In this document: piece by piece, positions 1 through 64,000 of the stretch | Layout of the letters: the number at the start of each line of letters is the position of its first letter | Numbering within the stretch: the stretch's first letter is position 1 | From: a virus | Taxonomy: Duplodnaviria; Caudoviricetes | Length of the DNA stretch: 64,000 nucleotides | IMG/VR virus record: IMGVR_UViG_3300017721_001026 | Location: 1-64,000 of that record | Strand: one strand, 5' to 3' | The notes under the pieces: generated by a model | Told to the model about the DNA's origin: nothing | The model's input: only the letters and a program-made list of their open reading frames with translations | Database searches by the model: none | Made by a program: the position numbers and the translations under genes

Positions 1-249
1 AAGTAACCATTGCCAGTTGGTCACAAACTCATTTGCCCAAATAGTGCAGGGATGATTACGAAAAGCACCCTTCTCAGTAGCATAGGGAGTACCGTCTGCT
101 CTGGGAAGAGTGCCGAAGTTATGTCCCCATTTATTAGAACATACAATAGCAAGCATCTGACAGGTCTCTAGAGGCATCTTAACGATGTGCTTATCAGGGA
201 GAACCCGTGCAGATTTATATGGATCTGGGTCTGTAACAAAGATATTCAT
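1..249 (-). CDS. Pyrimidine-dimer DNA glycosylase / endonuclease V-like protein (partial, runs off the window)
   Basis: Manual translation from ATG at 249: MNIFVTDPDPYKSARVLPDKHIVKMPLETCQMLA...FRNHPCTIWA. The MNIF..D.D....A....DKH..KM.LE..Q and HP...W motifs are typical of the DenV/Pyr_excise-like family. ATGA overlap with the upstream stop. Confidence 0.7.
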   Translation of the reverse strand, partial: MNIFVTDPDPYKSARVLPDKHIVKMPLETCQMLAIVCSNKWGHNFGTLPRADGTPYATEKGAFRNHPCTIWANEFVTNWQWLL

Positions 250-506
250 AGCACTTTAGAAATTGAGATTGCCAGCAGGAATGATATCATTATAACCACA
301 TCCCACGACTTTGTGCGAACAAAGTAAGGAACTGAAATAAGGTCAGCAATTAAATTGATATACACACCCACCATAACATCAACATGAGTTATAGTAAAGT
401 ATGCAACAATAACTCCAATACTTCCAATAATTCTTAAAGTAACATCAGGAGTTATCTGTAGTTTGAGTTCAGAAGTTTTCTGCATGTATGATCTTTTGGT
501 GAACAT
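246..506 (-). CDS. Small hydrophobic (membrane) hypothetical protein; true start may be downstream of 506
   Basis: ORF track; three hydrophobic segments; ATGA coupling to the next gene. Confidence 0.65.
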   Translation of the reverse strand: MFTKRSYMQKTSELKLQITPDVTLRIIGSIGVIVAYFTITHVDVMVGVYINLIADLISVPYFVRTKSWDVVIMISFLLAISISKVL

Positions 507-1042
507 CCAGTATGGATATATCGACCATCAAAAATAACCAAACGATTTGGTTTTGGAGTGATGGACTCTTTTATAGTAAAACTATTAATATTATTTCCAT
601 TTACTTGAGATCCAACATCTCTCTCATTAAAGATGATAGTATTACCATCGGTTTCATTTATATAAAAAATTGATGAATAGTGAAATTGTCCAGGATAATC
701 AACATGAGGTCCATGAATAGCACCATCTACAGTTTGTGTACATAGATCTGCCCTGACTCTCATAATCTCCTTCACACCAAGATAAGATTTTACCTTTAGA
801 GCAAAGGGATAAATGAAATCACCTTCTCTAGATCTCGACTTATCTTTGTCAATAAGGGTATTAGAAAAACCTTGAGTGGGTTTAATCTCACCATTTATGC
901 TGAATTTCTTTTGACTAGTATAAGTAGAATCTCCACTATAATACCAGGGAAAATCATCATCATTCATGACAGTATTCACTATGAAGTCAAAGTAAGACTC
1001 GTCGAGAAAATCATCAATGACTTCAACAAATTTAGTCCTCAT
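452..1042 (-). CDS. 2OG-Fe(II) oxygenase superfamily protein
   Basis: HxD motif (PHVD), ..FYIN..DG.T, PK.NRLVIFDG..IH, distal R..LN.N. Confidence 0.85.
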   Translation of the reverse strand: MRTKFVEVIDDFLDESYFDFIVNTVMNDDDFPWYYSGDSTYTSQKKFSINGEIKPTQGFSNTLIDKDKSRSREGDFIYPFALKVKSYLGVKEIMRVRADLCTQTVDGAIHGPHVDYPGQFHYSSIFYINETDGNTIIFNERDVGSQVNGNNINSFTIKESITPKPNRLVIFDGRYIHTGCSPKDHTCRKLLNSNYR

Positions 1043-1706
1043 AAGAAGAATCTGGTTCTAGAGCAATCCAATAGGTAAGGTTTTTATCAGAGTTGACAAA
1101 CTTAGATAGGAGTTTCTTAGAAATAGAAACTTGATAACTACCAGGAAGAATCTTAATATTTTCTACCTTGAAATTGAAACTAAAAATGTTCTCGGTCTCA
1201 CCAACAATAATAGAGAAGTCATTAGAAGTATCATTCTTACGATCAGATACAACTAACTTGACAACACCATTCTCACCAACAACAGATAGATCTGGAAGTT
1301 GATATACAGCAGATGCCTTAAGAAGTTTGTCCAGTTGCTGAGTATTGAGATCAAAAGAGATTTCTTCAGAAGTCAGAATAATATCTTTCTCAGGAGGACT
1401 GATAATTACATTGGGATCAGCAAAGAAATACTTAGAACGCATCTTTCCTTCACGAATGACCATGTAAGAATCATTCTCAATATCAAGTTCGGGACTCTGA
1501 TGCAAACTTAAACCATTAAGAAACTGGTTAAGATCGTAGATACCAAAGTCTTTGGGGAAGTCTTCAGTCACTTCAACTTCAGCAAGAATGTTCTTCATCA
1601 CACTGATAGTACGAAGTCTCTTGCCCTCCTTGAATAAAAGGGACTGATTAATATTAGAAAAGTTTTTGAGAATATTAACAGTTGAATCAGAAAGTTTCAT
1701 AATCAC
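1032..1706 (-). CDS. g45: DNA polymerase sliding clamp (T4 gp45)
   Basis: MKLS..T..ILKNF..INQS N-terminus, FGIYDLNQFL, YWIALE C-terminus. Confidence 0.95.
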   Translation of the reverse strand: MIMKLSDSTVNILKNFSNINQSLLFKEGKRLRTISVMKNILAEVEVTEDFPKDFGIYDLNQFLNGLSLHQSPELDIENDSYMVIREGKMRSKYFFADPNVIISPPEKDIILTSEEISFDLNTQQLDKLLKASAVYQLPDLSVVGENGVVKLVVSDRKNDTSNDFSIIVGETENIFSFNFKVENIKILPGSYQVSISKKLLSKFVNSDKNLTYWIALEPDSSYED

Positions 1707-2202
1707 CTTTAGGTTGCTTGTGTAGACCAGAGAAATGGTAGAGAAGGATGCAATAATGAATTGCTTTCAGAATGTCTTGTTTAGACTTTCCACCCTTCTT
1801 ACCAAAACGAGAAAGATATTTAATAGCATTTGATCGGCAGAATGGTTCTGCATCACCAATTGCTTCGATAAGATCTAAAGTTTGTGTTTTAGATTCTTTA
1901 GATGTGTAGTGTGCATTGTAAGTTTGAGATAGGTACTCACGAACCTCCTTCATAGTCAAATCCTCTTCATACTTCCAAAAACCATTGTTTGAAAGTTGAT
2001 CAAGATTTAATTCAATTCGGTCTTCACTCATAGATGAAATCGGTACATTGATATTATTAAGAGCATTCCCAAAGTCGAGATAATCTTCTTCAAGAATTGG
2101 TCGGTCGTCTGCTAAAGGACGACCATCGTTATTAAAGTAATTCATTTCGTTTTCACTTAATCCATACATTTCGTCGTAAAGCATACTCCAAGAATTAGTC
2201 AT
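1687..2202 (-). CDS. DUF3310 / T7 gp1.7-like (putative nucleotide kinase) protein
   Basis: HY...QTLDLI.....F..SNAIKYLSR.GKK...DILKAIHY motif. Confidence 0.7.
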   Translation of the reverse strand: MTNSWSMLYDEMYGLSENEMNYFNNDGRPLADDRPILEEDYLDFGNALNNINVPISSMSEDRIELNLDQLSNNGFWKYEEDLTMKEVREYLSQTYNAHYTSKESKTQTLDLIEAIGDAEPFCRSNAIKYLSRFGKKGGKSKQDILKAIHYCILLYHFSGLHKQPKGDYETF

Positions 2203-2222
2203 AATAAACCTTTGTTATTATA

Positions 2223-3335
2223 TCAGAAGTCAATGGTGTTGTCAATTGTCTCGGTACTAGCATCAGATGTCAGTTGAAAGTCGGCATCGATTTTGTCATA
2301 AAGTTCAATAAAAGATTGCTTGGTCTCATCATCAAACCGTGCGGTGCAAACATCAATTGCTTTTTCTTTATTGTCAAAAATACTGTAAGCACGAATGATG
2401 TGGACAAGACGACGAGTTGAGATGACTTCATCTACACCACCATCATAGAAGGTCTTACGAATAATGTCAGCCCAATCCACAAGACGTTTGCAGAAGTCAC
2501 GATCTTCAACTCCAGCATCTAAGGCAACACCATCAAGGATTTTTTGTTCCGTTGAGGGAGAAGGATACATCTGATCAAAAGTAACAGGAAAACGTTCAAG
2601 GAATGCTTCATTAAGAACATTTGTTCCAATGAAACGACCGTCTTCAGAACCCTTACCTTTAGTGTTAGCAGTAGCAACTACTTGGAATCCTGCGGCAGGT
2701 TTGATAAACTTACCAATCTTCTTCAGAAAAACACCCTTGCCCTCAAGAATAGACTGGAGACATAGAATTTTGTTGGATGCCAGATCAATTTCATCAAGAA
2801 GAAGTACAGCACCTCTTTCAAGTGCTTCAATAACAGGACCATTGTGCCAGACGGTATTACCATCAATAAGTCGGAATCCACCAATAAGATCATCCTCATC
2901 AGTTTCAATAGTAATGTTTACTCGAATTAGTTCTCGTCCCAATTGAGCACATGCTTGCTCCACAGAGAACGTCTTACCATTACCTGAAAGACCCGTAATG
3001 AACGTAGGGTAAAATAGATTGGACTTAATAATTTTTTTAATATCACTAAAGTTACCAAACTGGACGAAGGTATCATCTTTTGTAGGAATAAGATTTTGCT
3101 CTACAGCAGGAAGTGCAGCAGGAGAATTGTAGGTCACTTCTAGTTCCTGAATAGTTTCCTTTACAACTTCCAAATTCCACTTACCACGACCAACTTTGAA
3201 ATCAACCATCTTGTTGGTAGTAGTTTGATAGTTAGTTCCATTCATAGCACACCATGCACGAATATCAGAGCTAGTGACTTGATTGCCATACAATGCCTGA
3301 AGAGAAGTGCGAATATACTCGGAAGAAACGGTCAT
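2223..3335 (-). CDS. cobS: CobS-like MoxR-family AAA+ ATPase
   Basis: Walker A GLSGNGKT, Walker B LLLDEID, ATANTKG, NEAFLERF, ISTRRL; adjacent to a vWA partner. Confidence 0.9.
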   Translation of the reverse strand: MTVSSEYIRTSLQALYGNQVTSSDIRAWCAMNGTNYQTTTNKMVDFKVGRGKWNLEVVKETIQELEVTYNSPAALPAVEQNLIPTKDDTFVQFGNFSDIKKIIKSNLFYPTFITGLSGNGKTFSVEQACAQLGRELIRVNITIETDEDDLIGGFRLIDGNTVWHNGPVIEALERGAVLLLDEIDLASNKILCLQSILEGKGVFLKKIGKFIKPAAGFQVVATANTKGKGSEDGRFIGTNVLNEAFLERFPVTFDQMYPSPSTEQKILDGVALDAGVEDRDFCKRLVDWADIIRKTFYDGGVDEVISTRRLVHIIRAYSIFDNKEKAIDVCTARFDDETKQSFIELYDKIDADFQLTSDASTETIDNTIDF

Positions 3336-3357
3336 TTGGGTTGTTTGAACTGAGGTT

Positions 3358-3415
3358 ATTATAGTCTAGAATTTGGGTCAGTTTCATCATTAGAGGACAG
3401 TTTGGAAAGTGGTAT
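3358..3415 (-). promoter_or_regulatory. Putative early promoter for cobS: 22-bp imperfect dyad plus TATAAT
   Basis: Dyad aggacagtttggaaagtggtat (3394-3415) lies 30 bp from the minus-strand TATAAT (3358-3363); same spacing as at 5673-5730. Confidence 0.65.
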
Positions 3416-3526
3416 TCCTTTATGTTTCAACATACAAGCACTCCGTGCCCATGCCCTAGAAAGACTAGTGACATCAGCACAGAGTGTGTCAAATTTACCA
3501 CAGTAAGGACAAGATCTCTTAGTCAT
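3359..3526 (-). CDS. Small hypothetical Cys-rich protein (55 aa, CPYC motif)
   Basis: Manual translation MTKRSCPYCGKFDTLCADVTSLSRAWARSACMLKHKGIPLSKLSSNDETDPNSRL*; ATG overlaps the cobT TGA (ATGA coupling). Confidence 0.5.
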   Translation of the reverse strand: MTKRSCPYCGKFDTLCADVTSLSRAWARSACMLKHKGIPLSKLSSNDETDPNSRL

Positions 3527-5649
3527 GCAATCAATGAAACAAACTCATTAAGAACTTTTTTGTTCGATTTTTTAGTCTTTAAAGATTTGACAAAAGCAGA
3601 CTTAATCTTTGCTTTTGTTGCACCATCATCAACTTCAAATTCTGCCTGATTGGAAAGATCGGATCCAGCAAGTCCAATATATGTATGATAACCAGAGTTT
3701 TTAATCATAACACAACGTTCTTTCCTCCACTTCACTTTTAATAATTCAGTATCTTCCCACGACTTTGAATAGAGACGAATGAAGGAACCAGAATCACGTC
3801 CTTCTAAAATACGAATACCTAAGAAATTTGTATTTGGAAAATTATCTTTTAAGTTGGTAAGGAGAAGATTTGTGAAGGACACATATGCAGAATCATGATA
3901 ATTAGTAACTTTGTATGTGCTGCCAATCTTACGATCACGAATATAGCAGTTAGCATTTAGTCGTCTAGTTCCAATACGTTCTTCACCACTTGGATATGTA
4001 ACTTCAACATGACGACTACAAGGTGCTGCTTCACCATCAGTTAGAATAATACATTGCACCTTCTCAAGGAAATACTTTTTCTTAAATGATGGAATAATAT
4101 TGTGGAGAGAAATTAATGCTTCATTCAAAGGAGTTCCAGAAAGACTCATACGGGAAGGAGGAGTATAATCAACATATCTACTAAAAGAGAATGCAATGCG
4201 ATACATTGTTTTCATTTGATTTTCAAGAACTCGATTATTAACATCACTGGTAAGAACATTCATCATAGAGAATTGATCATTCACCACGAGCAATCCATCT
4301 TTCTTTTCATAGTGAGGTTCAGGATAAACAGGATTATTATTTTCATCCCAAGTCACATAATTATACTCATTTGTAAAAGCATACACATCAAAAGGAATTG
4401 ATACCTTGCGACAGAACCAAATTAGATTAAACAATTGCTTCATAGTATCAAGCATTACATGTCCCATAGAACCAGACCAATCAAGAACAAAAACTAGTCC
4501 ATGATTCTTACCATCGGGAAGGACAGTTATTTTCTTGAATAAATCCTCGTTATATTTGTAAGTATGAAGTTTGGATGTGTCAAGAACTCCAGTTCTAGAC
4601 GTAGAAGAACGAGCATATGCACTTGCAGACTTTCTACACTCAAATTCTTTTACAAGATAATTGACTTCTTTTTGTGCTGATTTTTTAAACTTATCATAGT
4701 CAGTATCTACCCAATCAAAACTATGTTCATTGAAATTGTTCTGCAACTTCCATTGATCATCACAAAGTTTATGAATTTCTTTGTTAGAGGAAACGACTGT
4801 CTCTAGATTGAGATTTGGAATACCTAGATATGTTGTTTCACTATACTCATTATCCGCACCACGGTCATCTATCAAATCACTAATAGAATCTTGAAGGTTC
4901 TCAGCAGTCTTTACCTCTAGATTAGAAGATCCTCCGTCAGAAGAAGATTCAATCTCTGGCATAGAATCTTCACCAGATTCACCCTGATCAGAAGTCTCAG
5001 TTGATTCTGTATCTAATTCACCATCATCAGAATTGGAAGTATTTTGATTTTCAGAAGAACCAGAAGATCCTTGAATAGGAGCAGGTAAAATCTCACTCAA
5101 GTTATTATCTTGATTCTTACAATAGTTATATAATTCTTCGGCAACAATCAGAACATCTGCAAAAGTCTCACAATCAGCAATTGCTTTGATCAAACGACTT
5201 TCTTCTGGATTGTGAAAAGGAATTTTTACATAGTTACCAATCTTGAAGTAAAGATTTGCACGATCTGCAAGATTCATTGAGGGAATATCTTCATTCTCTA
5301 GTGCAAAGAAATCTTCATCAGAAAGTTCATCGTAACCACGATAGAAAGTTTTAGCAAGTCCAGCATACTTGCGTTTCATAAGTTTTTCAATGCGAGCATC
5401 TTCCACAACATTGACAAACTGTTTAGGAGTATCCCAATCCCATTCATCGGGAGTGAAGAGAGCATGTCCAACTTCATGAGCAACTAGCATATCAAAGACA
5501 AACTCAGATGCTTTCTTCCACATTGGAAGTGTCAGAACCCGAGTGTGTACATTGAACATTGCAGTCTCAACATGACGATGTTCAACAACCAGATCCTCTG
5601 TAGCAAGGAGTTTGGCAAGTTGACCCTTTACTTCAAAGTTGATGGACAT
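3523..5649 (-). CDS. CobT-like protein: HExxH metallopeptidase domain, acidic linker and vWA domain
   Basis: HEVGH...NVVEDARIE; vWA MIDAS DWSGSM, GTPL, LTDGE; partner of cobS. Confidence 0.85.
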   Translation of the reverse strand: MSINFEVKGQLAKLLATEDLVVEHRHVETAMFNVHTRVLTLPMWKKASEFVFDMLVAHEVGHALFTPDEWDWDTPKQFVNVVEDARIEKLMKRKYAGLAKTFYRGYDELSDEDFFALENEDIPSMNLADRANLYFKIGNYVKIPFHNPEESRLIKAIADCETFADVLIVAEELYNYCKNQDNNLSEILPAPIQGSSGSSENQNTSNSDDGELDTESTETSDQGESGEDSMPEIESSSDGGSSNLEVKTAENLQDSISDLIDDRGADNEYSETTYLGIPNLNLETVVSSNKEIHKLCDDQWKLQNNFNEHSFDWVDTDYDKFKKSAQKEVNYLVKEFECRKSASAYARSSTSRTGVLDTSKLHTYKYNEDLFKKITVLPDGKNHGLVFVLDWSGSMGHVMLDTMKQLFNLIWFCRKVSIPFDVYAFTNEYNYVTWDENNNPVYPEPHYEKKDGLLVVNDQFSMMNVLTSDVNNRVLENQMKTMYRIAFSFSRYVDYTPPSRMSLSGTPLNEALISLHNIIPSFKKKYFLEKVQCIILTDGEAAPCSRHVEVTYPSGEERIGTRRLNANCYIRDRKIGSTYKVTNYHDSAYVSFTNLLLTNLKDNFPNTNFLGIRILEGRDSGSFIRLYSKSWEDTELLKVKWRKERCVMIKNSGYHTYIGLAGSDLSNQAEFEVDDGATKAKIKSAFVKSLKTKKSNKKVLNEFVSLIA

Positions 5650-5672
5650 GCTTGGTTGCCTTAGATGTGCCT

Positions 5673-5730
5673 ATTATAATGGCAATACAGCCTTAGAGTT
5701 CGAGTTTCGTGCCACTTTGTGAATTGTCAC
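5673..5730 (-). promoter_or_regulatory. Putative early promoter for the cobT-like gene: 22-bp imperfect dyad plus TATAAT
   Basis: gtgccactttgtgaattgtcac (5709-5730) lies 30 bp from the minus-strand TATAAT (5673-5678). Confidence 0.65.
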
Positions 5731-5994
5731 AGGGTCGTCCTTGTGTCTAAGTCTATGACAATTAGAACAGATCAAAACACATTTGTCAATTTCTGCTTGG
5801 ACAATCTCCATGGAATATCCATCTCGAAGCAACATGCGTATTTCATCCTTTTTCAATTCTGGTATCTCGTGATGAAAATCCATACAAATTGGATCATATG
5901 TATTTCCACAATCTTGACAAGGTTTTCCAGTTTTGTAATTGGTCAACCATTGCATTCTAGCTAGGACTTTACTTTTTCTTGTTCTTTTTGGCAT
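5674..5994 (-). CDS. HNH endonuclease (possible free-standing homing endonuclease)
   Basis: CxxC (CQDC)...DFHH...CVLICSNCHRLRH. Confidence 0.85.
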   Translation of the reverse strand: MPKRTRKSKVLARMQWLTNYKTGKPCQDCGNTYDPICMDFHHEIPELKKDEIRMLLRDGYSMEIVQAEIDKCVLICSNCHRLRHKDDPVTIHKVARNSNSKAVLPL

Positions 5995-6007
5995 TTTAGG
6001 ATTCGTA

Positions 6008-6853
6008 TTATTTTAGAGTTGGATATAAGAATTGATAATACCAAGAGTAGTCTCTCAGCATTTTTTGTTGGGATCTTTGTTTTATTAAAGGAAACTTATA
6101 TGTTTCCTCTTTAGAAACTACCTTAGGTCGTATCGTATGATCACCCCAAGGTGCATATATTGAATCATTATGATGTAGTTGTTTTACATCATTCAAATCA
6201 TTTTTATAATCATCAGCACCAATGAAGTTATAGATATCAGATAATACTTTCTGAGGATTTTCCATAAAATCTTCATATCTGATGAACTTAAAGTTCTTTA
6301 GATAATTTCTTTCACAATCTAAAACTTCCTTTAATCCAAACAAAGGTGTGTACATCATATCGGTCTGTATATAAGATTCAATTCTTTTATCCATCATATC
6401 GACATCATGATATTCATCTCTATCTCCAAATGGATAAAGATCATGAGTAGATGGACTCATAATTCTATTTTCAGTTTCCATCTTTTCCAGAGAAGAAATT
6501 ACACCTCTAAGATCCCTAACAACATATAATACTTTACATGTGGGAATAAGATTAAAAAGTAGATCGAAATCTACTGCCCAACTTCTATCCTTATCAACGT
6601 AAATACTGGTATGACATAAATTTTCTAACCAAGAAGATATACCTGCCCTCATAAAGGATCTGTATAAAATCCTCATATCTTTCATTGTATGTTGAGTCTC
6701 AGTATAAACTTTCTCCGAATGCTGAGATATGTTTGTAAGAATTGAGGACAAACAGGAATCCATCTCCACAGTCATATCTGGATGTTGATGCAAAAGATTA
6801 CCTATGAGAGTTGATCCACTTCTAGGTAATCCTGCCATAGTTACAAATTTCAT
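6008..6853 (-). CDS. Sulfotransferase family protein
   Basis: 5'-PSB loop GLPRSGSTL, RD...ISS 3'-PB motif, IRYEDF..NP. Confidence 0.9.
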   Translation of the reverse strand: MKFVTMAGLPRSGSTLIGNLLHQHPDMTVEMDSCLSSILTNISQHSEKVYTETQHTMKDMRILYRSFMRAGISSWLENLCHTSIYVDKDRSWAVDFDLLFNLIPTCKVLYVVRDLRGVISSLEKMETENRIMSPSTHDLYPFGDRDEYHDVDMMDKRIESYIQTDMMYTPLFGLKEVLDCERNYLKNFKFIRYEDFMENPQKVLSDIYNFIGADDYKNDLNDVKQLHHNDSIYAPWGDHTIRPKVVSKEETYKFPLIKQRSQQKMLRDYSWYYQFLYPTLK

Positions 6854-8565
6854 GACTCAACTATCTGCGAAAAATTCTTTCTCTTCTCAAATTTGACAAC
6901 ACGATCAAACTTATCGTGAAGAGATTCTTTATGTGAAATAACAAAGATGTTAGCATCTTTGATTACAAATCGAATGATTTTAAGAAACTCATCCGTACCA
7001 AATCCATCAAGTGATGAATCAAAAATTTCATCCATAATCAAAAGATTGGTGCTAGTAGAGTTCTTGATCTTAGCAACTTCTCTCCAAGTGAACAATAGTG
7101 CTAGGTCGATACGTTGCTTTTCACCTTCAGAAAATGAAGAGTAAGAAAAGTCTTCATGAATTGGTGACTCTACAGTTTCATTAAATTCCTCATCAAGTTT
7201 GAAGTTAATATAAAACTCCATCATCTGAAGATACTTAGATACCTGCAAGTTAATCAGTGGTAGATACTTTTCAATAATCTTAGATTTTACTCCACTATCT
7301 TTTAATAGTTCATGTAGAAAATCATGGTTAGTAACTTTAAGTCTCTTTTCAGTTAAATTGTCAAATACCTTTTCGAGACTTTCTTTATACGCAGTCAACT
7401 TATCCTGCTCTTGACTCTTATTAGTTGCTTGATCATTTAGAATTTTAATCTCACGATTAAGTCCAGTTATCTGCGATTGTAGTGATGAGATCTTTGCACT
7501 ATTGGTATTAATTTTACTTTGGGACTCCGTAATAGATTTTGTAATATTATTATAAACCGTCTCACGAAATTCTTCAGACTTGATAGTATTGATGAGTTGT
7601 TCATATCCATCTTCTAACTCCTTTATTTTTGTATTTGAATTTTCCAATCGTTGTGTGCGAAAAGTCTCCTCGATTGTTTGCTCACATGTAGGGCATGTAA
7701 GATTATCCGAAAAGAAATTTTTCTCACGTTTAATAGAATCCATTTTTTGAGAAATCTTTCCTTTCAGATTTCCAAGTTTGCGAATTTTAGTCTTAGCATC
7801 CTTAACACTTTCAAGTTCTTTCTGATACTTCAAGATTTCCTTTTCTTCAATCGTATTGTCCTTATTGAAGACACCGATATCAATATTTAATTCATTGATC
7901 TTATCACCATACTTCTGCAGTGCATATCCGTCTCTAGTATCAAGTTCCTTAATAAATTTTTCTTGCATCCTAACCTTATCGGAAATTGATTCCTTTTTAA
8001 GATTCAGAACTTTAATATCTTCTCTATGTTTCCTAAGTTGATCCTTAATAATATTATTCATCGTAGAAAAAACTTTAATATCCAAGATATCTTCGATGAC
8101 TTCACGTCTACCTGATGCTGGCAATTGCATAAACGGTGTGAAATTACTACTCCCCAGAATTACAATTTGAGTAAAAGACTTATAATTCATCTTAAGAATA
8201 CTTTGCTCAAGATATTTCTGCTGATCATTTGCAGATGCTGCTTGATCTAGAAGTTTTCCATCTCTATAAATCTCAAAAATATTTGGTTTAATACCACGAA
8301 CAATATTCCAGTCTACTGATCCAATTCTAAAACTAATATCTACAACACAATCTTTCTCATTTGTAGAGTTAATAAGTTGCGGTTTGTTAATCTTACGGAA
8401 AGATTTTCCAAACAGAACAAATGTCAGTGCATCAAGGATAGTTGACTTCCCTGCACCATTCGTTCCAATAATTAAACTGTTTTGACATTCATCAAGTTGG
8501 ACTTCGGTAAATTGATTACCAGTTGAGAGAAAGTTTTTCCAACTAATTTTTTTAAAATAAATCAT
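6850..8565 (-). CDS. g46: Recombination endonuclease subunit, SbcC/Rad50-like (T4 gp46)
   Basis: GTNGAGKS, zinc hook CPTC, signature FSEGEKQRIDL, MDEIFD, ISH. Confidence 0.96.
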   Translation of the reverse strand: MIYFKKISWKNFLSTGNQFTEVQLDECQNSLIIGTNGAGKSTILDALTFVLFGKSFRKINKPQLINSTNEKDCVVDISFRIGSVDWNIVRGIKPNIFEIYRDGKLLDQAASANDQQKYLEQSILKMNYKSFTQIVILGSSNFTPFMQLPASGRREVIEDILDIKVFSTMNNIIKDQLRKHREDIKVLNLKKESISDKVRMQEKFIKELDTRDGYALQKYGDKINELNIDIGVFNKDNTIEEKEILKYQKELESVKDAKTKIRKLGNLKGKISQKMDSIKREKNFFSDNLTCPTCEQTIEETFRTQRLENSNTKIKELEDGYEQLINTIKSEEFRETVYNNITKSITESQSKINTNSAKISSLQSQITGLNREIKILNDQATNKSQEQDKLTAYKESLEKVFDNLTEKRLKVTNHDFLHELLKDSGVKSKIIEKYLPLINLQVSKYLQMMEFYINFKLDEEFNETVESPIHEDFSYSSFSEGEKQRIDLALLFTWREVAKIKNSTSTNLLIMDEIFDSSLDGFGTDEFLKIIRFVIKDANIFVISHKESLHDKFDRVVKFEKRKNFSQIVES

Positions 8566-8821
8566 GCTCTTCGGGCGGAACCACTAACTCATCACTACCA
8601 ATAATAGCATACATGTAACCATGTTGACTACATGTTTCAAACAACAAATCTTCTTCAACTTCAACAGATCTCATCTTAGGAGAACCACTTTCTTCAAGCA
8701 TCATAACAAAACGTTCGACATCATCCTCCTTTTCCCAGATGTATAGGATGTTTTCACCATTTTCATCTGCTACAGAATATGCACCTCTATCTTCTTCTCC
8801 GTCTATTACAATGATATACAT
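8552..8821 (-). CDS. Conserved hypothetical protein (DUF3110-like) between g47 and g46
   Basis: Acidic 89-aa ORF ending in LVVPP; tightly packed between g47 and g46. Confidence 0.7.
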   Translation of the reverse strand: MYIIVIDGEEDRGAYSVADENGENILYIWEKEDDVERFVMMLEESGSPKMRSVEVEEDLLFETCSQHGYMYAIIGSDELVVPPEEHDLF

Positions 8822-8822
8822 G

Positions 8823-9872
8823 CTAGATCATTTCGCAAGCTTCCTGATACACTTCTTTGATAATTTTAGATAATTCTGATTTATCCAAATTAATCTCTGA
8901 TTCTTGTATGTACTTATTTAACAAACTCAAAGTATTCTCAGATTCAATTTCTTCAATTTGATCTTTTGAGTACCAACCATTGAAGTCTTGACTCTCTACA
9001 ATCTTAAGATCTGCAACATTTGAACCATAAAACTTATCAATAAACTTTTCAAAGTTTTTGTTGTCACTCTTCTTTCTAACAATGACCTTTACAATCATGT
9101 CCTGATACTTTGAAAAATCAAAGGTCTTGTAATCAGTATCCTCATAGTAAACGTGATGAAAAATACTATAGGGATTATTGACAAAAGTATGCTCTAAAGT
9201 TTCAGTATCAAATAATGTAAATCCACGTACATCATTTACATCGTTCCAATAGATTTCGTATGAGTTTCCTGTATAGTGGATGTTCCTATCATTTGATCTA
9301 GTGTGGTAGTGACCGCTGAAGACCTTGGTGAACTTCTTAAATAATTTGCTCTCATGACCATGCTCCATGATGCATTGCTTATTAGCAGCAAATCCTCGGA
9401 GTTCAAGGTGCCCCATCGCAATCTTGCTAGTTGTATTTTTAAGAAGTCTGAAAGTAGTTTCCTCATTTTCCTTATTAATCCACGGAATAAACATTAATTT
9501 TAGACCGTCAATAGTAACCTCAGAAGGTTCGGAATATACTTCTACATTTTTATATTCACGGAGAAGAAGATCAACTGCATTAACATTATTAGTGTTTTTA
9601 TAAAATGCAGTATGATTTCCTACGATGGTATGAATTTTACATCCCATACTTTCCAAAACATCATAGTAATTATCTTTTGCCCACTTGAGTGAACTAAAAT
9701 TAATACCAGTTCTGTTATCAAAAGTATCACCCATATCAACGATCGTAGTGATTCCCTCCTCTTTCAGAGTCGGGAAAAATACATCATTGTAAAACTTTAG
9801 GAAATAATCATGAAAGAGTTTTGAATTCTTACGTGCTCCAAAGTGTTGGTCTGTGATAAGGGCAATCTTCAT
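8823..9872 (-). CDS. g47: Recombination endonuclease subunit, SbcD/Mre11-like (T4 gp47)
   Basis: Phosphoesterase motifs DQHFG, GDTFD, GNH, GHLE, SGHYH. Confidence 0.96.
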   Translation of the reverse strand: MKIALITDQHFGARKNSKLFHDYFLKFYNDVFFPTLKEEGITTIVDMGDTFDNRTGINFSSLKWAKDNYYDVLESMGCKIHTIVGNHTAFYKNTNNVNAVDLLLREYKNVEVYSEPSEVTIDGLKLMFIPWINKENEETTFRLLKNTTSKIAMGHLELRGFAANKQCIMEHGHESKLFKKFTKVFSGHYHTRSNDRNIHYTGNSYEIYWNDVNDVRGFTLFDTETLEHTFVNNPYSIFHHVYYEDTDYKTFDFSKYQDMIVKVIVRKKSDNKNFEKFIDKFYGSNVADLKIVESQDFNGWYSKDQIEEIESENTLSLLNKYIQESEINLDKSELSKIIKEVYQEACEMI

Positions 9873-10366
9873 ACGTTATTTGAACCCATTCCTCTGAGTT
9901 TAGAATAGACAGCATCTTTGATACTATTATAGTCTGCATAATTGGAGTTGTCAACTGTATTGTCATTAACAAACACCTGATCATACCCAGTCTTTTCTAG
10001 AATCTTATTCTTAATATCTAACTGCTTCTTCTCTTTCTGAATACGTCTCAAGAATGCATAATGGATAATCTGAGTAAAATATGCAAAGGGATTTGTAGAT
10101 TTCTCTGGATTAAAATTATGAATATATTGAATACAGTTCTCTATCCCGTCAGAGATCATATCATCTTTGAATATGTAGTTGACAAAATTTGGTTTATATG
10201 ATAGATGAGTTGCAATCTTAAGAAAGCATTCACCAAGATAATTTGTAATCCGAGGTTTTGGTTCTCCCTTTTCTGCTGCCTCTGCAATTGCTTTCTTGTA
10301 CTCTACTATCGCATCTAAGAAATCTCTATTATTTACATAATGTTCCGATTTGTTTTTTCTTGGCAT
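9869..10366 (-). CDS. g55: Late transcription sigma factor (T4 gp55)
   Basis: HYVNN, IATHLSYKPNF.NY, DMISDGIENC, NPFAYFTQI...AFLRRI.KEKKQ. Confidence 0.96.
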   Translation of the reverse strand: MPRKNKSEHYVNNRDFLDAIVEYKKAIAEAAEKGEPKPRITNYLGECFLKIATHLSYKPNFVNYIFKDDMISDGIENCIQYIHNFNPEKSTNPFAYFTQIIHYAFLRRIQKEKKQLDIKNKILEKTGYDQVFVNDNTVDNSNYADYNSIKDAVYSKLRGMGSNNV

Positions 10367-10397
10367 TTCATTATTACCAGTAGTTCAGTATGTATCC

Positions 10398-10426
10398 ATT
10401 CTACCACAGCTTGACAAATGTGTAAA
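10398..10426 (-). promoter_or_regulatory. Sigma70-type promoter for g55
   Basis: Minus strand TTTACA-17 bp-TAGAAT with extended -10 TGn. Confidence 0.75.
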
Positions 10427-10439
10427 CCATGTGTAGAAT
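10411..10439 (+). promoter_or_regulatory. Sigma70-type promoter on the plus strand (antisense to the uvsW operon), overlapping the g55 promoter
   Basis: TTGACA (10411-10416), 17-bp spacer, TAGAAT (10434-10439). Confidence 0.65.
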
Positions 10440-10472
10440 ACCTTTGTGCAGGTTGATAGGAACACTATATCT

Positions 10473-10853
10473 TTAGTTATTGAATAGTTTTTCTAAGTAC
10501 TTACGGGTATCATCTACAGAAGATAGATACCCCATTTTTCTACTTAGGTTATGTTTTCGATGATCTTCTTTTGATTTCCTGCAGAATGCATTATACATCT
10601 TAATAGTGTGGTTATCACTGCACTCTACTATCGTTAGAACATCTTGCATATTAATTACAATCATATCTGACGATGATGTTTTTAACCAAGGATCTATTTT
10701 ATAACATGCTTGACCTCTAATTACAATTTCATCAATAGTAACTGGATCTAATAACATAAGGATTTTTTTATCACCTTCGTCAGAAGGTGATACCTTAGAA
10801 AATATCTCTTCAGTATTCTTTAGTTTTATCGTTGCATAAAATTCTTCTTCCAT
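10473..10853 (-). CDS. Conserved hypothetical protein downstream of uvsW
   Basis: ORF coupled to the uvsW stop; FYATIKL...EEIF and MGYLSSV...RK.LEKLF resemble a common T4-like cyanophage core protein. Confidence 0.75.
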   Translation of the reverse strand: MEEEFYATIKLKNTEEIFSKVSPSDEGDKKILMLLDPVTIDEIVIRGQACYKIDPWLKTSSSDMIVINMQDVLTIVECSDNHTIKMYNAFCRKSKEDHRKHNLSRKMGYLSSVDDTRKYLEKLFNN

Positions 10854-12316
10854 TAATCCTTTAAATCGATGTTTATAATGTCATAGTTAAAATTTTCTTG
10901 ATTGTAAATTTTAATTCTTTCGATTAAGTGATTGAGAGTATAGTTTTTTAGATTTCTAATTGTACAATCATCTGCAATATCATAAAGAGTTGCTTTATTT
11001 TTGTCTTTGCCCTTCCTCAGGACTCTACCGATTGACTGTAGATTGCGGATTCTTGATTTAGACGGACTAGCAAAAATAACATTATGAAGATTTCTAATGT
11101 TAATTCCCGTTGAGAAAGTTCCATATGATGCTACAATAATTGCATTACTTTCATTTTCAGTTATTCTTCGGACTTCCTCTCTTTCTTCAGAGTCAACTCC
11201 ACCGTGGACAAAAAAGACTTTTCGTCCCTCACTTACCGAACTATTTATTCTCTCAAAAAGTGGTTCACCATGTGCGGCAACCCGACTATAAAGTATTAGG
11301 GTGTTACCTTCTAAACCTTTTGCAAGGTTCATTATAAATTTATTTCTTCTTTCATGTCCAATTATGTACTGTATCTCGTCTTCATAGGTATCAAATTTTT
11401 TCGGAGTATGTTTTAATATTAAACATCTAATTTCAAGATCAGAAACATGACCCTTTTCCATCAACTCTGATGTACGTGTTACTCTATAACATGGTCCAAA
11501 CAATCCTTCCAACACCCACTTATGTGTCTGTGTTCCGTCAAGTGTTCCTGTAAATCCATATCTATATTTTGTATGATGAAGGTGATTCATAATTGTAATG
11601 AGAGATTTACTTTTAAATAAGTGTGCCTCATCACCAATTACTACATCAAAATCTTCAAAATAACTACGTTCTAATTTATAAATAGACTGCCATGTTGTAA
11701 CTGTGACAGGAAGATCTGTTTCTTTCTCACACCCTGCATATATTTTGTGACAATATGAATCAGAATCCCATCCGTAATCTCGAAAATCAGAGACTAATTG
11801 ATCTACAAGACTGGTCGTTGGAACGACTACAAGAATTTTTCGATTCTTATCCACATGATATCTCACGACAGCGTAAATCATCAGACTTTTTCCTGACGCA
11901 GTGGGACTTAACAGAATCTTTCTGTTATATTTTAATGCATCATAAACTGCTTCAATCTGATAATTTCTTGGGGTTAAAGCAGTTATCGAAGATAGATAAT
12001 CCTTAACTCCCTCTAAACTAATTTCACTATTAACCTCAAAAGGTTTTCCGTAATATTTGTTTGTTACAAACTCATATGTGTAATTATAATTACTACAAAA
12101 TTCTACGAGTCGATGTAAGAGACCTATGTAAAGTCTCTTGGTCCTCATATCAAATAAGTGTATCTCACCGTTCCAATTTCTCTTACGATATTGAGGCATA
12201 AACTTTGCCCCAGGAACTTCAAATTTGAAATGATCTCTCAGTTCATATTCGATGTGTGGTTCAGTTTTTATTTTTAGATATACTTCATTGCACTTTTCGA
12301 TGATTAGATTATCCAT
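10853..12316 (-). CDS. uvsW: RNA-DNA/DNA-DNA helicase UvsW
   Basis: SPTASGKS, DEAH, GFTGT, QSIGRVLR; WNGEIHLF N-terminus. Confidence 0.96.
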   Translation of the reverse strand: MDNLIIEKCNEVYLKIKTEPHIEYELRDHFKFEVPGAKFMPQYRKRNWNGEIHLFDMRTKRLYIGLLHRLVEFCSNYNYTYEFVTNKYYGKPFEVNSEISLEGVKDYLSSITALTPRNYQIEAVYDALKYNRKILLSPTASGKSLMIYAVVRYHVDKNRKILVVVPTTSLVDQLVSDFRDYGWDSDSYCHKIYAGCEKETDLPVTVTTWQSIYKLERSYFEDFDVVIGDEAHLFKSKSLITIMNHLHHTKYRYGFTGTLDGTQTHKWVLEGLFGPCYRVTRTSELMEKGHVSDLEIRCLILKHTPKKFDTYEDEIQYIIGHERRNKFIMNLAKGLEGNTLILYSRVAAHGEPLFERINSSVSEGRKVFFVHGGVDSEEREEVRRITENESNAIIVASYGTFSTGINIRNLHNVIFASPSKSRIRNLQSIGRVLRKGKDKNKATLYDIADDCTIRNLKNYTLNHLIERIKIYNQENFNYDIINIDLKD

Positions 12317-12746
12317 ATCCAGCTTGGAATTTTAAAAATTCAATTGAGTTTTTTATTTGATATGTACGATTAGATATTTGCTTTAGTATGCTATCGACGT
12401 AATTAATCATTACATCATAATATTCTATCTTCATACTGACAGTAGAAAGTTTCTCGTCAGCATCAAGATACTTATTCATAGCATCTTTATCTCTTACTTT
12501 TTTGGGAAAGGGATCTTTTATATAAACATCAGGGTCTGCTTTTCCAGAATAATATTCATACCTTTCATGCCTAATATTATTTTTTTGTTGCTTTGCTTTA
12601 GTTTTTAGTAATACCAAATTATTATAAATGTCATAATATTTGGAATGAAGTTGTGGAATCTTTAGTGATTCATCATGGAGATTATCAATATCGATCTGAG
12701 AGTCTTTGTCCCACATCGTTTTAATCATTACAATGTCAAAAGTCAT
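12309..12746 (-). CDS. uvsY: Recombination mediator UvsY
   Basis: W..DS.ID...L..ES..IP.LHSKY, YYSG, IKN.IE..KF.AG. Confidence 0.93.
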   Translation of the reverse strand: MTFDIVMIKTMWDKDSQIDIDNLHDESLKIPQLHSKYYDIYNNLVLLKTKAKQQKNNIRHERYEYYSGKADPDVYIKDPFPKKVRDKDAMNKYLDADEKLSTVSMKIEYYDVMINYVDSILKQISNRTYQIKNSIEFLKFQAGYG

Positions 12747-13312
12747 ACTCTTTGATTAAACCTGTTATTAATGATGTATATACTATATTTGAAAGTTACT
12801 GTTGCTGCAAAATATTGAACATCCGTATCTGTAGAATCGAATTCCATCTGTGAAAGAGATGTTGGGAACATATCTTTGAATACAACGTTATACTGTAAAT
12901 TCTCAGTATTAGTTAAAATTTGTAGGGTTCCATCCGAATAAAAATTTTGTTGGTTATCGGAAAATGGTTGTCCTAATAAACTTTTCTCATTTTGCAAATC
13001 ATATATTTCACTTAAGGATTCTGGAAATCCAAGACCTCTCATCCAATTTTGTATTTCTAGATAATTTCCTAGATCTTCATCAACTAAGAACCTAATAGAA
13101 AGATCCTCAAAATCCATCATATCACCAGGGACTGGAATCATTTTTAAGTATGATCCCTGTTCAGCAACTCCTAGACTTATGCCAGGTATATTTGCTGAGT
13201 TGGTAAAATATGAGAGTTTGGGTGCTCTTGTTAATGAAAATTTAAACCCAGTTGGTGAAAGGAAATTCCTATTCGCAATCTGTTTTTTAAATGCTATTGA
13301 TCTTGTAACCAC
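12743..13312 (-). CDS. g3: Tail completion / tube terminator protein (T4 gp3-like)
   Basis: NFLSPTGFKF, SANIPG, FLVDEDL.NY.EI.NW, F.D.FPTSLS. Confidence 0.88.
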   Translation of the reverse strand: MVTRSIAFKKQIANRNFLSPTGFKFSLTRAPKLSYFTNSANIPGISLGVAEQGSYLKMIPVPGDMMDFEDLSIRFLVDEDLGNYLEIQNWMRGLGFPESLSEIYDLQNEKSLLGQPFSDNQQNFYSDGTLQILTNTENLQYNVVFKDMFPTSLSQMEFDSTDTDVQYFAATVTFKYSIYIINNRFNQRV

Positions 13313-13342
13313 AACGATAGAGATCCTTGGATACTCTATTTA

Positions 13343-13513
13343 TCACTCTAATCCCATCAAGTATTCTCCGAGTGCTTCCTTCAATTGCTCAGGTGTTAGT
13401 TGTGGTTCTTCCTTCAGATATTTCTCTAAAACATATACACAATGATTTTTTATTGCCACATCACTAGACCACGAAAGTCTATCATTTACGATGTCTCTTG
13501 GTGTCTTTAGCAT
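13343..13513 (-). CDS. Small hypothetical protein (56 aa)
   Basis: Manual translation MLKTPRDIVNDRLSWSSDVAIKNHCVYVLEKYLKEEPQLTPEQLKEALGEYLMGLE*; fills the gap between the g23 terminator and g3. Confidence 0.6.
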   Translation of the reverse strand: MLKTPRDIVNDRLSWSSDVAIKNHCVYVLEKYLKEEPQLTPEQLKEALGEYLMGLE

Positions 13514-13544
13514 GGATTGATTTTCTGCTCTAGTATGTAGGCAT

Positions 13545-13570
13545 AAAAAAAGGACCTCCGAAGAGGTCCT
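13545..13570 (-). terminator. Rho-independent terminator after g23 (UUCG tetraloop)
   Basis: Minus strand AGGACCTC-TTCG-GAGGTCCT followed by a T run. Confidence 0.92.
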
Positions 13571-13592
13571 GTGAAAACTCTGTGAATAGAGA

Positions 13593-14984
13593 TCACATGA
13601 GGTTCTTAACAGTTACACGTCTGTAGTAACGGTTAGAGTTGGTGGTTAGTCCACCTAGACCCTGGTTGGTTCCTTCTGCGAATGGGTTAGCAACTAGACC
13701 ATAACGGGTCTTGAAGCCAATCTTGGGCTGGAAGGTGTTTTCTCCAACTGCACGTACCATCTGGAGAGGTACATATGGGCAGTAGAATAGACCTGCGTCA
13801 TAAGGTGAAGAACCCTTATAACCTGCAACGTAATACTGGTTAGCAGCATTGTTTGCAGAATATGGATCGATGTATACACGGAACTTACCGAGTAGAGTAC
13901 CAGCAAAGGTGTTGCCAGTGTCATCTACGTTAAGGTTTGCGTTGAGTGCTGGGGTGTAGTCTAGAACACCAGCCATGGCTAGAGCAGAAGCAACGTCTGC
14001 GGAGCACATGATGATGTTGCCCTTTCCTCTACGAGTTCTTTGTGCAATCTGGTTCGCATCTCTTTCGATTTGGAACAGAAGACCCTTGAACTTCTCAACA
14101 GACCAACGACCGTTGGAGTCGATATCTAGATCGAACTCACCAGCAGTTGCGGTGTTGACGGTAGCACCTTGTTCAGCAACCTTATAGATGGTTCTGATGA
14201 CTTCACGGTTGATCTCAGCAAGAATCTCAGTAGAGAGAATGTTTGCGAGTTCAGCCTCAGCATTAAGACCGTGAATTGCCTTAATGTCTTGTGCTAGTTC
14301 TAGGGAGTATTCTGCCTTGAGTGCTCTGGACTTTGCAGTCACAGTAACTTTCTCAATGCTGAATGCCATCTCGTTGAACTGATCAGAGACGCCGAGATTC
14401 TCAGCATCGTCAGTTCTCATGCCCTGACCAACGTTATAATCTAGCTCGTTAGCAGATGCGGTTGGGTTGAGGACGGAAGGATTGCTACCAGACTGTGCGG
14501 TAGTACCCATACCAGCAGCAACACCAGTCATTCCAGTGGTGTTGTTGAATCCTGAATCCTGTCCAGAGAAAGCAGTATCTGCTTCGTTGAACATTGCTTC
14601 AGTTCCGCTCTGGTTGGTGTAGCGGGAACGCATTGCGAAGATGAGTCCAGTAGGACCACTCATTGGTTGAACACCTGCGAGGTCATATGCGACCAAGTTA
14701 GGCATTGAACGTCTAATTAGTGAAATTAGAACGGGGTCGAAACCTGCGGTAGGACCACCAGCAGCGGATCCACCTTGGAATCCGTCAGAACCAACTGCGT
14801 TGGTAGGTGCTTCTGCGAGGAATGAACCTGAGTTGTTAAAAGAGTTTTGCTCTCTTAGAAATTTTTCTTGGTTTTCTAGCAGGACTGCGGTCACTGCTCT
14901 CTTATGGGAATCTTGAATATTATCAAGACCCTGATGATCGAGAACTGGTGCCCACTTCTCCTGCAATTGCTCGGAATTGAACAT
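13593..14984 (-). CDS. g23: Major capsid protein (T4 gp23)
   Basis: LISLIRRSMPNL.AYD..GVQPM.GPTGLIFAMR, AKSRALKAEYS.ELAQD, YCPYVPL, FQPKIGFKTRYG. Confidence 0.99.
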   Translation of the reverse strand: MFNSEQLQEKWAPVLDHQGLDNIQDSHKRAVTAVLLENQEKFLREQNSFNNSGSFLAEAPTNAVGSDGFQGGSAAGGPTAGFDPVLISLIRRSMPNLVAYDLAGVQPMSGPTGLIFAMRSRYTNQSGTEAMFNEADTAFSGQDSGFNNTTGMTGVAAGMGTTAQSGSNPSVLNPTASANELDYNVGQGMRTDDAENLGVSDQFNEMAFSIEKVTVTAKSRALKAEYSLELAQDIKAIHGLNAEAELANILSTEILAEINREVIRTIYKVAEQGATVNTATAGEFDLDIDSNGRWSVEKFKGLLFQIERDANQIAQRTRRGKGNIIMCSADVASALAMAGVLDYTPALNANLNVDDTGNTFAGTLLGKFRVYIDPYSANNAANQYYVAGYKGSSPYDAGLFYCPYVPLQMVRAVGENTFQPKIGFKTRYGLVANPFAEGTNQGLGGLTTNSNRYYRRVTVKNLM

Positions 14985-15031
14985 TGAGGTTTACCTATTA
15001 AGTGTTTGTTTTTGTTTGATTAATATTAAAT

Positions 15032-16171
15032 TCAGTTTTTAGCAAATGAAGAGAGTGTCTTCAGATATGCTGACATAGACCCAGAAACTACTTCTGGAGC
15101 TGCGTCTGCACCTTCAGATAACGTCTCAGTTTTTGCTTTTGGAGTTGCTTTGGTAGAGAAATAAGATTCTCTGAGCATTTCCAACTTTTCACGATATTTT
15201 TCTTCACTCTCAAACTCAACACTTTCAGCAAGTGAAGCGAGCTTTTCTTTCTGTGTCTCGGCAAGACCACCAGAAACTTGATCAAGAATACCCTCAGCAA
15301 CAGTCTCTGCGAGACGGGAGTTTAGGGAAACATTCTTCTCAATTTGCTCGTTGAGTTTAGTCTCCATTTCATCAAGTTTTTCTACCATGCTATCAATTAC
15401 ATTATACTTTTCTTCAGGGATTGATACATAATGAGTTTCAAAAAGATCCTTCATTCCAGAGAGGAAGGATTCAGTCATTTCTGCTTTAAGTGCGTGTTCG
15501 ATTGCAAGTTCGTTCTCGGACACCCACTCATCAGCAACATATTCTAGATAAGAATCTACACGTGCGGTTAGACCCTCTTGAATTTCCACTACTTCTTCAA
15601 GTAGTTTTTCTTCGTATTGTGCTTCTAGACCTTCTTTAACTTGTGCAACCTTTGCATTGATTGCAGTTTCAAAGATGGTTTTTGCTTTTTCTTGGAATTC
15701 TTCGGAGAGTTCCTCACCTTGGAGAAGTGCATTAACATCTTCCTCCATATCATATTCAGCAACAACCTCAACTTCTTCTGTTGATTCTTCTTCAGCAACC
15801 ACTTCTTCTTCAGTAGTATCTTCTTCAGATACTACTTCTTCTCCTGTGGTTTCTTCTTCAGCAACCACTTCATCAGTGATTTCCTCTTCTTCTTTCATAC
15901 CAGCAGGCATTGCATCTGCTTTACCAGCAGACTTATTAACAACATCTCTAACTTGCTTGAGTGTTGCAGCTGGTTCTTTGAGTTTTGCTGAATCATCATC
16001 AGACTTATAATTCTCGGGAGTAGGACCACCGAGATCTTCTACAGAAGCAAGTTGAGTTCCAGGATCTGCCATTGTGGGCATTGGATCTGCTTTAGCAGCT
16101 CCAGAGTTAACAGCAGTACTGGATTGCTTTGTGCCTACTTCCATTTCCTGTAAATTGTTGTCACTAGACAT
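15032..16171 (-). CDS. g22: Prohead core scaffold protein (T4 gp22)
   Basis: Highly acidic; LSEEF..KA.TIFE.A, VDSYLEYV..EW..EN; located between g21 and g23. Confidence 0.93.
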   Translation of the reverse strand: MSSDNNLQEMEVGTKQSSTAVNSGAAKADPMPTMADPGTQLASVEDLGGPTPENYKSDDDSAKLKEPAATLKQVRDVVNKSAGKADAMPAGMKEEEEITDEVVAEEETTGEEVVSEEDTTEEEVVAEEESTEEVEVVAEYDMEEDVNALLQGEELSEEFQEKAKTIFETAINAKVAQVKEGLEAQYEEKLLEEVVEIQEGLTARVDSYLEYVADEWVSENELAIEHALKAEMTESFLSGMKDLFETHYVSIPEEKYNVIDSMVEKLDEMETKLNEQIEKNVSLNSRLAETVAEGILDQVSGGLAETQKEKLASLAESVEFESEEKYREKLEMLRESYFSTKATPKAKTETLSEGADAAPEVVSGSMSAYLKTLSSFAKN

Positions 16172-16216
16172 TTGAGACTCTCCGTTTATCTTTTAGTAGA
16201 TTAGATTAACTATATT

Positions 16217-16224
16217 TATTTATA
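16217..16224 (-). promoter_or_regulatory. T4-type late promoter TATAAATA upstream of g22/g23
   Basis: Exact match to the gp55 consensus on the minus strand. Confidence 0.85.
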
Positions 16225-16254
16225 AATTAATTATTTTTATGTAAGTACCACTAC

Positions 16255-16905
16255 TTATAGTGAATTTAAAAAGTCGTTGAATAGACTTAACTTATGCTCA
16301 TCAAGTGCTTTTTGATCAACTAAGGTGTTGATTCTACGTGCAGTTTTTGCTGCATTTTGTTCACGAAGAATTCCTCCTTCCCAAACCCATTCTTTTCCTT
16401 CCATAATTCCAGAAACAAAAGCATCAGGTGCAGAAGGATCTGCAACAATATCAGCAGCAGTTGCCAACATGAAGTCTTCACCAACTTCAGAATAACCTTC
16501 TTTAGTTGGACGAAGTGAACCAATACCACGAGAAGAAACTCCGAGCATCACACCTTCTTTAAGAAGAGACTCGGCAATTTTACCCATTGGTGTAGATAAA
16601 ATTTGTGCTTTACCAATAAAGTCATTTCCCTTTTGCTCAAGAGAAACGATCTTATGAGAAACACGATCAAGATTAATAGTTGGACCATCTGGATGACCCA
16701 GTTCACCTAGAGCACGACCTTTAGTAATATGCTCATCAGTATATCTCTTCACCTCACGTTCCATTACGTTACGACGATATACTCTGCCGTTACGATTTTG
16801 CTGTTCGGTTTGGAGAAAAGGTCCTTGAATATAAAGAGTTTTCTTACCGTTTCTTGTTTCGGTAATAACTTCTACCTTTTCTATCTCTTCTCTAATTAGT
16901 TTCAT
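16255..16905 (-). CDS. g21: Prohead protease (T4 gp21)
   Basis: MKLIRE, NRNGRVY, GELGHP, GVSSRG.GS, DIVADPSAPDAFV. Confidence 0.97.
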   Translation of the reverse strand: MKLIREEIEKVEVITETRNGKKTLYIQGPFLQTEQQNRNGRVYRRNVMEREVKRYTDEHITKGRALGELGHPDGPTINLDRVSHKIVSLEQKGNDFIGKAQILSTPMGKIAESLLKEGVMLGVSSRGIGSLRPTKEGYSEVGEDFMLATAADIVADPSAPDAFVSGIMEGKEWVWEGGILREQNAAKTARRINTLVDQKALDEHKLSLFNDFLNSL

Positions 16906-16921
16906 CGTAAAAACGTGACTT

Positions 16922-16935
16922 TATTTATTATTTAG
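16922..16935 (-). promoter_or_regulatory. Late promoter-like TAAATA boxes upstream of g21
   Basis: Tandem CTAAATA and ATAAATA on the minus strand in the intergenic gap. Confidence 0.6.
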
Positions 16936-16940
16936 TTTCC

Positions 16941-17216
16941 TTAACCTTCTACTGATACAGAACTGCATCTTAAGGAGCTAGATCCACCACCAAGATATTG
17001 ACCTGGTTCTTTTTTGATATAGATTGTTTCCCTGGGACTCACTGCATATCTTGCAACAACATCGGTTCCAGATGCATCATTAGCAACTCTGAAGTTCTGA
17101 CCACCAGTGGAAAAACTAACTACCCTAACGTAAACTGCATCATCAATAGTGCTATATGATGATGGAGTATGAAGGGTTAACCCTTTTAATTTAATTGCTC
17201 TATTATCTGAAGACAT
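16941..17216 (-). CDS. Small beta-rich hypothetical protein in the head module (paralog of 17216-17497)
   Basis: Shares ST...A.YVR and (I/L)KK(E/D)P motifs with its neighbour. Confidence 0.75.
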   Translation of the reverse strand: MSSDNRAIKLKGLTLHTPSSYSTIDDAVYVRVVSFSTGGQNFRVANDASGTDVVARYAVSPRETIYIKKEPGQYLGGGSSSLRCSSVSVEG

Positions 17217-17497
17217 TATTCTCTAGGTGATATTGGTGATGCATAGATATTTGAAGAAGCACCATGAATGAACTCTGCTGGATCTTTTTTAAGAATAAAA
17301 GATTCACCAGGTCCAATAACGGTTTTTGCTATTGTAGTAGAATCATCGTTTGCAGTAGTTCTTACTTTAAAATCGTAAGCAGTTGATGAATTGATATTTG
17401 TAATTCTGACATATGTAGCACTCTCGCAAGTACTATCATTGCTAGAACCTAATGAAAAATAACTACTACTTAAAGTTCTGAATGGTCCCATTGACAT
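17216..17497 (-). CDS. Small beta-rich hypothetical protein in the head module (paralog of 16941-17216)
   Basis: Same shared motifs; TAATG coupling to the downstream paralog. Confidence 0.75.
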   Translation of the reverse strand: MSMGPFRTLSSSYFSLGSSNDSTCESATYVRITNINSSTAYDFKVRTTANDDSTTIAKTVIGPGESFILKKDPAEFIHGASSNIYASPISPRE

Positions 17498-17502
17498 GAT
17501 AC

Positions 17503-17601
17503 TTATTCCTCCATTGGTGATGATTCGTCTGATGAATAACCAGTCTCACTATTATCTAGTGGCATATCATCAGAGTCTGTAATCGGATATTCTTCTTCCA
17601 T
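17503..17601 (-). CDS. Tiny acidic peptide (32 aa)
   Basis: Manual translation MEEEYPITDSDDMPLDNSETGYSSDESSPMEE*; preceded by GGAGG. Confidence 0.4.
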   Translation of the reverse strand: MEEEYPITDSDDMPLDNSETGYSSDESSPMEE

Positions 17602-17603
17602 AT

Positions 17604-17771
17604 TTATTCCTCCTCAGATTCAACTTCCGTCTCATCAAAGACTGCACTACCAATAGATGGTTTCAAAGCATCAATCTTTTCTGCACTTTTTGCAAAGAGC
17701 ATGTTTTTGATTTTGTCACTAATATTAGTAGGTGACTCATCTTGTAGGATCATATCCATTAAATCGTCCAT
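17604..17771 (-). CDS. Small acidic prohead core protein (gp67-like by position)
   Basis: Manual translation MDDLMDMILQDESPTNISDKIKNMLFAKSAEKIDALKPSIGSAVFDETEVESEEE* (55 aa); directly after g20; ATAAATA box at 17795-17801. Confidence 0.75.
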   Translation of the reverse strand: MDDLMDMILQDESPTNISDKIKNMLFAKSAEKIDALKPSIGSAVFDETEVESEEE

Positions 17772-17800
17772 GATTTTTAAAGGGGTAACATTTTTATTTA

Positions 17801-19474
17801 TTAGATCTCACCATTTTTGAGATCTTTTGCACCAATTTCTGGTGCTTCAGTTGCTTGAGTATCTGATTCTATATCGGGTTCCATTACTGGTTTACCCAAA
17901 TCTCCACCTTCAGGTGCAAATGGCATTCCTGTTTGTGGATCAATTGTTGCTGGATCGGGAATAACTCCTGTCTTAATTTCTTTATCGATGAGTTTATTCT
18001 GCTCAATAATTTCCTCATCAGTTTGACGAAGAATTTTTCTTCTTAGATAATCTTGTGAGAAATACTTACCAACATATGGTTCTGCAGTTGCAACCATATT
18101 AAGTCTTTCTGTCATCAACTCAGTTTCTTTGAGTTCTGAGAAGTGATTATCATAGAGGAAGTCATATTGAATATGCTCACTCATTATTTCCCAATCATCA
18201 GGAGTAACAATATTCTTAAGAATAAGTTGAGTCTTCAGCATATCACTGAACATATTTGAGAATCTTTTTCTCAAACGTCCAACAAACTTAGTGAACTTCA
18301 ACTCATCTCTTAAAATTTCAGAAGAACGACCGAGATTGAAACCACTATCACTATCCATTCTTGATGGTGGAACATTGAGTGACTGGTATAGTTTCTTTTT
18401 GAAGTAATCAATATCAGTAATTTCACCAAGGTTTTGACCACCTGGTAAAGTTGTGATCTCAGTACCACGACCTCCTTCACGACGAGGCAACCAGAAATCT
18501 TCAAGCATACTCATATGCTTTTTGTCATCACGAATCTCACCAGTGCTAGAATCATACACTAGTTTGTTACGGTATCTACTCATAACATCACGCAGATATT
18601 GTTCTGCTTTCTGCTTGGGTAGATTACCAACATCAATGTAGAATATTCTACGTTCTGGTGCTCTTGATAGTCTATAGATTACAAGACTATCCTCAATCAT
18701 TCTTAGTTGATTGAGTGATTTAATTGCTTTATGTAGATATGAAAGTGTTGATCCTTTATTTCTATCTACAAGACCAGAAGTGCAATATGAAATAGAATCT
18801 TTTGAAATTTTTACACCCTTAGAATCATTCATTCCACCAGCTGCCTGGTTTGGATATTGAAGTTTTGGAGTGTACATAAAGTACTCTTCTACCTCAGGAA
18901 ACACATAATCCATTGGATCTTCGGTGTTTTTTCTAACCAAAACATTTGGGTTAGAATTATCTTTTTTGGTCTTACGGACATAACGCATTTTCATTGCGTC
19001 AATATAACGTAATTCTTGAATACCTTCTTGAGGTTTTTTTAAATCAATTACCTTATGGTAATAAAGTCTTCCGTCAATATACCAATTCCTATAAATTTCG
19101 TGAGACTTCTTATCAAAATCCAATAAATCTAGAATAGTCTTAAATTCTTCTCTAATTTTTTTCTTAATACCCTCACTAGCATTAAGGTTTGATAGTTCAA
19201 TTTCTACTGGACTATCATTAGTATCGGAAACAATTGCTTCATTAACAATATCTTCAATAGCACTATCTACCTCAGGATGTAGAGACATCTCTCTATATCT
19301 TCTGAGCAAATCAAACTCTGTTCGATATACACCTTCTATATCAACGTAAGATCCAAAAAATCCCGTACTCAAATAGTGGTCAACCCCGTCCTCATTATTT
19401 GGAGGAACGGGGGAGACAACTGACGGTGACTTTGGGTCTGAATCTTCAATTGAAAATCCAAAAAGTCTAGCCAT
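17801..19474 (-). CDS. g20: Portal vertex protein (T4 gp20)
   Basis: WYIDGRLYY, IYRLSRAPERRIFYIDVGNLPK.KAEQY, EDFWLPRREGGRGTEI.TLPGG. Confidence 0.99.
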   Translation of the reverse strand: MARLFGFSIEDSDPKSPSVVSPVPPNNEDGVDHYLSTGFFGSYVDIEGVYRTEFDLLRRYREMSLHPEVDSAIEDIVNEAIVSDTNDSPVEIELSNLNASEGIKKKIREEFKTILDLLDFDKKSHEIYRNWYIDGRLYYHKVIDLKKPQEGIQELRYIDAMKMRYVRKTKKDNSNPNVLVRKNTEDPMDYVFPEVEEYFMYTPKLQYPNQAAGGMNDSKGVKISKDSISYCTSGLVDRNKGSTLSYLHKAIKSLNQLRMIEDSLVIYRLSRAPERRIFYIDVGNLPKQKAEQYLRDVMSRYRNKLVYDSSTGEIRDDKKHMSMLEDFWLPRREGGRGTEITTLPGGQNLGEITDIDYFKKKLYQSLNVPPSRMDSDSGFNLGRSSEILRDELKFTKFVGRLRKRFSNMFSDMLKTQLILKNIVTPDDWEIMSEHIQYDFLYDNHFSELKETELMTERLNMVATAEPYVGKYFSQDYLRRKILRQTDEEIIEQNKLIDKEIKTGVIPDPATIDPQTGMPFAPEGGDLGKPVMEPDIESDTQATEAPEIGAKDLKNGEI

Positions 19475-19496
19475 AATTTAATTGCTAAGTTTTACC

Positions 19497-19503
19497 TATT
19501 TAG
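19497..19503 (-). promoter_or_regulatory. Late promoter-like CTAAATA upstream of g20
   Basis: Minus-strand CTAAATA about 25 nt before the ATG. Confidence 0.65.
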
Positions 19504-19509
19504 TAGATA

Positions 19510-20157
19510 TTACCTGAGGGTTCCAGGACCACCAGCCATTTCAAAGTACTGAACTTGGAATTCTACAGTGAATTCTTCAATGGTATCTGTGGTATCATAG
19601 GAAAGATCAATTGCAGAAACATTTGTTGGGAAAATGTCAATGAAATTGTAAGTTCTTAGAACGGTGCTATCACCACTTCCAGAAGAACCACCACCAGGAC
19701 CAGCAGAATTAACCTTGTCACGAACTTTTGTTCCTTCAAGTCTATCTGATCTACCAAGTTGGTGAACAGTTGCGTTCCTCATATATGAGGTTGGGTTAAC
19801 TGCACCAGTTGCGTTATCAAGTTTGGAAAGTAAGTTCATCCATGCCTCGAAAGCATGTCTGATCTTAAAGTCTTCATCATTGATAACCGTTACAGTCCAG
19901 GTATCGAAGGTGCGGTCTCCCGCAACCTTCAATGATCTACCTCTGAAAGGAATTTCGATTGATGCAATGTTAGATGCAGGAAGTTGAGCTGTTTTGCAGA
20001 AGAATCTGAAATCAACTTTTTCTTCACTTCCCCAGAAAGACTTTACTTCTGCGGGAAAATCATCTAACTGAACTTCAAAGATATTTGGTCTTGCACCACC
20101 ACCAGCAAGTCTGGTTTTAAATGATGAAAGATTTTTGAGGCTTGGGTTGTTTGCCAT
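19510..20157 (-). CDS. g19: Tail tube protein (T4 gp19)
   Basis: GGARPN.FEV, PFRGR.LK.AGDRTF..WTVT..ND..F.IR..FE.W, IEEFTV.F. Confidence 0.97.
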   Translation of the reverse strand: MANNPSLKNLSSFKTRLAGGGARPNIFEVQLDDFPAEVKSFWGSEEKVDFRFFCKTAQLPASNIASIEIPFRGRSLKVAGDRTFDTWTVTVINDEDFKIRHAFEAWMNLLSKLDNATGAVNPTSYMRNATVHQLGRSDRLEGTKVRDKVNSAGPGGGSSGSGDSTVLRTYNFIDIFPTNVSAIDLSYDTTDTIEEFTVEFQVQYFEMAGGPGTLR

Positions 20158-20198
20158 TTTAGTGTACGCTCCCTAATTAAATTTATAAAAAATGAATA

Positions 20199-22361
20199 TC
20201 AAACTCTGCCAGCAACTTCTTCAAAACTAATACCTGTGCGTGTTGCAACAAATGTTAGAGTGACGTAGTTGATTGACTTTGTAGGCTTGAGGAAAATATC
20301 AGCCCTGAATTCATTGTTGTCAATGATATCGGGAGTGTTATTAGATTCATCACAAACAACTAGGAATCCGTAAAGACCTCTCTTTGCTTGGACATCACGT
20401 AGGTATGGTTCGACAATGTTGATGAAGTTTGCTCTTGTGATCTCATCGTTGAGTTCAAAGAGTTGTGCATCACCAGCACTCTTGAGTGCTTGCTCTACTG
20501 TGAGGAATAGACGACGAACATTAATTCTGTCGAATGCTGAGTTATAACCTAGTGCGGTCTTATCACCGAAGAGGATAATACCTGTTCCTGGAGAATTAAT
20601 AATTGAGTTAATTCTCTTAGGATAGAGACGATCTCTCTGTGTTTTGTTTGGGTTATATGCAAGTTTAACTGCATTGTTGATAACACCTCTCTGTTGACCA
20701 GCAGGTGAGAACCAAGGATATGCTTCAATAGAAGTTCTTACACATAGACCAGCAACGTCTGCATTCGTTGGAATGTAACGGAATCTATTGTTAAATCTAT
20801 CGTAAGTGTACTTGTATCCAGTATCAAAGATTGCATAAGAAGAAGATGCAAGTGATGAATAGAAGTTGAGAATGTTAGTTGTCTGAGTTTCTGAATTAGC
20901 AATATCAACAACATCAGTACGATGTGGTGAAATTACAGCAACACAATCTTTTCTACCTTCAGCAATTGCAATGAGTTCCTGTGCTTTTGCTTGGGACTCA
21001 TACTTATTAGTCATACCAGGTCCCATGATTAGGTAATCAACTGGGAATTCCTCTTCATTAGTGAAGAGTCTGTATGATGTAACAAGATCTGAAAGAGATG
21101 CTTGCATTTTATTGGAACCATCTGCATAGTCCTTACCACCTTTTAGTTTATAGGTGATATTACCAACACTTGCAAAAGAAACATCTTGTGCATCCTGACC
21201 CCAAAGTCCTGAAGCAGTTGAAATACCTGCTTTAGTTTGTGCAATTTCTTCGTTGCCACTTCCGTCAGAGACATTATCACCAACGTAGATATACTCTGAG
21301 AAGTCTGCAATATACTGAGAATAGTAGATTTTCTGAGGTGAATTGACTGCAGATACTGCGTCTTTTGCCTTAGAAAGACCAACGTGCTTCTCAAGAAGAT
21401 TTGCTTTGATTCCAGTTACACTACCGTAGTCATCGATGACTGCAATATGCATTTCATCAGATCTACCACTTCTTTCATTAGCATAGTTGCTAGTTCCAGG
21501 TTTTGGTGCGATCTGACTCCAATAAAGGATTCCGTTCTCTAGTGAAATTGTTTGTTGATCATACCAATCTTTGCTTGCACTGACAGTTGCACCAGCACCA
21601 GCACCGATTTGAATCTGACCAGCACTTCCACCAATGTCTGCTGTGGATGGGAAAGATGCTACTTCAGAACCTTCTGCGTAATCTAGTGCGTATGCAGTAG
21701 ATGCAGCAGATACTCTTTGAACAACTTTAACCGTAACATTAGTTCCATCAACTTCAGTAACAACACCTTCTAGTTTTTCACCAGATAGTGATGAAGTTGA
21801 CCCACCAGAAACTAGAACTTCGTTATTATAGAAGTAAGTAACAGCAGCACCAACAGAAACACTAGATGCATCAGATACTGTGAGGACTTGATCTCCTCTA
21901 TCATCAATAAATGCAACCGTAAGTTCATTTGCCCACTCACCAGGAGTCTTAGCGGCAAATGCATAAGCTGCTACTTCGTCGGCATGATTTAAGTTGTAAT
22001 CATCAATATTTTTAATTTTTAGTGATGCATCTCCAGCAGATGAAGTTGTCTGATCAGCAGCAATTGCTGCGTTAGCATTGACTAGATTGCTTCCATCTGT
22101 TCTTGCTACCTTAAGGACTCCACCATAAGAAAGGAAGGAAGATGCTGACATCCAGTACTCATACTGAGAGTCGGTAGATAGTGGTTTACCAAAACTCTCG
22201 ATAAGTTGTTGTTCAGTTGAAATGTCAATTGGGTAATCGATTGGACCGATTGCAAATGGTGCGGCAATAGCACCAATATTATCTAAAACATTATCAGCTC
22301 TTCCAACAGTTAAGTCAACCTCTCGGATTAATACTCCTGGAGATAATTGAGGAGTCGCCAT
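20199..22361 (-). CDS. g18: Tail sheath protein (T4 gp18)
   Basis: SPGV..RE.DLT, PWFSPAG..RG, FDRINVRRLF, IFLKPTKSIN...LTFVATRTG. Confidence 0.98.
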   Translation of the reverse strand: MATPQLSPGVLIREVDLTVGRADNVLDNIGAIAAPFAIGPIDYPIDISTEQQLIESFGKPLSTDSQYEYWMSASSFLSYGGVLKVARTDGSNLVNANAAIAADQTTSSAGDASLKIKNIDDYNLNHADEVAAYAFAAKTPGEWANELTVAFIDDRGDQVLTVSDASSVSVGAAVTYFYNNEVLVSGGSTSSLSGEKLEGVVTEVDGTNVTVKVVQRVSAASTAYALDYAEGSEVASFPSTADIGGSAGQIQIGAGAGATVSASKDWYDQQTISLENGILYWSQIAPKPGTSNYANERSGRSDEMHIAVIDDYGSVTGIKANLLEKHVGLSKAKDAVSAVNSPQKIYYSQYIADFSEYIYVGDNVSDGSGNEEIAQTKAGISTASGLWGQDAQDVSFASVGNITYKLKGGKDYADGSNKMQASLSDLVTSYRLFTNEEEFPVDYLIMGPGMTNKYESQAKAQELIAIAEGRKDCVAVISPHRTDVVDIANSETQTTNILNFYSSLASSSYAIFDTGYKYTYDRFNNRFRYIPTNADVAGLCVRTSIEAYPWFSPAGQQRGVINNAVKLAYNPNKTQRDRLYPKRINSIINSPGTGIILFGDKTALGYNSAFDRINVRRLFLTVEQALKSAGDAQLFELNDEITRANFINIVEPYLRDVQAKRGLYGFLVVCDESNNTPDIIDNNEFRADIFLKPTKSINYVTLTFVATRTGISFEEVAGRV

Positions 22362-22395
22362 GTTTTTCTCCGTGTGATTCAGTTTATCTAAAAAA

Positions 22396-22402
22396 TATTT
22401 AT
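22396..22402 (-). promoter_or_regulatory. Late promoter-like ATAAATA upstream of g18
   Basis: Minus-strand AATAAATA in the intergenic region. Confidence 0.65.
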
Positions 22403-22439
22403 TAAAATGCTACTTTTCATGTGGGAAACTGGACGTGAA

Positions 22440-22661
22440 CTACCAATCTGGATATTCCCATCGATTATCACAATTCTTATTACTCAAAATTCTTTTTATC
22501 GTACACGACTTACATTCATATGAATATGAAGATGCTACTGGTCCTCTATCCTTACGAGTTCTATAAAATTCACTAACCAAATTTTTAGATTGTCCACATA
22601 CTCTACATTCTCTATCATATAATAACAGATGCCCTAGTTTTATTTGCTCATCAAAATCCAT
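22440..22661 (-). CDS. Small zinc-finger-like protein between g17 and g18
   Basis: CRVC...EFY...YECKSC; coupled to the g17 stop. Confidence 0.75.
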   Translation of the reverse strand: MDFDEQIKLGHLLLYDRECRVCGQSKNLVSEFYRTRKDRGPVASSYSYECKSCTIKRILSNKNCDNRWEYPDW

Positions 22662-24313
22662 TAATTATAATCCCACATATATGACATATCACCATATTCA
22701 CCAACCGATGCATTAGACCATCGATCACCCTGAGCATCAACAAAACTAGTATCTTCTAATCCATCATTCAAGAATCCAAATGGTGCCATATCTTGTTCTA
22801 TCTGATTTTTTTGATCTTCATATAATCTTTTTCTCACATCTTGATCGGTAAGTTCCTTAAAGTAGTCTTGTGCTACTAACCATGCATAGATGACAAGACA
22901 CATTGCAAGGTCATCATTACAACCCTCTTCTGCCTCAAATGAATTATGTTTTGAAATAAAAGTTGTTAGTTCCGCAATAATCTCATAGTCATTGAAAATT
23001 AATTTGTCTTCTTCAATTAGTGCTTTAAGGTTAAGTGATCCAACTTTCTTTACAGTCTTGGACATCTTAACACCCAACTGTGTTTTTTTACCAGAGAATC
23101 CTTGACCCACAATCTGACCAGCACGTCCTCTCATAGAACACATAAGAACATTTTGATATTCTAGATCATATTGTAAAATAGATGCTACTTGATCACCAAC
23201 ATCATTTACCTCACATAAAATATATGCACCATTATAATTTCTTGCCACTTCATAGATGATACTGGGGAACAGCATCGGTTTGATCTCATTATTCCGATAC
23301 TTCGCCACAATCCTATGAGGAAACTCTGTAATGTCTGCAACAACAAATGCAGAGTAGTCATTACCAACTCCTCGGGCAACGTCTACCGTCATTACATAAT
23401 CATGGTTTTCTTTTGCTGGTTCATAGACATCCAAACCTGCGTTTTTATGCATTGGTGAATCATACACCAACGTTCTCAGTTTACTTGGAGCAATGAGTGT
23501 ATCAACAGATCCTAAGAACTCGCACTCAAACTCAACCTTAAATTGTGCTTCTGATGTATTGGCAATGGTTTGTTCTTTCCACTTAGAATCTCTTCCAGGA
23601 ACTTCAGACCAGTGAACATCTGTATGAATATACTCATTCTTCCCTCTTTCGGCATCATGCCACAAACGGTAGAAATGATTCATACCATGTGGAGTAGATA
23701 CAATAATTACCTTGGTACTTTTACCAGAAGTAATAGTAGGATAAACAGAGGCAAAGAACGAGTCAGCAACATGGTTCGGGACGAATGCGAACTCGTCGAG
23801 AAAGAGGATGTTAAAAGACATACCTCGGACAGCACTCGCAGACGTAGATGCTGCCAGTATTTTACTCCCATTCTCTAACTCCAAACTACCTTTGTTCCAG
23901 GATATAATACCCTGTTGCATCCACCGTGGCAAGTTCTCATAAGCAGTTTGTAACCTATCGAGAAGTTCTCGGGCAGTTGCTGCTTTGTTTGCCAGGATAC
24001 CAATATTTACACTGTCATTAAATACCGCATAATGAAGTAGATAAGACACACACGTCGTAGACTTACCAGTCTGTCGTGGCATCTTACAAATGTTAAATCG
24101 ATTCTCATGAAATCTATTAACTAACTTTTCCTGAAAGTCATACAACTTGAATGGTTGAAGACCATGATCAAGTGTTACGATCTTTACATAATTTTTTGCA
24201 AAATATACGGGATCTTCTTTACACTTAATGAACTCCTCAATCTGTTCTTTCGTGAACTCTTGAGGTGTATTTGCTTTTTTTAGATTAGGATTACCAAGAT
24301 ATACGTCACTCAT
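22661..24313 (-). CDS. g17: Terminase large subunit (T4 gp17)
   Basis: YLGNPNLK, PRQTGKST, LDEFAF, STP.G.NHFY, DVARG...DYSAF, DDL.M. Confidence 0.99.
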   Translation of the reverse strand: MSDVYLGNPNLKKANTPQEFTKEQIEEFIKCKEDPVYFAKNYVKIVTLDHGLQPFKLYDFQEKLVNRFHENRFNICKMPRQTGKSTTCVSYLLHYAVFNDSVNIGILANKAATARELLDRLQTAYENLPRWMQQGIISWNKGSLELENGSKILAASTSASAVRGMSFNILFLDEFAFVPNHVADSFFASVYPTITSGKSTKVIIVSTPHGMNHFYRLWHDAERGKNEYIHTDVHWSEVPGRDSKWKEQTIANTSEAQFKVEFECEFLGSVDTLIAPSKLRTLVYDSPMHKNAGLDVYEPAKENHDYVMTVDVARGVGNDYSAFVVADITEFPHRIVAKYRNNEIKPMLFPSIIYEVARNYNGAYILCEVNDVGDQVASILQYDLEYQNVLMCSMRGRAGQIVGQGFSGKKTQLGVKMSKTVKKVGSLNLKALIEEDKLIFNDYEIIAELTTFISKHNSFEAEEGCNDDLAMCLVIYAWLVAQDYFKELTDQDVRKRLYEDQKNQIEQDMAPFGFLNDGLEDTSFVDAQGDRWSNASVGEYGDMSYMWDYN

Positions 24314-24322
24314 ACACTAACC

Positions 24323-25708
24323 TCAACAATTCCAAGCTCTTAATGATTTGTTTATTCTGCTATCTGGATCTCTAGCAGTCTTGGCAGAAGTTAGTTTTGC
24401 CTTCATACCTTTCATTCTTGCACAGAATGATGCTCTTCTCTTATTACCCTTCTTCTTAGAAGGTGCTTTCAGATCAGAACCAGGATTCTCTCTTTCATAA
24501 GACTTACGTCCTTTTTCATTGAGACCACCTTCTTTATTCTTACCAGACTTCTTGGTCCATGCAGCACCTTCAGAAACTTGAAGGAATTGCTCACCAGGTT
24601 TAACATCTGCAATTTCCATATATCTTACTCTACCACCAGGATAGACCTTTTGGACTTCAAGTTCAACTTCCTGTCTGGTAGGTCTCTTTGCTTGTGGGAA
24701 GAACATCTTGATGGAATATCCTTTACCTCTCCATGTAACCATGACGGATAAAATGTTACCAGTTTTTGCAGGAACTCTTACTGCCTCTTCAATTGCTACA
24801 CCTTCACATTCACAGGGATCACAACTGCAGTATGGACAAACCTCTTTTGGTTCCACTTCTTCTTTTCTTGTCTTTTTTTTCTTAACACAGTTTGGATATC
24901 TCTTTCCAAACATAGTCTTCATACCCTTCTTCTCATAACCTTTCCAACATGCTTCACCAATCTCTGTTTCTTCCTTCTTTGTGCTATTGCCCCAATTAGC
25001 AGCACCTTTCTTACGACACTTAACTAATGCACCTGATGCATATGCAGAAGGCCATACGGAATAACGAGACTTGACCTTATGATAGCAAGCATCTTTTGTG
25101 CCACTACCCTTTCCTTTTTTATCTTTTCCTTCTGTCATTGCTTCAATATCATAAGTTTCATAACTCTCAATATCGGGTGCGTTTGATTTCATTGGTTCCT
25201 TCTCGATGATGTCGTTAATTACTGCGAATGGTTCACCGTATGCATCAGTAATTTCTACTTCTTCTTTTTTATCTGTTGCAACATAAGTTGGTTTAGCAGC
25301 ACCTGATTTACTCTGTTGACCAGGATCTGCTGCCTTCTTTCTTCTAGCAGCAGAAAGTCTTTCTTTCTTGCTCATACTAGAACGTTTTGATGAAGAAACA
25401 CACTTTGGAGTTCCTTCACCTGGTTTATCACTAGCACATGTGCCACCAGTGACTACATTGACCCAACCACCTTTACCATCTTTAGACTTGGATCCTTTAA
25501 ACCACTTACGAAGACTTCCCTCACTCATCCCGCCACCACTTTCACCACCATTACCTTCAGAAGACTCACCATTTCCATTATTTTTATCAGTCTCTTCATC
25601 ATCTTTTTCAATCACTCCACCACGACCCACATGCCAACCGACAGGAATTTTCTTACATTTCTTATCAGTATAACACCAGTAATATCCTGGTTTGCAGGTC
25701 TTTGCCAT
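24323..25708 (-). CDS. Modular Lys/Cys-rich hypothetical protein (DUF5872- and DUF6321-like modules), probably an internal head protein
   Basis: Basic modules (WPSAYASG.LVK; GGLN.KGR...RRASFCARM...SLR.W.C) separated by acidic linkers; CTAAATA late box at 25731-25737. Confidence 0.75.
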   Translation of the reverse strand: MAKTCKPGYYWCYTDKKCKKIPVGWHVGRGGVIEKDDEETDKNNGNGESSEGNGGESGGGMSEGSLRKWFKGSKSKDGKGGWVNVVTGGTCASDKPGEGTPKCVSSSKRSSMSKKERLSAARRKKAADPGQQSKSGAAKPTYVATDKKEEVEITDAYGEPFAVINDIIEKEPMKSNAPDIESYETYDIEAMTEGKDKKGKGSGTKDACYHKVKSRYSVWPSAYASGALVKCRKKGAANWGNSTKKEETEIGEACWKGYEKKGMKTMFGKRYPNCVKKKKTRKEEVEPKEVCPYCSCDPCECEGVAIEEAVRVPAKTGNILSVMVTWRGKGYSIKMFFPQAKRPTRQEVELEVQKVYPGGRVRYMEIADVKPGEQFLQVSEGAAWTKKSGKNKEGGLNEKGRKSYERENPGSDLKAPSKKKGNKRRASFCARMKGMKAKLTSAKTARDPDSRINKSLRAWNC

Positions 25709-25733
25709 GATTTATATGACTTAGTGAAATTAT

Positions 25734-27872
25734 TTAGTCTAGTTTTGCTTTAAGTTCATCAATCTGACGTTGCTGATCTTTTACTGCTTCAATTAAGAGA
25801 GCAACAATATTTTGATAAGCAACTGACTTGACACCATCAACACCTTCATATACAACTTGAGGAATAATTTGCTCAACTTCTTGTGCAATTAAACCTAAGC
25901 AATGATCCCCAGTATTTTTATGATCATATTCAACACCACGTAAACCTGTTACTTTGTGAAGTGCATCTGTAATTGTCTCAATATTTTTCTTAAGTCTTTC
26001 GTCAGAGTTTGCAGTAACTGTGCCAGCACAAGTTAGGTTAGTTCCATTGAACTGTAAGTTTGCTGATGTGGTTGCAACGTTGTTATTATCTTTGAATAAA
26101 ACTTGGTTTGCATCACCAATATCATTTACATCAGTACCACCTTCAACATTAACAGTACCAATACCACTAGCAATGTCAATCGTTACTTGACCAGCACCAG
26201 GACCTCTAAAGTCCAGAGTAGTTGCACCACTACCAACATATCCACCTGCAGTAGCAAGACCAACACCAGTAATAATGTTACTTAGGTTAGATCCATCACC
26301 AACGAATGAATTTGCAGTGACAATGCCAAGGAAGTTGGCATTTTGCATTGATAAGATATCACCATTGGTATCAATATCACATCCTTTGATTAGATTGATA
26401 GTTGCAATACCAACTTCATTACCTAGAGGCATATTCAGGTTGGTTATATTAGTATAAACCGCCTGACTCATAATACCAGAAACTGGATTAATGTGGAATG
26501 CAAGAGGATCAAGTCTTATAACACCATGATCTGTATATGATGCAAACTGATGCTTGTCACTTGTGATACCAGTTACTCTACCGTATCCATCAGTTATAAT
26601 ATCAGTGACAAAGAATTTCTCAGTTGTTGTATCACTGAATGTTTCTGATGTGCTTACTGTAGCAAGGTCAATATCATCCTCATTGACACGAATACGATCA
26701 GAACTTGCAGTACCAACATTAATAACAGATCCCTCTTTATACAGACCATCACCTGCTTCTACCTGACCTGCAGCAGAGAACTGGGTAAATCTGATTGTAG
26801 AGAAACCAACATATGATGAACCATCAAAAGTAAAGTCTGGATCAACATTAATAAGAACGAAACCATTAGCACCATTTTCAGTACCATTCGTTACGAAGGA
26901 GAAAGCACCTTCAATAATTTCATCGGGTTGATCGAAGTCTTGTGCTCTTTCGAGAATAAATGGAGTTGACGCACTACCAGTTGAAATTGCAACATAAAAT
27001 CCATTATGTGCTTCATTAGTTTGATCTTTAACTAGAATTCTATCACCATCTTCAACTTCATATTGATCTATGATCAATTGTCCGTTTGCGTTTGCTGATA
27101 ATCGAGCACCACTACCTAATAGACTATTACCAATTCCTGCTGTAGGTCCATCAGTATATGATGCATTAAGATCTTGAGTAGAACCAACTGCTACAGCCTG
27201 CTGAACAACAAGTGATGCTGTCGCAAAAAGGTCAACATATTCTTTACTGGCAAGTTCGTTTGGAGCAGAAGGTGATTTATCTGAGACAAATACTTTCTCA
27301 ACATTCATCTCACTAGTAACACCTATGCTACCAGTAACAAAGAGTGTTTCTGATCCAAATACAGTTGCACCAACTCCAACTTTATCTAAAGTACTATTAA
27401 ATACTAGTCCAGTAGCACCACCAAAACTACCATTATCGTTAAATTGAACCATGGTGTTATCACCAGATGGATCAAAAGGATCTACTGTTACTGTTGCAAT
27501 ACCTTGGAATGCGGTTGCTTCAATACTTTGACCAACAAAGTTTATTACTTGAACACTACCAGCACTACCAACCGTTACACCTTCTTCTTGAACAGTAATA
27601 CCACCAAAGGTAATTTCTGGTGTTCCCCAAACGACAGAAGAACCAGTAGAGATTAGAGTTAGACCTTGAGTTCCTGGACTATTGGTATAGTCATATAATT
27701 CATTATGCAATTGCATATCACCGTTAACGGTAAGTTGATATGCAGCTGCAGTTGTGCCAAATCCAACTCGTCCTTCTGTTACTTCAAGAACTGTGTCATT
27801 TGCAGAAAAATCTTTTATTCCCAGAGATAAAGATGTTTCTCTACCTGAAAAAAACCTTTTACGTGCTTGCAT
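25734..27872 (-). CDS. Tail fibre/spike-like protein with C-terminal peptidase S74 intramolecular chaperone
   Basis: C-terminal SDERLKKNI...GLIAQEVE...P.VV...V.Y...ALLIEAVK; GDRILVKDQT....NG.Y module. Confidence 0.85.
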   Translation of the reverse strand: MQARKRFFSGRETSLSLGIKDFSANDTVLEVTEGRVGFGTTAAAYQLTVNGDMQLHNELYDYTNSPGTQGLTLISTGSSVVWGTPEITFGGITVQEEGVTVGSAGSVQVINFVGQSIEATAFQGIATVTVDPFDPSGDNTMVQFNDNGSFGGATGLVFNSTLDKVGVGATVFGSETLFVTGSIGVTSEMNVEKVFVSDKSPSAPNELASKEYVDLFATASLVVQQAVAVGSTQDLNASYTDGPTAGIGNSLLGSGARLSANANGQLIIDQYEVEDGDRILVKDQTNEAHNGFYVAISTGSASTPFILERAQDFDQPDEIIEGAFSFVTNGTENGANGFVLINVDPDFTFDGSSYVGFSTIRFTQFSAAGQVEAGDGLYKEGSVINVGTASSDRIRVNEDDIDLATVSTSETFSDTTTEKFFVTDIITDGYGRVTGITSDKHQFASYTDHGVIRLDPLAFHINPVSGIMSQAVYTNITNLNMPLGNEVGIATINLIKGCDIDTNGDILSMQNANFLGIVTANSFVGDGSNLSNIITGVGLATAGGYVGSGATTLDFRGPGAGQVTIDIASGIGTVNVEGGTDVNDIGDANQVLFKDNNNVATTSANLQFNGTNLTCAGTVTANSDERLKKNIETITDALHKVTGLRGVEYDHKNTGDHCLGLIAQEVEQIIPQVVYEGVDGVKSVAYQNIVALLIEAVKDQQRQIDELKAKLD

Positions 27873-27887
27873 TGATTTATTACCGTA

Positions 27888-28226
27888 TTAGAAGTTGGAT
27901 GTCTCCAGTACAGATGCTACTAATTTAAGCACACCTGATGCATTACCAGTGATTGCTAATTTATCACCAGTTTGTAATACAAGTTTACCATTAAGTAAAC
28001 TCAAACTGTCTTTAGCAGCAACTGGATAATCTATCAAGAGTGCTGTTTCAGTAGATTCTCTTTTATGATAAAGACTTACTGTTTTTGTTGATGGATCAGT
28101 GTTAGTTACCTGAACTAGTAGGAACACTGATGTGTAACCAGTAGGTGCAGTATAAATTTCTTCTGCTGCACCTGTACTGACTGTATGTATGACTGTTCTG
28201 AAGTTGTTAACTGCAACTGCTGCCAT
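27888..28226 (-). CDS. Small virion-associated hypothetical protein
   Basis: IYTAP.G...........N, KLVL..GD.L, S.LE motifs typical of small proteins that follow fibre genes. Confidence 0.75.
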   Translation of the reverse strand: MAAVAVNNFRTVIHTVSTGAAEEIYTAPTGYTSVFLLVQVTNTDPSTKTVSLYHKRESTETALLIDYPVAAKDSLSLLNGKLVLQTGDKLAITGNASGVLKLVASVLETSNF

Positions 28227-28229
28227 GAT

Positions 28230-31200
28230 TTAACCTCCGAGTGCTAGAATAAATGGTGTGACGCTGTTGAACAATGATTTAATATAGACACGACCTGAGA
28301 TCGTTCCAGTTGCCTGGTCAATTTGAATACCATCACCAATTCGGAAGTTACCTGCCTGGTCAGTACTTGTATAAACTACAAGACCACCGTCCTCTTGAAC
28401 AACTTCATTGTCCTGAATGATGATACCTCCAACTGAAGGTCTTGCGGTAAGGATCGTGTTTCCTGCACCGACATATTCAAATGAGTGTGAAGATGTAATC
28501 TGCAAACTCTGACGAGTTATATAGGCAATTTCACCACCCGTTAAATTATTATTTAGTCCTTGGTTCATGGTGACAGTTGCAATTCCACTACTAGGAAGTG
28601 TCGAAGATGCAACCTTGAAGTAAAGTGGTTGCATTCTTTGGACTTCAACTGTTGCCTGAACACCACTAGTAGGTGGTGTAATTGTGATTGTTGGGAATGA
28701 ATTTTCTTGATACTGAGTACCAGAGTTAGCAACCAAGAAATCAACAACTTGTCCATCTTCAATAATGGGAATACCTTGTGCGGTAATACCATCTGGACCC
28801 GTTGGATCAGAGAATACAACACCTGGGACAGCACCCTCATAACCAGAACCAGGATTAGTAATTTTTACTTTCTCTACAGAGAAGTAGAGTTCGTCAAAGA
28901 ATAGTGTCTGACCATCATAAGGTCTTTGTGTACCAACACCCGATAGAACAACTCTTCTATCACCGATATCATATCGACCTTGAGCATCTGATCTTCCAGG
29001 ATCACCTGCCTTAACAACCTCAGCAGTCTGTCTATAGTTAGAACTGGAGTTTTCATCACCAACACCTTTAGAAACTAGACCAAACTCACCGAAAGAAGAG
29101 TTGGAGTTTGTAAGGTCACACTGACCACCTGTAAGGGTTACGATTGCTTCGTTACAGCAGATAGTAAAGATAGACACCAACTGAGCATATGCACCGTTTG
29201 TGATGGATACTCCGATACCACCTTGATTATATTGAGTATATGAGTCAACACTCATTGATCCCTGTACACCTAGTTCGTCTTTATCACCTGGATCAGCATC
29301 GAAACCATCGATTCTCATACCGATGCTATTTTCAATAAAGTTAGTACAGTTTCTAATGTAAGGACCTTTTAGAACTGGACCATCAGTACCTGGAGAGAAT
29401 GTTGGGTCATTTATAAAGTCGGATCCAGCACCACCATTGCCTGGGAATCTGGTAGAAATACCAGAACCACCATAGTTCACTGCAGATGTTGCTGCAGAAA
29501 CAAACGTATGTACATATCCTGCACCGAAAGCAGCAATTGATCCAGCATTAATTGTGAATGTGCTTGATGTTGTCTGAGAGATACCTACAAACTTATCAAA
29601 AATTGGACTGGTTTTATCTGGATATCCAATTGTAGTGATGTTGCCATCAGAGTTACAAGTGAAATTAATTGAGTTGGGAGAAAGTTTTACTTTATCTGAA
29701 GTTGTTAGTGGATGACCTGCTACAGTAACTGTTAATGCACCACCAACTGGATCGTAAGTAGCATCAGTTGGAGTTAGATAAAGAGGTTCTTGAAGTGCTC
29801 TAAAACCATCTTCGATGATTGCAGTAGCAACACCAACTGCGGTATTGACTGCGGAAATAACATTCTTACAGTTACCAACAGTATTGTTATTGCCAGTATC
29901 AGAATCAATTTGAATACTTACATCTCTAATTTGACCAATATCTGGTCTGAAGGTTCTTGTCTTCTGAATTGTTCCACCACTTGCATAACTATGAGCAAAA
30001 GTTGATAAACCAACGTTGATTGCTACTTTAGTATCAGAGATATAATCTTTGACTTCAAAACAATCACCAAATGTTCCATCTGGGAAGATTGATGTAGTAA
30101 CACCAATTCGTAGTTCACCACCAGAATTGTAAGTATGTTCAATCGTGGAAATACCTACATTTGTGAAGATGATTGTTCCTCCAGTGCCGACATATGCATC
30201 AAAGATAGCATCACCACCACCTTGTACACCATCTGGATAAATTGATGTGGTTATACCTGCTTGTACAGTACCACCACTAACGTAAGTTGTTGCGATTGTA
30301 GATACACCTACATTAACTGAAAGTGTAGAGGTTCCATTTGAAGCAGTGACTAAGAATACATCTGGACCATAACCTTGAACGAAGTTACTTGTTCCATCTG
30401 GGAAGACAGTTGTTGTAATACCTGCTTGTGCAGTACCACCACTAACGTAGGTATGTGCAATAGTGGAAGGTCCAACATTAACGGCAAACTCAGTCGTTGA
30501 ATTTACTGTGGCAACTCTGAATACATCTGGACCATACCCTGGAATGAAGTTACTTGTTCCATCTGGAAAGATTGTCGTAGTAATACCAGAACCACCAGGA
30601 CAACTAAATTCAAGATTCTTAAGTTGAACGGTTTCACCAGTATGAATACCAGAAACACCTGAAGTAGTAACTGTTAGACTGCCACTATTTTCATCATACA
30701 CTGCTGATGATACGTTAACAACTGGTCCCAGTCCAGAACTAGCACAACTCCATGTCAATCCTTTAATTTGTACAGTTTTTCCTACATGTGCTCCATGTGC
30801 TGCACCAGTTGTTAAGTCAAGAACACCTGTACCTTCATTGTATGATGCTCCTGAAACACTGACAGATGGACCAGTACCAGAATCACCGCAGTCCATCTTG
30901 ATACCACGAAGTTCAAATTCATCACCAGAACTTAATCCATGATCTGAACCCACAAATATAGTACTGAAACCCGATTGTCTATCATACTGGAAATCTGTGA
31001 TAGAAATTACATTATTATGAGCAGCACAACTGAATCCAAGACCAGCAAGTTTAACAGTATCCTTATCAGTTAAACCATGACCAACATTAGTTGTTACTGT
31101 AATAATACCTGCAGATGCAGAATAATCTCCTGCGGTAATGTTAAATGCAGTTCCAATAGTATAAGAACCATCTCTTACGTTATTAACAATTCTTCTTACT

Positions 31201-32978
31201 ACATCTTTTGAATATTCTAGTGCAATAACAGATTGCTCATATTCATCGGGATCAACTAAAAGAGCAGTAAGTCTATTGCCATTTGCATCATAATAAGACT
31301 TACCAGCACCAACAACTTTTGTATTACCACCACGGGTGATGTCATAGCAAACAGCTTTCCAAATTTTTGCAACATCACGACGACACTTATCTTGCTCTAG
31401 TCTCATGCCAGTGGTAATTCCTGGAAGACTATCAGTATTACCTGCACCAATCGCACTGGTTACAATTCCTACCAGTTCGGTAATGTCATTGTTGACATTG
31501 AGACAAATACCATTACCTACAACGTTTTCACCACGAAGAGTTGTTCCTGCAGCTGCTCCAGTATCAAACTGTTGTTCAAAAGTGCTGTATTGGGTGACGG
31601 TTGTTGCTGTTCCAGAACTTGCTGTATAGAATGTTTCAATAGTAGAAATACCAGCATTAATAACAAATTGATTGGTATTAAATAAACCATCCGAGTCAAT
31701 CTTGAAGTTGAAACCAGAAGGAGCACTTCCATCTGGAAAAATAGTTGTTGTTACACCAGAGTGCTCAGTTGCACAAGTAAATGCGAGTCCAGAGAAAGTA
31801 ACATGATCTGTTGTACTTAATCCATGACCAATTAGTGTTGTAACTGTAGCAATACCCGTATTTGGAGTATAATTAAATGCCGTAACAGTTACTCCACTAC
31901 CAACATTTTCAAATCCATATGGTTTATTATTGATAGCAAATGTTGCAATACCAGCAGCACGATCCATTGCTGCAATGGTTGCTTCAGAAATACCAACACC
32001 TAGAATATGTGAAAGTGCTCCACCAACAAAATATGACTGTGCAGCACCTACGGTTTTAATATTTGCTTGAGTTCCATCTCTATAACCTGCTCTTAAATCA
32101 TGTGCTACTACTTCTAAAATATCATGAACATCATCCTGACAGTTTCTGGCAGTGCTGAATGACATCGTAAATGCACCACCAGCATAATTAACACTAGTGA
32201 TAAATCCTACTGCTTCTGCTGCAATATATTCAGCATTAAGATCAATAAGTCTCGCAGCATCCTGTGCTCTATGAGATCCAGCAACACCACTAAATCCACT
32301 AGTCAGGAAACCAACTGCCTCACCTGCAATATAATCCGCATTCTGACGGATCATTCTTGAACCATCAAAATATCTATCTGATGCTACACCTTCTAAAGGA
32401 ACGAAAGCAATAACTGCCTTGTCACTTTGCATTGGTTCACCAAGGAATCCAGGATCAGAACCACCATCCTGAACGCCTTTAGAACCACCACCAATATCAG
32501 CACCTTTACCAATAAATGCTAAATCAGTTAAGTGACATGCATTATTGATATGGAATAAATCTTTATTTGAGTTATTTGGAGCAATATAACAGTTTCTTAA
32601 TTCAAAACCTTCTACAGATACATTATCCCTAAGAACAATAGGATTATTTTCGGTATAAAGACCAGCAGAAACTTTAATAGTATCACCTGGTTGAGCAACT
32701 TCAGATGCTCTCTTTACACTTGCAAAAGCATCTTGTTGTGTTAAACCACTATTTAAATCATTACCTTCTACAGTAACAAAAAACGTATTACCAATACTTC
32801 TACCAGCACCAACCGTAACCACTCGGGTTGCGATTCCTACACCTTCAGTATCTTGACGAACAAATACAGTACCATCAAAATGGTTGATAGCTAACTCACC
32901 ATAAGTCAACTGTTCTAGATTAGGGACAGATCCTGGGGTTAAGGATCTCTTTAACCTAATTTTTGGACTTGTATTCAT
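28230..32978 (-). CDS. Large fibre/spike-like structural protein: beta-helix (pectin-lyase-like) scaffold with nested inserted domains
   Basis: N-terminal I.LKRS..PG.VP....L..GELAIN..DG; FV...G.D.NSG....AFAS...A...GDTI.V.AG.Y.E; C-terminal PYIRNCT/SYTQYNQGG.G and STDQ.GNFRIG; ATAAATA box at 33018-33024. Confidence 0.8.
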   Translation of the reverse strand: MNTSPKIRLKRSLTPGSVPNLEQLTYGELAINHFDGTVFVRQDTEGVGIATRVVTVGAGRSIGNTFFVTVEGNDLNSGLTQQDAFASVKRASEVAQPGDTIKVSAGLYTENNPIVLRDNVSVEGFELRNCYIAPNNSNKDLFHINNACHLTDLAFIGKGADIGGGSKGVQDGGSDPGFLGEPMQSDKAVIAFVPLEGVASDRYFDGSRMIRQNADYIAGEAVGFLTSGFSGVAGSHRAQDAARLIDLNAEYIAAEAVGFITSVNYAGGAFTMSFSTARNCQDDVHDILEVVAHDLRAGYRDGTQANIKTVGAAQSYFVGGALSHILGVGISEATIAAMDRAAGIATFAINNKPYGFENVGSGVTVTAFNYTPNTGIATVTTLIGHGLSTTDHVTFSGLAFTCATEHSGVTTTIFPDGSAPSGFNFKIDSDGLFNTNQFVINAGISTIETFYTASSGTATTVTQYSTFEQQFDTGAAAGTTLRGENVVGNGICLNVNNDITELVGIVTSAIGAGNTDSLPGITTGMRLEQDKCRRDVAKIWKAVCYDITRGGNTKVVGAGKSYYDANGNRLTALLVDPDEYEQSVIALEYSKDVVRRIVNNVRDGSYTIGTAFNITAGDYSASAGIITVTTNVGHGLTDKDTVKLAGLGFSCAAHNNVISITDFQYDRQSGFSTIFVGSDHGLSSGDEFELRGIKMDCGDSGTGPSVSVSGASYNEGTGVLDLTTGAAHGAHVGKTVQIKGLTWSCASSGLGPVVNVSSAVYDENSGSLTVTTSGVSGIHTGETVQLKNLEFSCPGGSGITTTIFPDGTSNFIPGYGPDVFRVATVNSTTEFAVNVGPSTIAHTYVSGGTAQAGITTTVFPDGTSNFVQGYGPDVFLVTASNGTSTLSVNVGVSTIATTYVSGGTVQAGITTSIYPDGVQGGGDAIFDAYVGTGGTIIFTNVGISTIEHTYNSGGELRIGVTTSIFPDGTFGDCFEVKDYISDTKVAINVGLSTFAHSYASGGTIQKTRTFRPDIGQIRDVSIQIDSDTGNNNTVGNCKNVISAVNTAVGVATAIIEDGFRALQEPLYLTPTDATYDPVGGALTVTVAGHPLTTSDKVKLSPNSINFTCNSDGNITTIGYPDKTSPIFDKFVGISQTTSSTFTINAGSIAAFGAGYVHTFVSAATSAVNYGGSGISTRFPGNGGAGSDFINDPTFSPGTDGPVLKGPYIRNCTNFIENSIGMRIDGFDADPGDKDELGVQGSMSVDSYTQYNQGGIGVSITNGAYAQLVSIFTICCNEAIVTLTGGQCDLTNSNSSFGEFGLVSKGVGDENSSSNYRQTAEVVKAGDPGRSDAQGRYDIGDRRVVLSGVGTQRPYDGQTLFFDELYFSVEKVKITNPGSGYEGAVPGVVFSDPTGPDGITAQGIPIIEDGQVVDFLVANSGTQYQENSFPTITITPPTSGVQATVEVQRMQPLYFKVASSTLPSSGIATVTMNQGLNNNLTGGEIAYITRQSLQITSSHSFEYVGAGNTILTARPSVGGIIIQDNEVVQEDGGLVVYTSTDQAGNFRIGDGIQIDQATGTISGRVYIKSLFNSVTPFILALGG

Positions 32979-33016
32979 CTCAACTCCGTGTAAAGTTACT
33001 TAAAAGCTTCTTTTGT

Positions 33017-33469
33017 CTATTTATTCAAGGTTTCATTTTGTATATTATCAAATGCATTTTTATTTAAAAGTTTTGATAATTCTGCAGTTGATCCCACAAA
33101 TAATGCATTATTGACAGTTGTTGGAGACTGTTTTTTATTGTCTTGATCCAACTCATGCATTTTTTTCTGAAGATCTAATAATTTATCAGTAGCATCAGAA
33201 ACATTTTTGATCAAATGACCAACAACTTCATATGCTCTTGGTGTCTCTGTTTCTTGTGCTAACTCAAGTATTCCGTTTATTGCTTCTTGACCCTTTTCAA
33301 TGATGGAATATAAATTACCTCTAGTATATTCATAATCATTTGTTACATCATCTTTTTTTAGAGGTTTTTCTTTTTTGGGTTCTTCAACAATTTCCGAAGA
33401 TGCTTCTACTTCTACAATAGGTGCTTCTTCAATATTAAATGTTTCATTTAGATCTTCAAATTTTGCCAT
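33017..33469 (-). CDS. g16: Terminase small subunit (T4 gp16)
   Basis: DYEY.R.NL...IEKG..A......A....PRAYEV; NNALFVGST.EL. Confidence 0.93.
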   Translation of the reverse strand: MAKFEDLNETFNIEEAPIVEVEASSEIVEEPKKEKPLKKDDVTNDYEYTRGNLYSIIEKGQEAINGILELAQETETPRAYEVVGHLIKNVSDATDKLLDLQKKMHELDQDNKKQSPTTVNNALFVGSTAELSKLLNKNAFDNIQNETLNK

Positions 33470-34482
33470 CAGATAAACTCTCCATCAAATCCAAAGTTGT
33501 CACCAACTTCTACTAACGCACTATCTGCAGCATCAACAGTATTTACATTAGTTCCAGATACGTGAGATACTGCAGTTGTATTGTTTTGTGCTCTTCTAAC
33601 AAGGAGTTTGTTTTCACTATCAGATTTCTGCTTAACATACATAACCTCTTTATTGATCTGAATCAAATTACCTTCTTCAATAGCACTGATGGAAAGAAGT
33701 GAGATAGTCTCATCAGTTTTATCAATATCAGATACTGTGGTTGTTAATACACCTGCATCAAGATCCTTGACTGCTTCTGGGACAACAGAATATGTGACAT
33801 CTCTGTTGCTCTTGTCACCATCTACAGTAGATGCATAGTGAGAAACTTGTGCCTTTTTGATAATCTTGGCAGATAGATTTTTCGCAACAGGACCAAATAG
33901 GTATGTCTTAGCAGTAAATCTTAATGTGTATATAAGTGCTCTTCTAGTTTCAAAATTTCCTTCGTATTGATCATCCATAGAGATTCCTTCCAAAATAATT
34001 GGAATATCTCTTTTCTCATTCATCTCTTCAACTAATTCTACTGTTAGATTATATTGTGGTTGAAAATATGGGAGTATTTGCTCTACGATTTGAAGCATGT
34101 CATCATTCAACTTTGTATAGATGTTAAGTTCAAATGACATATTGTATGGGACAGGCATAAATGCCTTTTTAATTGATCCGTCTCCAGAAGGAGATGGGAC
34201 AAGAATTTTTTGAGTTGTGGTTACTTTTCTAGAAGAATCATATGTAAGTCCAGTAAACTCAAAAGACATTCTTGGCAATGTAATTTGAGTTGTTTTACTG
34301 AGATCTTCCGATTGCTCTAATCTTGCTAAAAACTTTTGTTGGGGTGCGTATGCAAGAGGGACCTTTACACTGTTAGTAACATTATCGTTAGAATCAGTTG
34401 TCTTAACAGTAACATCGTTAAAGAGCGTACCAAATCCAATAACAATTTTTCTCAGAATTTCGTGGTAAAAATATTCAAACAT
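33469..34482 (-). CDS. g15: Tail sheath stabilizer/completion protein (T4 gp15) with C-terminal extra domain
   Basis: YFYHE.LRK....FGTLFN, VPLAYAP..KFL, LPRMSFE, QIVEQILPYFQP. Confidence 0.95.
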   Translation of the reverse strand: MFEYFYHEILRKIVIGFGTLFNDVTVKTTDSNDNVTNSVKVPLAYAPQQKFLARLEQSEDLSKTTQITLPRMSFEFTGLTYDSSRKVTTTQKILVPSPSGDGSIKKAFMPVPYNMSFELNIYTKLNDDMLQIVEQILPYFQPQYNLTVELVEEMNEKRDIPIILEGISMDDQYEGNFETRRALIYTLRFTAKTYLFGPVAKNLSAKIIKKAQVSHYASTVDGDKSNRDVTYSVVPEAVKDLDAGVLTTTVSDIDKTDETISLLSISAIEEGNLIQINKEVMYVKQKSDSENKLLVRRAQNNTTAVSHVSGTNVNTVDAADSALVEVGDNFGFDGEFI

Positions 34483-34494
34483 GATAGAACTCTA

Positions 34495-35949
34495 TTAAAC
34501 TCTTCCAAATGGGTTTCTTTCTGTGAAGTCTAGAAGATCATCACCCTCAGATTGAATTTCGACGTTTTCGTCATAACTACTTGATGGGGTGGTTTCTTCA
34601 ACAGTAGATGACTCCTCAGGAATATCATACGTGTTGTCTTCAACCAGTGGATTATCACTAATAGTATTTAGTATAACAATTTTATGTTGTGCTCCAGAAG
34701 TTCCACCAGTAATAACCTCACCATTAATGAAATCACCACTTAGGTTTGATAGACGTAATTTTTTAGTTCCAACATTCCAAGATTTAACTCTTCCTGTTAC
34801 TCCAGAAGTTCCCGTTACTATTTCGTTATATTCAAAGTTTCCACTTCCAATTTGGTTTGGATTTTCAAACGTAATTGATGGTGCAACGGTATATCCAGAT
34901 CCTACATTAGTAATTCTAACTGCACTAATAGTATTATCTGTAGAAATAATTGCTCTACCAGTTGCTGTTGTAAAACCTGTTGGTGGTGATGAGAAAGTTA
35001 TAGTCGGTTCATTAATAAAATTAGATCCTACAGAAGTAACTGTAACAACACCGATTGCACCAGAAGTAATAATTCCAACTGTTGCAGCTGCACCAACTCC
35101 AGTATTATTTCCAGTTATTGTAACCATTGGTGGTTGAGTATATCCAGCACCAGGATTTGATAATTCTATCCCTTGAATGGTTAAGAACCTAGTACCACCA
35201 GAACCATAGGTAGTCCTTCCAGTAACGATTCCAGAGGCATCTACGGCACCTGTAGAGGCATTAGATGTAGATACTCCTAATACTACTGGTGCGTCATATC
35301 CATATCCAAAATCTGATATGTAGAATTTATTCAGAGCACCATTGACCAATCCAGTGAATGCTGCAGCAGTTTCTCCAACACCAGCAGTAGTGAATGTTTG
35401 AATATATCCTTGATCTGTAAAGTTATCATCAATAGCATCTACACCAGTATCAACAACCTCAGTAGAATATCTGAATAGTTCACATCTCAATTCATAGACA
35501 TAAGTTTTTTGGAGTTGATAAAAAGGTTGTTCGTGCTCAACAAATTTAATTTCAAATAATCTATCTCCAAAAGGAAAATAAATCAGATCACCTTCTTTTG
35601 GTCTCGTTGCCAATTCAATATTAGGTAAGTCTCTGATAAGAGGTGTAATATAATTTTCATATCTTTCTTTAGATATTATAAGAGTTAGATCATCAAGATC
35701 TGTAATTCCAAATTTTGATAGTAGTGTTCCCTGCCCATCATACCCATCATAATTATTGACATATGCTTCGATTGGATATGCACTAGTAAATTCTGATTGA
35801 ATTACTTCTTCAATTACCGTATTTTTAGTTAAATATTGTCTTGGAATATAATATACTTCTACACCATACATCCTCAACTGCTCGTTGATTAGGTCTTGAA
35901 CCAAATTCTGTTCACCACGTGAACCTTGTTGAAAATAGGGATTTAGCAT
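34495..35949 (-). CDS. g14: Neck protein (T4 gp14) with inserted repeats
   Basis: EQNL.QDLI.E.....G....YIPR, RPKEGDLIYFP...LFEI.FVE...PFYQL, DF.E.NPFG. Confidence 0.95.
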   Translation of the reverse strand: MLNPYFQQGSRGEQNLVQDLINEQLRMYGVEVYYIPRQYLTKNTVIEEVIQSEFTSAYPIEAYVNNYDGYDGQGTLLSKFGITDLDDLTLIISKERYENYITPLIRDLPNIELATRPKEGDLIYFPFGDRLFEIKFVEHEQPFYQLQKTYVYELRCELFRYSTEVVDTGVDAIDDNFTDQGYIQTFTTAGVGETAAAFTGLVNGALNKFYISDFGYGYDAPVVLGVSTSNASTGAVDASGIVTGRTTYGSGGTRFLTIQGIELSNPGAGYTQPPMVTITGNNTGVGAAATVGIITSGAIGVVTVTSVGSNFINEPTITFSSPPTGFTTATGRAIISTDNTISAVRITNVGSGYTVAPSITFENPNQIGSGNFEYNEIVTGTSGVTGRVKSWNVGTKKLRLSNLSGDFINGEVITGGTSGAQHKIVILNTISDNPLVEDNTYDIPEESSTVEETTPSSSYDENVEIQSEGDDLLDFTERNPFGRV

Positions 35950-35953
35950 GGTA

Positions 35954-36796
35954 TCAACCGATCATGTCTAGGGGTGGAAGTTCATAAGTAGATGACATCT
36001 TCTCTCTAATTCTTTCTAATTCTCTTTCAGCATCATCATACATTTGACGACCATTTAGTTCTACACCACCAGGAAGTTTTACTCCTTGGAATTTCATAAG
36101 GTTTTGACCCCATTGTCTTTTTACGAGGGCAGTTAAATAAAGTTTTAGGAAAGAATCATTCCAAACTTTATTGAATGTACTTGGATCAAGTAATCTCCAA
36201 CAATCAATAATCAAATAATCATCTTTAGCAGTAGTACCCCAATCCATATCAATGTAGAGACGATCTTGTCTTTGATTAAATCTAAAATGCTTAAGTGGAT
36301 TTAGTAGGAAGTCAATATCGGAGAGTTTTGACTGAACCATACTATATTGTAAAAGATCAATAGAATCCATGTGGTAAAAATCATTCAGGAATAACTGATA
36401 TTTGACACTAAACATCGATCCACTAGTTGCAGATGATGATTGAAGTCTAAAAATTTTATTTACTCCAGTAACTGAACTTGGAACTGGTAGATAGTTACCA
36501 TTTTCTTCATATGAAAATGATGATGTTGACCCAACTGATTCACTTACTGATTCGGTTGTAATACCTGATATTGCATTACCACCTCTAGATCTTCCTCGAT
36601 CTATATCATCTTGTGTTATTTTATACTTTAAATATGTTCTAATTACACCGTCAAAATGTCTCTCATGAAAATATTGCAAAGCATCATCGACTAGATCATC
36701 AATCTGCTCATCAGCAACATTGATTTCTAGAACAGGAGCACCTAATTGTCTCTTGACATAATTAATTAGATCTTGTCTAGATGATGGTTGTGCCAT
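35954..36796 (-). CDS. g13: Neck protein (T4 gp13)
   Basis: LGAPVLEINV..EQ..D....ALQ.F.E.HFDG, K.QWGQNL.KF.G..LPGG..LNG; CTAAATA box at 36816-36822. Confidence 0.96.
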   Translation of the reverse strand: MAQPSSRQDLINYVKRQLGAPVLEINVADEQIDDLVDDALQYFHERHFDGVIRTYLKYKITQDDIDRGRSRGGNAISGITTESVSESVGSTSSFSYEENGNYLPVPSSVTGVNKIFRLQSSSATSGSMFSVKYQLFLNDFYHMDSIDLLQYSMVQSKLSDIDFLLNPLKHFRFNQRQDRLYIDMDWGTTAKDDYLIIDCWRLLDPSTFNKVWNDSFLKLYLTALVKRQWGQNLMKFQGVKLPGGVELNGRQMYDDAERELERIREKMSSTYELPPLDMIG

Positions 36797-36818
36797 TTTA
36801 TTACAGCTTTAAAATTAT

Positions 36819-37205
36819 TTAGGGTGTAGAGGAAATACCTGGTTTTACCATAACAGATCCATCTACGATTTTATACGTTGTTGTTCCCGAACTTACGAGA
36901 ATATCATAATAATATCTTCCCTCAGTCAATGATCTAGTATCAGTTGCACCCATAGAAATTTTAAATTGTCCATTAGATGCACTTGTAAAACTAAAATCAA
37001 ATGTTCCGTGAGCATACATGGTTGAACCGATTGCCACACTTTTCGTCATTTGGGCAGAACCTGTCCAACCATCAAAGTTATATCTTCCACTACTCATATC
37101 ATAAGTAGTGAAATTTACTTTTAAATCAGAACCTGGATAAACTGAAAAGTTTACTCCATATGGTGCATTTGTATCGGGATTGAATGTTATTCTTTGATTA
37201 GACAT
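36819..37205 (-). CDS. Hypothetical virion protein (BppU-like Ig fold)
   Basis: G...S.....T..L..GRY.YDI........KIVDG.V.V.PG motif. Confidence 0.7.
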   Translation of the reverse strand: MSNQRITFNPDTNAPYGVNFSVYPGSDLKVNFTTYDMSSGRYNFDGWTGSAQMTKSVAIGSTMYAHGTFDFSFTSASNGQFKISMGATDTRSLTEGRYYYDILVSSGTTTYKIVDGSVMVKPGISSTP

Positions 37206-37405
37206 TTGAGAAGATCCTTAATTTCCTTGAGATCATCCTTGACGGATTTGACATCATCTTCCAGTTTTTCCATTCGTTTCACCTCCCTCTTTTTGTGTTT
37301 GAGGGAGTTCATATAGTTTTCATATTCTGTCATATTAGTATTGACGATTGCATTTGTTCCAGAATCACGATATAGATTTGAATGATTTTCTACTTTTAGG
37401 TACAT
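37187..37405 (-). CDS. Conserved small coiled-coil hypothetical protein (start reassigned to ATG 37405)
   Basis: KVE....L.RD..T.AIVN.....Y..Y followed by a coiled coil; ATG directly after the VrlC-like stop. Confidence 0.75.
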   Translation of the reverse strand: MYLKVENHSNLYRDSGTNAIVNTNMTEYENYMNSLKHKKREVKRMEKLEDDVKSVKDDLKEIKDLLKCLIKE

Positions 37406-37406
37406 G

Positions 37407-40400
37407 TTATGCGAATGCAATTGCTCTTAGGTCACGAATTCTTGGTGGGTAACACTGGTTAGTTGATGTTCCAACTAGTTTTACACTAAAGAATTTGAAT
37501 GATGGTAGATTTTCGATAGTGAAGGAGTAATCTTTAAACGTCAATGACGTGGATTGGAATCCTTTATTATCTGTCGGTGTAACCAACTTATCTGATCTAC
37601 CACTGTTCTTGGAAGGATCAATTACCTGACCACTTTCAAGTAAGTTATCATAACCTGGGAATGGATAGTAAATTAATGATTCTGAAGGATCATTGGTCAA
37701 TGCATAGAATGCTCTGATATCAGAGAAGTTATTAATATATGCAGAACACATCAACTTAATATTAGTTGCTGGAATTTCTAACCCAATCGGTTTAGTTGCA
37801 TATAAGAACGCACTAGGATCATCCTGAACAGTTGCTACACGTGGATCAGTTACAAAATCAGTAACTACATTATTAACTCTGTTAGAAACGAAGATAGCAC
37901 CGATTCTATCCATATCAATCACTGGTGATAGTCTAGGATCAAATGATGTCATATTGAGCTCAAGTTCAAATGATCTATTTCCTGGGAGTGTTGTTAATAG
38001 AGCATCAGCATTTGCTTTAGATGCAATCATTCTTGGTGTATCGAAATAATTGTCATCCTCAAGATTGATTGATTGATAACCAGAGTCCAAGAATGAAACT
38101 TCATTACCACTGATACTAGTGGAAGTAACTGTTCTTACTCTTGAAGTCAAATTAGTTCTCTGTAGAATCATTGACTGAACAATTGGTTTCATAACCTCAT
38201 AATGAATATTCTGTGTAGCAGTAGCACTTTCACCACCAGCAGACTTAGACTCATTTGCATACAATGTTGGTAATGATGCTGAGGATGATCTATCAACACC
38301 ATCCGCAGAATTATCAATTTTTAAAGTATAATGGTCGAGACCAATATCCTCAGTTACAGTTGCATCTTGTAGTGAGTGGGACTTGTTGATTCTTCTTAGT
38401 GAAATACCAGCAGTCTCATATTTTTCAACAATAGATTGATCTTCATATGCACCACCGAATGTAGAATCAATACGTCTTATAATACCACCAAGGGTATTAC
38501 CAATCACTGAGGTATATGAGATAATTTCATCTTCAATTTTAACATAACCTGGGTTTGTAGTTCCAACACCAACACCTTCAAAGTTCTCAAAGTCAGAAGC
38601 ATCTGAGATAACTAGATCATCCGTTGAATTAAGTAAATAATCACCCTCAAGTCTTACGATAGGAACATCTGTGGAAACACTATCAATAACAACATTATTT
38701 GTATCTGAATGCATACCATGATTTAGATGATTAACCTTGATATGTAATCCATCAGTTACTACTCTTGGTGAGGTTAAAATATCTGTAGATCCTTGATCAG
38801 TAAACTCTGTAGTTACACCACTAGAATTAATATATCTTAGAGTGTTTCCACCACCGACAATGAAGTCTCCCTGTACTTGATCAAGTACAAGTTCACTGAT
38901 ACCGTAAGTATCGGTTATAGAAAGTTGTAGATTTCTACCAACTCCACCACCAATTGTGGCAGTTAGAACGTCACCAACTTTAAATCCATTACCACCATCA
39001 GAGATCGTAGCAGCAGCTGCGACACCACTGTTTACATGAATATTTGCAGTTGCATTCTCACCTCTTCCAGTTAGTTTGGTTAGTGGAACATTATTATATT
39101 GGAAGAATCCAGATGAAGGTGTTAGTCCGAGACCAGCATTAGTTACTGCCATTGTGCCAGTAGCAATACCAAGACCCATTACATAATTACCAGATGCATT
39201 TGAACTATCTTGGATAACAGTATTACCTGCAACAATATCTTCACCCCAATTTCTTGCGGTTGTTCCAAGTCCAACGATGATTCTTCTAGAATTCATTTCT
39301 AGAGAATCTTTCTTAAGTGTTGCTACTTGTCTGTTTCCAGGAGATAGATCTGGGTTAAAGAAACTAACATTTCCTTCAGAGATAAAGTTTGCTCTGTTAA
39401 GTCTAAACTTAAGATCCTCATACTGACTTGGAGTCCAACTGGATCCATTCTGAGATTTAAACATGGAACCAAGAGATGACTGCTTGGTAATTGGAACTTG
39501 CTGAGACTCGGGTAGTGCTAGTGATGAAACATCAACTTCACCTAGTCTAGAAACCCATAATGTGAAGTCTGTCGCATTAGATCCAACAACAACACAATGT
39601 TCTTTATTGCCTTCCAAGTAAACTGGTGCTGGGAATGTTACAGTTGTAGGAACACTCGCATCATCAGAAACTTGAATTTGTTCACCAGTTAGGACAACCT
39701 GAGACATTGGGTAGATAACTTCTGCTGAAGGGATACCATTTATCATAGGTCTCAATTCAACAAAACACGTTTGTCCAGTTGTTGAAGTTGTTCTAAAGAA
39801 CAGATCAACAGATGTTGCAAAGATTCCTGTAGGATCTGCCTGACTACCAATCATGAAAGACTGTGCAATAGGATCTCTTCTTCTTCTACGACGCCTTGGT
39901 CTTGGTCTTGGTCTACGTCTGGGACGTGGCCTTGGTCTAGGTCTAGGTCTGGGTCTTGGTCTAGGACGTGGCCTTGGTCTAGGTCTTGGTCTAGGACGTG
40001 GTTGAGGTCTAGGTCTAGGTCTAGGACGTGGTTGAGGTCTTGGACGTGGATTTGGTCTAGGTCTAGGAGCAGGACGTGGGTTAGGTGTTGGATTTGGTAC
40101 AGGTCTAGGTCTAGGTCTGGGTGATGGATTTGGTGTTGGTCTAGGTTGTGGTCTAGGACGTGGTTGAGGTCTTGGTTGTGGTTGTGGACGTGGAATTGGT
40201 ACTGGTTGTGGGAGAGTAACATCGATATCTACCGCCAAGTCAACAAGAGTCTCACGACTTCTACTAATAGGTCTAGATTGTTGAGTATATGCGTTGGTAA
40301 CTTCTACATTTCTTGTTGAAATTATCTGACCTTGAACATTATCAATACTTCCCTGAGAGAAGAAATCTTTTTCACCACCAGTGTAAGAAACACCTTCAAT

Positions 40401-43400
40401 CGGATCTAATGTGTCTGCATCACCAATCTTAAAGGTTACATTTCCACTTCTAAACTTGGGAGCTCCCAGTGCATTGGGATTTGGAACATAGAATGATGCT
40501 TGCATCATCCCAACATTATCACTAGTAAGTCTCAAGGTTGTAATTCTTGCTCTTGCACCACTACTTCTACCTTGTAGAATCATACCTTCGGAAACATATC
40601 CAAAATGTTCACCAGACGGTGCTAGAGCCATCGATGCTAGATCTACATTCAGAATTGTTGATGTTGTAGAATATAGGTCGGGCATTTCCTCACGTGTGTA
40701 AGGATTGATGGTATAAACATCTTGAGGATCGTTATATGGTCCCGTTCTATGGTGGGAGTCAGCAACTCTGAAAAGTGCATATGGTAAATCTTGATTTACA
40801 CCTGGTCTTCTTGCATTTGCTCCACCAGAAACAACAGTTTCACCAACTGTAAACGTTCCAGAAATCATTTCAATTTCTAGAAGTTTTGGAACACAATAAT
40901 TAGTTACTCTCGTTGATCCAAAGAACGCATACAATCTGGTATGAGGTTTCATACCTTTAGTAATAATTTCAATATTTCTTGCTCGCATGAAGCTAGAAAC
41001 TTCAGAAGATACAAGTTTATCACCAAGATTAATAGTATTTCCAGGTATTGTCTGTATTCTTTGAGAAAAACCTGGTTGAGTTGCAGTTCCTGTTCTAGTA
41101 ACGGTTTCTAGAGTTGCAGTAGCACTTGCAGTAGCACTTCCTGGTCTTGTGCCATTACCACCACGTAGGGTTTGAGAGTCTCTACCAGATACTGTTCTTC
41201 TAGTGGTTGTTCTACCAGTCCAATTTTTATTCCATCCACCCCATAATGTTGGAGACCAACCTGATTGAGGATCTAGATCTGCTGGAGTTGCTGTAATATT
41301 AGTCTGAGTAATTCCACCAAGTAATCCTTCAATAGTTTGAGTTTCAATTCTTGATTGTTCAATCCAAATATCTGAAGATGGATTGAGTGTTACTTGACCA
41401 GTGTAAAAATCAACAAAGTATGGTGCAGCATTTACAACTCTTGTTGCTGTCAATTGAGATTCTGATTCAACTTCTTCATAGTCTAGGGTTATGACACCCA
41501 TACCATCTGTCCCAGCACTTCCATTTGGATCTATGGTAGATCTTCTAATATTTTCACCAACGAGGTCTTGAGCAAAACGTATATCAGATGTAGGGTCAAC
41601 AACTCCATTAATTCCAGTAGAAGCAGTTGAACCTAGTAATAAGTCAAGTTCTGTAGTATATGAGGAAGGTCTTAGTTCATTATTCTCTGGATCAATAGAA
41701 TTCTTTGCACCCAATTTGATTTGGTTTGTTGTAGATGTGAAGTTATCAACATAAAAACCAGACTTAAATCTGGTTGCTCCATCGGAATCTTTAATTTCTA
41801 AATTAGCAGTATTTGTTTCTAGAAGAGATAGTTGTGTATAATACTCAAGATTTGCAACTCTCTTTTCCAATAGTGCAATATCTTGCATTCTATATCTTTT
41901 GTGATCTAGAATAGATATTTTTGCATCATTGATATTTGACAAATATGGAGGATATGTTACTACAGCAACTTCCATCGAATTATCGAGTGGGAGTGGTGCC
42001 TCTGGATTTTCTTCTGGTGTTCCCTGAACGATTTGGAATGATTTTGATTTGTTTAGATAGATTCTATCAATTCTTCCTAAGTATATTGAATAATCGAGTT
42101 CAACTGACTCATCTGATGCCAATACATTTAAATTATTATTTTGAGGTGAATCAAAAGACCTACCCAAGAATTCAAATGGGGATCTAACACCTTCAGATAC
42201 TGAATATGATTTAACTTTTGGTCTTATATCAATAAGATCACTTTGCCTCAAACCATCAATAGTCGCAATATTTGAATAATCAAAGTTCTCATATGAATTT
42301 GCAGTTACTAGAGTTCCAGTATCTGAACTATCAACACTGGCATATTCGTATATGACAGTTACTTTTTTTGTAGGTGGTTTTGTATTTTCTTTTCTAACAA
42401 TTCTAGAATAATCGTAAATTGTAGATTTAGTTGAGTTATTGAAAGTATATTTTGATGTGATTTCATTATCACCATCTACAATTATACTGATAGTTGCAGT
42501 AATTGAGGATTCTTTGAATGTAATTTCCTCACCAACACTAAATTTCTTACCGTTAAGATAAACTACTTCGGCAGTTGATGAGTTTACTTTGTTAACTAAA
42601 ACAGCAACACAATTACTTTCATTACCAATAATTTCTTCACCATTTAGAGTATCTTCAACACTTCCATTAAAACTACTGACATCACTTAAAGTAAGTCTTG
42701 GTAGTTGTGGTGTTCCAGTTGTAGATGATTCATAAATTGCATGAATTTTAGTAACGTCTGGTTCTAATAGACAGATTTCATTATCCTGAACTCTAGTTCC
42801 ATATGGATAGTTTCCATAAGTTAGACCATCATTTAAAGTTGTCGCACCAACACCAGATCCATCCAAAGATGATTTATCGACAAGAATAGTTTTTACTCTA
42901 TTTCTAATCTTGTTTTGTGATTTTATTTGATTCTTCTTTAGTGTAGAAACTAGAGTTGCTGAACCAAGAACACTTAGACCCTTGATAATTAACTCTCTAC
43001 TTCCACTAGTAATTGTAACTTTATCTTCAGTTAGTGCTTCAGTTTCACCATCTGCATTGATGACAATATATCTTTCTTCATCGAATGGTAAGAATGTCTC
43101 ACCCGTTTCAAGATCAGCAGGAAGAATTGTTAGTCTTCCACCAGTTTCATCAGCAACAATTGGTTCATTGAAAACTTTTCTGATAGTAATTGAAGAATTT
43201 GTTAGGGATACATTTGCTACGTTTTCTTTAGGTAGTGGAGTATATAATGTATCTGATCCGTTATCACCTAACTGAGTGGTTACTTTAGTAACATTAACAG
43301 TTCCATTACCAAATAGTGCTCCGTTATGAACACCTGCGACTGCTTGAGTTGCTTCAACGGTTATATTATCAGAAATTACTGTTGTTACTCTATTGAGTGT

Positions 43401-45206
43401 GGATAGAGTATCACCAGACTTTCTGAATGAGATAAGATCACCAACAACAAAATCTTTTGTAAAATCTCTATCTGCCTGTGCTACAGTTACTCCACCACCA
43501 CTAAAAGTACATTCACCCAATTCTAAGGAAGAAGACTGTCTTACGTCACCAGAGAATGTGGTAATTCCAATTTCACCATGAACTGACTTGACATTGGAAA
43601 TTCCATAATTTGTTGAAGAAAGAACAATTCTATCACTGTCTTCACCGTTAAAGATTAGCTCTTCACCCTTAATGAAGTTACCAGTTACGTTATATGCGGT
43701 GATGATGCCAGAACTTACTGCTTCATATCTAAGATAACCAATAGCACCACTAGATTTACCTTTGATGAACGTAGGTATTTGTTGTAATGTTAGATTTTGA
43801 TTAAGAGTTAGATCAGTAAATGGAACAACATCAAATAGAGTTAAATCAAAGGAATTTGTAAGTGGATTCGCAGAATCATAAGATCCAGTTTCTAGAGCAT
43901 AATCATAAACTCTTGCCAGACCAATTTCTTTACCTGCTGCAACTGTTGCTGCTGCTCCAACTCTTTCACTTCTAAGAGATAGTGTGTATGTTGTAGATAG
44001 TCCAATTTTTGGAGCACCATATACATTATTAAGTCTTAATGTAGACCCAGTTGCATATTCTACTGCTTGAGACTTAAATTCTTTTGTAGTTCTTGGTTTT
44101 AAAATATCTAGTGAAGCACCAGAAGGTATATTTACTTCATATCCTTGAACATATGCTTTACCAGAAGAAAGTTGATATACTGCTAAATCATCTCTAGGTG
44201 TTTCACCAGACTGTGTAGTTTCATCTTCTGCATATATGCCATCACTTCCTTTAAAGTCTTGTAGACTATTTTTTACTTCTAAAGTAAAGGGTTTTATATA
44301 ATAATTACCACTCTCATCAAAGGTTCTTCTTGCCATTTCATCTGCAAGAATATTATACTGTGGGTTTTCAACTTTTGAAGAGGTAATTGCTCCATTAACA
44401 ACCTTAGCTAGTTCAATAAAATTTTGTGGAATTTCATCACCATCAATAATCGCAGACATCTTTGCTGTGATTTTTAGTCTATCAGCACCAGGAGCAGCAA
44501 AGTTAACGAATCCTTGTGAATTATCATATAGTGCTTCATCATCGTAAGAGGAAACAAAATCCTCTTCAACTTCAAAACCTAAAGTAAATGTTGGTTCTGG
44601 TTCTGTAGTAGAAACAATTAAAAACTGCTCTGCAACTTTAACAAAGTATCCCCTTAAAAAGAAAACACCTTCGGTAAGTTTAGCAATACAACCTGATTCA
44701 AATTGTTTTACTGTTGCAACTGAAGCACCTGCAGAAAAACTGGTAATTGCAGCATCAGTTAGAGGAATAGATTCCTGTACAAAAATATCTTCGTCTACTT
44801 CAAATTCTTGCTGTTCATTGTCTATACCACCTTCAAGTAAACTAACGATTATATGTGTATCTTGATATCCTTCAACTTTTGCAATTACACCACTATCTGC
44901 ACCAACAATATTTTTTCCAACTAATGAACTTAAATACTGAGTTATATCTAATCCATTAAAAGTCCTTTCAAGTTCTAAAGAAACTTGATCTGCATTTACA
45001 ACTAAGGATCCAGGAATTACAACAGATCCTTCTTTAAATACATGATTACCAAATTGCTCTACTTGATTTTGAACAATGCTCTGTAGAGTTGTAAGTTCTC
45101 TAGCCTGAACAGGTTGACCAGGTTTGAACAGAACCTTATAAAAGTTATTTGACTCATCAAAATCGTCGAAGTATGGAAATGTGTTTAGATTCGTTAGTTG
45201 TGGCAT
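37407..45206 (-). CDS. VrlC/DUF4815-like large virion structural protein
   Basis: N-terminal PYFDDF....FYKVLFKPG..VQARELT.LQS, APGADR.K, LARRTFDESG.Y-like, RY.M.DI..LEKR..NLEYYT.LSLLE, DP.AQSF, C-terminal P...DLRAIA. Confidence 0.88.
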   Translation of the reverse strand: MPQLTNLNTFPYFDDFDESNNFYKVLFKPGQPVQARELTTLQSIVQNQVEQFGNHVFKEGSVVIPGSLVVNADQVSLELERTFNGLDITQYLSSLVGKNIVGADSGVIAKVEGYQDTHIIVSLLEGGIDNEQQEFEVDEDIFVQESIPLTDAAITSFSAGASVATVKQFESGCIAKLTEGVFFLRGYFVKVAEQFLIVSTTEPEPTFTLGFEVEEDFVSSYDDEALYDNSQGFVNFAAPGADRLKITAKMSAIIDGDEIPQNFIELAKVVNGAITSSKVENPQYNILADEMARRTFDESGNYYIKPFTLEVKNSLQDFKGSDGIYAEDETTQSGETPRDDLAVYQLSSGKAYVQGYEVNIPSGASLDILKPRTTKEFKSQAVEYATGSTLRLNNVYGAPKIGLSTTYTLSLRSERVGAAATVAAGKEIGLARVYDYALETGSYDSANPLTNSFDLTLFDVVPFTDLTLNQNLTLQQIPTFIKGKSSGAIGYLRYEAVSSGIITAYNVTGNFIKGEELIFNGEDSDRIVLSSTNYGISNVKSVHGEIGITTFSGDVRQSSSLELGECTFSGGGVTVAQADRDFTKDFVVGDLISFRKSGDTLSTLNRVTTVISDNITVEATQAVAGVHNGALFGNGTVNVTKVTTQLGDNGSDTLYTPLPKENVANVSLTNSSITIRKVFNEPIVADETGGRLTILPADLETGETFLPFDEERYIVINADGETEALTEDKVTITSGSRELIIKGLSVLGSATLVSTLKKNQIKSQNKIRNRVKTILVDKSSLDGSGVGATTLNDGLTYGNYPYGTRVQDNEICLLEPDVTKIHAIYESSTTGTPQLPRLTLSDVSSFNGSVEDTLNGEEIIGNESNCVAVLVNKVNSSTAEVVYLNGKKFSVGEEITFKESSITATISIIVDGDNEITSKYTFNNSTKSTIYDYSRIVRKENTKPPTKKVTVIYEYASVDSSDTGTLVTANSYENFDYSNIATIDGLRQSDLIDIRPKVKSYSVSEGVRSPFEFLGRSFDSPQNNNLNVLASDESVELDYSIYLGRIDRIYLNKSKSFQIVQGTPEENPEAPLPLDNSMEVAVVTYPPYLSNINDAKISILDHKRYRMQDIALLEKRVANLEYYTQLSLLETNTANLEIKDSDGATRFKSGFYVDNFTSTTNQIKLGAKNSIDPENNELRPSSYTTELDLLLGSTASTGINGVVDPTSDIRFAQDLVGENIRRSTIDPNGSAGTDGMGVITLDYEEVESESQLTATRVVNAAPYFVDFYTGQVTLNPSSDIWIEQSRIETQTIEGLLGGITQTNITATPADLDPQSGWSPTLWGGWNKNWTGRTTTRRTVSGRDSQTLRGGNGTRPGSATASATATLETVTRTGTATQPGFSQRIQTIPGNTINLGDKLVSSEVSSFMRARNIEIITKGMKPHTRLYAFFGSTRVTNYCVPKLLEIEMISGTFTVGETVVSGGANARRPGVNQDLPYALFRVADSHHRTGPYNDPQDVYTINPYTREEMPDLYSTTSTILNVDLASMALAPSGEHFGYVSEGMILQGRSSGARARITTLRLTSDNVGMMQASFYVPNPNALGAPKFRSGNVTFKIGDADTLDPIEGVSYTGGEKDFFSQGSIDNVQGQIISTRNVEVTNAYTQQSRPISRSRETLVDLAVDIDVTLPQPVPIPRPQPQPRPQPRPRPQPRPTPNPSPRPRPRPVPNPTPNPRPAPRPRPNPRPRPQPRPRPRPRPQPRPRPRPRPRPRPRPRPRPRPRPRPRPRRRPRPRPRRRRRRRDPIAQSFMIGSQADPTGIFATSVDLFFRTTSTTGQTCFVELRPMINGIPSAEVIYPMSQVVLTGEQIQVSDDASVPTTVTFPAPVYLEGNKEHCVVVGSNATDFTLWVSRLGEVDVSSLALPESQQVPITKQSSLGSMFKSQNGSSWTPSQYEDLKFRLNRANFISEGNVSFFNPDLSPGNRQVATLKKDSLEMNSRRIIVGLGTTARNWGEDIVAGNTVIQDSSNASGNYVMGLGIATGTMAVTNAGLGLTPSSGFFQYNNVPLTKLTGRGENATANIHVNSGVAAAATISDGGNGFKVGDVLTATIGGGVGRNLQLSITDTYGISELVLDQVQGDFIVGGGNTLRYINSSGVTTEFTDQGSTDILTSPRVVTDGLHIKVNHLNHGMHSDTNNVVIDSVSTDVPIVRLEGDYLLNSTDDLVISDASDFENFEGVGVGTTNPGYVKIEDEIISYTSVIGNTLGGIIRRIDSTFGGAYEDQSIVEKYETAGISLRRINKSHSLQDATVTEDIGLDHYTLKIDNSADGVDRSSSASLPTLYANESKSAGGESATATQNIHYEVMKPIVQSMILQRTNLTSRVRTVTSTSISGNEVSFLDSGYQSINLEDDNYFDTPRMIASKANADALLTTLPGNRSFELELNMTSFDPRLSPVIDMDRIGAIFVSNRVNNVVTDFVTDPRVATVQDDPSAFLYATKPIGLEIPATNIKLMCSAYINNFSDIRAFYALTNDPSESLIYYPFPGYDNLLESGQVIDPSKNSGRSDKLVTPTDNKGFQSTSLTFKDYSFTIENLPSFKFFSVKLVGTSTNQCYPPRIRDLRAIAFA
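39876..40211 (-). repeat. Hexanucleotide-based tandem repeat encoding a 112-aa Pro-Arg/Pro-Gln/Pro-Asn tract ending in seven Arg
   Basis: Units CCTAGA/CCAAGA/CCACGT on the minus strand; exact 23-bp copies at 39988, 40018, 40150 and at 39922, 39964. Confidence 0.95.
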
Positions 45207-45212
45207 AATTCT

Positions 45213-46781
45213 TTAGAACTGCAATACGATTTTGATATCTTCTCTTTGGTTTTCAGATCTTGTAATAGATGGTCTATTATCAATATAAACCAAATCTCCA
45301 GAGTATTTCTTCACTTCTGGTGTAGAAACCCCATCGGTGAATGACTGTCCAAGATAGTAACTTAGGTTATTTATGACGAATTTATCATCACTAAATGTAG
45401 TATCAATCTTAAGATCTTGATTTGATCCAGTGATATTTAATGTTCCACCACTTCCTGGAGAAGCAGTAAAATCGGTAAAATTATTTCCGTAAACTCCTAT
45501 CCCGTCAGTGTTTTCTAACTCATAATCAAATCCATGAGAAATTCTATCTTGCCAATACTTCAGAACTCCTGTATTTTTGTTATAGGAAACAACTCTACCA
45601 ACTGCAGTTGATCCAGCGGATACAGTTTGTGTAATAGTTGCATTTGCATCAAACGTTGCGTTAATATAATCAGTTGACGCATTAACACCAGTAAGTTTTA
45701 GTGCATATAAGGCACTTGCTTGATTTTTTTGAAGTGATTCTGTAGAATTAAATTCTTCTGGATTTGCAATAATACCAATTCTTGAAACTCTGTTTCCAAC
45801 AATAAAGTCTGGATTCGTTGCATCATTCTTAATTTGAGAATAAATTAAGACTTTTGTACAACCAAGTTCTCTATAGATATCGGCACCATGACCACTTTTT
45901 GGTGGAATAATAACATCAAAAGTTGGAGTTGTTGTTAAACTAGTTGGGAAGTTTCCAGTTGTTAAATCAACACGTGCATATGTGTATCCATTACCACCAT
46001 TTGAAATGGTAACAGAATCAACTTTTGATTGATTATCAATTACAATTGTTGCTTCTCCACCAGTACCATCACCAACAATATCGCAAGTATATACTTGGTT
46101 CGGTGATCCTACATCAACACCTCTAGTTTTAACAGTAGCAATTTTTAACTGACCACTATTTGACGCATTTAGTCTTACTGATTGATACTCGTCTGCAGTA
46201 TCCCAATCAGTTGGAACTGTGATATAATTTAAGGTATCAAATTTAATGATATCGTTTGGGTTAATTGTAAAAAGATATTTCCAAATATATCCATCACCAC
46301 TTGTACCAGCACTTCTTGGTTCTAGGTCGATGAATGTTGGTTCATCAAGTGATGGTCTGCCATTTGGGTTTTCTGGATCTGTTCCATTTTGTAAACAAGA
46401 ATATACTTTAAAGTCCTTATTTACGATATAAAAATTTGCAGAATATAGACTGGTTGCTAATGATGGTTGTGATACTTTATCACGGTTAATATCATGTCTA
46501 TACATGTCATAAGTAATACCTGATGTCCAGATATTTTTTTTCAAAGCAAATCTAACATTATTTGAATCAACTTTTTTCAATCCAATAATTGTATCCCAGT
46601 TATGATTCTCTTGATCAAAATTGTCTTTTGGTGCAGGAGGATCTTCGTCCCAGGTGCTCAAGTATTCATTTGGATTTGTTAATCCAACGAATGTGTAATA
46701 GTTATTGTCGGCAGAAGTAATTTCACTAATGAAATTCTTTGCATTCAATATTCTAAGTTGATCTGTTACGATTGCAGACAT
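45213..46781 (-). CDS. g8: Baseplate wedge subunit (T4 gp8)
   Basis: M.AI.TDQ.RI.NA, VY.C..NG, DGYIWKYL, SGD..YIDNR..I.R...Q.EDIK....F; ATAAATA box at 46799-46805. Confidence 0.93.
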   Translation of the reverse strand: MSAIVTDQLRILNAKNFISEITSADNNYYTFVGLTNPNEYLSTWDEDPPAPKDNFDQENHNWDTIIGLKKVDSNNVRFALKKNIWTSGITYDMYRHDINRDKVSQPSLATSLYSANFYIVNKDFKVYSCLQNGTDPENPNGRPSLDEPTFIDLEPRSAGTSGDGYIWKYLFTINPNDIIKFDTLNYITVPTDWDTADEYQSVRLNASNSGQLKIATVKTRGVDVGSPNQVYTCDIVGDGTGGEATIVIDNQSKVDSVTISNGGNGYTYARVDLTTGNFPTSLTTTPTFDVIIPPKSGHGADIYRELGCTKVLIYSQIKNDATNPDFIVGNRVSRIGIIANPEEFNSTESLQKNQASALYALKLTGVNASTDYINATFDANATITQTVSAGSTAVGRVVSYNKNTGVLKYWQDRISHGFDYELENTDGIGVYGNNFTDFTASPGSGGTLNITGSNQDLKIDTTFSDDKFVINNLSYYLGQSFTDGVSTPEVKKYSGDLVYIDNRPSITRSENQREDIKIVLQF

Positions 46782-46804
46782 GATCGATTATTTTTAGTTA
46801 TTTA

Positions 46805-47668
46805 TTAGGTTAGTGGTAAGGTTGTTGATCCTACTCCAGGTACATTAATAATTAATTGACTTCCAGTTGAGTCAACATTAATCTGAGCAGTGGTAGTTCC
46901 AGTATTAGTTGAAATACCTAGACTGGACTGGATATATCCAGATGTAAGTGTTATGTTTCCATTATCCATGGAAATATCACCAGTTCCAGTGATGTCACTA
47001 CCGTTTAGATCTAAATCTCCACCCAATTGTGGTGATGCATCTCCCAACAGATGAGTAGAAATTCCTGTCAAACTTGAATATGGATAACTGGTTGCATCAA
47101 CCAAATTAAATTCTGGAGATGCATCAGTATCTCCAAGATTAAAAGTAATTCCTCCAATACTGATAGTAGAGTTCGTTAATGCAGCATTCGGTACGTTAGT
47201 TAGTGACGCACCAGAACCTTCAAATGTAGTAGCAGTAACAATACCAGTTACATTGACTCCAGTTGCAGTCACAGTGACCGCAGAACCTACAGAAAGACCA
47301 ATATCGGTAAAAGTACTTGCAGCACCAATTGTAGTTGCATTGTAGAATGTAGAAACACCTGCAACAGTAATTCCACCACCAACAACTGCAATACCATCTC
47401 TTGCAGTAACCAATCCAACAGAATCAATATTAGTTACATCTTCATATGTAAGAGTTCCAGCAATTCCAACATCACCATTAAAGTATGCTCCAGTAGCAGT
47501 GATGAATCCAACTGTAAGATCGGGGTCTCCAGTTAATAAACTTGTACCATTTCCAAGTGCATCATAAATTTCTTGAAAATTATCGTTAACCTTAACGGCA
47601 CCTACAAGGAGAGAGTCTCCAGTACCGTCATTTGGTGTAGTTCCAGTTGATATACCTTGTAGTGACAT
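46805..47668 (-). CDS. Structural protein with gp9/gp10-like N-terminus
   Basis: I..GT.PNDGTGD.L.....K.N.NF.E.Y..LG motif; LTYEDVTNIDSVG and SPQLGGDLD.NG fibre repeats. Confidence 0.75.
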   Translation of the reverse strand: MSLQGISTGTTPNDGTGDSLLVGAVKVNDNFQEIYDALGNGTSLLTGDPDLTVGFITATGAYFNGDVGIAGTLTYEDVTNIDSVGLVTARDGIAVVGGGITVAGVSTFYNATTIGAASTFTDIGLSVGSAVTVTATGVNVTGIVTATTFEGSGASLTNVPNAALTNSTISIGGITFNLGDTDASPEFNLVDATSYPYSSLTGISTHLLGDASPQLGGDLDLNGSDITGTGDISMDNGNITLTSGYIQSSLGISTNTGTTTAQINVDSTGSQLIINVPGVGSTTLPLT

Positions 47669-47690
47669 TATGATAGACTAACTTTATGAC

Positions 47691-48242
47691 TTATTTATAA
47701 GCAGACCATTTAATATCGTTCTTACATCGAATTTCCATATTTACAGAAATCCTCCATTCACTAGTCGGAACAAAATTTGGATCATGATACAAATTTCCAG
47801 GAAAAATGATTAGATCATCTATTCTTGGTTGATAATATCCCCATTTCCCAGAATCTGGGTTTTCAGTGAACATGATTGGTCCACATTCATTACCATTGTG
47901 TTTTGGAACATTCAAATAATAAACAGAATTGATAGTGCAATCATGAATATGTGGGTTAAATGCCCAATATTCATTATTTGTGCAAAATGCCCAACACTTA
48001 TCACTATTATCAGATTTATAATCTAATTTCTTAAACAACTCTTCCGATTTTTTGGTAAATTTTGAATATAAAATGGAAAATAACCCAGTTTGATCTATCT
48101 CAATTGGGTTATTTGATTTATATGCATTTGAATCTCTAATTAGATGTTGTCTCCTACTTGAAAGGACATCATCAATCATTAGTTTTCTATCACTTTCACC
48201 GATTTTTGCAAAATCGTGTAATATAATCACTGGTAGATTCAT
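47691..48242 (-). CDS. Putative 2OG-Fe(II) oxygenase (HxH type) inserted in the baseplate module
   Basis: W...........PHIH.....SVYYL.VP, LIIFPG.L.H, RIS.N. Confidence 0.8.
   Translation of the reverse strand: MNLPVIILHDFAKIGESDRKLMIDDVLSSRRQHLIRDSNAYKSNNPIEIDQTGLFSILYSKFTKKSEELFKKLDYKSDNSDKCWAFCTNNEYWAFNPHIHDCTINSVYYLNVPKHNGNECGPIMFTENPDSGKWGYYQPRIDDLIIFPGNLYHDPNFVPTSEWRISVNMEIRCKNDIKWSAYK
47692..47699 (-). promoter_or_regulatory. T4-type late promoter TATAAATA
   Basis: Exact consensus overlapping the stop of the 2OG oxygenase gene, upstream of 46805-47668. Confidence 0.8.
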
Positions 48243-48252
48243 TTTATCAATA

Positions 48253-51200
48253 TCAATATTGAGTATATAGTTTACTTCTCAGATGGAATGTTCTACGAAC
48301 AAATGGTGAAGTAGAAATGCCAGCAACACCACTTTCATGATAAGATGTAAACTCTAGAGGTTCTTTTCTACTCTTAGTTGGGTGCCAGTTAATTCTTCCC
48401 CAAGAGAAGTTTCCAAAGTAACCATTATCTTCACCATCATTATCAAGAGTTAATATTGTTGAATCAAAAGTTTCTTGATCATTATCAAACGTACCAAGAT
48501 TTTCTGCAAGATCAATAGGACTTTCTACTAAAGTAGTAATCTTAACGATATTAGTTACTCCAATTCCTGGAATAGACTCTGTAGTTCTGTCAATATCATA
48601 AACTTGGAAGATATTGTTGAACTTATCAGTAGAAATACTAAGTGTACTTCCATCATTATAGAATGCAGTTATACCATTACCAACATTGGTTCTGGAGGCA
48701 GTAAAGTAATAACTTGTTACCAGACCAGTAATACCTTCAGTTGTAATTCCACCAGGGTTAATACCAAGATCTCTGATGAAAGAATCTCTTGGAATGTGTA
48801 GACTTAGTTCTAGTGCAGTTGAACCAACACCAACAGTTGTATTTGCAACAGAAACAATGCTTCCATAATCACCATTATATTCAACCTGTCTAATAGGTTC
48901 AATATACACTTTTGGTGGTTCAACATTCACAGATGGTAATTGAGTTCCAGTGTATCCCAAACCACTATTTGTAACTGTAACAGTATTGATAGATCCATTA
49001 GAAATCGTACAAGTTGCAGTTGCTTGAGTGCCACCAGATGATGGTGGTCCAACTGAAATTTGTGGTGCAAAGGTATACCCAGTTCCAACATTTGCAATTG
49101 TAATGATGGTAATGGATCCTATACCAGAAACAACGGCACTCACAATTCCAGTTCTTGCTTCATCTTGAGAAACAATTTGAATCTGACCAAGTTTCTTGCT
49201 TGCTAGATTTTCTTTGTTATTATCAAAGAATGTAGAAGTTGCTTCCACCCAAGCAACCGTAGTATCGACACCAACTGGTTGGATTAGATTTGTTGTTGGG
49301 AAAATATATGGTTCATACAATGTTCTATCTTTTCCTACATATTCACCATTAATAAAGAGATCTTCAGTCTGCTTACATGCCATCAAAGGACGTTCAATTG
49401 TTTCATCATTTAATCTTCCAATACCACTATATGGATTTGTGAGGATAATATCAGAAGATAGAATATCTTCTACGGTTCTCTTATTCTCAGTTTGGAACGC
49501 AACATCAGACATAATTTTAACTTTATCACCAACCTCAATAGGTTCTACGATATCAACTTCCTCAACGTCAACATCTCTAGTTCCTCTATAGAAAAGAATT
49601 CTAGAAGTATACTCTTCAGGAATTGGTTCTGCAAAGATAATCAAACTACCACCTTTGAAAGTATATGCTTGATTTGGAATCTGTAGAACGTCATTAATAA
49701 AGATCAATAGTGTTGCGGAGACATCAATTTGACTTCCAGGTCTTGCTCTAATTGATAATCTATCACCCTGGAAAGAGATTGGGAATACTCTTGTAATACC
49801 GTTAAATTGATCATCTAGACTATCTAATTGTTGGAGTTGTCCAAGTGACCAAGAATTAAATTCATCACTATGTGTTTCATTTACAGTGATTTGGAATTCT
49901 TCAAATGTCTTAGATGTATCGGTCGGAATACCAGTAGATCCACCAATCGCAACAGTTAGAATTTCACCCTGACCATAGGCATATCCATTATTGTTGAACT
50001 TAAATTCACCAATAGTAGTATCTCTACTAACGAACATGTCAATAGATGCAGTTCTTCCAATACCTTCGTTTGGAGAATCACTAGAATAAATTAGAGGAAT
50101 ATCAGTGTAACTCAATGGTGAATCGAATCTAATTAGTGGTGGATTTGTGCTTGTATATGCAGTTCCTGCATTAGTAATTGCAACTCCAGTTATATGACCA
50201 TTTAAAGCAGTTGCATAACCAATAATGGAAACATCAGATGGGGTCTGTGCAAGAACATTAATGTGAGTCTGAATTCCAGGTCTATAACCAGATCCACTGT
50301 TGGCAATGCTAACAGCAGTAATAGATCCAAGTCCAGAGATTGTTGCAGTAGCACCTGCAGCAACTAAAGGTTGATAAGCAAGACCAGTAGTAGATCCAAT
50401 ATTTACAATTACACCACCGACAGGTAGATTTGGAACATTAATATCTTGACCATCTGTTGCAGTGAAATCATCAGATGAAATAGATCCATCAAATAGAATC
50501 TTAGTTTTTCCACCGACTTCTACAAACTCATAATTACCTGAAATTGAGGATACACCAGGTCTTGTTGGTTGTTGGAAGATGTCCTTAACAAGAACAACTG
50601 CATTGTCTGTAGAAAGACCAACCACATCTTGACCATTAAATTTCATATCGAATGAAGTTCTGATACCAGTAAACTTGGTAGAGATATCATCAAAGATATA
50701 GTTCTTGGTGTAGGTCTCCTCAGATTCATCAACAATTCCAGACCTCATAAATGTTCTTCCATGGAAGTATGAGTTAGTTGTAATCCCAGTGTAATCTCTC
50801 TCAGAAGGATCTACAAATGGAACACCATACTGATTTACATCCACTGTGATAGGTACTTTACCATATGGTGCAGATGTAAAGTTGATTACAGATCCAACAA
50901 TCTTATAATCACCTTTCAGTTTAGTTACTAGGGCACCAGCAGTGTGGATACCAAGTTCAGTTCCCAACCAAGGTCTTCTGACTCTTATTTTGTCTTGAGT
51001 TCCAACACCAACAGTTTCGATCAACATTACTTCATCATCAATCTGAATAACATCAGCAGCGAAGAATGATGTTATTCCTACAGTGTTGATTAATGTCAAA
51101 TCTAGACTAACATCTTCAACAACAGATGTTGTGACTGCCAATCCAACAACTGGAGATTGCATCATATTATCAATTGTAAAGATACCTTTAGCATCTTTAT

Positions 51201-54200
51201 TGGTTGCAGTAATCTTGTGTAGTGTTCCAACACCAACACTATTCAGAGTAAGTGTTACTGGGTTAAACTTGAGAGCATTTTCTGCGGAATCAGCAAACTT
51301 AATTTTACTATCATTAACCTTAACAACATATAGGTCAGTTGGTAATTTATCCGTAGTTCCAATTCCAACAATAGTTGTTGTATCAATACCAATTCTAATA
51401 TCATCTTCACTTGGAACTGTATAATTGACAAGTTCACCACTGACGAAGAAATGATTTGGTAGAATTAAGACATTCTCATCAGTAGAAACTGTTGTTCCTA
51501 ATGCTGAGGAGTCAAATGTTCTTTCAAAAATTAAATCACCTTGATGTCGTAATTCAAAACTTCTCTTAATATCATTTTGTGTCCCAGTATAGGTTCCATG
51601 CAATGTCGAGAACTTACCATTCTCATATTCGTAGTAATTTTCAGAAATTCCAAGATCAACTAATTGAAGTTGATGCGTGAACAAACGAACTTCAATTTCT
51701 CTAGTAAATCCAGGATCTGCAGGATATGGAACAAATTCTAGTCTTGCCTTTTTAGTAGATGGATCAACATAGGTGGTAAATGTTCCTAGACCAACGTCTT
51801 CAAAAATTCCACGATTACTAACTCTACCAAATTCTGTAATATAAGCATCAGTTTCATTATGAGTGAAGACCAATTCAGACATCTGAACAATATTATTAGT
51901 CATGTCTTCAATACTTACATAAGCATTAAATCCTTTATATGATGTATCAAATTCAAGTAATTGAATGGAAGTGTTAACTCCAGCAAATGGTGAAACTGAT
52001 GTAGTTGATCCAAGTCCAACAGTTGTTAATGTGGTATTAAACTGACTAGAACCAGTTCCAGTTCTAGATGTATCTGAAATTGCTACAACAGTGGAAGTAA
52101 CATCATAATTTGTTGATAATCCACTATTCGGTGTCAACTTAACTTCAAGGTCATTGCCATTATATTCAAATTGATATGTTCCAAGACCAAGAGAAACATC
52201 TTGACTAGCAAAGTTATCAGTTGCTAGAGTTGAGAACTCAATATTATGAATATCTGTGCCATCATGAACAATATTAAATTCATCATACTGGAAGTATTGT
52301 AAATCAGAACTTTCAAGAGTTACTAAGACTTTAGCAGATGTATAGGAAGAATCAATACCCACAATTTTTGTAGAAGTTGATGTTCCTTGAGGTAATAATG
52401 CAGTTTGAACTCCTGCGAATCCAATAGAATCACTATGCCCACTAATATAATGAGTTGCAACTCCACTAATAGAATCAGAAATTGTATATTGATATCCACT
52501 AATATTAAAATCAGTAAATTTGGGCTCAATTGGATAGAATAGAAGTAGTCCATTATCTTCAAATACACCAATATCAAAGTACCCGTGAATATCGTTAGTT
52601 TCAACTCTGCCATATTGTGTTATGAATCCGTAAATGTTATTATGAAGTACATTCACAATAATCATTTGTCTTTCACCAGGGAACTTCTTATTAGAAGTAA
52701 ACATCACATACTTTTTAGATCTGAATTTTCTTAAACTAAAAGTATCTACCATTGAGAAAGCAGTTGCTCTCGGATTACTATTAAATTCTTCACTTATATC
52801 ATCAACAATTAGAACTCTATTTCCAATGGACTCGAAATAATCAACTAAAATTAGTGAATTAAATCTGATTTCATCAGATATTTTATTAAGGATATTATTT
52901 TCGGTTACTAAGTCAATATCATGAACACAGTTCAAATCATAGTATGATGTAAAATCTGAAATACCTAAGAAACCAGAATTATTCTGATCTGCAGAGATTC
53001 CAGAACTATTAATTCCAATTTGATCGTCATTGTCAGAAATTACTTGAAGTTCACTAAACTTCTTAAATCCACCAGGGTGTGCTAGAGATTCTATTGGTTC
53101 TTTCCAACTACCAATTCCAACTTCGGATTTTAGTGAATATGAGAAGTATTGATAATAATCACTATCATGAAGTCTTTGAGTTTCTTCATTTAGATAACCC
53201 TTTCTATCATATGGTTTATATCTATCGGAATTTGAAGAATCATACACATAAGTCAGAGAAGTGATACCAACGACTTCTGTTAGAGTTCCACTTGATGCAG
53301 ATGTTTTTCCTCTGATAACATCACCAATATTATATCTTTCAGGGAAACTTGTGAATACTTTTAGTAGTTCATTTTTAATATCCCAAGAAACTACTAAGTC
53401 TTCAGAAACTCCGTTTGTAATAACTTCATTTTCAAAATACTTGTTTGCAATCCTATTTACTTTAAATGTTGGGAATAAACTTTCTGGAATAACTCTACCA
53501 GATGTGACCAAATCATTAAATACACCTGGTCCAGCAGTTGTCTTAACAAAATCACCCATATTAAATGTAAATGATGGTATTTGACCACCAATGTTTGGAT
53601 CTTGGGTTTTTACTGTAAATAATTTTTTATAACCATAATCTGAGGAGTTATATCCTTCATCGGTAGATGGAGATCTAGTTACAACACCCTCAATCATAAA
53701 TTGAGAACCGACAGGGAACGGCCAAGCAGTTATCGTACTAAATCCAACAACATCCAATGTAACTTCAACATCTTTAGTTCCACTATCATACTTCATGGTT
53801 AAAATTTTATAACCATTACTGTTATTGATTGGAAGTAGTCTTGGTTCTACATCATATAAGTTTTTGGTATTTTTAATAACCTGAACTTTAAACCCATCTT
53901 CATTTACATAACGTAAATCTACATCCTCAACAATTTTATTTGTATAACCATCAATAAGAACTAGATCTGGTAGAATTGTATATCTGGTTCCTTTCTCAAT
54001 AACATCAATGTTACCAATTGATGTTAGAGGGTCAATCTTATAGATTGTAGGTGTATATGCTCTAGGTCTTAATGTATTATCTGAAGGGAATTCAAATCCA
54101 ATGTCATCAATTTCAATATCTTTGGAAATACCAATAGTATTTGATCTTGGGAATACAATTGAATCAACACCAGATTCAGATTCTACCTTTTCAATTAGAG

Positions 54201-57200
54201 GTAGTTTTATCAAATTAGAACCTTTGGAAATAAATGATACTTCATTAATTGGTCCAGAAGCAGTCGTTGAAATTGTGGAATATGTTATTGTAGCAAGTCC
54301 AGCAACGTAACTATTTGAGTCTGGTGCATCAAACAATCGATATGAGAATGTTGTGTCTGTTGGTTTTCTTACATTAAAATTACCAGAAATGGGACTATCA
54401 ACAAACTCAACAATATTGAGATTATCAGTATCCAAAGAAATTAATGAGTAAGCTACTGGAACTTGTGCATTTTTTACTGGTTGTAAAATGTAATAAAGTT
54501 TTTGTGGGAAATGACCGTCATACTTTAAGTTTACTCTAGCAGTTAAGTCAACACCTAATCTGCCAGTTGTAGTTACACTAAAATCTCTACCTTTTTCCGA
54601 AGATAAAAATTCATGAGTTAATTCTTTGTCAGTAAAGAATTTGAGATTAAATGCAGAATATCTGATATTATTTCTTACATAAGAAAGACTAAAATCAGAT
54701 ACATCAAATACAAGTGTTTTATCTTTTACCAGTTTAATTGGTGGATTAACTACTAATAATCTACCAGTTGACTGATTTGTAATATTTACTATTCCACCAT
54801 TATTTGGTTCGAGTAGTTTAATGGTATTTTTATTAACAACATTAACTTTATAAACACCATTATTTGCCAATCCACCAGGAGGTGTAATTGATTCTAAAAT
54901 CAAACTTTGATTACTATTTAATCCATGGTTATTGATGGTGATGGTATTAAACTCAGCATTAATATCATCATGAACAAAATCAAATTTACCTACAGCAAAC
55001 TTATTATTTGTTTGGTTATAGAAAACTTGAAGTGTTTTTTCAATATTGGGACGACAGTCAGTGGTAATTTCATCGTCGAAGATTAAATTATGCTTTTCGG
55101 AAGTTGTAAAAGTTGCCTCATAAGTTGTTATGTCAACTCTCTTCACATCATCATATCGTGTAAAGAAACTATGATTGTCTCCTGAACCATGACTTGTAAA
55201 TGTTAGTAGTTCCGTAACACTTCCCAAACCAACAGGTCCAGTTGATCCAACACCAACAGGTCTAGAAGAGACTCCAACAAATCCATTGGGGAAAGGATAT
55301 GCATAATATGGTCTATCTTTAATTAGATTAAAGTTATCACCGAAAGACTCTACTGTTACTGGACCAGAAGTGTAATCATAATAAATTTTATCATTAACCT
55401 GTAATGTATTGTTTGGAATATAAATTCTATCTCCAGTAACAAATCTTGAAGCACTTCCTGCACCAGGATTCAAAATATCTAATGTAGATCCAATACCAAG
55501 ACCAACAGATTCTCTAGGATCAAAATAATACTGAGTATTGAAACGAGAACCAGATTCTGCAAAATCATTAATCAAGAATTTTCTTGTATACTCAGATAAT
55601 GCGGTTCCTACTGGATAACTAGTTCCAATTGTTCCATTTACCTCTCTTTGTACTCTAAGTCTAGAATTTTGAGTATCAATATTTAAAATTTTAATTTGCT
55701 CTTCAAAGTTTCCATACTCAATTTTATAGATGTCATTGGGAAGAATTTTAATAACGTTTTGAGTAGAATCCAACCCAAAAACATTCATATAAGTAACGAT
55801 ACCAGTTACTGAAGGAGTATCGATTACAGTACCAGTTCCAATTCCAGACAATTCTAAGTCTCTGGTTACTGCAATTAATTCCACACCAATTTCAGTCCCA
55901 CTGCTCAAATCATCGATTCTTCCTGGACCAGTATACTGATCATGTGGACCACTACAAATTGCAACCACATTTCTAGTTTGTGGATTGGAAACAATTTCAA
56001 CATTTACAATTGATGAAGTTGCTACAGAAACATTTGTTACACTTGTCCCACCAATACTAGAAATTCTAGCAAGTGGTCTTTTGGTATTTCCACCACTTTC
56101 ACTGAAAATAACTTTATCACCAACTTTAAAGTCTTTTCCTCCAGCAAATACTAAAAGATCATCAACTTTTCCAGGAGATACTGATTTAACTCTAGACTTA
56201 ACATCAATTACCGATGTTGGATTGAAAAGATACTTATATTGACCAAATTCTGTAGATACATTTTGTGGGGTAATATTTCTTAAAAGACCTTCAGTCTTAT
56301 AAGTTTTACTTGTCAAATCACTTTCTTCTGAGAAGAATGATGCTTGATTTATAGAGGAATTGAAATTAAATTCAATTGGTTTTGATTTAAATTTTTCACC
56401 AATAACATATGGATATTCTGGTAACTTAAAGTTTTTAAAGGAAGAATCATTATTACCAATAGTGGCAAAGTATGCATATACACCATTTGGATATTCTGGT
56501 GTTAAGCAAAATCTTCCATTAAATTGATCTAAATCACCATCACTAAACCATTCGTAATCGTTACAGAAAAATCCTAAAGGATAGATGGTAACTGATGGTC
56601 TATTTGCAATTGCTCTCTTCTTATAACCACTTTGCATTCTTTTAATACCACCACTTCCATCTGAATTTGTAAATCCATATGGACCGTAAATTGGATTACC
56701 ATCATATGCCCACCCTATAATAGGTGAGTGCAAGGTAGAATCAGTTTCCCTATTCAGATTATCTAAAACTAGATCTGGATTAAATGTAGTTCTACCATTT
56801 ACAACTTTCTTATTGTAAATATTTTGTCTTAATTTTCTTGGTGCATAACAATGACTATATTGAAGAAGACCATACTCATCAGCTTCTCTATTAGATATTG
56901 TCGAATCTTGATGTAAGAATCCATCATCATCATATATTTGATTACTATTAAGTGCTCGTTCTACTTCATTTACATTCCATCTTATAATTTTTGCTTTAAA
57001 TTTAGATCCTGCTCCCGCAGATACAACTTCTATCTCAGTAGAATCATTATAATCAGCACCACCATTTTTCACAATAACATCTTGTAGTCTCCCATCATTA
57101 TCAATAATTGGAATTAATTCAGCACCAAATCCATCACCATCAGTAAAAATCTGAACTGTTGGTGTGGAAACATATTTTTGTCCAGAATTCTGAATAATAA

Positions 57201-60200
57201 TTGATTTAATTTCACCATCAATGATAAATGGTTTTACTGAAGCAAGTTTGCCTGGTTCAGCAGTTATGTTTGGTTGTCTTTCATAGTTAAAGATATTTGT
57301 ACATCCATATCCAACACCATGACCTTCTAAGAATACTTCGGTAATCTCACCTCTTACAATTGGTAAAATCTGAGGTTGTATTGATTTGGTATCATTACTT
57401 GATGGTGTAATATTAATTTCGATATTTGGATATCTAAAATATTGCTTACCACTACCTTCTGTAGTCAGTTCAACAAAAGTTCTTTGATTGAAATAATAAT
57501 CTTTTGATAAAGTTCCAATACCGATAGATGATAATCTAAAGTTATTATTATCTACTCTAGAAACATAATAATCAGTTCCACTTGATAAACCTGCAATTGG
57601 TGTATTAGTTGACTCATATGTAATTAATTCACCACTGTTAAATCCATGATTTGGGAGATTAATAGTATTTGTATAGTAATTAATCGGTGAAGTAATCACT
57701 GATGGATCATATGAAACCTTTCTATATGTAAAATCATCGGATGAATAATTTACATTTAACCCCGAAAGTCTTTTCTTCTTCTTTACAGCATCAAATTTAT
57801 GGAATCCCTCTCCAAATTCGGTTAGATCAATTGCTTTAAGATTATTCTTAGCATCGATTTCTGAATTGTGAAGAGTAAATGAAGTATTGCCAACTATACC
57901 AACATAATAAATTGCTTTATTTTTTAAACCACCAATTTCTTGATCATTTAGTTCGCAGTTGTAAATAACTCTTTCACCAGGTGAAAATAAATGATCCTCA
58001 AGAGTAATAATTGTATCTGTAGATACTCCAACATTAAAACCACTACTGGAATCAATGGTTACACCATGAGTATAAGTTTCCATTATGGGTGAAACATCGC
58101 ATGATGTTCCATTTCCACCAGTTACTTTTACAGTAGGATCATTCAAATAATTATAACCACCACCAAGAACTTTAAGTTCTCGTATAGAACCCTGAACTAC
58201 AAAATTACCAGTCGCACCAATTCCTCCGTTATTAATTCCATCAGCATTTTCACCATCAAAGAATTCTAGTGCTGGAGGGTTTATAACATCATAATCCTCA
58301 CCACCAGATAAGATCTCTACAAATTCAATTCCACCATAATAGATATTATTTTTTGATTTATAGTTTAATAGTTCAACACCATTTCTAAAAATGCCAATTT
58401 TTCCAGGAACTGTTTCGACTGGATTTGACTGATCTACTGGTTGTTCAATTTTTTTAACCAATCGTTTTGATTTTAAGACAAATGGTTCAGATATGTTAAG
58501 TACTTTTTCAATGTCAAAGAAATCGGAATAATAGAAAATTGCATCAGTGACATTTCCAGTTAGGGAAAGGTAATCTTTTGTGTATACTCTGTTTAAACTA
58601 GTAGATAACTTAACGGTCTTACTATCTACTACAGTAACATAATATCTACCATTTGGTAATGGAATTAAATTTCCACTACTATCAAAAGTGTTTAATCTAT
58701 TACTATCATCATCTTCAGAATATATGATTGAATCCCCAGTATAGAAAGAATGATTTATTTCTGCAGTTGTTGGATTACTATCTTGCCCAACTTTAATTTC
58801 TTTATTTCCAGTTAAATCATTTGAGATATTTAAACTAAATTGAATTCTCTTATCATTTGTACTTAATCTAGAATTTCCATAATTTGGTAATGATGATGCA
58901 GCAATATACATCTCATCAGCAAAAGAATCTGGTCTGTAAATATTTTGAACATCTGTTACATAATTATTTGCTTCTGGGAAGAATATGAAATTTGCTTTAT
59001 TTAATTTTCTCTCAATTACAAATGACTTTGGAGCTGTTAAATCAACTAGAGATTCTGCTGTTATAATGTATTGATTAATACTTTCTCTTGCAGACACAAA
59101 AATATTATATGATGTATTATTGTTATCAATCAAGAAGAATTTGTCAAAAGAAGTTAAGTCAAAATTTCCGTCAACATCACATCTATATGTTTTATTGATT
59201 GAACTCAATAATTCTAAATTTGAAATATTATATGTACCAGTAGCATTATAGGTCCAATTATTGTATTTTCCAGTTCTTTCTCTCAATCCTAAAGTATTGA
59301 ACTTAATTGGATCACCTTGTTCAAAATATGAACTTTCATCTGGTTTAATACCACTTAAGACTTGAGTAACTCTAAAGTAATGTGTTTCTTCATCACTTAT
59401 ATCAATGTATGCATATCTTCTAGAAGATACTAAAGTTCCTCTAGGAATATCAAATTCTACATCAGATACTTCAAAAAATTCATTTACAGTTTTTCCTGAA
59501 TATGATAACTGTTCTACAATAAACTCATTATTAGCAACATTGTAGACATCAAGAGATCCACTATCCTCAAATGATAGTGTAGAATCTACCTGTAAAAATT
59601 CAGGCCATTCATCAGCAGTACCTACAAAATCTTCAATAACTTTTGTGGTTGCTGTAGTAACAAAGGTTCCAAAAACAGTACCGTCAACAGTAATATCTTT
59701 ATCATAGTCACCATCAAGACTTACGAGATAGTATCTTATACCATTTCTCTCAATTCTTTCGACGTTAGTGATGGTTCCATATGCAGTAAGTTCATCTGGA
59801 TCACTAATTGCGTCACTTTCTGGTTGCTTTAAAGTTCTATGTAAGATTATATCAGTAAAATCTGTTGTCTGATCATCAGAATATAAAACTAAGTCCCTAG
59901 TTTTTCTATTAGAAGAAGAACTTGGTTCAAAAACATAGTCTGATGGAATAATTACATCTACTGATTTATTATATAATGCTTTGAATAATATTTCAAATGA
60001 GTTTTTAGTTCCTTTAGATCTATAAAAATCACTAACATGCTTATAAAATAATCTTTCATTTACATCATAATTTAAAATTCTCTCCTCAAATCCTGGTGCA
60101 ATTTGAGACTTTAATTTTTTAAAGAACTCATCTAGGAATAATGCACTTAAGTTATGAACAATTGTTCCATCAAAATGCTCTCTCTTAGAAGTATTTTTGA

Positions 60201-60627
60201 ATGTTAGTTCATCACCAAATTCGGTTATACCATTAAATCCCCGAATAACACCTTTAAATTCAGTTTCTGTTTTTGATGTATACGTTACAATCTCATATTC
60301 ATCTTCATATTCAACGTTACCTATACCAAGTAGACCAAAGGCATATGGATATCCTGAAGTACTTTCGACGGGAATTACATCATCATCATAATCTAATCTG
60401 CTACCACCAACGGGAAGAACTATACTTGTTTCTCTTGGAGTCAGTAAAATATTATCTAAATTGACATATTTGTCAATATTAGACAACAAATCATAAGAAG
60501 CTCCTGGAATTTCATTAGATTCTTGATATTGACGTAGAAAATCCTTAAATAACGGAAATTCATCATTTATAAAATCTGGAATTTGATTTTCCAGAACCTG
60601 AGATAGACGAATTCTTCTTATATCCAT
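48253..60627 (-). CDS. g7: Giant baseplate wedge initiator (gp7-like, 4124 aa) with a YHYH-like domain and many repeats
   Basis: Follows g6; NQIP.FI....P.F..FL..Y, FY.SKGT..S..ILF..LY, .HDS.YYQ.FSY.LKS, HP.GFK.F; HSPIIGWAYDGNPIYGPYG. Confidence 0.85.
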   Translation of the reverse strand: MDIRRIRLSQVLENQIPDFINDEFPLFKDFLRQYQESNEIPGASYDLLSNIDKYVNLDNILLTPRETSIVLPVGGSRLDYDDDVIPVESTSGYPYAFGLLGIGNVEYEDEYEIVTYTSKTETEFKGVIRGFNGITEFGDELTFKNTSKREHFDGTIVHNLSALFLDEFFKKLKSQIAPGFEERILNYDVNERLFYKHVSDFYRSKGTKNSFEILFKALYNKSVDVIIPSDYVFEPSSSSNRKTRDLVLYSDDQTTDFTDIILHRTLKQPESDAISDPDELTAYGTITNVERIERNGIRYYLVSLDGDYDKDITVDGTVFGTFVTTATTKVIEDFVGTADEWPEFLQVDSTLSFEDSGSLDVYNVANNEFIVEQLSYSGKTVNEFFEVSDVEFDIPRGTLVSSRRYAYIDISDEETHYFRVTQVLSGIKPDESSYFEQGDPIKFNTLGLRERTGKYNNWTYNATGTYNISNLELLSSINKTYRCDVDGNFDLTSFDKFFLIDNNNTSYNIFVSARESINQYIITAESLVDLTAPKSFVIERKLNKANFIFFPEANNYVTDVQNIYRPDSFADEMYIAASSLPNYGNSRLSTNDKRIQFSLNISNDLTGNKEIKVGQDSNPTTAEINHSFYTGDSIIYSEDDDSNRLNTFDSSGNLIPLPNGRYYVTVVDSKTVKLSTSLNRVYTKDYLSLTGNVTDAIFYYSDFFDIEKVLNISEPFVLKSKRLVKKIEQPVDQSNPVETVPGKIGIFRNGVELLNYKSKNNIYYGGIEFVEILSGGEDYDVINPPALEFFDGENADGINNGGIGATGNFVVQGSIRELKVLGGGYNYLNDPTVKVTGGNGTSCDVSPIMETYTHGVTIDSSSGFNVGVSTDTIITLEDHLFSPGERVIYNCELNDQEIGGLKNKAIYYVGIVGNTSFTLHNSEIDAKNNLKAIDLTEFGEGFHKFDAVKKKKRLSGLNVNYSSDDFTYRKVSYDPSVITSPINYYTNTINLPNHGFNSGELITYESTNTPIAGLSSGTDYYVSRVDNNNFRLSSIGIGTLSKDYYFNQRTFVELTTEGSGKQYFRYPNIEINITPSSNDTKSIQPQILPIVRGEITEVFLEGHGVGYGCTNIFNYERQPNITAEPGKLASVKPFIIDGEIKSIIIQNSGQKYVSTPTVQIFTDGDGFGAELIPIIDNDGRLQDVIVKNGGADYNDSTEIEVVSAGAGSKFKAKIIRWNVNEVERALNSNQIYDDDGFLHQDSTISNREADEYGLLQYSHCYAPRKLRQNIYNKKVVNGRTTFNPDLVLDNLNRETDSTLHSPIIGWAYDGNPIYGPYGFTNSDGSGGIKRMQSGYKKRAIANRPSVTIYPLGFFCNDYEWFSDGDLDQFNGRFCLTPEYPNGVYAYFATIGNNDSSFKNFKLPEYPYVIGEKFKSKPIEFNFNSSINQASFFSEESDLTSKTYKTEGLLRNITPQNVSTEFGQYKYLFNPTSVIDVKSRVKSVSPGKVDDLLVFAGGKDFKVGDKVIFSESGGNTKRPLARISSIGGTSVTNVSVATSSIVNVEIVSNPQTRNVVAICSGPHDQYTGPGRIDDLSSGTEIGVELIAVTRDLELSGIGTGTVIDTPSVTGIVTYMNVFGLDSTQNVIKILPNDIYKIEYGNFEEQIKILNIDTQNSRLRVQREVNGTIGTSYPVGTALSEYTRKFLINDFAESGSRFNTQYYFDPRESVGLGIGSTLDILNPGAGSASRFVTGDRIYIPNNTLQVNDKIYYDYTSGPVTVESFGDNFNLIKDRPYYAYPFPNGFVGVSSRPVGVGSTGPVGLGSVTELLTFTSHGSGDNHSFFTRYDDVKRVDITTYEATFTTSEKHNLIFDDEITTDCRPNIEKTLQVFYNQTNNKFAVGKFDFVHDDINAEFNTITINNHGLNSNQSLILESITPPGGLANNGVYKVNVVNKNTIKLLEPNNGGIVNITNQSTGRLLVVNPPIKLVKDKTLVFDVSDFSLSYVRNNIRYSAFNLKFFTDKELTHEFLSSEKGRDFSVTTTGRLGVDLTARVNLKYDGHFPQKLYYILQPVKNAQVPVAYSLISLDTDNLNIVEFVDSPISGNFNVRKPTDTTFSYRLFDAPDSNSYVAGLATITYSTISTTASGPINEVSFISKGSNLIKLPLIEKVESESGVDSIVFPRSNTIGISKDIEIDDIGFEFPSDNTLRPRAYTPTIYKIDPLTSIGNIDVIEKGTRYTILPDLVLIDGYTNKIVEDVDLRYVNEDGFKVQVIKNTKNLYDVEPRLLPINNSNGYKILTMKYDSGTKDVEVTLDVVGFSTITAWPFPVGSQFMIEGVVTRSPSTDEGYNSSDYGYKKLFTVKTQDPNIGGQIPSFTFNMGDFVKTTAGPGVFNDLVTSGRVIPESLFPTFKVNRIANKYFENEVITNGVSEDLVVSWDIKNELLKVFTSFPERYNIGDVIRGKTSASSGTLTEVVGITSLTYVYDSSNSDRYKPYDRKGYLNEETQRLHDSDYYQYFSYSLKSEVGIGSWKEPIESLAHPGGFKKFSELQVISDNDDQIGINSSGISADQNNSGFLGISDFTSYYDLNCVHDIDLVTENNILNKISDEIRFNSLILVDYFESIGNRVLIVDDISEEFNSNPRATAFSMVDTFSLRKFRSKKYVMFTSNKKFPGERQMIIVNVLHNNIYGFITQYGRVETNDIHGYFDIGVFEDNGLLLFYPIEPKFTDFNISGYQYTISDSISGVATHYISGHSDSIGFAGVQTALLPQGTSTSTKIVGIDSSYTSAKVLVTLESSDLQYFQYDEFNIVHDGTDIHNIEFSTLATDNFASQDVSLGLGTYQFEYNGNDLEVKLTPNSGLSTNYDVTSTVVAISDTSRTGTGSSQFNTTLTTVGLGSTTSVSPFAGVNTSIQLLEFDTSYKGFNAYVSIEDMTNNIVQMSELVFTHNETDAYITEFGRVSNRGIFEDVGLGTFTTYVDPSTKKARLEFVPYPADPGFTREIEVRLFTHQLQLVDLGISENYYEYENGKFSTLHGTYTGTQNDIKRSFELRHQGDLIFERTFDSSALGTTVSTDENVLILPNHFFVSGELVNYTVPSEDDIRIGIDTTTIVGIGTTDKLPTDLYVVKVNDSKIKFADSAENALKFNPVTLTLNSVGVGTLHKITATNKDAKGIFTIDNMMQSPVVGLAVTTSVVEDVSLDLTLINTVGITSFFAADVIQIDDEVMLIETVGVGTQDKIRVRRPWLGTELGIHTAGALVTKLKGDYKIVGSVINFTSAPYGKVPITVDVNQYGVPFVDPSERDYTGITTNSYFHGRTFMRSGIVDESEETYTKNYIFDDISTKFTGIRTSFDMKFNGQDVVGLSTDNAVVLVKDIFQQPTRPGVSSISGNYEFVEVGGKTKILFDGSISSDDFTATDGQDINVPNLPVGGVIVNIGSTTGLAYQPLVAAGATATISGLGSITAVSIANSGSGYRPGIQTHINVLAQTPSDVSIIGYATALNGHITGVAITNAGTAYTSTNPPLIRFDSPLSYTDIPLIYSSDSPNEGIGRTASIDMFVSRDTTIGEFKFNNNGYAYGQGEILTVAIGGSTGIPTDTSKTFEEFQITVNETHSDEFNSWSLGQLQQLDSLDDQFNGITRVFPISFQGDRLSIRARPGSQIDVSATLLIFINDVLQIPNQAYTFKGGSLIIFAEPIPEEYTSRILFYRGTRDVDVEEVDIVEPIEVGDKVKIMSDVAFQTENKRTVEDILSSDIILTNPYSGIGRLNDETIERPLMACKQTEDLFINGEYVGKDRTLYEPYIFPTTNLIQPVGVDTTVAWVEATSTFFDNNKENLASKKLGQIQIVSQDEARTGIVSAVVSGIGSITIITIANVGTGYTFAPQISVGPPSSGGTQATATCTISNGSINTVTVTNSGLGYTGTQLPSVNVEPPKVYIEPIRQVEYNGDYGSIVSVANTTVGVGSTALELSLHIPRDSFIRDLGINPGGITTEGITGLVTSYYFTASRTNVGNGITAFYNDGSTLSISTDKFNNIFQVYDIDRTTESIPGIGVTNIVKITTLVESPIDLAENLGTFDNDQETFDSTILTLDNDGEDNGYFGNFSWGRINWHPTKSRKEPLEFTSYHESGVAGISTSPFVRRTFHLRSKLYTQY

Positions 60628-60639
60628 TTTATGTTTAAA

Positions 60640-62583
60640 TTAGAATCTTGGTCGGATGACGTTGTTATCGAAATTAGATGGTGTAGAAATAAATCTATTT
60701 CCAGTGGGATCAGCACCAGATAAAATGTTATCTTCAATAACATTTATGTTAGACTCACCAGTATCAAATTGTAAAAACAAATCCTGAAGTCCAATAATAT
60801 CGTTTGACTTAGGAATGGCTGATATTTGTATTGTTTGATTTGTTTCAATATCTGTTGATGTTATATTTATTGCACTTATATTAATTTCACCTTTATCATA
60901 ATCTATAGTTCCAACTCTCCTTCTTACAATCTCCGCAGAAGATCTTGGTTGATCTTCTGTGCCTTCTTCGGTAACTGTTGCATCTGGAATAGTGATTAGA
61001 ACAAGTTCACCTTTACCATTAATTCCAGGAATGTCGGAAAAGAATACAACCTTACTTATGCCACTCACTTTAAATCCACTGGACTTAATATTATAACCAG
61101 AAGATTTTAGAATTCTAAATGAATTACCAAAACAAACTTCATACTCTGCCAATCTATTTAATATCGATCGCATATCTCTACGAATTCTTACTTCTGTTAT
61201 ATTTGAAGTAATTGATCTATCAGATTGATCGATTAAGGTTGTAAATTTAGTATATCTAAATCTAGAACCATACATGTTCATCTCTTCACTATCAGCAAAC
61301 TTGTCTAAAGTTTTAATTACATTTTGACTTACTGTATATGCATCCTTTGCCAATGATGGATTATAGTATGCAGTAACATCAGATTCAACGTATAAGAATT
61401 TTGTATCTAGAATCTCTGGAACAATTCCTGCTACAGAATAACTTCTAAGTTCTTTCTTAATACTATCCTTTAAACTGTTTGATAAAAACAAACCAGTTTT
61501 TGGTTTAATTGTAATAAAAACTTTTCCAAATCTTGGTGGATTAAGTTCTTCTCCACCAAAAGCATTAATAGAATCTGTTTCAGGATATACACTTCTTACA
61601 ATAGTTTCATAATCTCTTGCAGTTACTGCTCTTCCTTGAGATGAGTAGAATCTAGTAGCATAATTTTTGATAGATTGTGCAGATTCAATACTAGAACCAC
61701 CTCTAGCAGATTGAATTAAAACGGCATCAGAAATATTTCTCTGAATTAGATTACCATTATTGTCATAAAAGTTTCCATTTATTTTAAATGTTGATGCTCC
61801 GTTGGCATCTCCACCATTACAAGTAATATATGATATTTCAACTATATTATCATTCACCAACTCTCTACCAAATACACCATCACCAAAAATTATTTCATAT
61901 TTTTCATCTTCTACTTCCTGTATAAAGAATACTTTTGAAGTCCCACCAACTTCAGTAATTGATGTTGCCATCTTATATACAATAGAATCATTAGAAAAGA
62001 AATTATCTTTTACAGTAACTCTAATCGTACTATAATCTATTCCCACATTTGAAAGAATAAATCTTTGATCTTGAATGTTACTATCTACAGTAAACGTTTC
62101 AGTCAGAAGAGTACCTTCATAGATTGCTACATTATCGAAAGTTGCTCTATCCTGAAAAATTGATGCTGTGATATCATCTGGAATACAAAAAGTAAATCCA
62201 CCAGAAGATCTATTATTTGTGTTTACAGCAACGTTCCCTTTCCTTAATGTGATTGAACGGGGTGCTGATGGGAAATCTGAAGAATCAATAAAGAAACTAA
62301 CTCTTGCTTGTGCAGAAGTTCTAGGTCTCGGTAGATAACCAACGTTTCGTGCAAGGGAAACTACATTTTCTCTTAGAGTTGCACTATCAATAAAGACCTC
62401 ATTACTAAGCATATTTGCGTTGTATGCCGCAATATATGTGTTATAGGCAAGTAGATCAATGATTATTGATAAAGTAGACCCTTCAAAGTCATAATCAGTA
62501 AATGCACTATTAGAACGCAAGTATGACTTGAGTGTATCTTTTATCTGATCAAAGTCTAGACTCGTAAAATTTGTAATTGCCAT
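60640..62583 (-). CDS. g6: Baseplate wedge subunit (T4 gp6)
   Basis: LDFD.IK..L..YL....FTDYDFEGS.L..IIDLLAYNT, SA.LRENVVS.AR..GY.P, FGDG.FG, RAVT..DY. Confidence 0.96.
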   Translation of the reverse strand: MAITNFTSLDFDQIKDTLKSYLRSNSAFTDYDFEGSTLSIIIDLLAYNTYIAAYNANMLSNEVFIDSATLRENVVSLARNVGYLPRPRTSAQARVSFFIDSSDFPSAPRSITLRKGNVAVNTNNRSSGGFTFCIPDDITASIFQDRATFDNVAIYEGTLLTETFTVDSNIQDQRFILSNVGIDYSTIRVTVKDNFFSNDSIVYKMATSITEVGGTSKVFFIQEVEDEKYEIIFGDGVFGRELVNDNIVEISYITCNGGDANGASTFKINGNFYDNNGNLIQRNISDAVLIQSARGGSSIESAQSIKNYATRFYSSQGRAVTARDYETIVRSVYPETDSINAFGGEELNPPRFGKVFITIKPKTGLFLSNSLKDSIKKELRSYSVAGIVPEILDTKFLYVESDVTAYYNPSLAKDAYTVSQNVIKTLDKFADSEEMNMYGSRFRYTKFTTLIDQSDRSITSNITEVRIRRDMRSILNRLAEYEVCFGNSFRILKSSGYNIKSSGFKVSGISKVVFFSDIPGINGKGELVLITIPDATVTEEGTEDQPRSSAEIVRRRVGTIDYDKGEINISAINITSTDIETNQTIQISAIPKSNDIIGLQDLFLQFDTGESNINVIEDNILSGADPTGNRFISTPSNFDNNVIRPRF

Positions 62584-62985
62584 TTATCTTGTTGGTTGTA
62601 ATACGAAATTAAGTTCTTGTACTGAAATGTCAAGACCGACAATAGTATACCTAATGGTTATTTCATAGTCATTGCCATCATAATTTGGTATACATTTAAC
62701 TTTATCAAGTCTAACTCTTGGTTCGTTAATATTGATTGTAGATGAAATTTCGTCCTTAATTTGATCTGCAAGAACTGCACTCATAGGATTAAAGAGTAAT
62801 CTTGTTATTCTAGATCCAATATCTGGTTGAAAAAACCTTTCACCAGTGGCAGTTAGCACTAAATTACGAACAGACCTTGCAATAGCAACATCATCCTTCA
62901 ATTGAATTAGATCATTAGATAGAGGATTCCTATTAAAAGTTAGACTTAAGTCCCTAAATCCTCTACTTACCCGTTCTAAAGGCAT
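62584..62985 (-). CDS. g25: Baseplate wedge / sheath initiator (T4 gp25); start reassigned to ATG 62985
   Basis: DLSL.F..NP...D, AI..SV.NL..T..GERFF.P..GS, EPRV; the CTAAATA late box at 63015-63021 favours the downstream ATG. Confidence 0.93.
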   Translation of the reverse strand: MPLERVSRGFRDLSLTFNRNPLSNDLIQLKDDVAIARSVRNLVLTATGERFFQPDIGSRITRLLFNPMSAVLADQIKDEISSTININEPRVRLDKVKCIPNYDGNDYEITIRYTIVGLDISVQELNFVLQPTR

Positions 62986-63030
62986 CAGTATACACAAACT
63001 AGGTATTATCAACCTATTTAGACGATGATT

Positions 63031-63708
63031 TTATGCATCTCCATCAATCTCTTCTTCTTTTTTACGTTCTTGAGCAGTTTTCCAGAAATATTCATCTTCA
63101 CGACCCATTCCAAGACGTTCAAAACCATTTTCAACACTGTAATATTCTGTTGAAACCTTAAAATCAGGCATTTTTGGTTCTTCTGGAGTCAAACTGTTGT
63201 CAAAAATACGCATTCTATTGTTTGGATACAGTGCATACTGACCATTATTGAGTTCAATGAGGTTATGTGACTTATGTTCAGCAGGATTTTCACTTGTTGC
63301 ATAGTCAACAACGTCTGGATCTTGATGATAATTGTCTAAAGTACAAATATAAGTCCCTTTTTGAATACCAAAGTCTCTTGTATACAGTTCATAGTCCATA
63401 GAACCAATAAATTGCTTCTGAACTGAAACTACTCCATAGTCCATACAGTTCCAAAATTGAAGATTTGGAAGATTCATATCAGGATCTGGAGTTTTTGGTT
63501 CTGATAGAAAGGCACTGATCGGCAATTTATCATACATTGCTGCATATTCGGGTAAATATGTCTCAAAATAAAAAGCACGTCCAGGAATCGACTTTGCCGA
63601 TACCCAAACGCCCTTAACAAACTCACCATGACCGAATTGATGATCGGTGAGATATTCTTTTCTAACCCATACTTCCGTTGATGGAAGATTACAAATAAGT
63701 GCTGCCAT
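63031..63708 (-). CDS. Conserved hypothetical phage protein
   Basis: Long ORF with LP.SAF, WNC, Y..T.D, EHK.....L.NG.YA..PNNR motifs; TTAAATA box at 63731-63737. Confidence 0.8.
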   Translation of the reverse strand: MAALICNLPSTEVWVRKEYLTDHQFGHGEFVKGVWVSAKSIPGRAFYFETYLPEYAAMYDKLPISAFLSEPKTPDPDMNLPNLQFWNCMDYGVVSVQKQFIGSMDYELYTRDFGIQKGTYICTLDNYHQDPDVVDYATSENPAEHKSHNLIELNNGQYALYPNNRMRIFDNSLTPEEPKMPDFKVSTEYYSVENGFERLGMGREDEYFWKTAQERKKEEEIDGDA

Positions 63709-63733
63709 TAAAAACAGTTAATATCTGTTCTAT

Positions 63734-63883
63734 TTAACGACCTTGACCACGATAACGTTTCTTCTTGCTATTACGGGAGGTTGCTGAAAGTTTAGTATGT
63801 TGACTTGCACCCTGTCGAGTCTTCTTAGGATTACCAGGAATGAAACTAGCACCCGATAATCCAACCTTTGAACGTACTGCCAT
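63734..63883 (-). CDS. Small basic protein ending in YRGQGR (49 aa)
   Basis: Manual translation MAVRSKVGLSGASFIPGNPKKTRQGASQHTKLSATSRNSKKKRYRGQGR*; GGAG RBS; own promoter upstream. Confidence 0.8.
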   Translation of the reverse strand: MAVRSKVGLSGASFIPGNPKKTRQGASQHTKLSATSRNSKKKRYRGQGR

Positions 63884-63908
63884 GTAACTCCGTTGTGTAT
63901 ACCCCCAT

Positions 63909-63937
63909 ATTATACAATATCATCGATGATATGTAAA
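63909..63937 (-). promoter_or_regulatory. Sigma70-type promoter with a perfect 16-bp palindrome in the spacer
   Basis: Minus strand TTTACA-17 bp-TATAAT; ATATCATCGATGATAT at 63917-63932. Confidence 0.75.
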
Positions 63938-64000
63938 GGGTCTTAAGGATATCTACACACTGTTCTAGGACCTTCTAGAAGGGTCTCTGCAGACGAGAAG

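Follow-up and report, generated by a model that had tools for sequence, protein, structure and literature searches.

The T4-like cyanomyovirus whose 64-kb sequence we analysed (64,000 nucleotides, in the following termed the window) encodes on its minus strand a protein of 461 amino acids (ORF 24323..25708; ATG start, pI 9.5, 50.8 kDa) that raises a particular question: does a chain of small basic modules, joined by acidic linkers that end in a motif of the prohead-protease type, serve as one protein or as the precursor of several? Database assignments say little about this. The ORF is a member of phrog_727, which matches residues 50-461 (E 2.7e-125) and has no known function, and of T4-GC119; Pfam recognises the last module alone, as DUF6321 (PF19846; residues 389-459, profile positions 1-72 of 72), with 79.9 bits against a gathering threshold of 28.5. 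The entries for PF19846, PHROG 727 and T4-GC119 (Sullivan et al. 2010) give neither function nor processing. The closest isolate is Synechococcus phage S-SCSM1 (84% DNA identity over the region of the ORF), and no paralogue of the protein was present in the phage's own record, which is ~67% complete.

The layout put forward in the original prediction, six basic and mostly Cys-containing modules alternating with acidic linkers, proved to be real (Table 1): the modules carry net charges of +4 to +17 and the linkers of -2 to -10, with Cys pairs or triples present in five of the six modules. In an alignment with 120 relatives the modules are conserved at more than 90%, whereas linker length and sequence are free to vary. 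The N-terminal module M0 is first in the protein whenever it is present and ends in VIE/K (the slash marks a predicted or known cut, here and below); its residues C5, C12 and C18 are found in all 103 aligned copies and H26 in 74 of them. M1 was detected in cyanomyovirus records only (85). Linker L3 contains a cluster of five Cys residues, and relatives exhibit a different Cys/His insert at this position (C-x-H-x-KG-x-x-CP-V/I-HG-x-x-x-CP): these sequences suggest that the clusters are small metal-binding inserts.

Table 1. Features of the 461-residue protein and related genes, in window coordinates; the last column gives the family instances of each module that are preceded by hydrophobic-x-Glu.
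Feature	Residues	Window position	Strand	Description	Motif before module
M0	1 to ~34-37	25607..25708	minus	N-terminal Cys-rich beta-hairpin; net +4, 3 Cys	
Linker L0	35-63	25520..25606	minus	acidic, Gly/Asn-rich, hypervariable; ends MSE/G (E63)	
M1	64-146	25271..25519	minus	basic, +13, Cys pair	137/145
Linker L1	147-193	25130..25270	minus	net -10; contains IIE/K (E169); ends ...SYETYDIEAMTE/G (E193)	
M2	194-241	24986..25129	minus	basic helical, +10, Cys pair	151/171
Linker L2	242-252	24953..24985	minus	ends IGE/A (E252)	
M3	253-279	24872..24952	minus	27-residue basic beta-hairpin, +9, bounded by two Cys	159/164
Linker L3	280-308	24785..24871	minus	acidic; five-Cys cluster CPYCSCDPCEC; ends IEE/A (E308)	
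Cys cluster of L3	292-302	24803-24835		CPYCSCDPCEC	
M4	309-380	24569..24784	minus	beta-beta-alpha-beta, pLDDT ~80, net +5, no Cys; ends ...EQFLQVSE/G (E380)	173/175
M5	381-461	24326..24568	minus	DUF6321; most basic module, +17, 2 Cys	133/215 (Glu at most 5 residues from module start in 215/215)
LNE/K in M5	396-398	24515-24523		E398	
Large terminase gene		22661-24313		461-residue ORF lies directly upstream	
gp16		33017-33469		461-residue ORF lies within the gp16-gp17 interval, after three fibre-like genes	
gp21 homologue		16255..16905	minus	prohead core serine protease (Peptidase_S77); PF03420, 122.5 bits	
Codon of E58, major capsid protein	58	14811..14813	minus	LAE/A; aligned with T4 gp23 maturation site	
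73-residue ORF		22440-22661	minus	between gp18 and gp17; two CxxC pairs	

The proposed sites MSE/G, MTE/G (E193), IGE/A, IEE/A and VSE/G all lie where they had been placed originally, and these five are the only matches to [LIVM]xE[AG] in the protein, each located exactly at a module border (an example of a stretch spanning a joint is ...FLQVSEGAAWTK). Five matches compare with 1.07 expected from 5000 composition shuffles (P=0.0036). The best conserved junction is IEE/A at the end of L3, with the Glu retained in 120 of 121 sequences and the Ala in 110 of 121; position P3 at the junctions is often Val or Met, as against the Leu/Ile of the T4 rule. Within M5, a further LNE/K is invariant in 121/121 full-length relatives, and the same position reads LTA, LNA or MTK in the free-standing DUF6321 proteins of other phage types; it could be a sixth cut site, which would yield an 18-residue peptide, or else a lineage-specific trait.

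Profiles of the six modules run over 241 family members revealed ~30 different orders and subsets, and a hydrophobic-x-Glu ending 1-2 residues before the module start is kept whatever precedes it, in 62-99% of instances depending on the module (Table 1). Across linker positions the motif ends at 2.9%, so that ~6% would be expected by chance at a junction, although the family members are related and the junction counts are hence not independent events. The joint between M4 and M5 is less regular than the others (His at P3 in 57/215). Conservation of the x-x-E sites at the module borders is thus retained through shuffling. Many family members (P0023, P0025, P0036, P0079, P0120 and others) also exhibit a DUF192/UPF0127 domain (PF02643) after M1 or M0, and these inserted domains are likewise bracketed by hydrophobic-x-Glu.

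Given that every joint carries a motif of the head protease, the chain probably enters the capsid and is cleaved to separate DNA-associated peptides: on comparative sequence grounds, we consider the protein to be, with reasonable probability, a precursor of small basic head-internal proteins and thereby the polyprotein counterpart of the T4 internal proteins. The same features could also belong to a flexible multi-domain protein, part of the virion or bound to DNA, that stays uncleaved and in which hydrophobic-x-Glu acts as a structural cap or marks sites of cassette recombination. The motif is indeed short and the linkers are rich in Glu (13.9%), as such an uncleaved protein would allow; that five unrelated modules have the motif in common is, however, less easily reconciled with it.

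The comparison with free-standing copies bears on this directly. Individual modules do occur as separate small genes in phages without T4-like genes nearby (short family members that start at internal Met codons or derive from cut contigs were not counted). Free-standing DUF6321 proteins of 76-105 amino acids, all without a Glu leader, are encoded by the T7-like cyanopodoviruses P-SCSP1c (right after the capsid gene) and S-TIP28, by the pelagiphages HTVC024P and HTVC023P and by a Planktothrix phage; in HTVC024P the gene lies among small non-structural genes, indicating that the module is not bound to the capsid by necessity. We compared the context of 53 loci from genome assemblies with flanks of ~6 kb: the Glu motif precedes M5 at every one of the ~13 loci that have T4-like neighbours (gp13-gp20), whereas ~20 short forms with no T4-like gene within ~6 kb start with M-A-K-SPAW, M-SAAW and similar sequences, within three residues of the predicted cut VSE/GAAW. 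Two of the short-form loci adjoin a Mu gpT-like capsid gene or an SU10-type portal gene. Next to head genes of Roseobacter phage CRP-901, an M1-like module and M2 each have a small ORF of their own; that for M2, which is unannotated, has 54 residues and starts with MPAKKPKRDACY. The two basic ORFs of this phage (L019:1474-1870) are found, in a stretch that lacks annotation, between a 456-residue head-region gene and an HVA1-family gene. Elsewhere, therefore, the beads exist as proteins in their own right, and cleavage as predicted would restore the N-termini that they naturally have. Furthermore, since free-standing copies without T4-like neighbours lack the motif, it is not part of the folds: the junction motif tracks the T4-like genomic context, which weighs against an uncleaved protein.

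A second line of comparison concerns the leaders. DUF6321 proteins that occur as single modules in T4-like contigs start with MKTYNDFITE/V (directly upstream of gp17), MKNFAQYIEE/D or MKTFKQYLEE/K, and where relatives have several modules, M5 is often preceded by a joint that reads KTYEQFVAE/A, TYKEFMTE/A or SFSQFMQIAE/V. In the T4 record, IPII and IPIII start with MKTYQEFIAE/A and IPI with MKTFKEFTS...ITE/A; the first ten residues of IPIII are an experimentally defined capsid-targeting sequence (CTS; PMC9026906). Relatives thus exhibit leaders resembling the T4 CTS at the very place where the joint is found in our protein, again in conflict with the uncleaved alternative. What favours that alternative is that the 461-residue protein is itself devoid of an N-terminal CTS (~10 residues of the MKTYQEFIAE type): it starts with MAKTCKPGYYWC, i.e. 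with M0, and exhibits only weak internal look-alikes of a CTS (YETYDIEAMTE/G and EQFLQVSE/G). In another T4-like contig (L027:3-1142), the same gp16-gp17 hot spot encodes a basic protein in which a CTS-like joint, ESFSDFLNE/G, precedes an S-adenosylmethionine lyase domain (PF23780; 29.6 bits, the cutoff being 28). From its domain composition, this protein may be an anti-restriction enzyme that reaches the host in the same way.

Structure prediction was consistent with separate units. The AlphaFold model of the 461-residue protein (70 relatives; mean pLDDT 54.7, pTM 0.25) resembles beads on a string rather than a single globular fold: the confident units are the M0 hairpins, part of M1, the M3 hairpin, M4 and the M5 helices, while every linker and joint scores below 50. 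A second model covering residues 305-461 confirmed the confidence of M4 and again gave a disordered joint between M4 and M5. Joints predicted to be disordered are a further point against hydrophobic-x-Glu as a structural cap in an uncleaved chain, which, taking the arguments together, we regard as rather unlikely. Searches with the models did not assign a fold: Foldseek with the whole model returned nothing from the PDB at E <= 0.001, and VIA-align of the M4-M5 model against 48,161 chains gave a best Z of 4.5. A resemblance of M4 to the fold of T7 Gp2 and RNA polymerase epsilon (YkzG) reached a Foldseek E of 0.28-1.2 and a VIA Z of 4.1, short of the level at which a real match can be told from a common arrangement; T7 Gp2, RNA polymerase epsilon and phi29 p6 probably share with M4 no more than a widespread small arrangement. 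A search of the PDB with the protein sequence also gave no match, and hence the modules are absent from solved virion structures.

The phage encodes the machinery that processing would require. The gp21 homologue is the presumed processing enzyme, based on its family assignment, and the major capsid protein provides a reference for its specificity: the sequence FLAE/A at E58 aligns column for column with FLTE/A of T4 gp23, whose mature chain begins after E65. The original prediction had named this site correctly, and from its exact alignment with the known T4 cut a T4-like cleavage rule for the protease of the window can fairly be inferred. A T4-type scaffold is encoded by the phage as well. 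In another possible role, the protein would be a gp21 substrate that, like gp22, gp67 and gp68, belongs to the prohead core or takes part in assembly, and its fragments would mostly be expelled before DNA packaging and would not be cargo. The density of [LIVM]xE[AG] in the 461-residue protein does equal that of the gp22 scaffold and the gp21 protease of the same phage, and the acidic linkers are like scaffold-derived peptides. The modules, however, are strongly basic where the scaffold is acidic.

Data from virions also bear on this point. The orthologue from S-SCSM1 (78% identity) is annotated as a virion protein, and the study of this phage used mass spectrometry on CsCl-purified particles to identify virion proteins. 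The S-SM1 homologue SSM1_115 (T4-GC119) was listed as a "structural protein", with 13 peptide counts compared to 18 for the portal, whilst the Syn9 homologue was not detected in virions (Sullivan et al. 2010). Relatives are therefore found in the virions of two phages, by shotgun mass spectrometry that carries no information on size, and with neither fragment sizes nor peptide termini given in either study: such detection is also compatible with an uncleaved chain. The supplementary data published for S-SCSM1 and S-CREM2 contained no peptide-level evidence. Among the 16 cyanomyovirus genomes compared by Sullivan et al., the T4-GC119 family is present in 15 and missing from S-PM2. Whilst the Syn9 result would suit a core component whose fragments leave the head, the occurrence in mature virions would not, and neither would the absence from S-PM2 or the variation in copy number and length, which are unlike an essential core part; we thus judge such a role to be improbable.

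The position of the gene was also considered. The gp16-gp17 interval of cyanomyoviruses is a hypervariable hot spot (PMC3037559). In S-SCSM1, two extra genes (14238-15310 of L001), for a 106-residue hypothetical protein and a 249-residue virion protein, lie between the orthologue and the terminase gene and are absent from the window. In S-SM1, the 178-residue protein SSM1_114 (T4-GC403; L012:1999-2535) is encoded just upstream of the homologue and has no counterpart in the window; its 60 peptide counts in virions are third after gp23 and gp19 among the matches listed. The 73-residue ORF between gp18 and gp17 of the window is annotated as endonuclease VII in relatives and gave no Pfam match at E <= 0.01.

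Concerning transcription, the late box that had been claimed to precede the gene is only partly borne out: a box TATAAATC is present there with a 7/8 match, yet it is weak and ends 1 nt before the ATG. The late core ATAAATA is depleted in the window (14 occurrences compared to 26.6 expected), with 13 of the 14 on the coding strand (range 11242-60870), and several of these boxes are found ~10-40 nt upstream of late-gene start codons; the window scan detected none in front of the 461-residue ORF. As true late boxes lie ~10-40 nt away and TATAAATC only 1 nt from the ATG, a functional late promoter directly upstream of the ORF was rejected. More likely, the gene and the fibre genes are transcribed jointly from the box at 33018-33024.

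This neighbourhood allows one more explanation, in which the protein is not a head protein at all: it could be associated with the tail or fibres, in keeping with a gene that directly follows three fibre-like genes, or be a sticky co-purifier that never meets the prohead protease, given that very basic proteins adhere to DNA and particles. In either case one would struggle to account for a junction motif that tracks the T4-like genomic context, for relatives with CTS-like leaders and for free-standing copies that adjoin capsid or portal genes in other phage types, and we consider this explanation to be improbable as well.

Returning to the reading as a precursor of head-internal proteins, the comparative evidence (a motif that withstands shuffling, free-standing forms without leader, CTS-like leaders and relatives in virions) supports well the polyprotein and the prohead-protease cleavage that were proposed originally, and none of the three observations named beforehand as counter-evidence was made. 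The precursor would be made late, most likely as part of one transcript with the upstream fibre genes, and would enter the prohead, where the gp21-type protease would cut after Glu at the hydrophobic-x-Glu joints and release peptides of ~6-14 kDa (M0, M1, M2, M3, M4 and M5). The acidic linkers may mask the charge of the basic modules before cleavage and, as spacers, be lost thereafter or act as counter-ions. Once released, the cationic modules would remain associated with the packaged DNA and, at infection, exit the capsid along with it. By analogy, the most likely job of the modules is to bind or neutralise DNA, and more specific roles inside the host are possible; the proposal of DNA-binding or anti-defence effectors is based on charge and analogy. 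A more far-reaching and, in our view, rather doubtful extension is that the gp16-gp17 hot spot constitutes an exchangeable arsenal in which each bead is an injected effector with its own host target (such as a defence system, the nucleoid or RNA polymerase), the polyprotein-plus-protease format letting phages swap, duplicate and co-deliver cassettes. In this view, relatives with a DUF192 domain, or with an S-adenosylmethionine lyase domain behind a CTS-like joint, hint that enzymes may ride the same system.

T4-like cyanophages rank among the most numerous marine viruses, and to our knowledge no internal head proteins have been assigned to them: if the precursor reading is true, their missing head cargo would be identified. 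In public data, clustering at 50% identity gives more than 2400 clusters for the DUF6321 module, and in the literature that we searched we found neither a description of such a polyprotein system nor a paper on DUF6321. The polyprotein strategy would be unusual for tailed phages and would explain part of a known hypervariable region, while the grammar of leader plus joint could help to recognise proteins packaged by phages that have not been cultured.

Comparison with known systems helps to separate what is established from what would be new. T4 IPI, IPII, IPIII and Alt are likewise small basic proteins of a T4-type phage, with hydrophobic-x-Glu directly before the mature part (predicted in our case) and a Peptidase_S77 encoded; in addition, relatives of M5 have leaders almost identical to MKTYQEFIAE and relatives of the protein occur in virions. 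Unlike the T4 proteins, the six modules form a single precursor in which acidic spacers separate them, and they are shuffled among phages; the precursor lacks the N-terminal CTS, and there is no sequence homology to IPI, IPII or IPIII (a Pfam scan at E up to 1 gave DUF6321 and one chance match). The antimicrobial peptide polyproteins of insects and plants, which are secreted eukaryotic chains of cationic peptides with anionic spacers cut by cellular proteases, resemble our protein in alternating cationic Cys-paired mini-peptides with charge-balancing acidic spacers and in using a fixed short protease motif, which is an analogy of design only. In the jumbo phages phiKZ, 201phi2-1 and SPN3US, a gp21-related protease processes inner-body and ejection proteins after Glu at multiple positions, and sometimes more than one fragment is kept (PMC9026906). 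Several after-Glu sites per chain are also predicted in the 461-residue protein, but the jumbo-phage proteins are large, are cut at a small residue-x-Glu motif, exhibit no interchangeable basic mini-modules of 30-80 residues and are not homologous to it. Thus, the targeting leader, the cut after Glu and basic internal proteins are already known from T4 and several cuts per chain from jumbo phages, whilst a chain of mini-modules that can be exchanged and are set apart by acidic spacers, with DUF6321 and the modules that accompany it as likely cargo, would be new.

What the first reader, a model, noticed from the sequence alone, without database searches (positions are those of the whole stretch)
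29961..31145. Nested fibre domain: four N-halves followed by four C-halves of the same module
Seen: an intact copy of a beta module occurs earlier in the 1582-aa protein (FNYTPNTGIATVTT..GHGL...V.FSGLAFTC...GVTTTIFPDG...F.INAGISTI). In this interval four N-halves run consecutively, ending LGFSC, IKMDC, LTWSC and LEFSC. Four C-halves then follow, starting GITTTIFPDG, GITTTVFPDG, GITTSIYPDG and GVTTSIFPDG, each ending ST...(H/T).Y.SGG. The insertion point is always the loop after the conserved Cys. The simplest reading is N1-N2-N3-N4-C4-C3-C2-C1: each domain is inserted inside the previous one, giving an out-and-back stalk. The two innermost C-halves are near-duplicates at DNA level (about 30354-30415 vs 30521-30582), which suggests recent growth. 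Inference: a length-tunable arm built by recursive domain insertion rather than tandem duplication.
Basis: partly seen in the sequence, partly recalled or inferred. Interest (0 to 1): 0.85.

Follow-up and report, generated by a model that had tools for sequence, protein, structure and literature searches.

The report
Self-nested beta-barrel arm in cyanophage fibre
A tail-fibre-type protein of a marine T4-like cyanophage carries four copies of one small beta-barrel domain inserted one inside another like Russian dolls, and related phages carry two, three or four levels, so the arm can change length while staying foldable.

Summary
Window 29961-31145 (minus strand) encodes aa 612-1006 of a 1582-aa fibre-type protein. 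It reads N1-N2-N3-N4-C4-C3-C2-C1, where N and C are the two halves of a ~95-aa module. The same protein also has two uninterrupted copies of the module.

The nested reading is well supported by three lines of evidence:
- **Orthology.** In 21 orthologues, N2 and C2 lie side by side as an intact module. Here about 210 residues separate them.
- **Counts.** Of 53 orthologues, 52 have equal N and C counts (2+2, 3+3 or 4+4). Depth changes at least 19 times on a tree built from the flanks. Of 75 full-length family members, 71 give balanced-parenthesis strings, up to 31 N and 31 C.
- **Models.** In two AlphaFold2 models, single ~78-residue barrels (E1 FCCH-like, Z 8.4-9.8) align to N1+C1, N2+C2 and N4+C4.

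N3+C3 pairing was not read out directly. I could not inspect model coordinates. The function is inferred: a lateral arm of adjustable reach.

The build has a solved precedent in the Si3 insertion of cyanobacterial RNA polymerase. I found no paper describing it for phage fibres. This scan has already noted the same build on eight other genomes. I rate it a new variant of a known kind, of moderate to high interest.

The parts
28230..32978 (-). Gene for the 1582-aa tail-fibre-type virion protein (P0001) that hosts the nest
   Evidence: ORF. PHROG 17885 'tail fiber protein' at E 1e-262. 83% nt identity to Synechococcus phage S-SCSM1 gp026, which its record annotates as a virion protein.
31599..31889 (-). 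Uninterrupted module 0 (aa 364-460): N-half directly followed by C-half
31173..31247 (-). Predicted long helix (aa 578-602) just before N1, the entry side of the host helical region
   Evidence: Secondary structure of model m1b9bd1b25428. Confidence is low.
31026..31148 (-). N1 (aa 611-651), N-half of the outermost barrel, ends LGFSC
   Evidence: Pairs with C1 in both models (ranges 6-408 and 499-900).
30888..31010 (-). N2 (aa 657-697), ends IKMDC
   Evidence: Pairs with C2 in the model (range 52-357, Z 9.5). Adjacent to C2 in 21 orthologues.
30744..30866 (-). N3 (aa 705-745), ends LTWSC; absent from the 3+3 orthologues
   Evidence: Its closest N-half is N4, at 47% aa identity.
30600..30722 (-). 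N4 (aa 753-793), ends LEFSC; N-half of the innermost barrel
   Evidence: N4+C4 aligns to the FCCH barrel (range 147-252, Z 8.9).
30423..30587 (-). C4 (aa 798-852), starts GITTTIFPDG; closes the innermost barrel
30258..30422 (-). C3 (aa 853-907), starts GITTTVFPDG; 73% aa and 76% nt identical to C4
30105..30257 (-). C2 (aa 908-958), starts GITTSIYPDG; closes barrel 2
29961..30104 (-). C1 (aa 959-1006), starts GVTTSIFPDG; closes the outermost barrel
29793..29879 (-). Predicted long helix (aa 1034-1062) after C1, the return side of the host helical region
   Evidence: Confidence is low.
29481..29777 (-). Uninterrupted module 5 (aa 1068-1166) with the variant C-half (YPDK...TINAG...HTFVSA)

Best explanation
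Residues 612-1006 form four copies of one ~95-residue six-stranded beta-barrel. The fold is like the FCCH domain of ubiquitin E1 and the barrel inserted in phage endosialidases. The copies are nested by domain insertion. Each barrel is opened at the loop after its third-strand Cys, and the next barrel sits in that loop. The chain therefore runs outward through four N-halves, turns at the innermost barrel, and closes the barrels in reverse order (N1 N2 N3 N4 C4 C3 C2 C1). The stack emerges between two helices of the fibre-type virion protein and most likely makes a rod-like side arm. Related phages carry the same arm two, three or four barrels deep. The variation is at the tip, and the two outer barrels are constant. 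Depth is thus a heritable, frequently changing length setting. Shown here: the sequence pattern, the equal counts, the orthology-based pairing, and the barrel pairing in the models. Inferred: the rod geometry, a gain of perhaps 25-30 A per level (my estimate from typical barrel size), and a role in reaching or binding the host surface.
For: The sequence pattern is exact and is detected by profiles built from distant relatives only. S-SCSM1 gp026 has 3N+3C, and orthologue lengths step by ~103-105 aa (1373, 1478, 1582, 1685). Architecture strings are balanced in 71 of 75 full-length proteins. They include branched words and a 31N/31C word of depth 8. On a tree of the flanks of 53 orthologues, depth changes at least 19 times and N equals C in 52. 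P0001's flanks are 97% identical to those of a 3+3 protein. Orthology labels show that barrels 1 and 2 are constant and that N2-C2 lie adjacent in 21 proteins. N-N versus C-C identity correlates under nested pairing (r 0.65-0.82, p 0.002-0.012 in P0057, P0092 and P0062) and not under parallel pairing. AF2 model m1e360806c000 has pLDDT 75.6. FCCH barrels of Uba1/UBA6 align over 78 residues at rmsd 2.2-2.3 A to ranges 6-408 (Z 9.8), 52-357 (Z 9.5) and 147-252 (Z 8.9). A second model built in a larger context repeats N4+C4 and N1+C1. Virion location rests on the S-SCSM1 record and proteome (PMC9602691).
Against: N3+C3 pairing was never seen as its own range in the fold searches. It is inferred from topology and from the pairs around it. 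I could not read model coordinates, so contacts come only from the first and last aligned residues. pTM is 0.46, so the rod geometry is not established. The alignments used for folding are shallow (26 and 36 sequences). One orthologue, P0013, is unbalanced at 2N+4C. N3/N4 (47% aa) have diverged much more than C4/C3 (73% aa). That does not fit a single recent self-insertion without further assumptions. Fibres are usually trimers, and only a monomer was modelled. No functional data exist.
Confidence: 0.85

Rival explanations
1. N-type and C-type segments are two independent small domains. The region is simply a tandem array of four N domains followed by a tandem array of four C domains.
For: C4 and C3 look like a tandem duplicate (76% nt). 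One relative, P0013, has 2N+4C. Divergent family members gave 'N-only' strings.
Against: Independent arrays would not keep N equal to C in 52 of 53 orthologues through at least 19 depth changes. They would also not give balanced branched words such as NNNNCNCCNNCCCC or the 31/31 word. Single FCCH-type barrels align across N+C pairs, including pairs 300-400 residues apart. The 'N-only' strings come from a second C-half type that my profile misses. P0013's first N-half is an N1/N3 hybrid, so it is a deletion product or an assembly collapse.
Confidence: 0.04
2. The halves do pair into barrels, but between chains of a trimeric fibre (domain swapping) or in a register other than strict last-in-first-out. 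The arm would then be an intertwined stalk, not a single-chain nest.
For: Phage fibres and spikes are usually trimers. Only monomers were modelled. N3+C3 was not read out directly.
Against: Intra-chain nested pairing is what both models give for three of the four barrels. N2-C2 and N4-C4 occur as contiguous, self-contained modules in orthologues. FCCH and endosialidase barrels are monomeric insertion domains (established knowledge). The mirror test rejects the parallel register.
Confidence: 0.08
3. The repeat pattern, or its depth variation, is an artefact of metagenome assembly of repetitive DNA.
For: Most homologues come from metagenome contigs. P0013 could be a repeat collapse.
Against: The halves are only 51-76% identical at DNA level, which is too divergent to confuse assemblers. 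The cultured phage S-SCSM1 has a complete genome with the 3+3 form. Each depth class is seen on many independent contigs, and one 2+2 cluster is seen on 17.
Confidence: 0.02

Closest known systems
Si3 insertion of cyanobacterial RNA polymerase beta' (RpoC2), PDB 8emb; PMC10895346
   Same: Many copies of one small beta fold build a long arm (150 A) from a single chain. [quoted passage not shown] This is the same out-and-back, domain-within-domain build. Foldseek listed 8emb among its rows for my model.
   Different: The fold differs (sandwich-barrel hybrid motif versus FCCH-like barrel), and the 8emb row is weak (prob 0.08-0.09, TM 0.07-0.09). The host differs (trigger loop of a cellular enzyme versus a phage virion protein). 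As far as I read, depth polymorphism between close relatives is not described for Si3. Here depth varies from 2 to 4 among near-identical proteins, and the wider family reaches branched trees of 31 barrels.
FCCH domain of ubiquitin-activating enzyme E1 (Pfam PF16190; PDB 7zh9, 7pvn, 4p22, 2v31)
   Same: This is the best structural match to each barrel: Z 8.4-9.8, 76-80 residues aligned, rmsd 2.2-2.5 A, 13-21% identity. FCCH is itself a domain inserted into another domain (established knowledge). A family member, P0057, scores 29.3 bits against PF16190, just under the 29.5 cut-off.
   Different: P0001 has no Pfam match. There is no E1 context. FCCH is not known to host copies of itself.
Beta-barrel domain inserted in phage endosialidases (K1F 1v0e, NF 3gvj/3ju4, phi92 4hiz)
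   Same: A phage tail-spike protein with a barrel of the same fold inserted as a side domain: Z 7.8-8.7, 78-81 residues aligned, rmsd 2.0-2.2 A. In endosialidases this barrel carries a sugar-binding site (established knowledge).
   Different: It is a single copy, not nested. There is no detectable sequence similarity. Binding residues were not compared.
Split domains that project ligand-binding domains in RTX adhesins (AhLap; PMC12077191)
   Same: A carrier domain is split so that another domain is held out from a fibrillar surface protein (abstract).
   Different: There is one level of insertion, and guest and host belong to different families. It is a bacterial adhesin, not a phage fibre.

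Membership tests
Pfam PF16190 E1_FCCH | Sequence score at or above the Pfam gathering threshold | tested here: not met
   P0001 has no hit at E<=1. The relative P0057 scores 29.3 bits against a cut-off of 29.5, with no single stretch passing.
Pfam PF16190 E1_FCCH | Six-stranded barrel fold superposable on solved FCCH domains | tested here: met
   Z 8.4-9.8, 76-80 residues aligned, rmsd 2.2-2.5 A for three of the four barrels. These are predicted models with barrel pLDDT about 70-90.
Nested same-fold insertion arm (Si3 type) | Several copies of one fold in one chain | tested here: met
   Six N-halves and six C-halves in P0001.
Nested same-fold insertion arm (Si3 type) | Outer copies assembled from sequence segments far apart, closed in reverse order | tested here: met
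   Ranges 6-408, 52-357 and 147-252 each align to one ~78-residue barrel. The orthology pattern is N1 N2 (N4 C4) C2 C1. N3+C3 was not read out directly.
Nested same-fold insertion arm (Si3 type) | The repeated unit is a sandwich-barrel hybrid motif located in the RNA polymerase trigger loop | tested here: not met
   The best fold matches are FCCH, endosialidase and FNR-type barrels. 8emb appears only with prob 0.08-0.09. The host protein is a phage virion protein. This is therefore an analogue of Si3, not a member.
Phage tail fibre / spike proteins | Profile match to tail-fibre families | tested here: met
   phrog_17885 'tail fiber protein' at E 1.1e-262, and also phrog_5342 and phrog_9851. 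Relatives carry Mtd_N and the Peptidase_S74 chaperone domain.
Phage tail fibre / spike proteins | Present in the virion | not testable with these tools
   Only by proxy. The S-SCSM1 orthologue gp026 is annotated 'virion protein', and that phage's virion proteome was measured (PMC9602691). I did not see the protein list itself.
Phage tail fibre / spike proteins | Structural-gene neighbourhood | tested here: met
   The region is syntenic with S-SCSM1. Neck, sheath-stabiliser and small-terminase genes lie upstream. A 112-aa virion protein and a 712-aa fibre protein lie downstream.
Endosialidase barrel (sugar-binding insertion domain) | Conserved sialic-acid-binding residues | not tested
   Only fold similarity was measured.

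The most novel reading that the evidence does not exclude
Nest depth is a fast-evolving, selected 'length dial'. The arm grows or shrinks by whole barrels at its tip loop, and the balanced (last-in-first-out) rule keeps every variant foldable. This would let co-circulating cyanophages tune how far a binding tip reaches through the host's surface layers. The same grammar generates branched single-chain trees of up to 31 barrels in related virion proteins. Together these would be an undescribed general way for phages to build adjustable projections.
Probability: 0.35. Interest if true: 0.8.

Novelty: new variant of a known kind. Interest (0 to 1): 0.62.

Why it matters
Long projections in proteins are normally built from tandem repeats or coiled coils. 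Here one chain builds an arm by inserting a domain into copies of itself. Natural variants differing by exactly one barrel sit in otherwise 97%-identical proteins. That gives a ready-made series for two tests: whether fibre-arm length affects adsorption and host range in marine cyanophages, and how a deeply discontinuous domain folds. It also matters for annotation, because this module has no Pfam model and domain callers that expect contiguous domains will misread such proteins. The balanced-string rule is a simple check that separates true architectures from truncated or mis-assembled genes.

Tried and rejected
- **Covariation test.** I trained a mutual-information model on 150 non-redundant adjacent N-C pairs to pick the right C-partner for outer N-halves. 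It had no power, with mean ranks equal to the chance expectation.
- **Context model.** The large model (aa 110-1290) reached pLDDT of only 52.8 and did not fold the beta-helix-like ends. I therefore could not confirm that the whole aa ~200-1190 region is an insertion in a beta-helix. Its phycocyanin-like helical matches (Z ~10, rmsd 3.1-4.6 A, low pLDDT) are not trustworthy.
- **N3+C3 range.** No fold-search row gave a range equal to N3+C3.
- **Sequence searches.** The module profile and both ends of the protein found nothing usable among solved structures. Pfam found nothing for P0001.
- **Careful tree.** The IQ-TREE run did not finish in time, so the tree used is FastTree.
- **Literature.** Searches on cyanophage fibres with domain insertion, nested or recursive domains, 'Russian doll' and 'matryoshka' found no description of this build in phage fibres. 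The library is limited to open-access papers.
- **Parallel (queue) pairing.** Considered and rejected.
- **Complex prediction.** I ran none. It could not discriminate between alternative partners.

Full report
**The sequence**

The finding lies in a 4749-nt gene on the minus strand (window 28230-32978) that encodes a 1582-aa protein, P0001. The interval 29961-31145 is exactly residues 612-1006.

The translation shows four segments of ~41 aa with the pattern xVxxAxYxxxxGxxTVTTxxxHGxxxGxxVxLxxLxFxC. They end at Cys651, 697, 745 and 793. Four segments of 48-55 aa follow, with the pattern G(I/V)TT(S/T)(I/V)(F/Y)PDG...F.V......F.(I/V)NVG.ST..H.Y.SGG. They start at G798, 853, 908 and 959.

The same two patterns also occur side by side at aa 364-460. 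They occur again, with a variant second half, at aa 1068-1166.

Profiles built only from distant relatives find six N-halves and six C-halves here, with per-domain E-values of 4e-8 to 2e-22. No other ORF in the window has them. The one slip is small: the cited DNA near-duplicate is 2 nt out of register. It is 54/62 identical at 30356-30417 versus 30521-30582, and C4 versus C3 is 76% identical over 165 nt.

**The protein and the phage**

The window is a T4-like cyanomyovirus structural region, with all genes on one strand and GC about 35%. The gene is 83% identical in DNA to gp026 of Synechococcus phage S-SCSM1 (Kyanoviridae).

- That record annotates gp026 as a long tail fibre or baseplate wedge protein and marks it 'virion protein'.
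- The S-SCSM1 virion proteome was measured by mass spectrometry (PMC9602691).
- PHROG profiles call P0001 a tail fibre protein at E 1e-262.
- Pfam has no model for it.
- Relatives that carry the same module also carry Mtd_N and the endosialidase-chaperone domain typical of fibres.

**Do N and C counts change together?**

S-SCSM1 gp026 reads NC-NNNCCC-NC, which is three plus three. I took 120 homologues and 139 further cluster representatives from a profile search of 1.84 billion proteins, which gave 639 clusters at E<=1e-3. I called the halves with iterated profiles.

- Orthologue lengths step by ~103-105 aa (1373, 1478, 1582, 1685). That step is one N-half plus one C-half.
- I defined full-length proteins by conserved end motifs. 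Of 75 such proteins, 71 give a balanced-parenthesis string.
- The balanced strings include NNCC, NNNCCC, NNNNCCCC and NNNNNCCCCC.
- They also include branched words such as NNCNCNCC, NNCNNCCC and NNNNCNCCNNCCCC, a 16N/16C word (P0010), and a 31N/31C word of depth 8 in a 4057-aa protein (P0122).

The apparent exceptions have explanations:

- Some are genes cut by contig ends.
- Some have a C-half split by a ~320-aa foreign insert, so it is counted twice.
- Some carry a second C-half type (YPR..DP..TVNVG..HTFVSA) that my profile misses.

One real exception remains, P0013. It reads 2N+4C, and its first N-half is an N1/N3 hybrid. It is either a deletion by unequal recombination or an assembly collapse, and it comes from a single metagenome contig.

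I built a tree from the flanks only (first 350 and last 410 aa) for 53 orthologues. Nest depth changes at least 19 times on it, and N equals C in 52 of the 53. P0001's flanks are 97% identical to those of a 3+3 protein. Recombination between phages may inflate the count of changes. Even so, whichever way the variants arose, those that exist are balanced.

**Which N pairs with which C?**

I labelled every half by its best match among P0001's halves. The result was:

| Depth class | Order of halves | Orthologues |
|---|---|---|
| 2+2 | N1 N2 C2 C1 | 21 |
| 3+3 | N1 N2 N4 C4 C2 C1 | 9 |
| 4+4 | N1 N2 N3/4 N4 C4 C3/4 C2 C1 | 8 |

So N2 and C2 form an ordinary contiguous module in 21 proteins. In P0001 about 210 residues separate them. 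This fixes N2's partner as the third C-half, which is last-in-first-out order and not parallel order. It also shows that barrels 1 and 2 are constant and that variation is at the tip.

A mirror test agrees. Within a protein, N-N identities correlate with C-C identities under nested pairing (r 0.65-0.82, p 0.002-0.012 in P0057, P0092 and P0062). Under parallel pairing the correlation is about zero or negative. In old, saturated nests such as P0010 the test is silent.

Within P0001, N3 and N4 are each other's closest N-halves among the four of the nest (47% aa), and C4 and C3 are the closest pair of C-halves (73% aa). This fits barrels 3 and 4 being sister copies.

**Structure prediction**

AlphaFold2 on aa 603-1012 with a 26-row alignment gave mean pLDDT 75.6 and pTM 0.46, all beta. 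I could not read coordinates, but the structural aligner reports aligned ranges.

| Aligned structure | Model range | Corresponds to | Z | Aligned residues / rmsd |
|---|---|---|---|---|
| FCCH barrel, yeast Uba1 (7zh9) | 6-408 | N1+C1 | 9.8 | 78 / 2.3 A |
| FCCH barrel, human UBA6 (7pvn) | 52-357 | N2+C2 | 9.5 | 78 / 2.2 A |
| FCCH barrel, human UBA1 (6dc6) | 147-252 | N4+C4 | 8.9 | 79 / 2.3 A |

The independent wide search gave the same three range classes. It added ferredoxin-reductase-type FAD barrels, the barrel inserted in phage endosialidases (4hiz, Z 8.3) and the Sf6 coat I-domain.

A single ~78-residue barrel cannot span 300-400 residues unless it is made of the two end segments. The model therefore has nested barrels. 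A second model of aa 110-1290 was poor overall (pLDDT 52.8). It folded the nest again and gave N4+C4 (639-745) and N1+C1 (499-900).

N3+C3 never appeared as its own range. Its pairing rests on topology and on the pairs around it.

**How it most likely works**

Barrels of this fold are habitual insertion domains, as in E1 enzymes, endosialidases and P22-like coat proteins. Established structures show their two termini lying together at one pole.

Here the loop after the invariant Cys, between the N-half and the C-half, is where the guest sits. Each level would then add one barrel to a rod. The chain goes out through the N-halves and returns through the C-halves.

The nest is flanked by predicted long helices (aa 578-602 and 1034-1062, low confidence). 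The arm therefore projects from a helical part of the protein.

I infer a lateral arm whose reach is set by depth, perhaps with a binding site at or near the tip barrel by analogy with the endosialidase barrel. None of this function was tested.

How depth changes is open. One possibility is insertion of a copy into the tip loop in one step. The other is separate duplications of an N-half and a C-half. The unequal divergence of N3/N4 and C4/C3 favours neither cleanly. P0013 shows that recombination between N repeats can occur.

**Comparison with what is known**

Foldseek listed the Si3 domain of cyanobacterial RNA polymerase (8emb) among weak global rows. The paper on it (PMC10895346) states the following:

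- Its eight SBHM copies are not in simple tandem.
- SBHM-2 to -5 are built from distant parts of the chain.
- The whole forms a 150-A arm.

That is the same principle on a different fold and in a different host protein. RTX adhesin 'split domains' (PMC12077191) are a one-level analogue.

I found no paper describing the build in phage fibres. The module has no Pfam family and no solved relative by sequence.

After I had reached this reading, a look-up showed that this scan has already noted self-nested barrels in cyanophage or jumbo-phage fibre proteins on eight other genomes, with the same Si3 comparison. This window is thus one more instance.

What this window adds is the clean orthologue series of 2, 3 and 4 levels with near-identical flanks. 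It also adds the orthology proof of pairing and the unbalanced hybrid variant.

**Verdict**

It is a new variant of a known kind. Confidence in nested barrels is 0.85. Confidence in the functional reading, a length-tunable reach, is much lower at about 0.35.

Noticed in passing
P0013 (homologue, 1487 aa), aa 610-909: This is the only unbalanced orthologue, with 2 N-halves and 4 C-halves. Its first N-half is a hybrid of N1 (front) and N3 (back). That looks like unequal recombination between N repeats, or a repeat collapse in assembly.
   Followed up: partly
P0126 (4764 aa), e.g. aa 278-745; window module aa 1068-1166 (29481-29777): A second C-half type (YPR..DP..TVNVG..HTFVSA) exists. In P0126 the units read N-c'-N-c'-N-c'-N-C followed by a pile of HTFVSxS strands. 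This suggests nesting at a second insertion point, just before the last strand.
   Followed up: partly
P0068 group (about 10 proteins), e.g. P0068 aa 665-1047: A foreign segment of ~320 aa sits inside a C-half, after its first strands. The barrel therefore accepts guests at more than one loop and from other families.
   Followed up: no
P0122 (4057 aa): This protein gives a fully balanced string of 31 N-halves and 31 C-halves, branched, with maximum depth 8. Several shorter database entries (P0005, P0006, P0015, P0016) are fragments of this type of protein.
   Followed up: partly
window 28230-32978, aa ~60-200 and ~1190-1330: Both ends of the protein look like parts of a right-handed beta-helix, with helical segments, the barrels and the nest between them. 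My context model did not fold these ends (pLDDT under 35), so I could not test it.
   Followed up: partly
window gene, aa 205-360 and 495-602: Helical motifs recur (..NA.YIA.EAVGF.TS.. twice; C..DV..I...V..D...GG....GA..SY twice). Barrel modules lie between the third and fourth helix-like segments of each unit, so the helical part may itself be a repeated host domain.
   Followed up: no
all modules, e.g. Cys651/697/745/793 and the His in STI.H.Y: Every module keeps exactly one invariant Cys, at the lip of the insertion loop, and a nearly invariant His. No partner Cys exists within a module. The role (core packing, metal or other) is unknown.
   Followed up: no
P0003 / P0011 (1685 aa), aa ~491-600: The 1685-aa orthologues carry one extra uninterrupted module between module 0 and the nest. 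The protein therefore also varies by whole tandem modules outside the nest.
   Followed up: no
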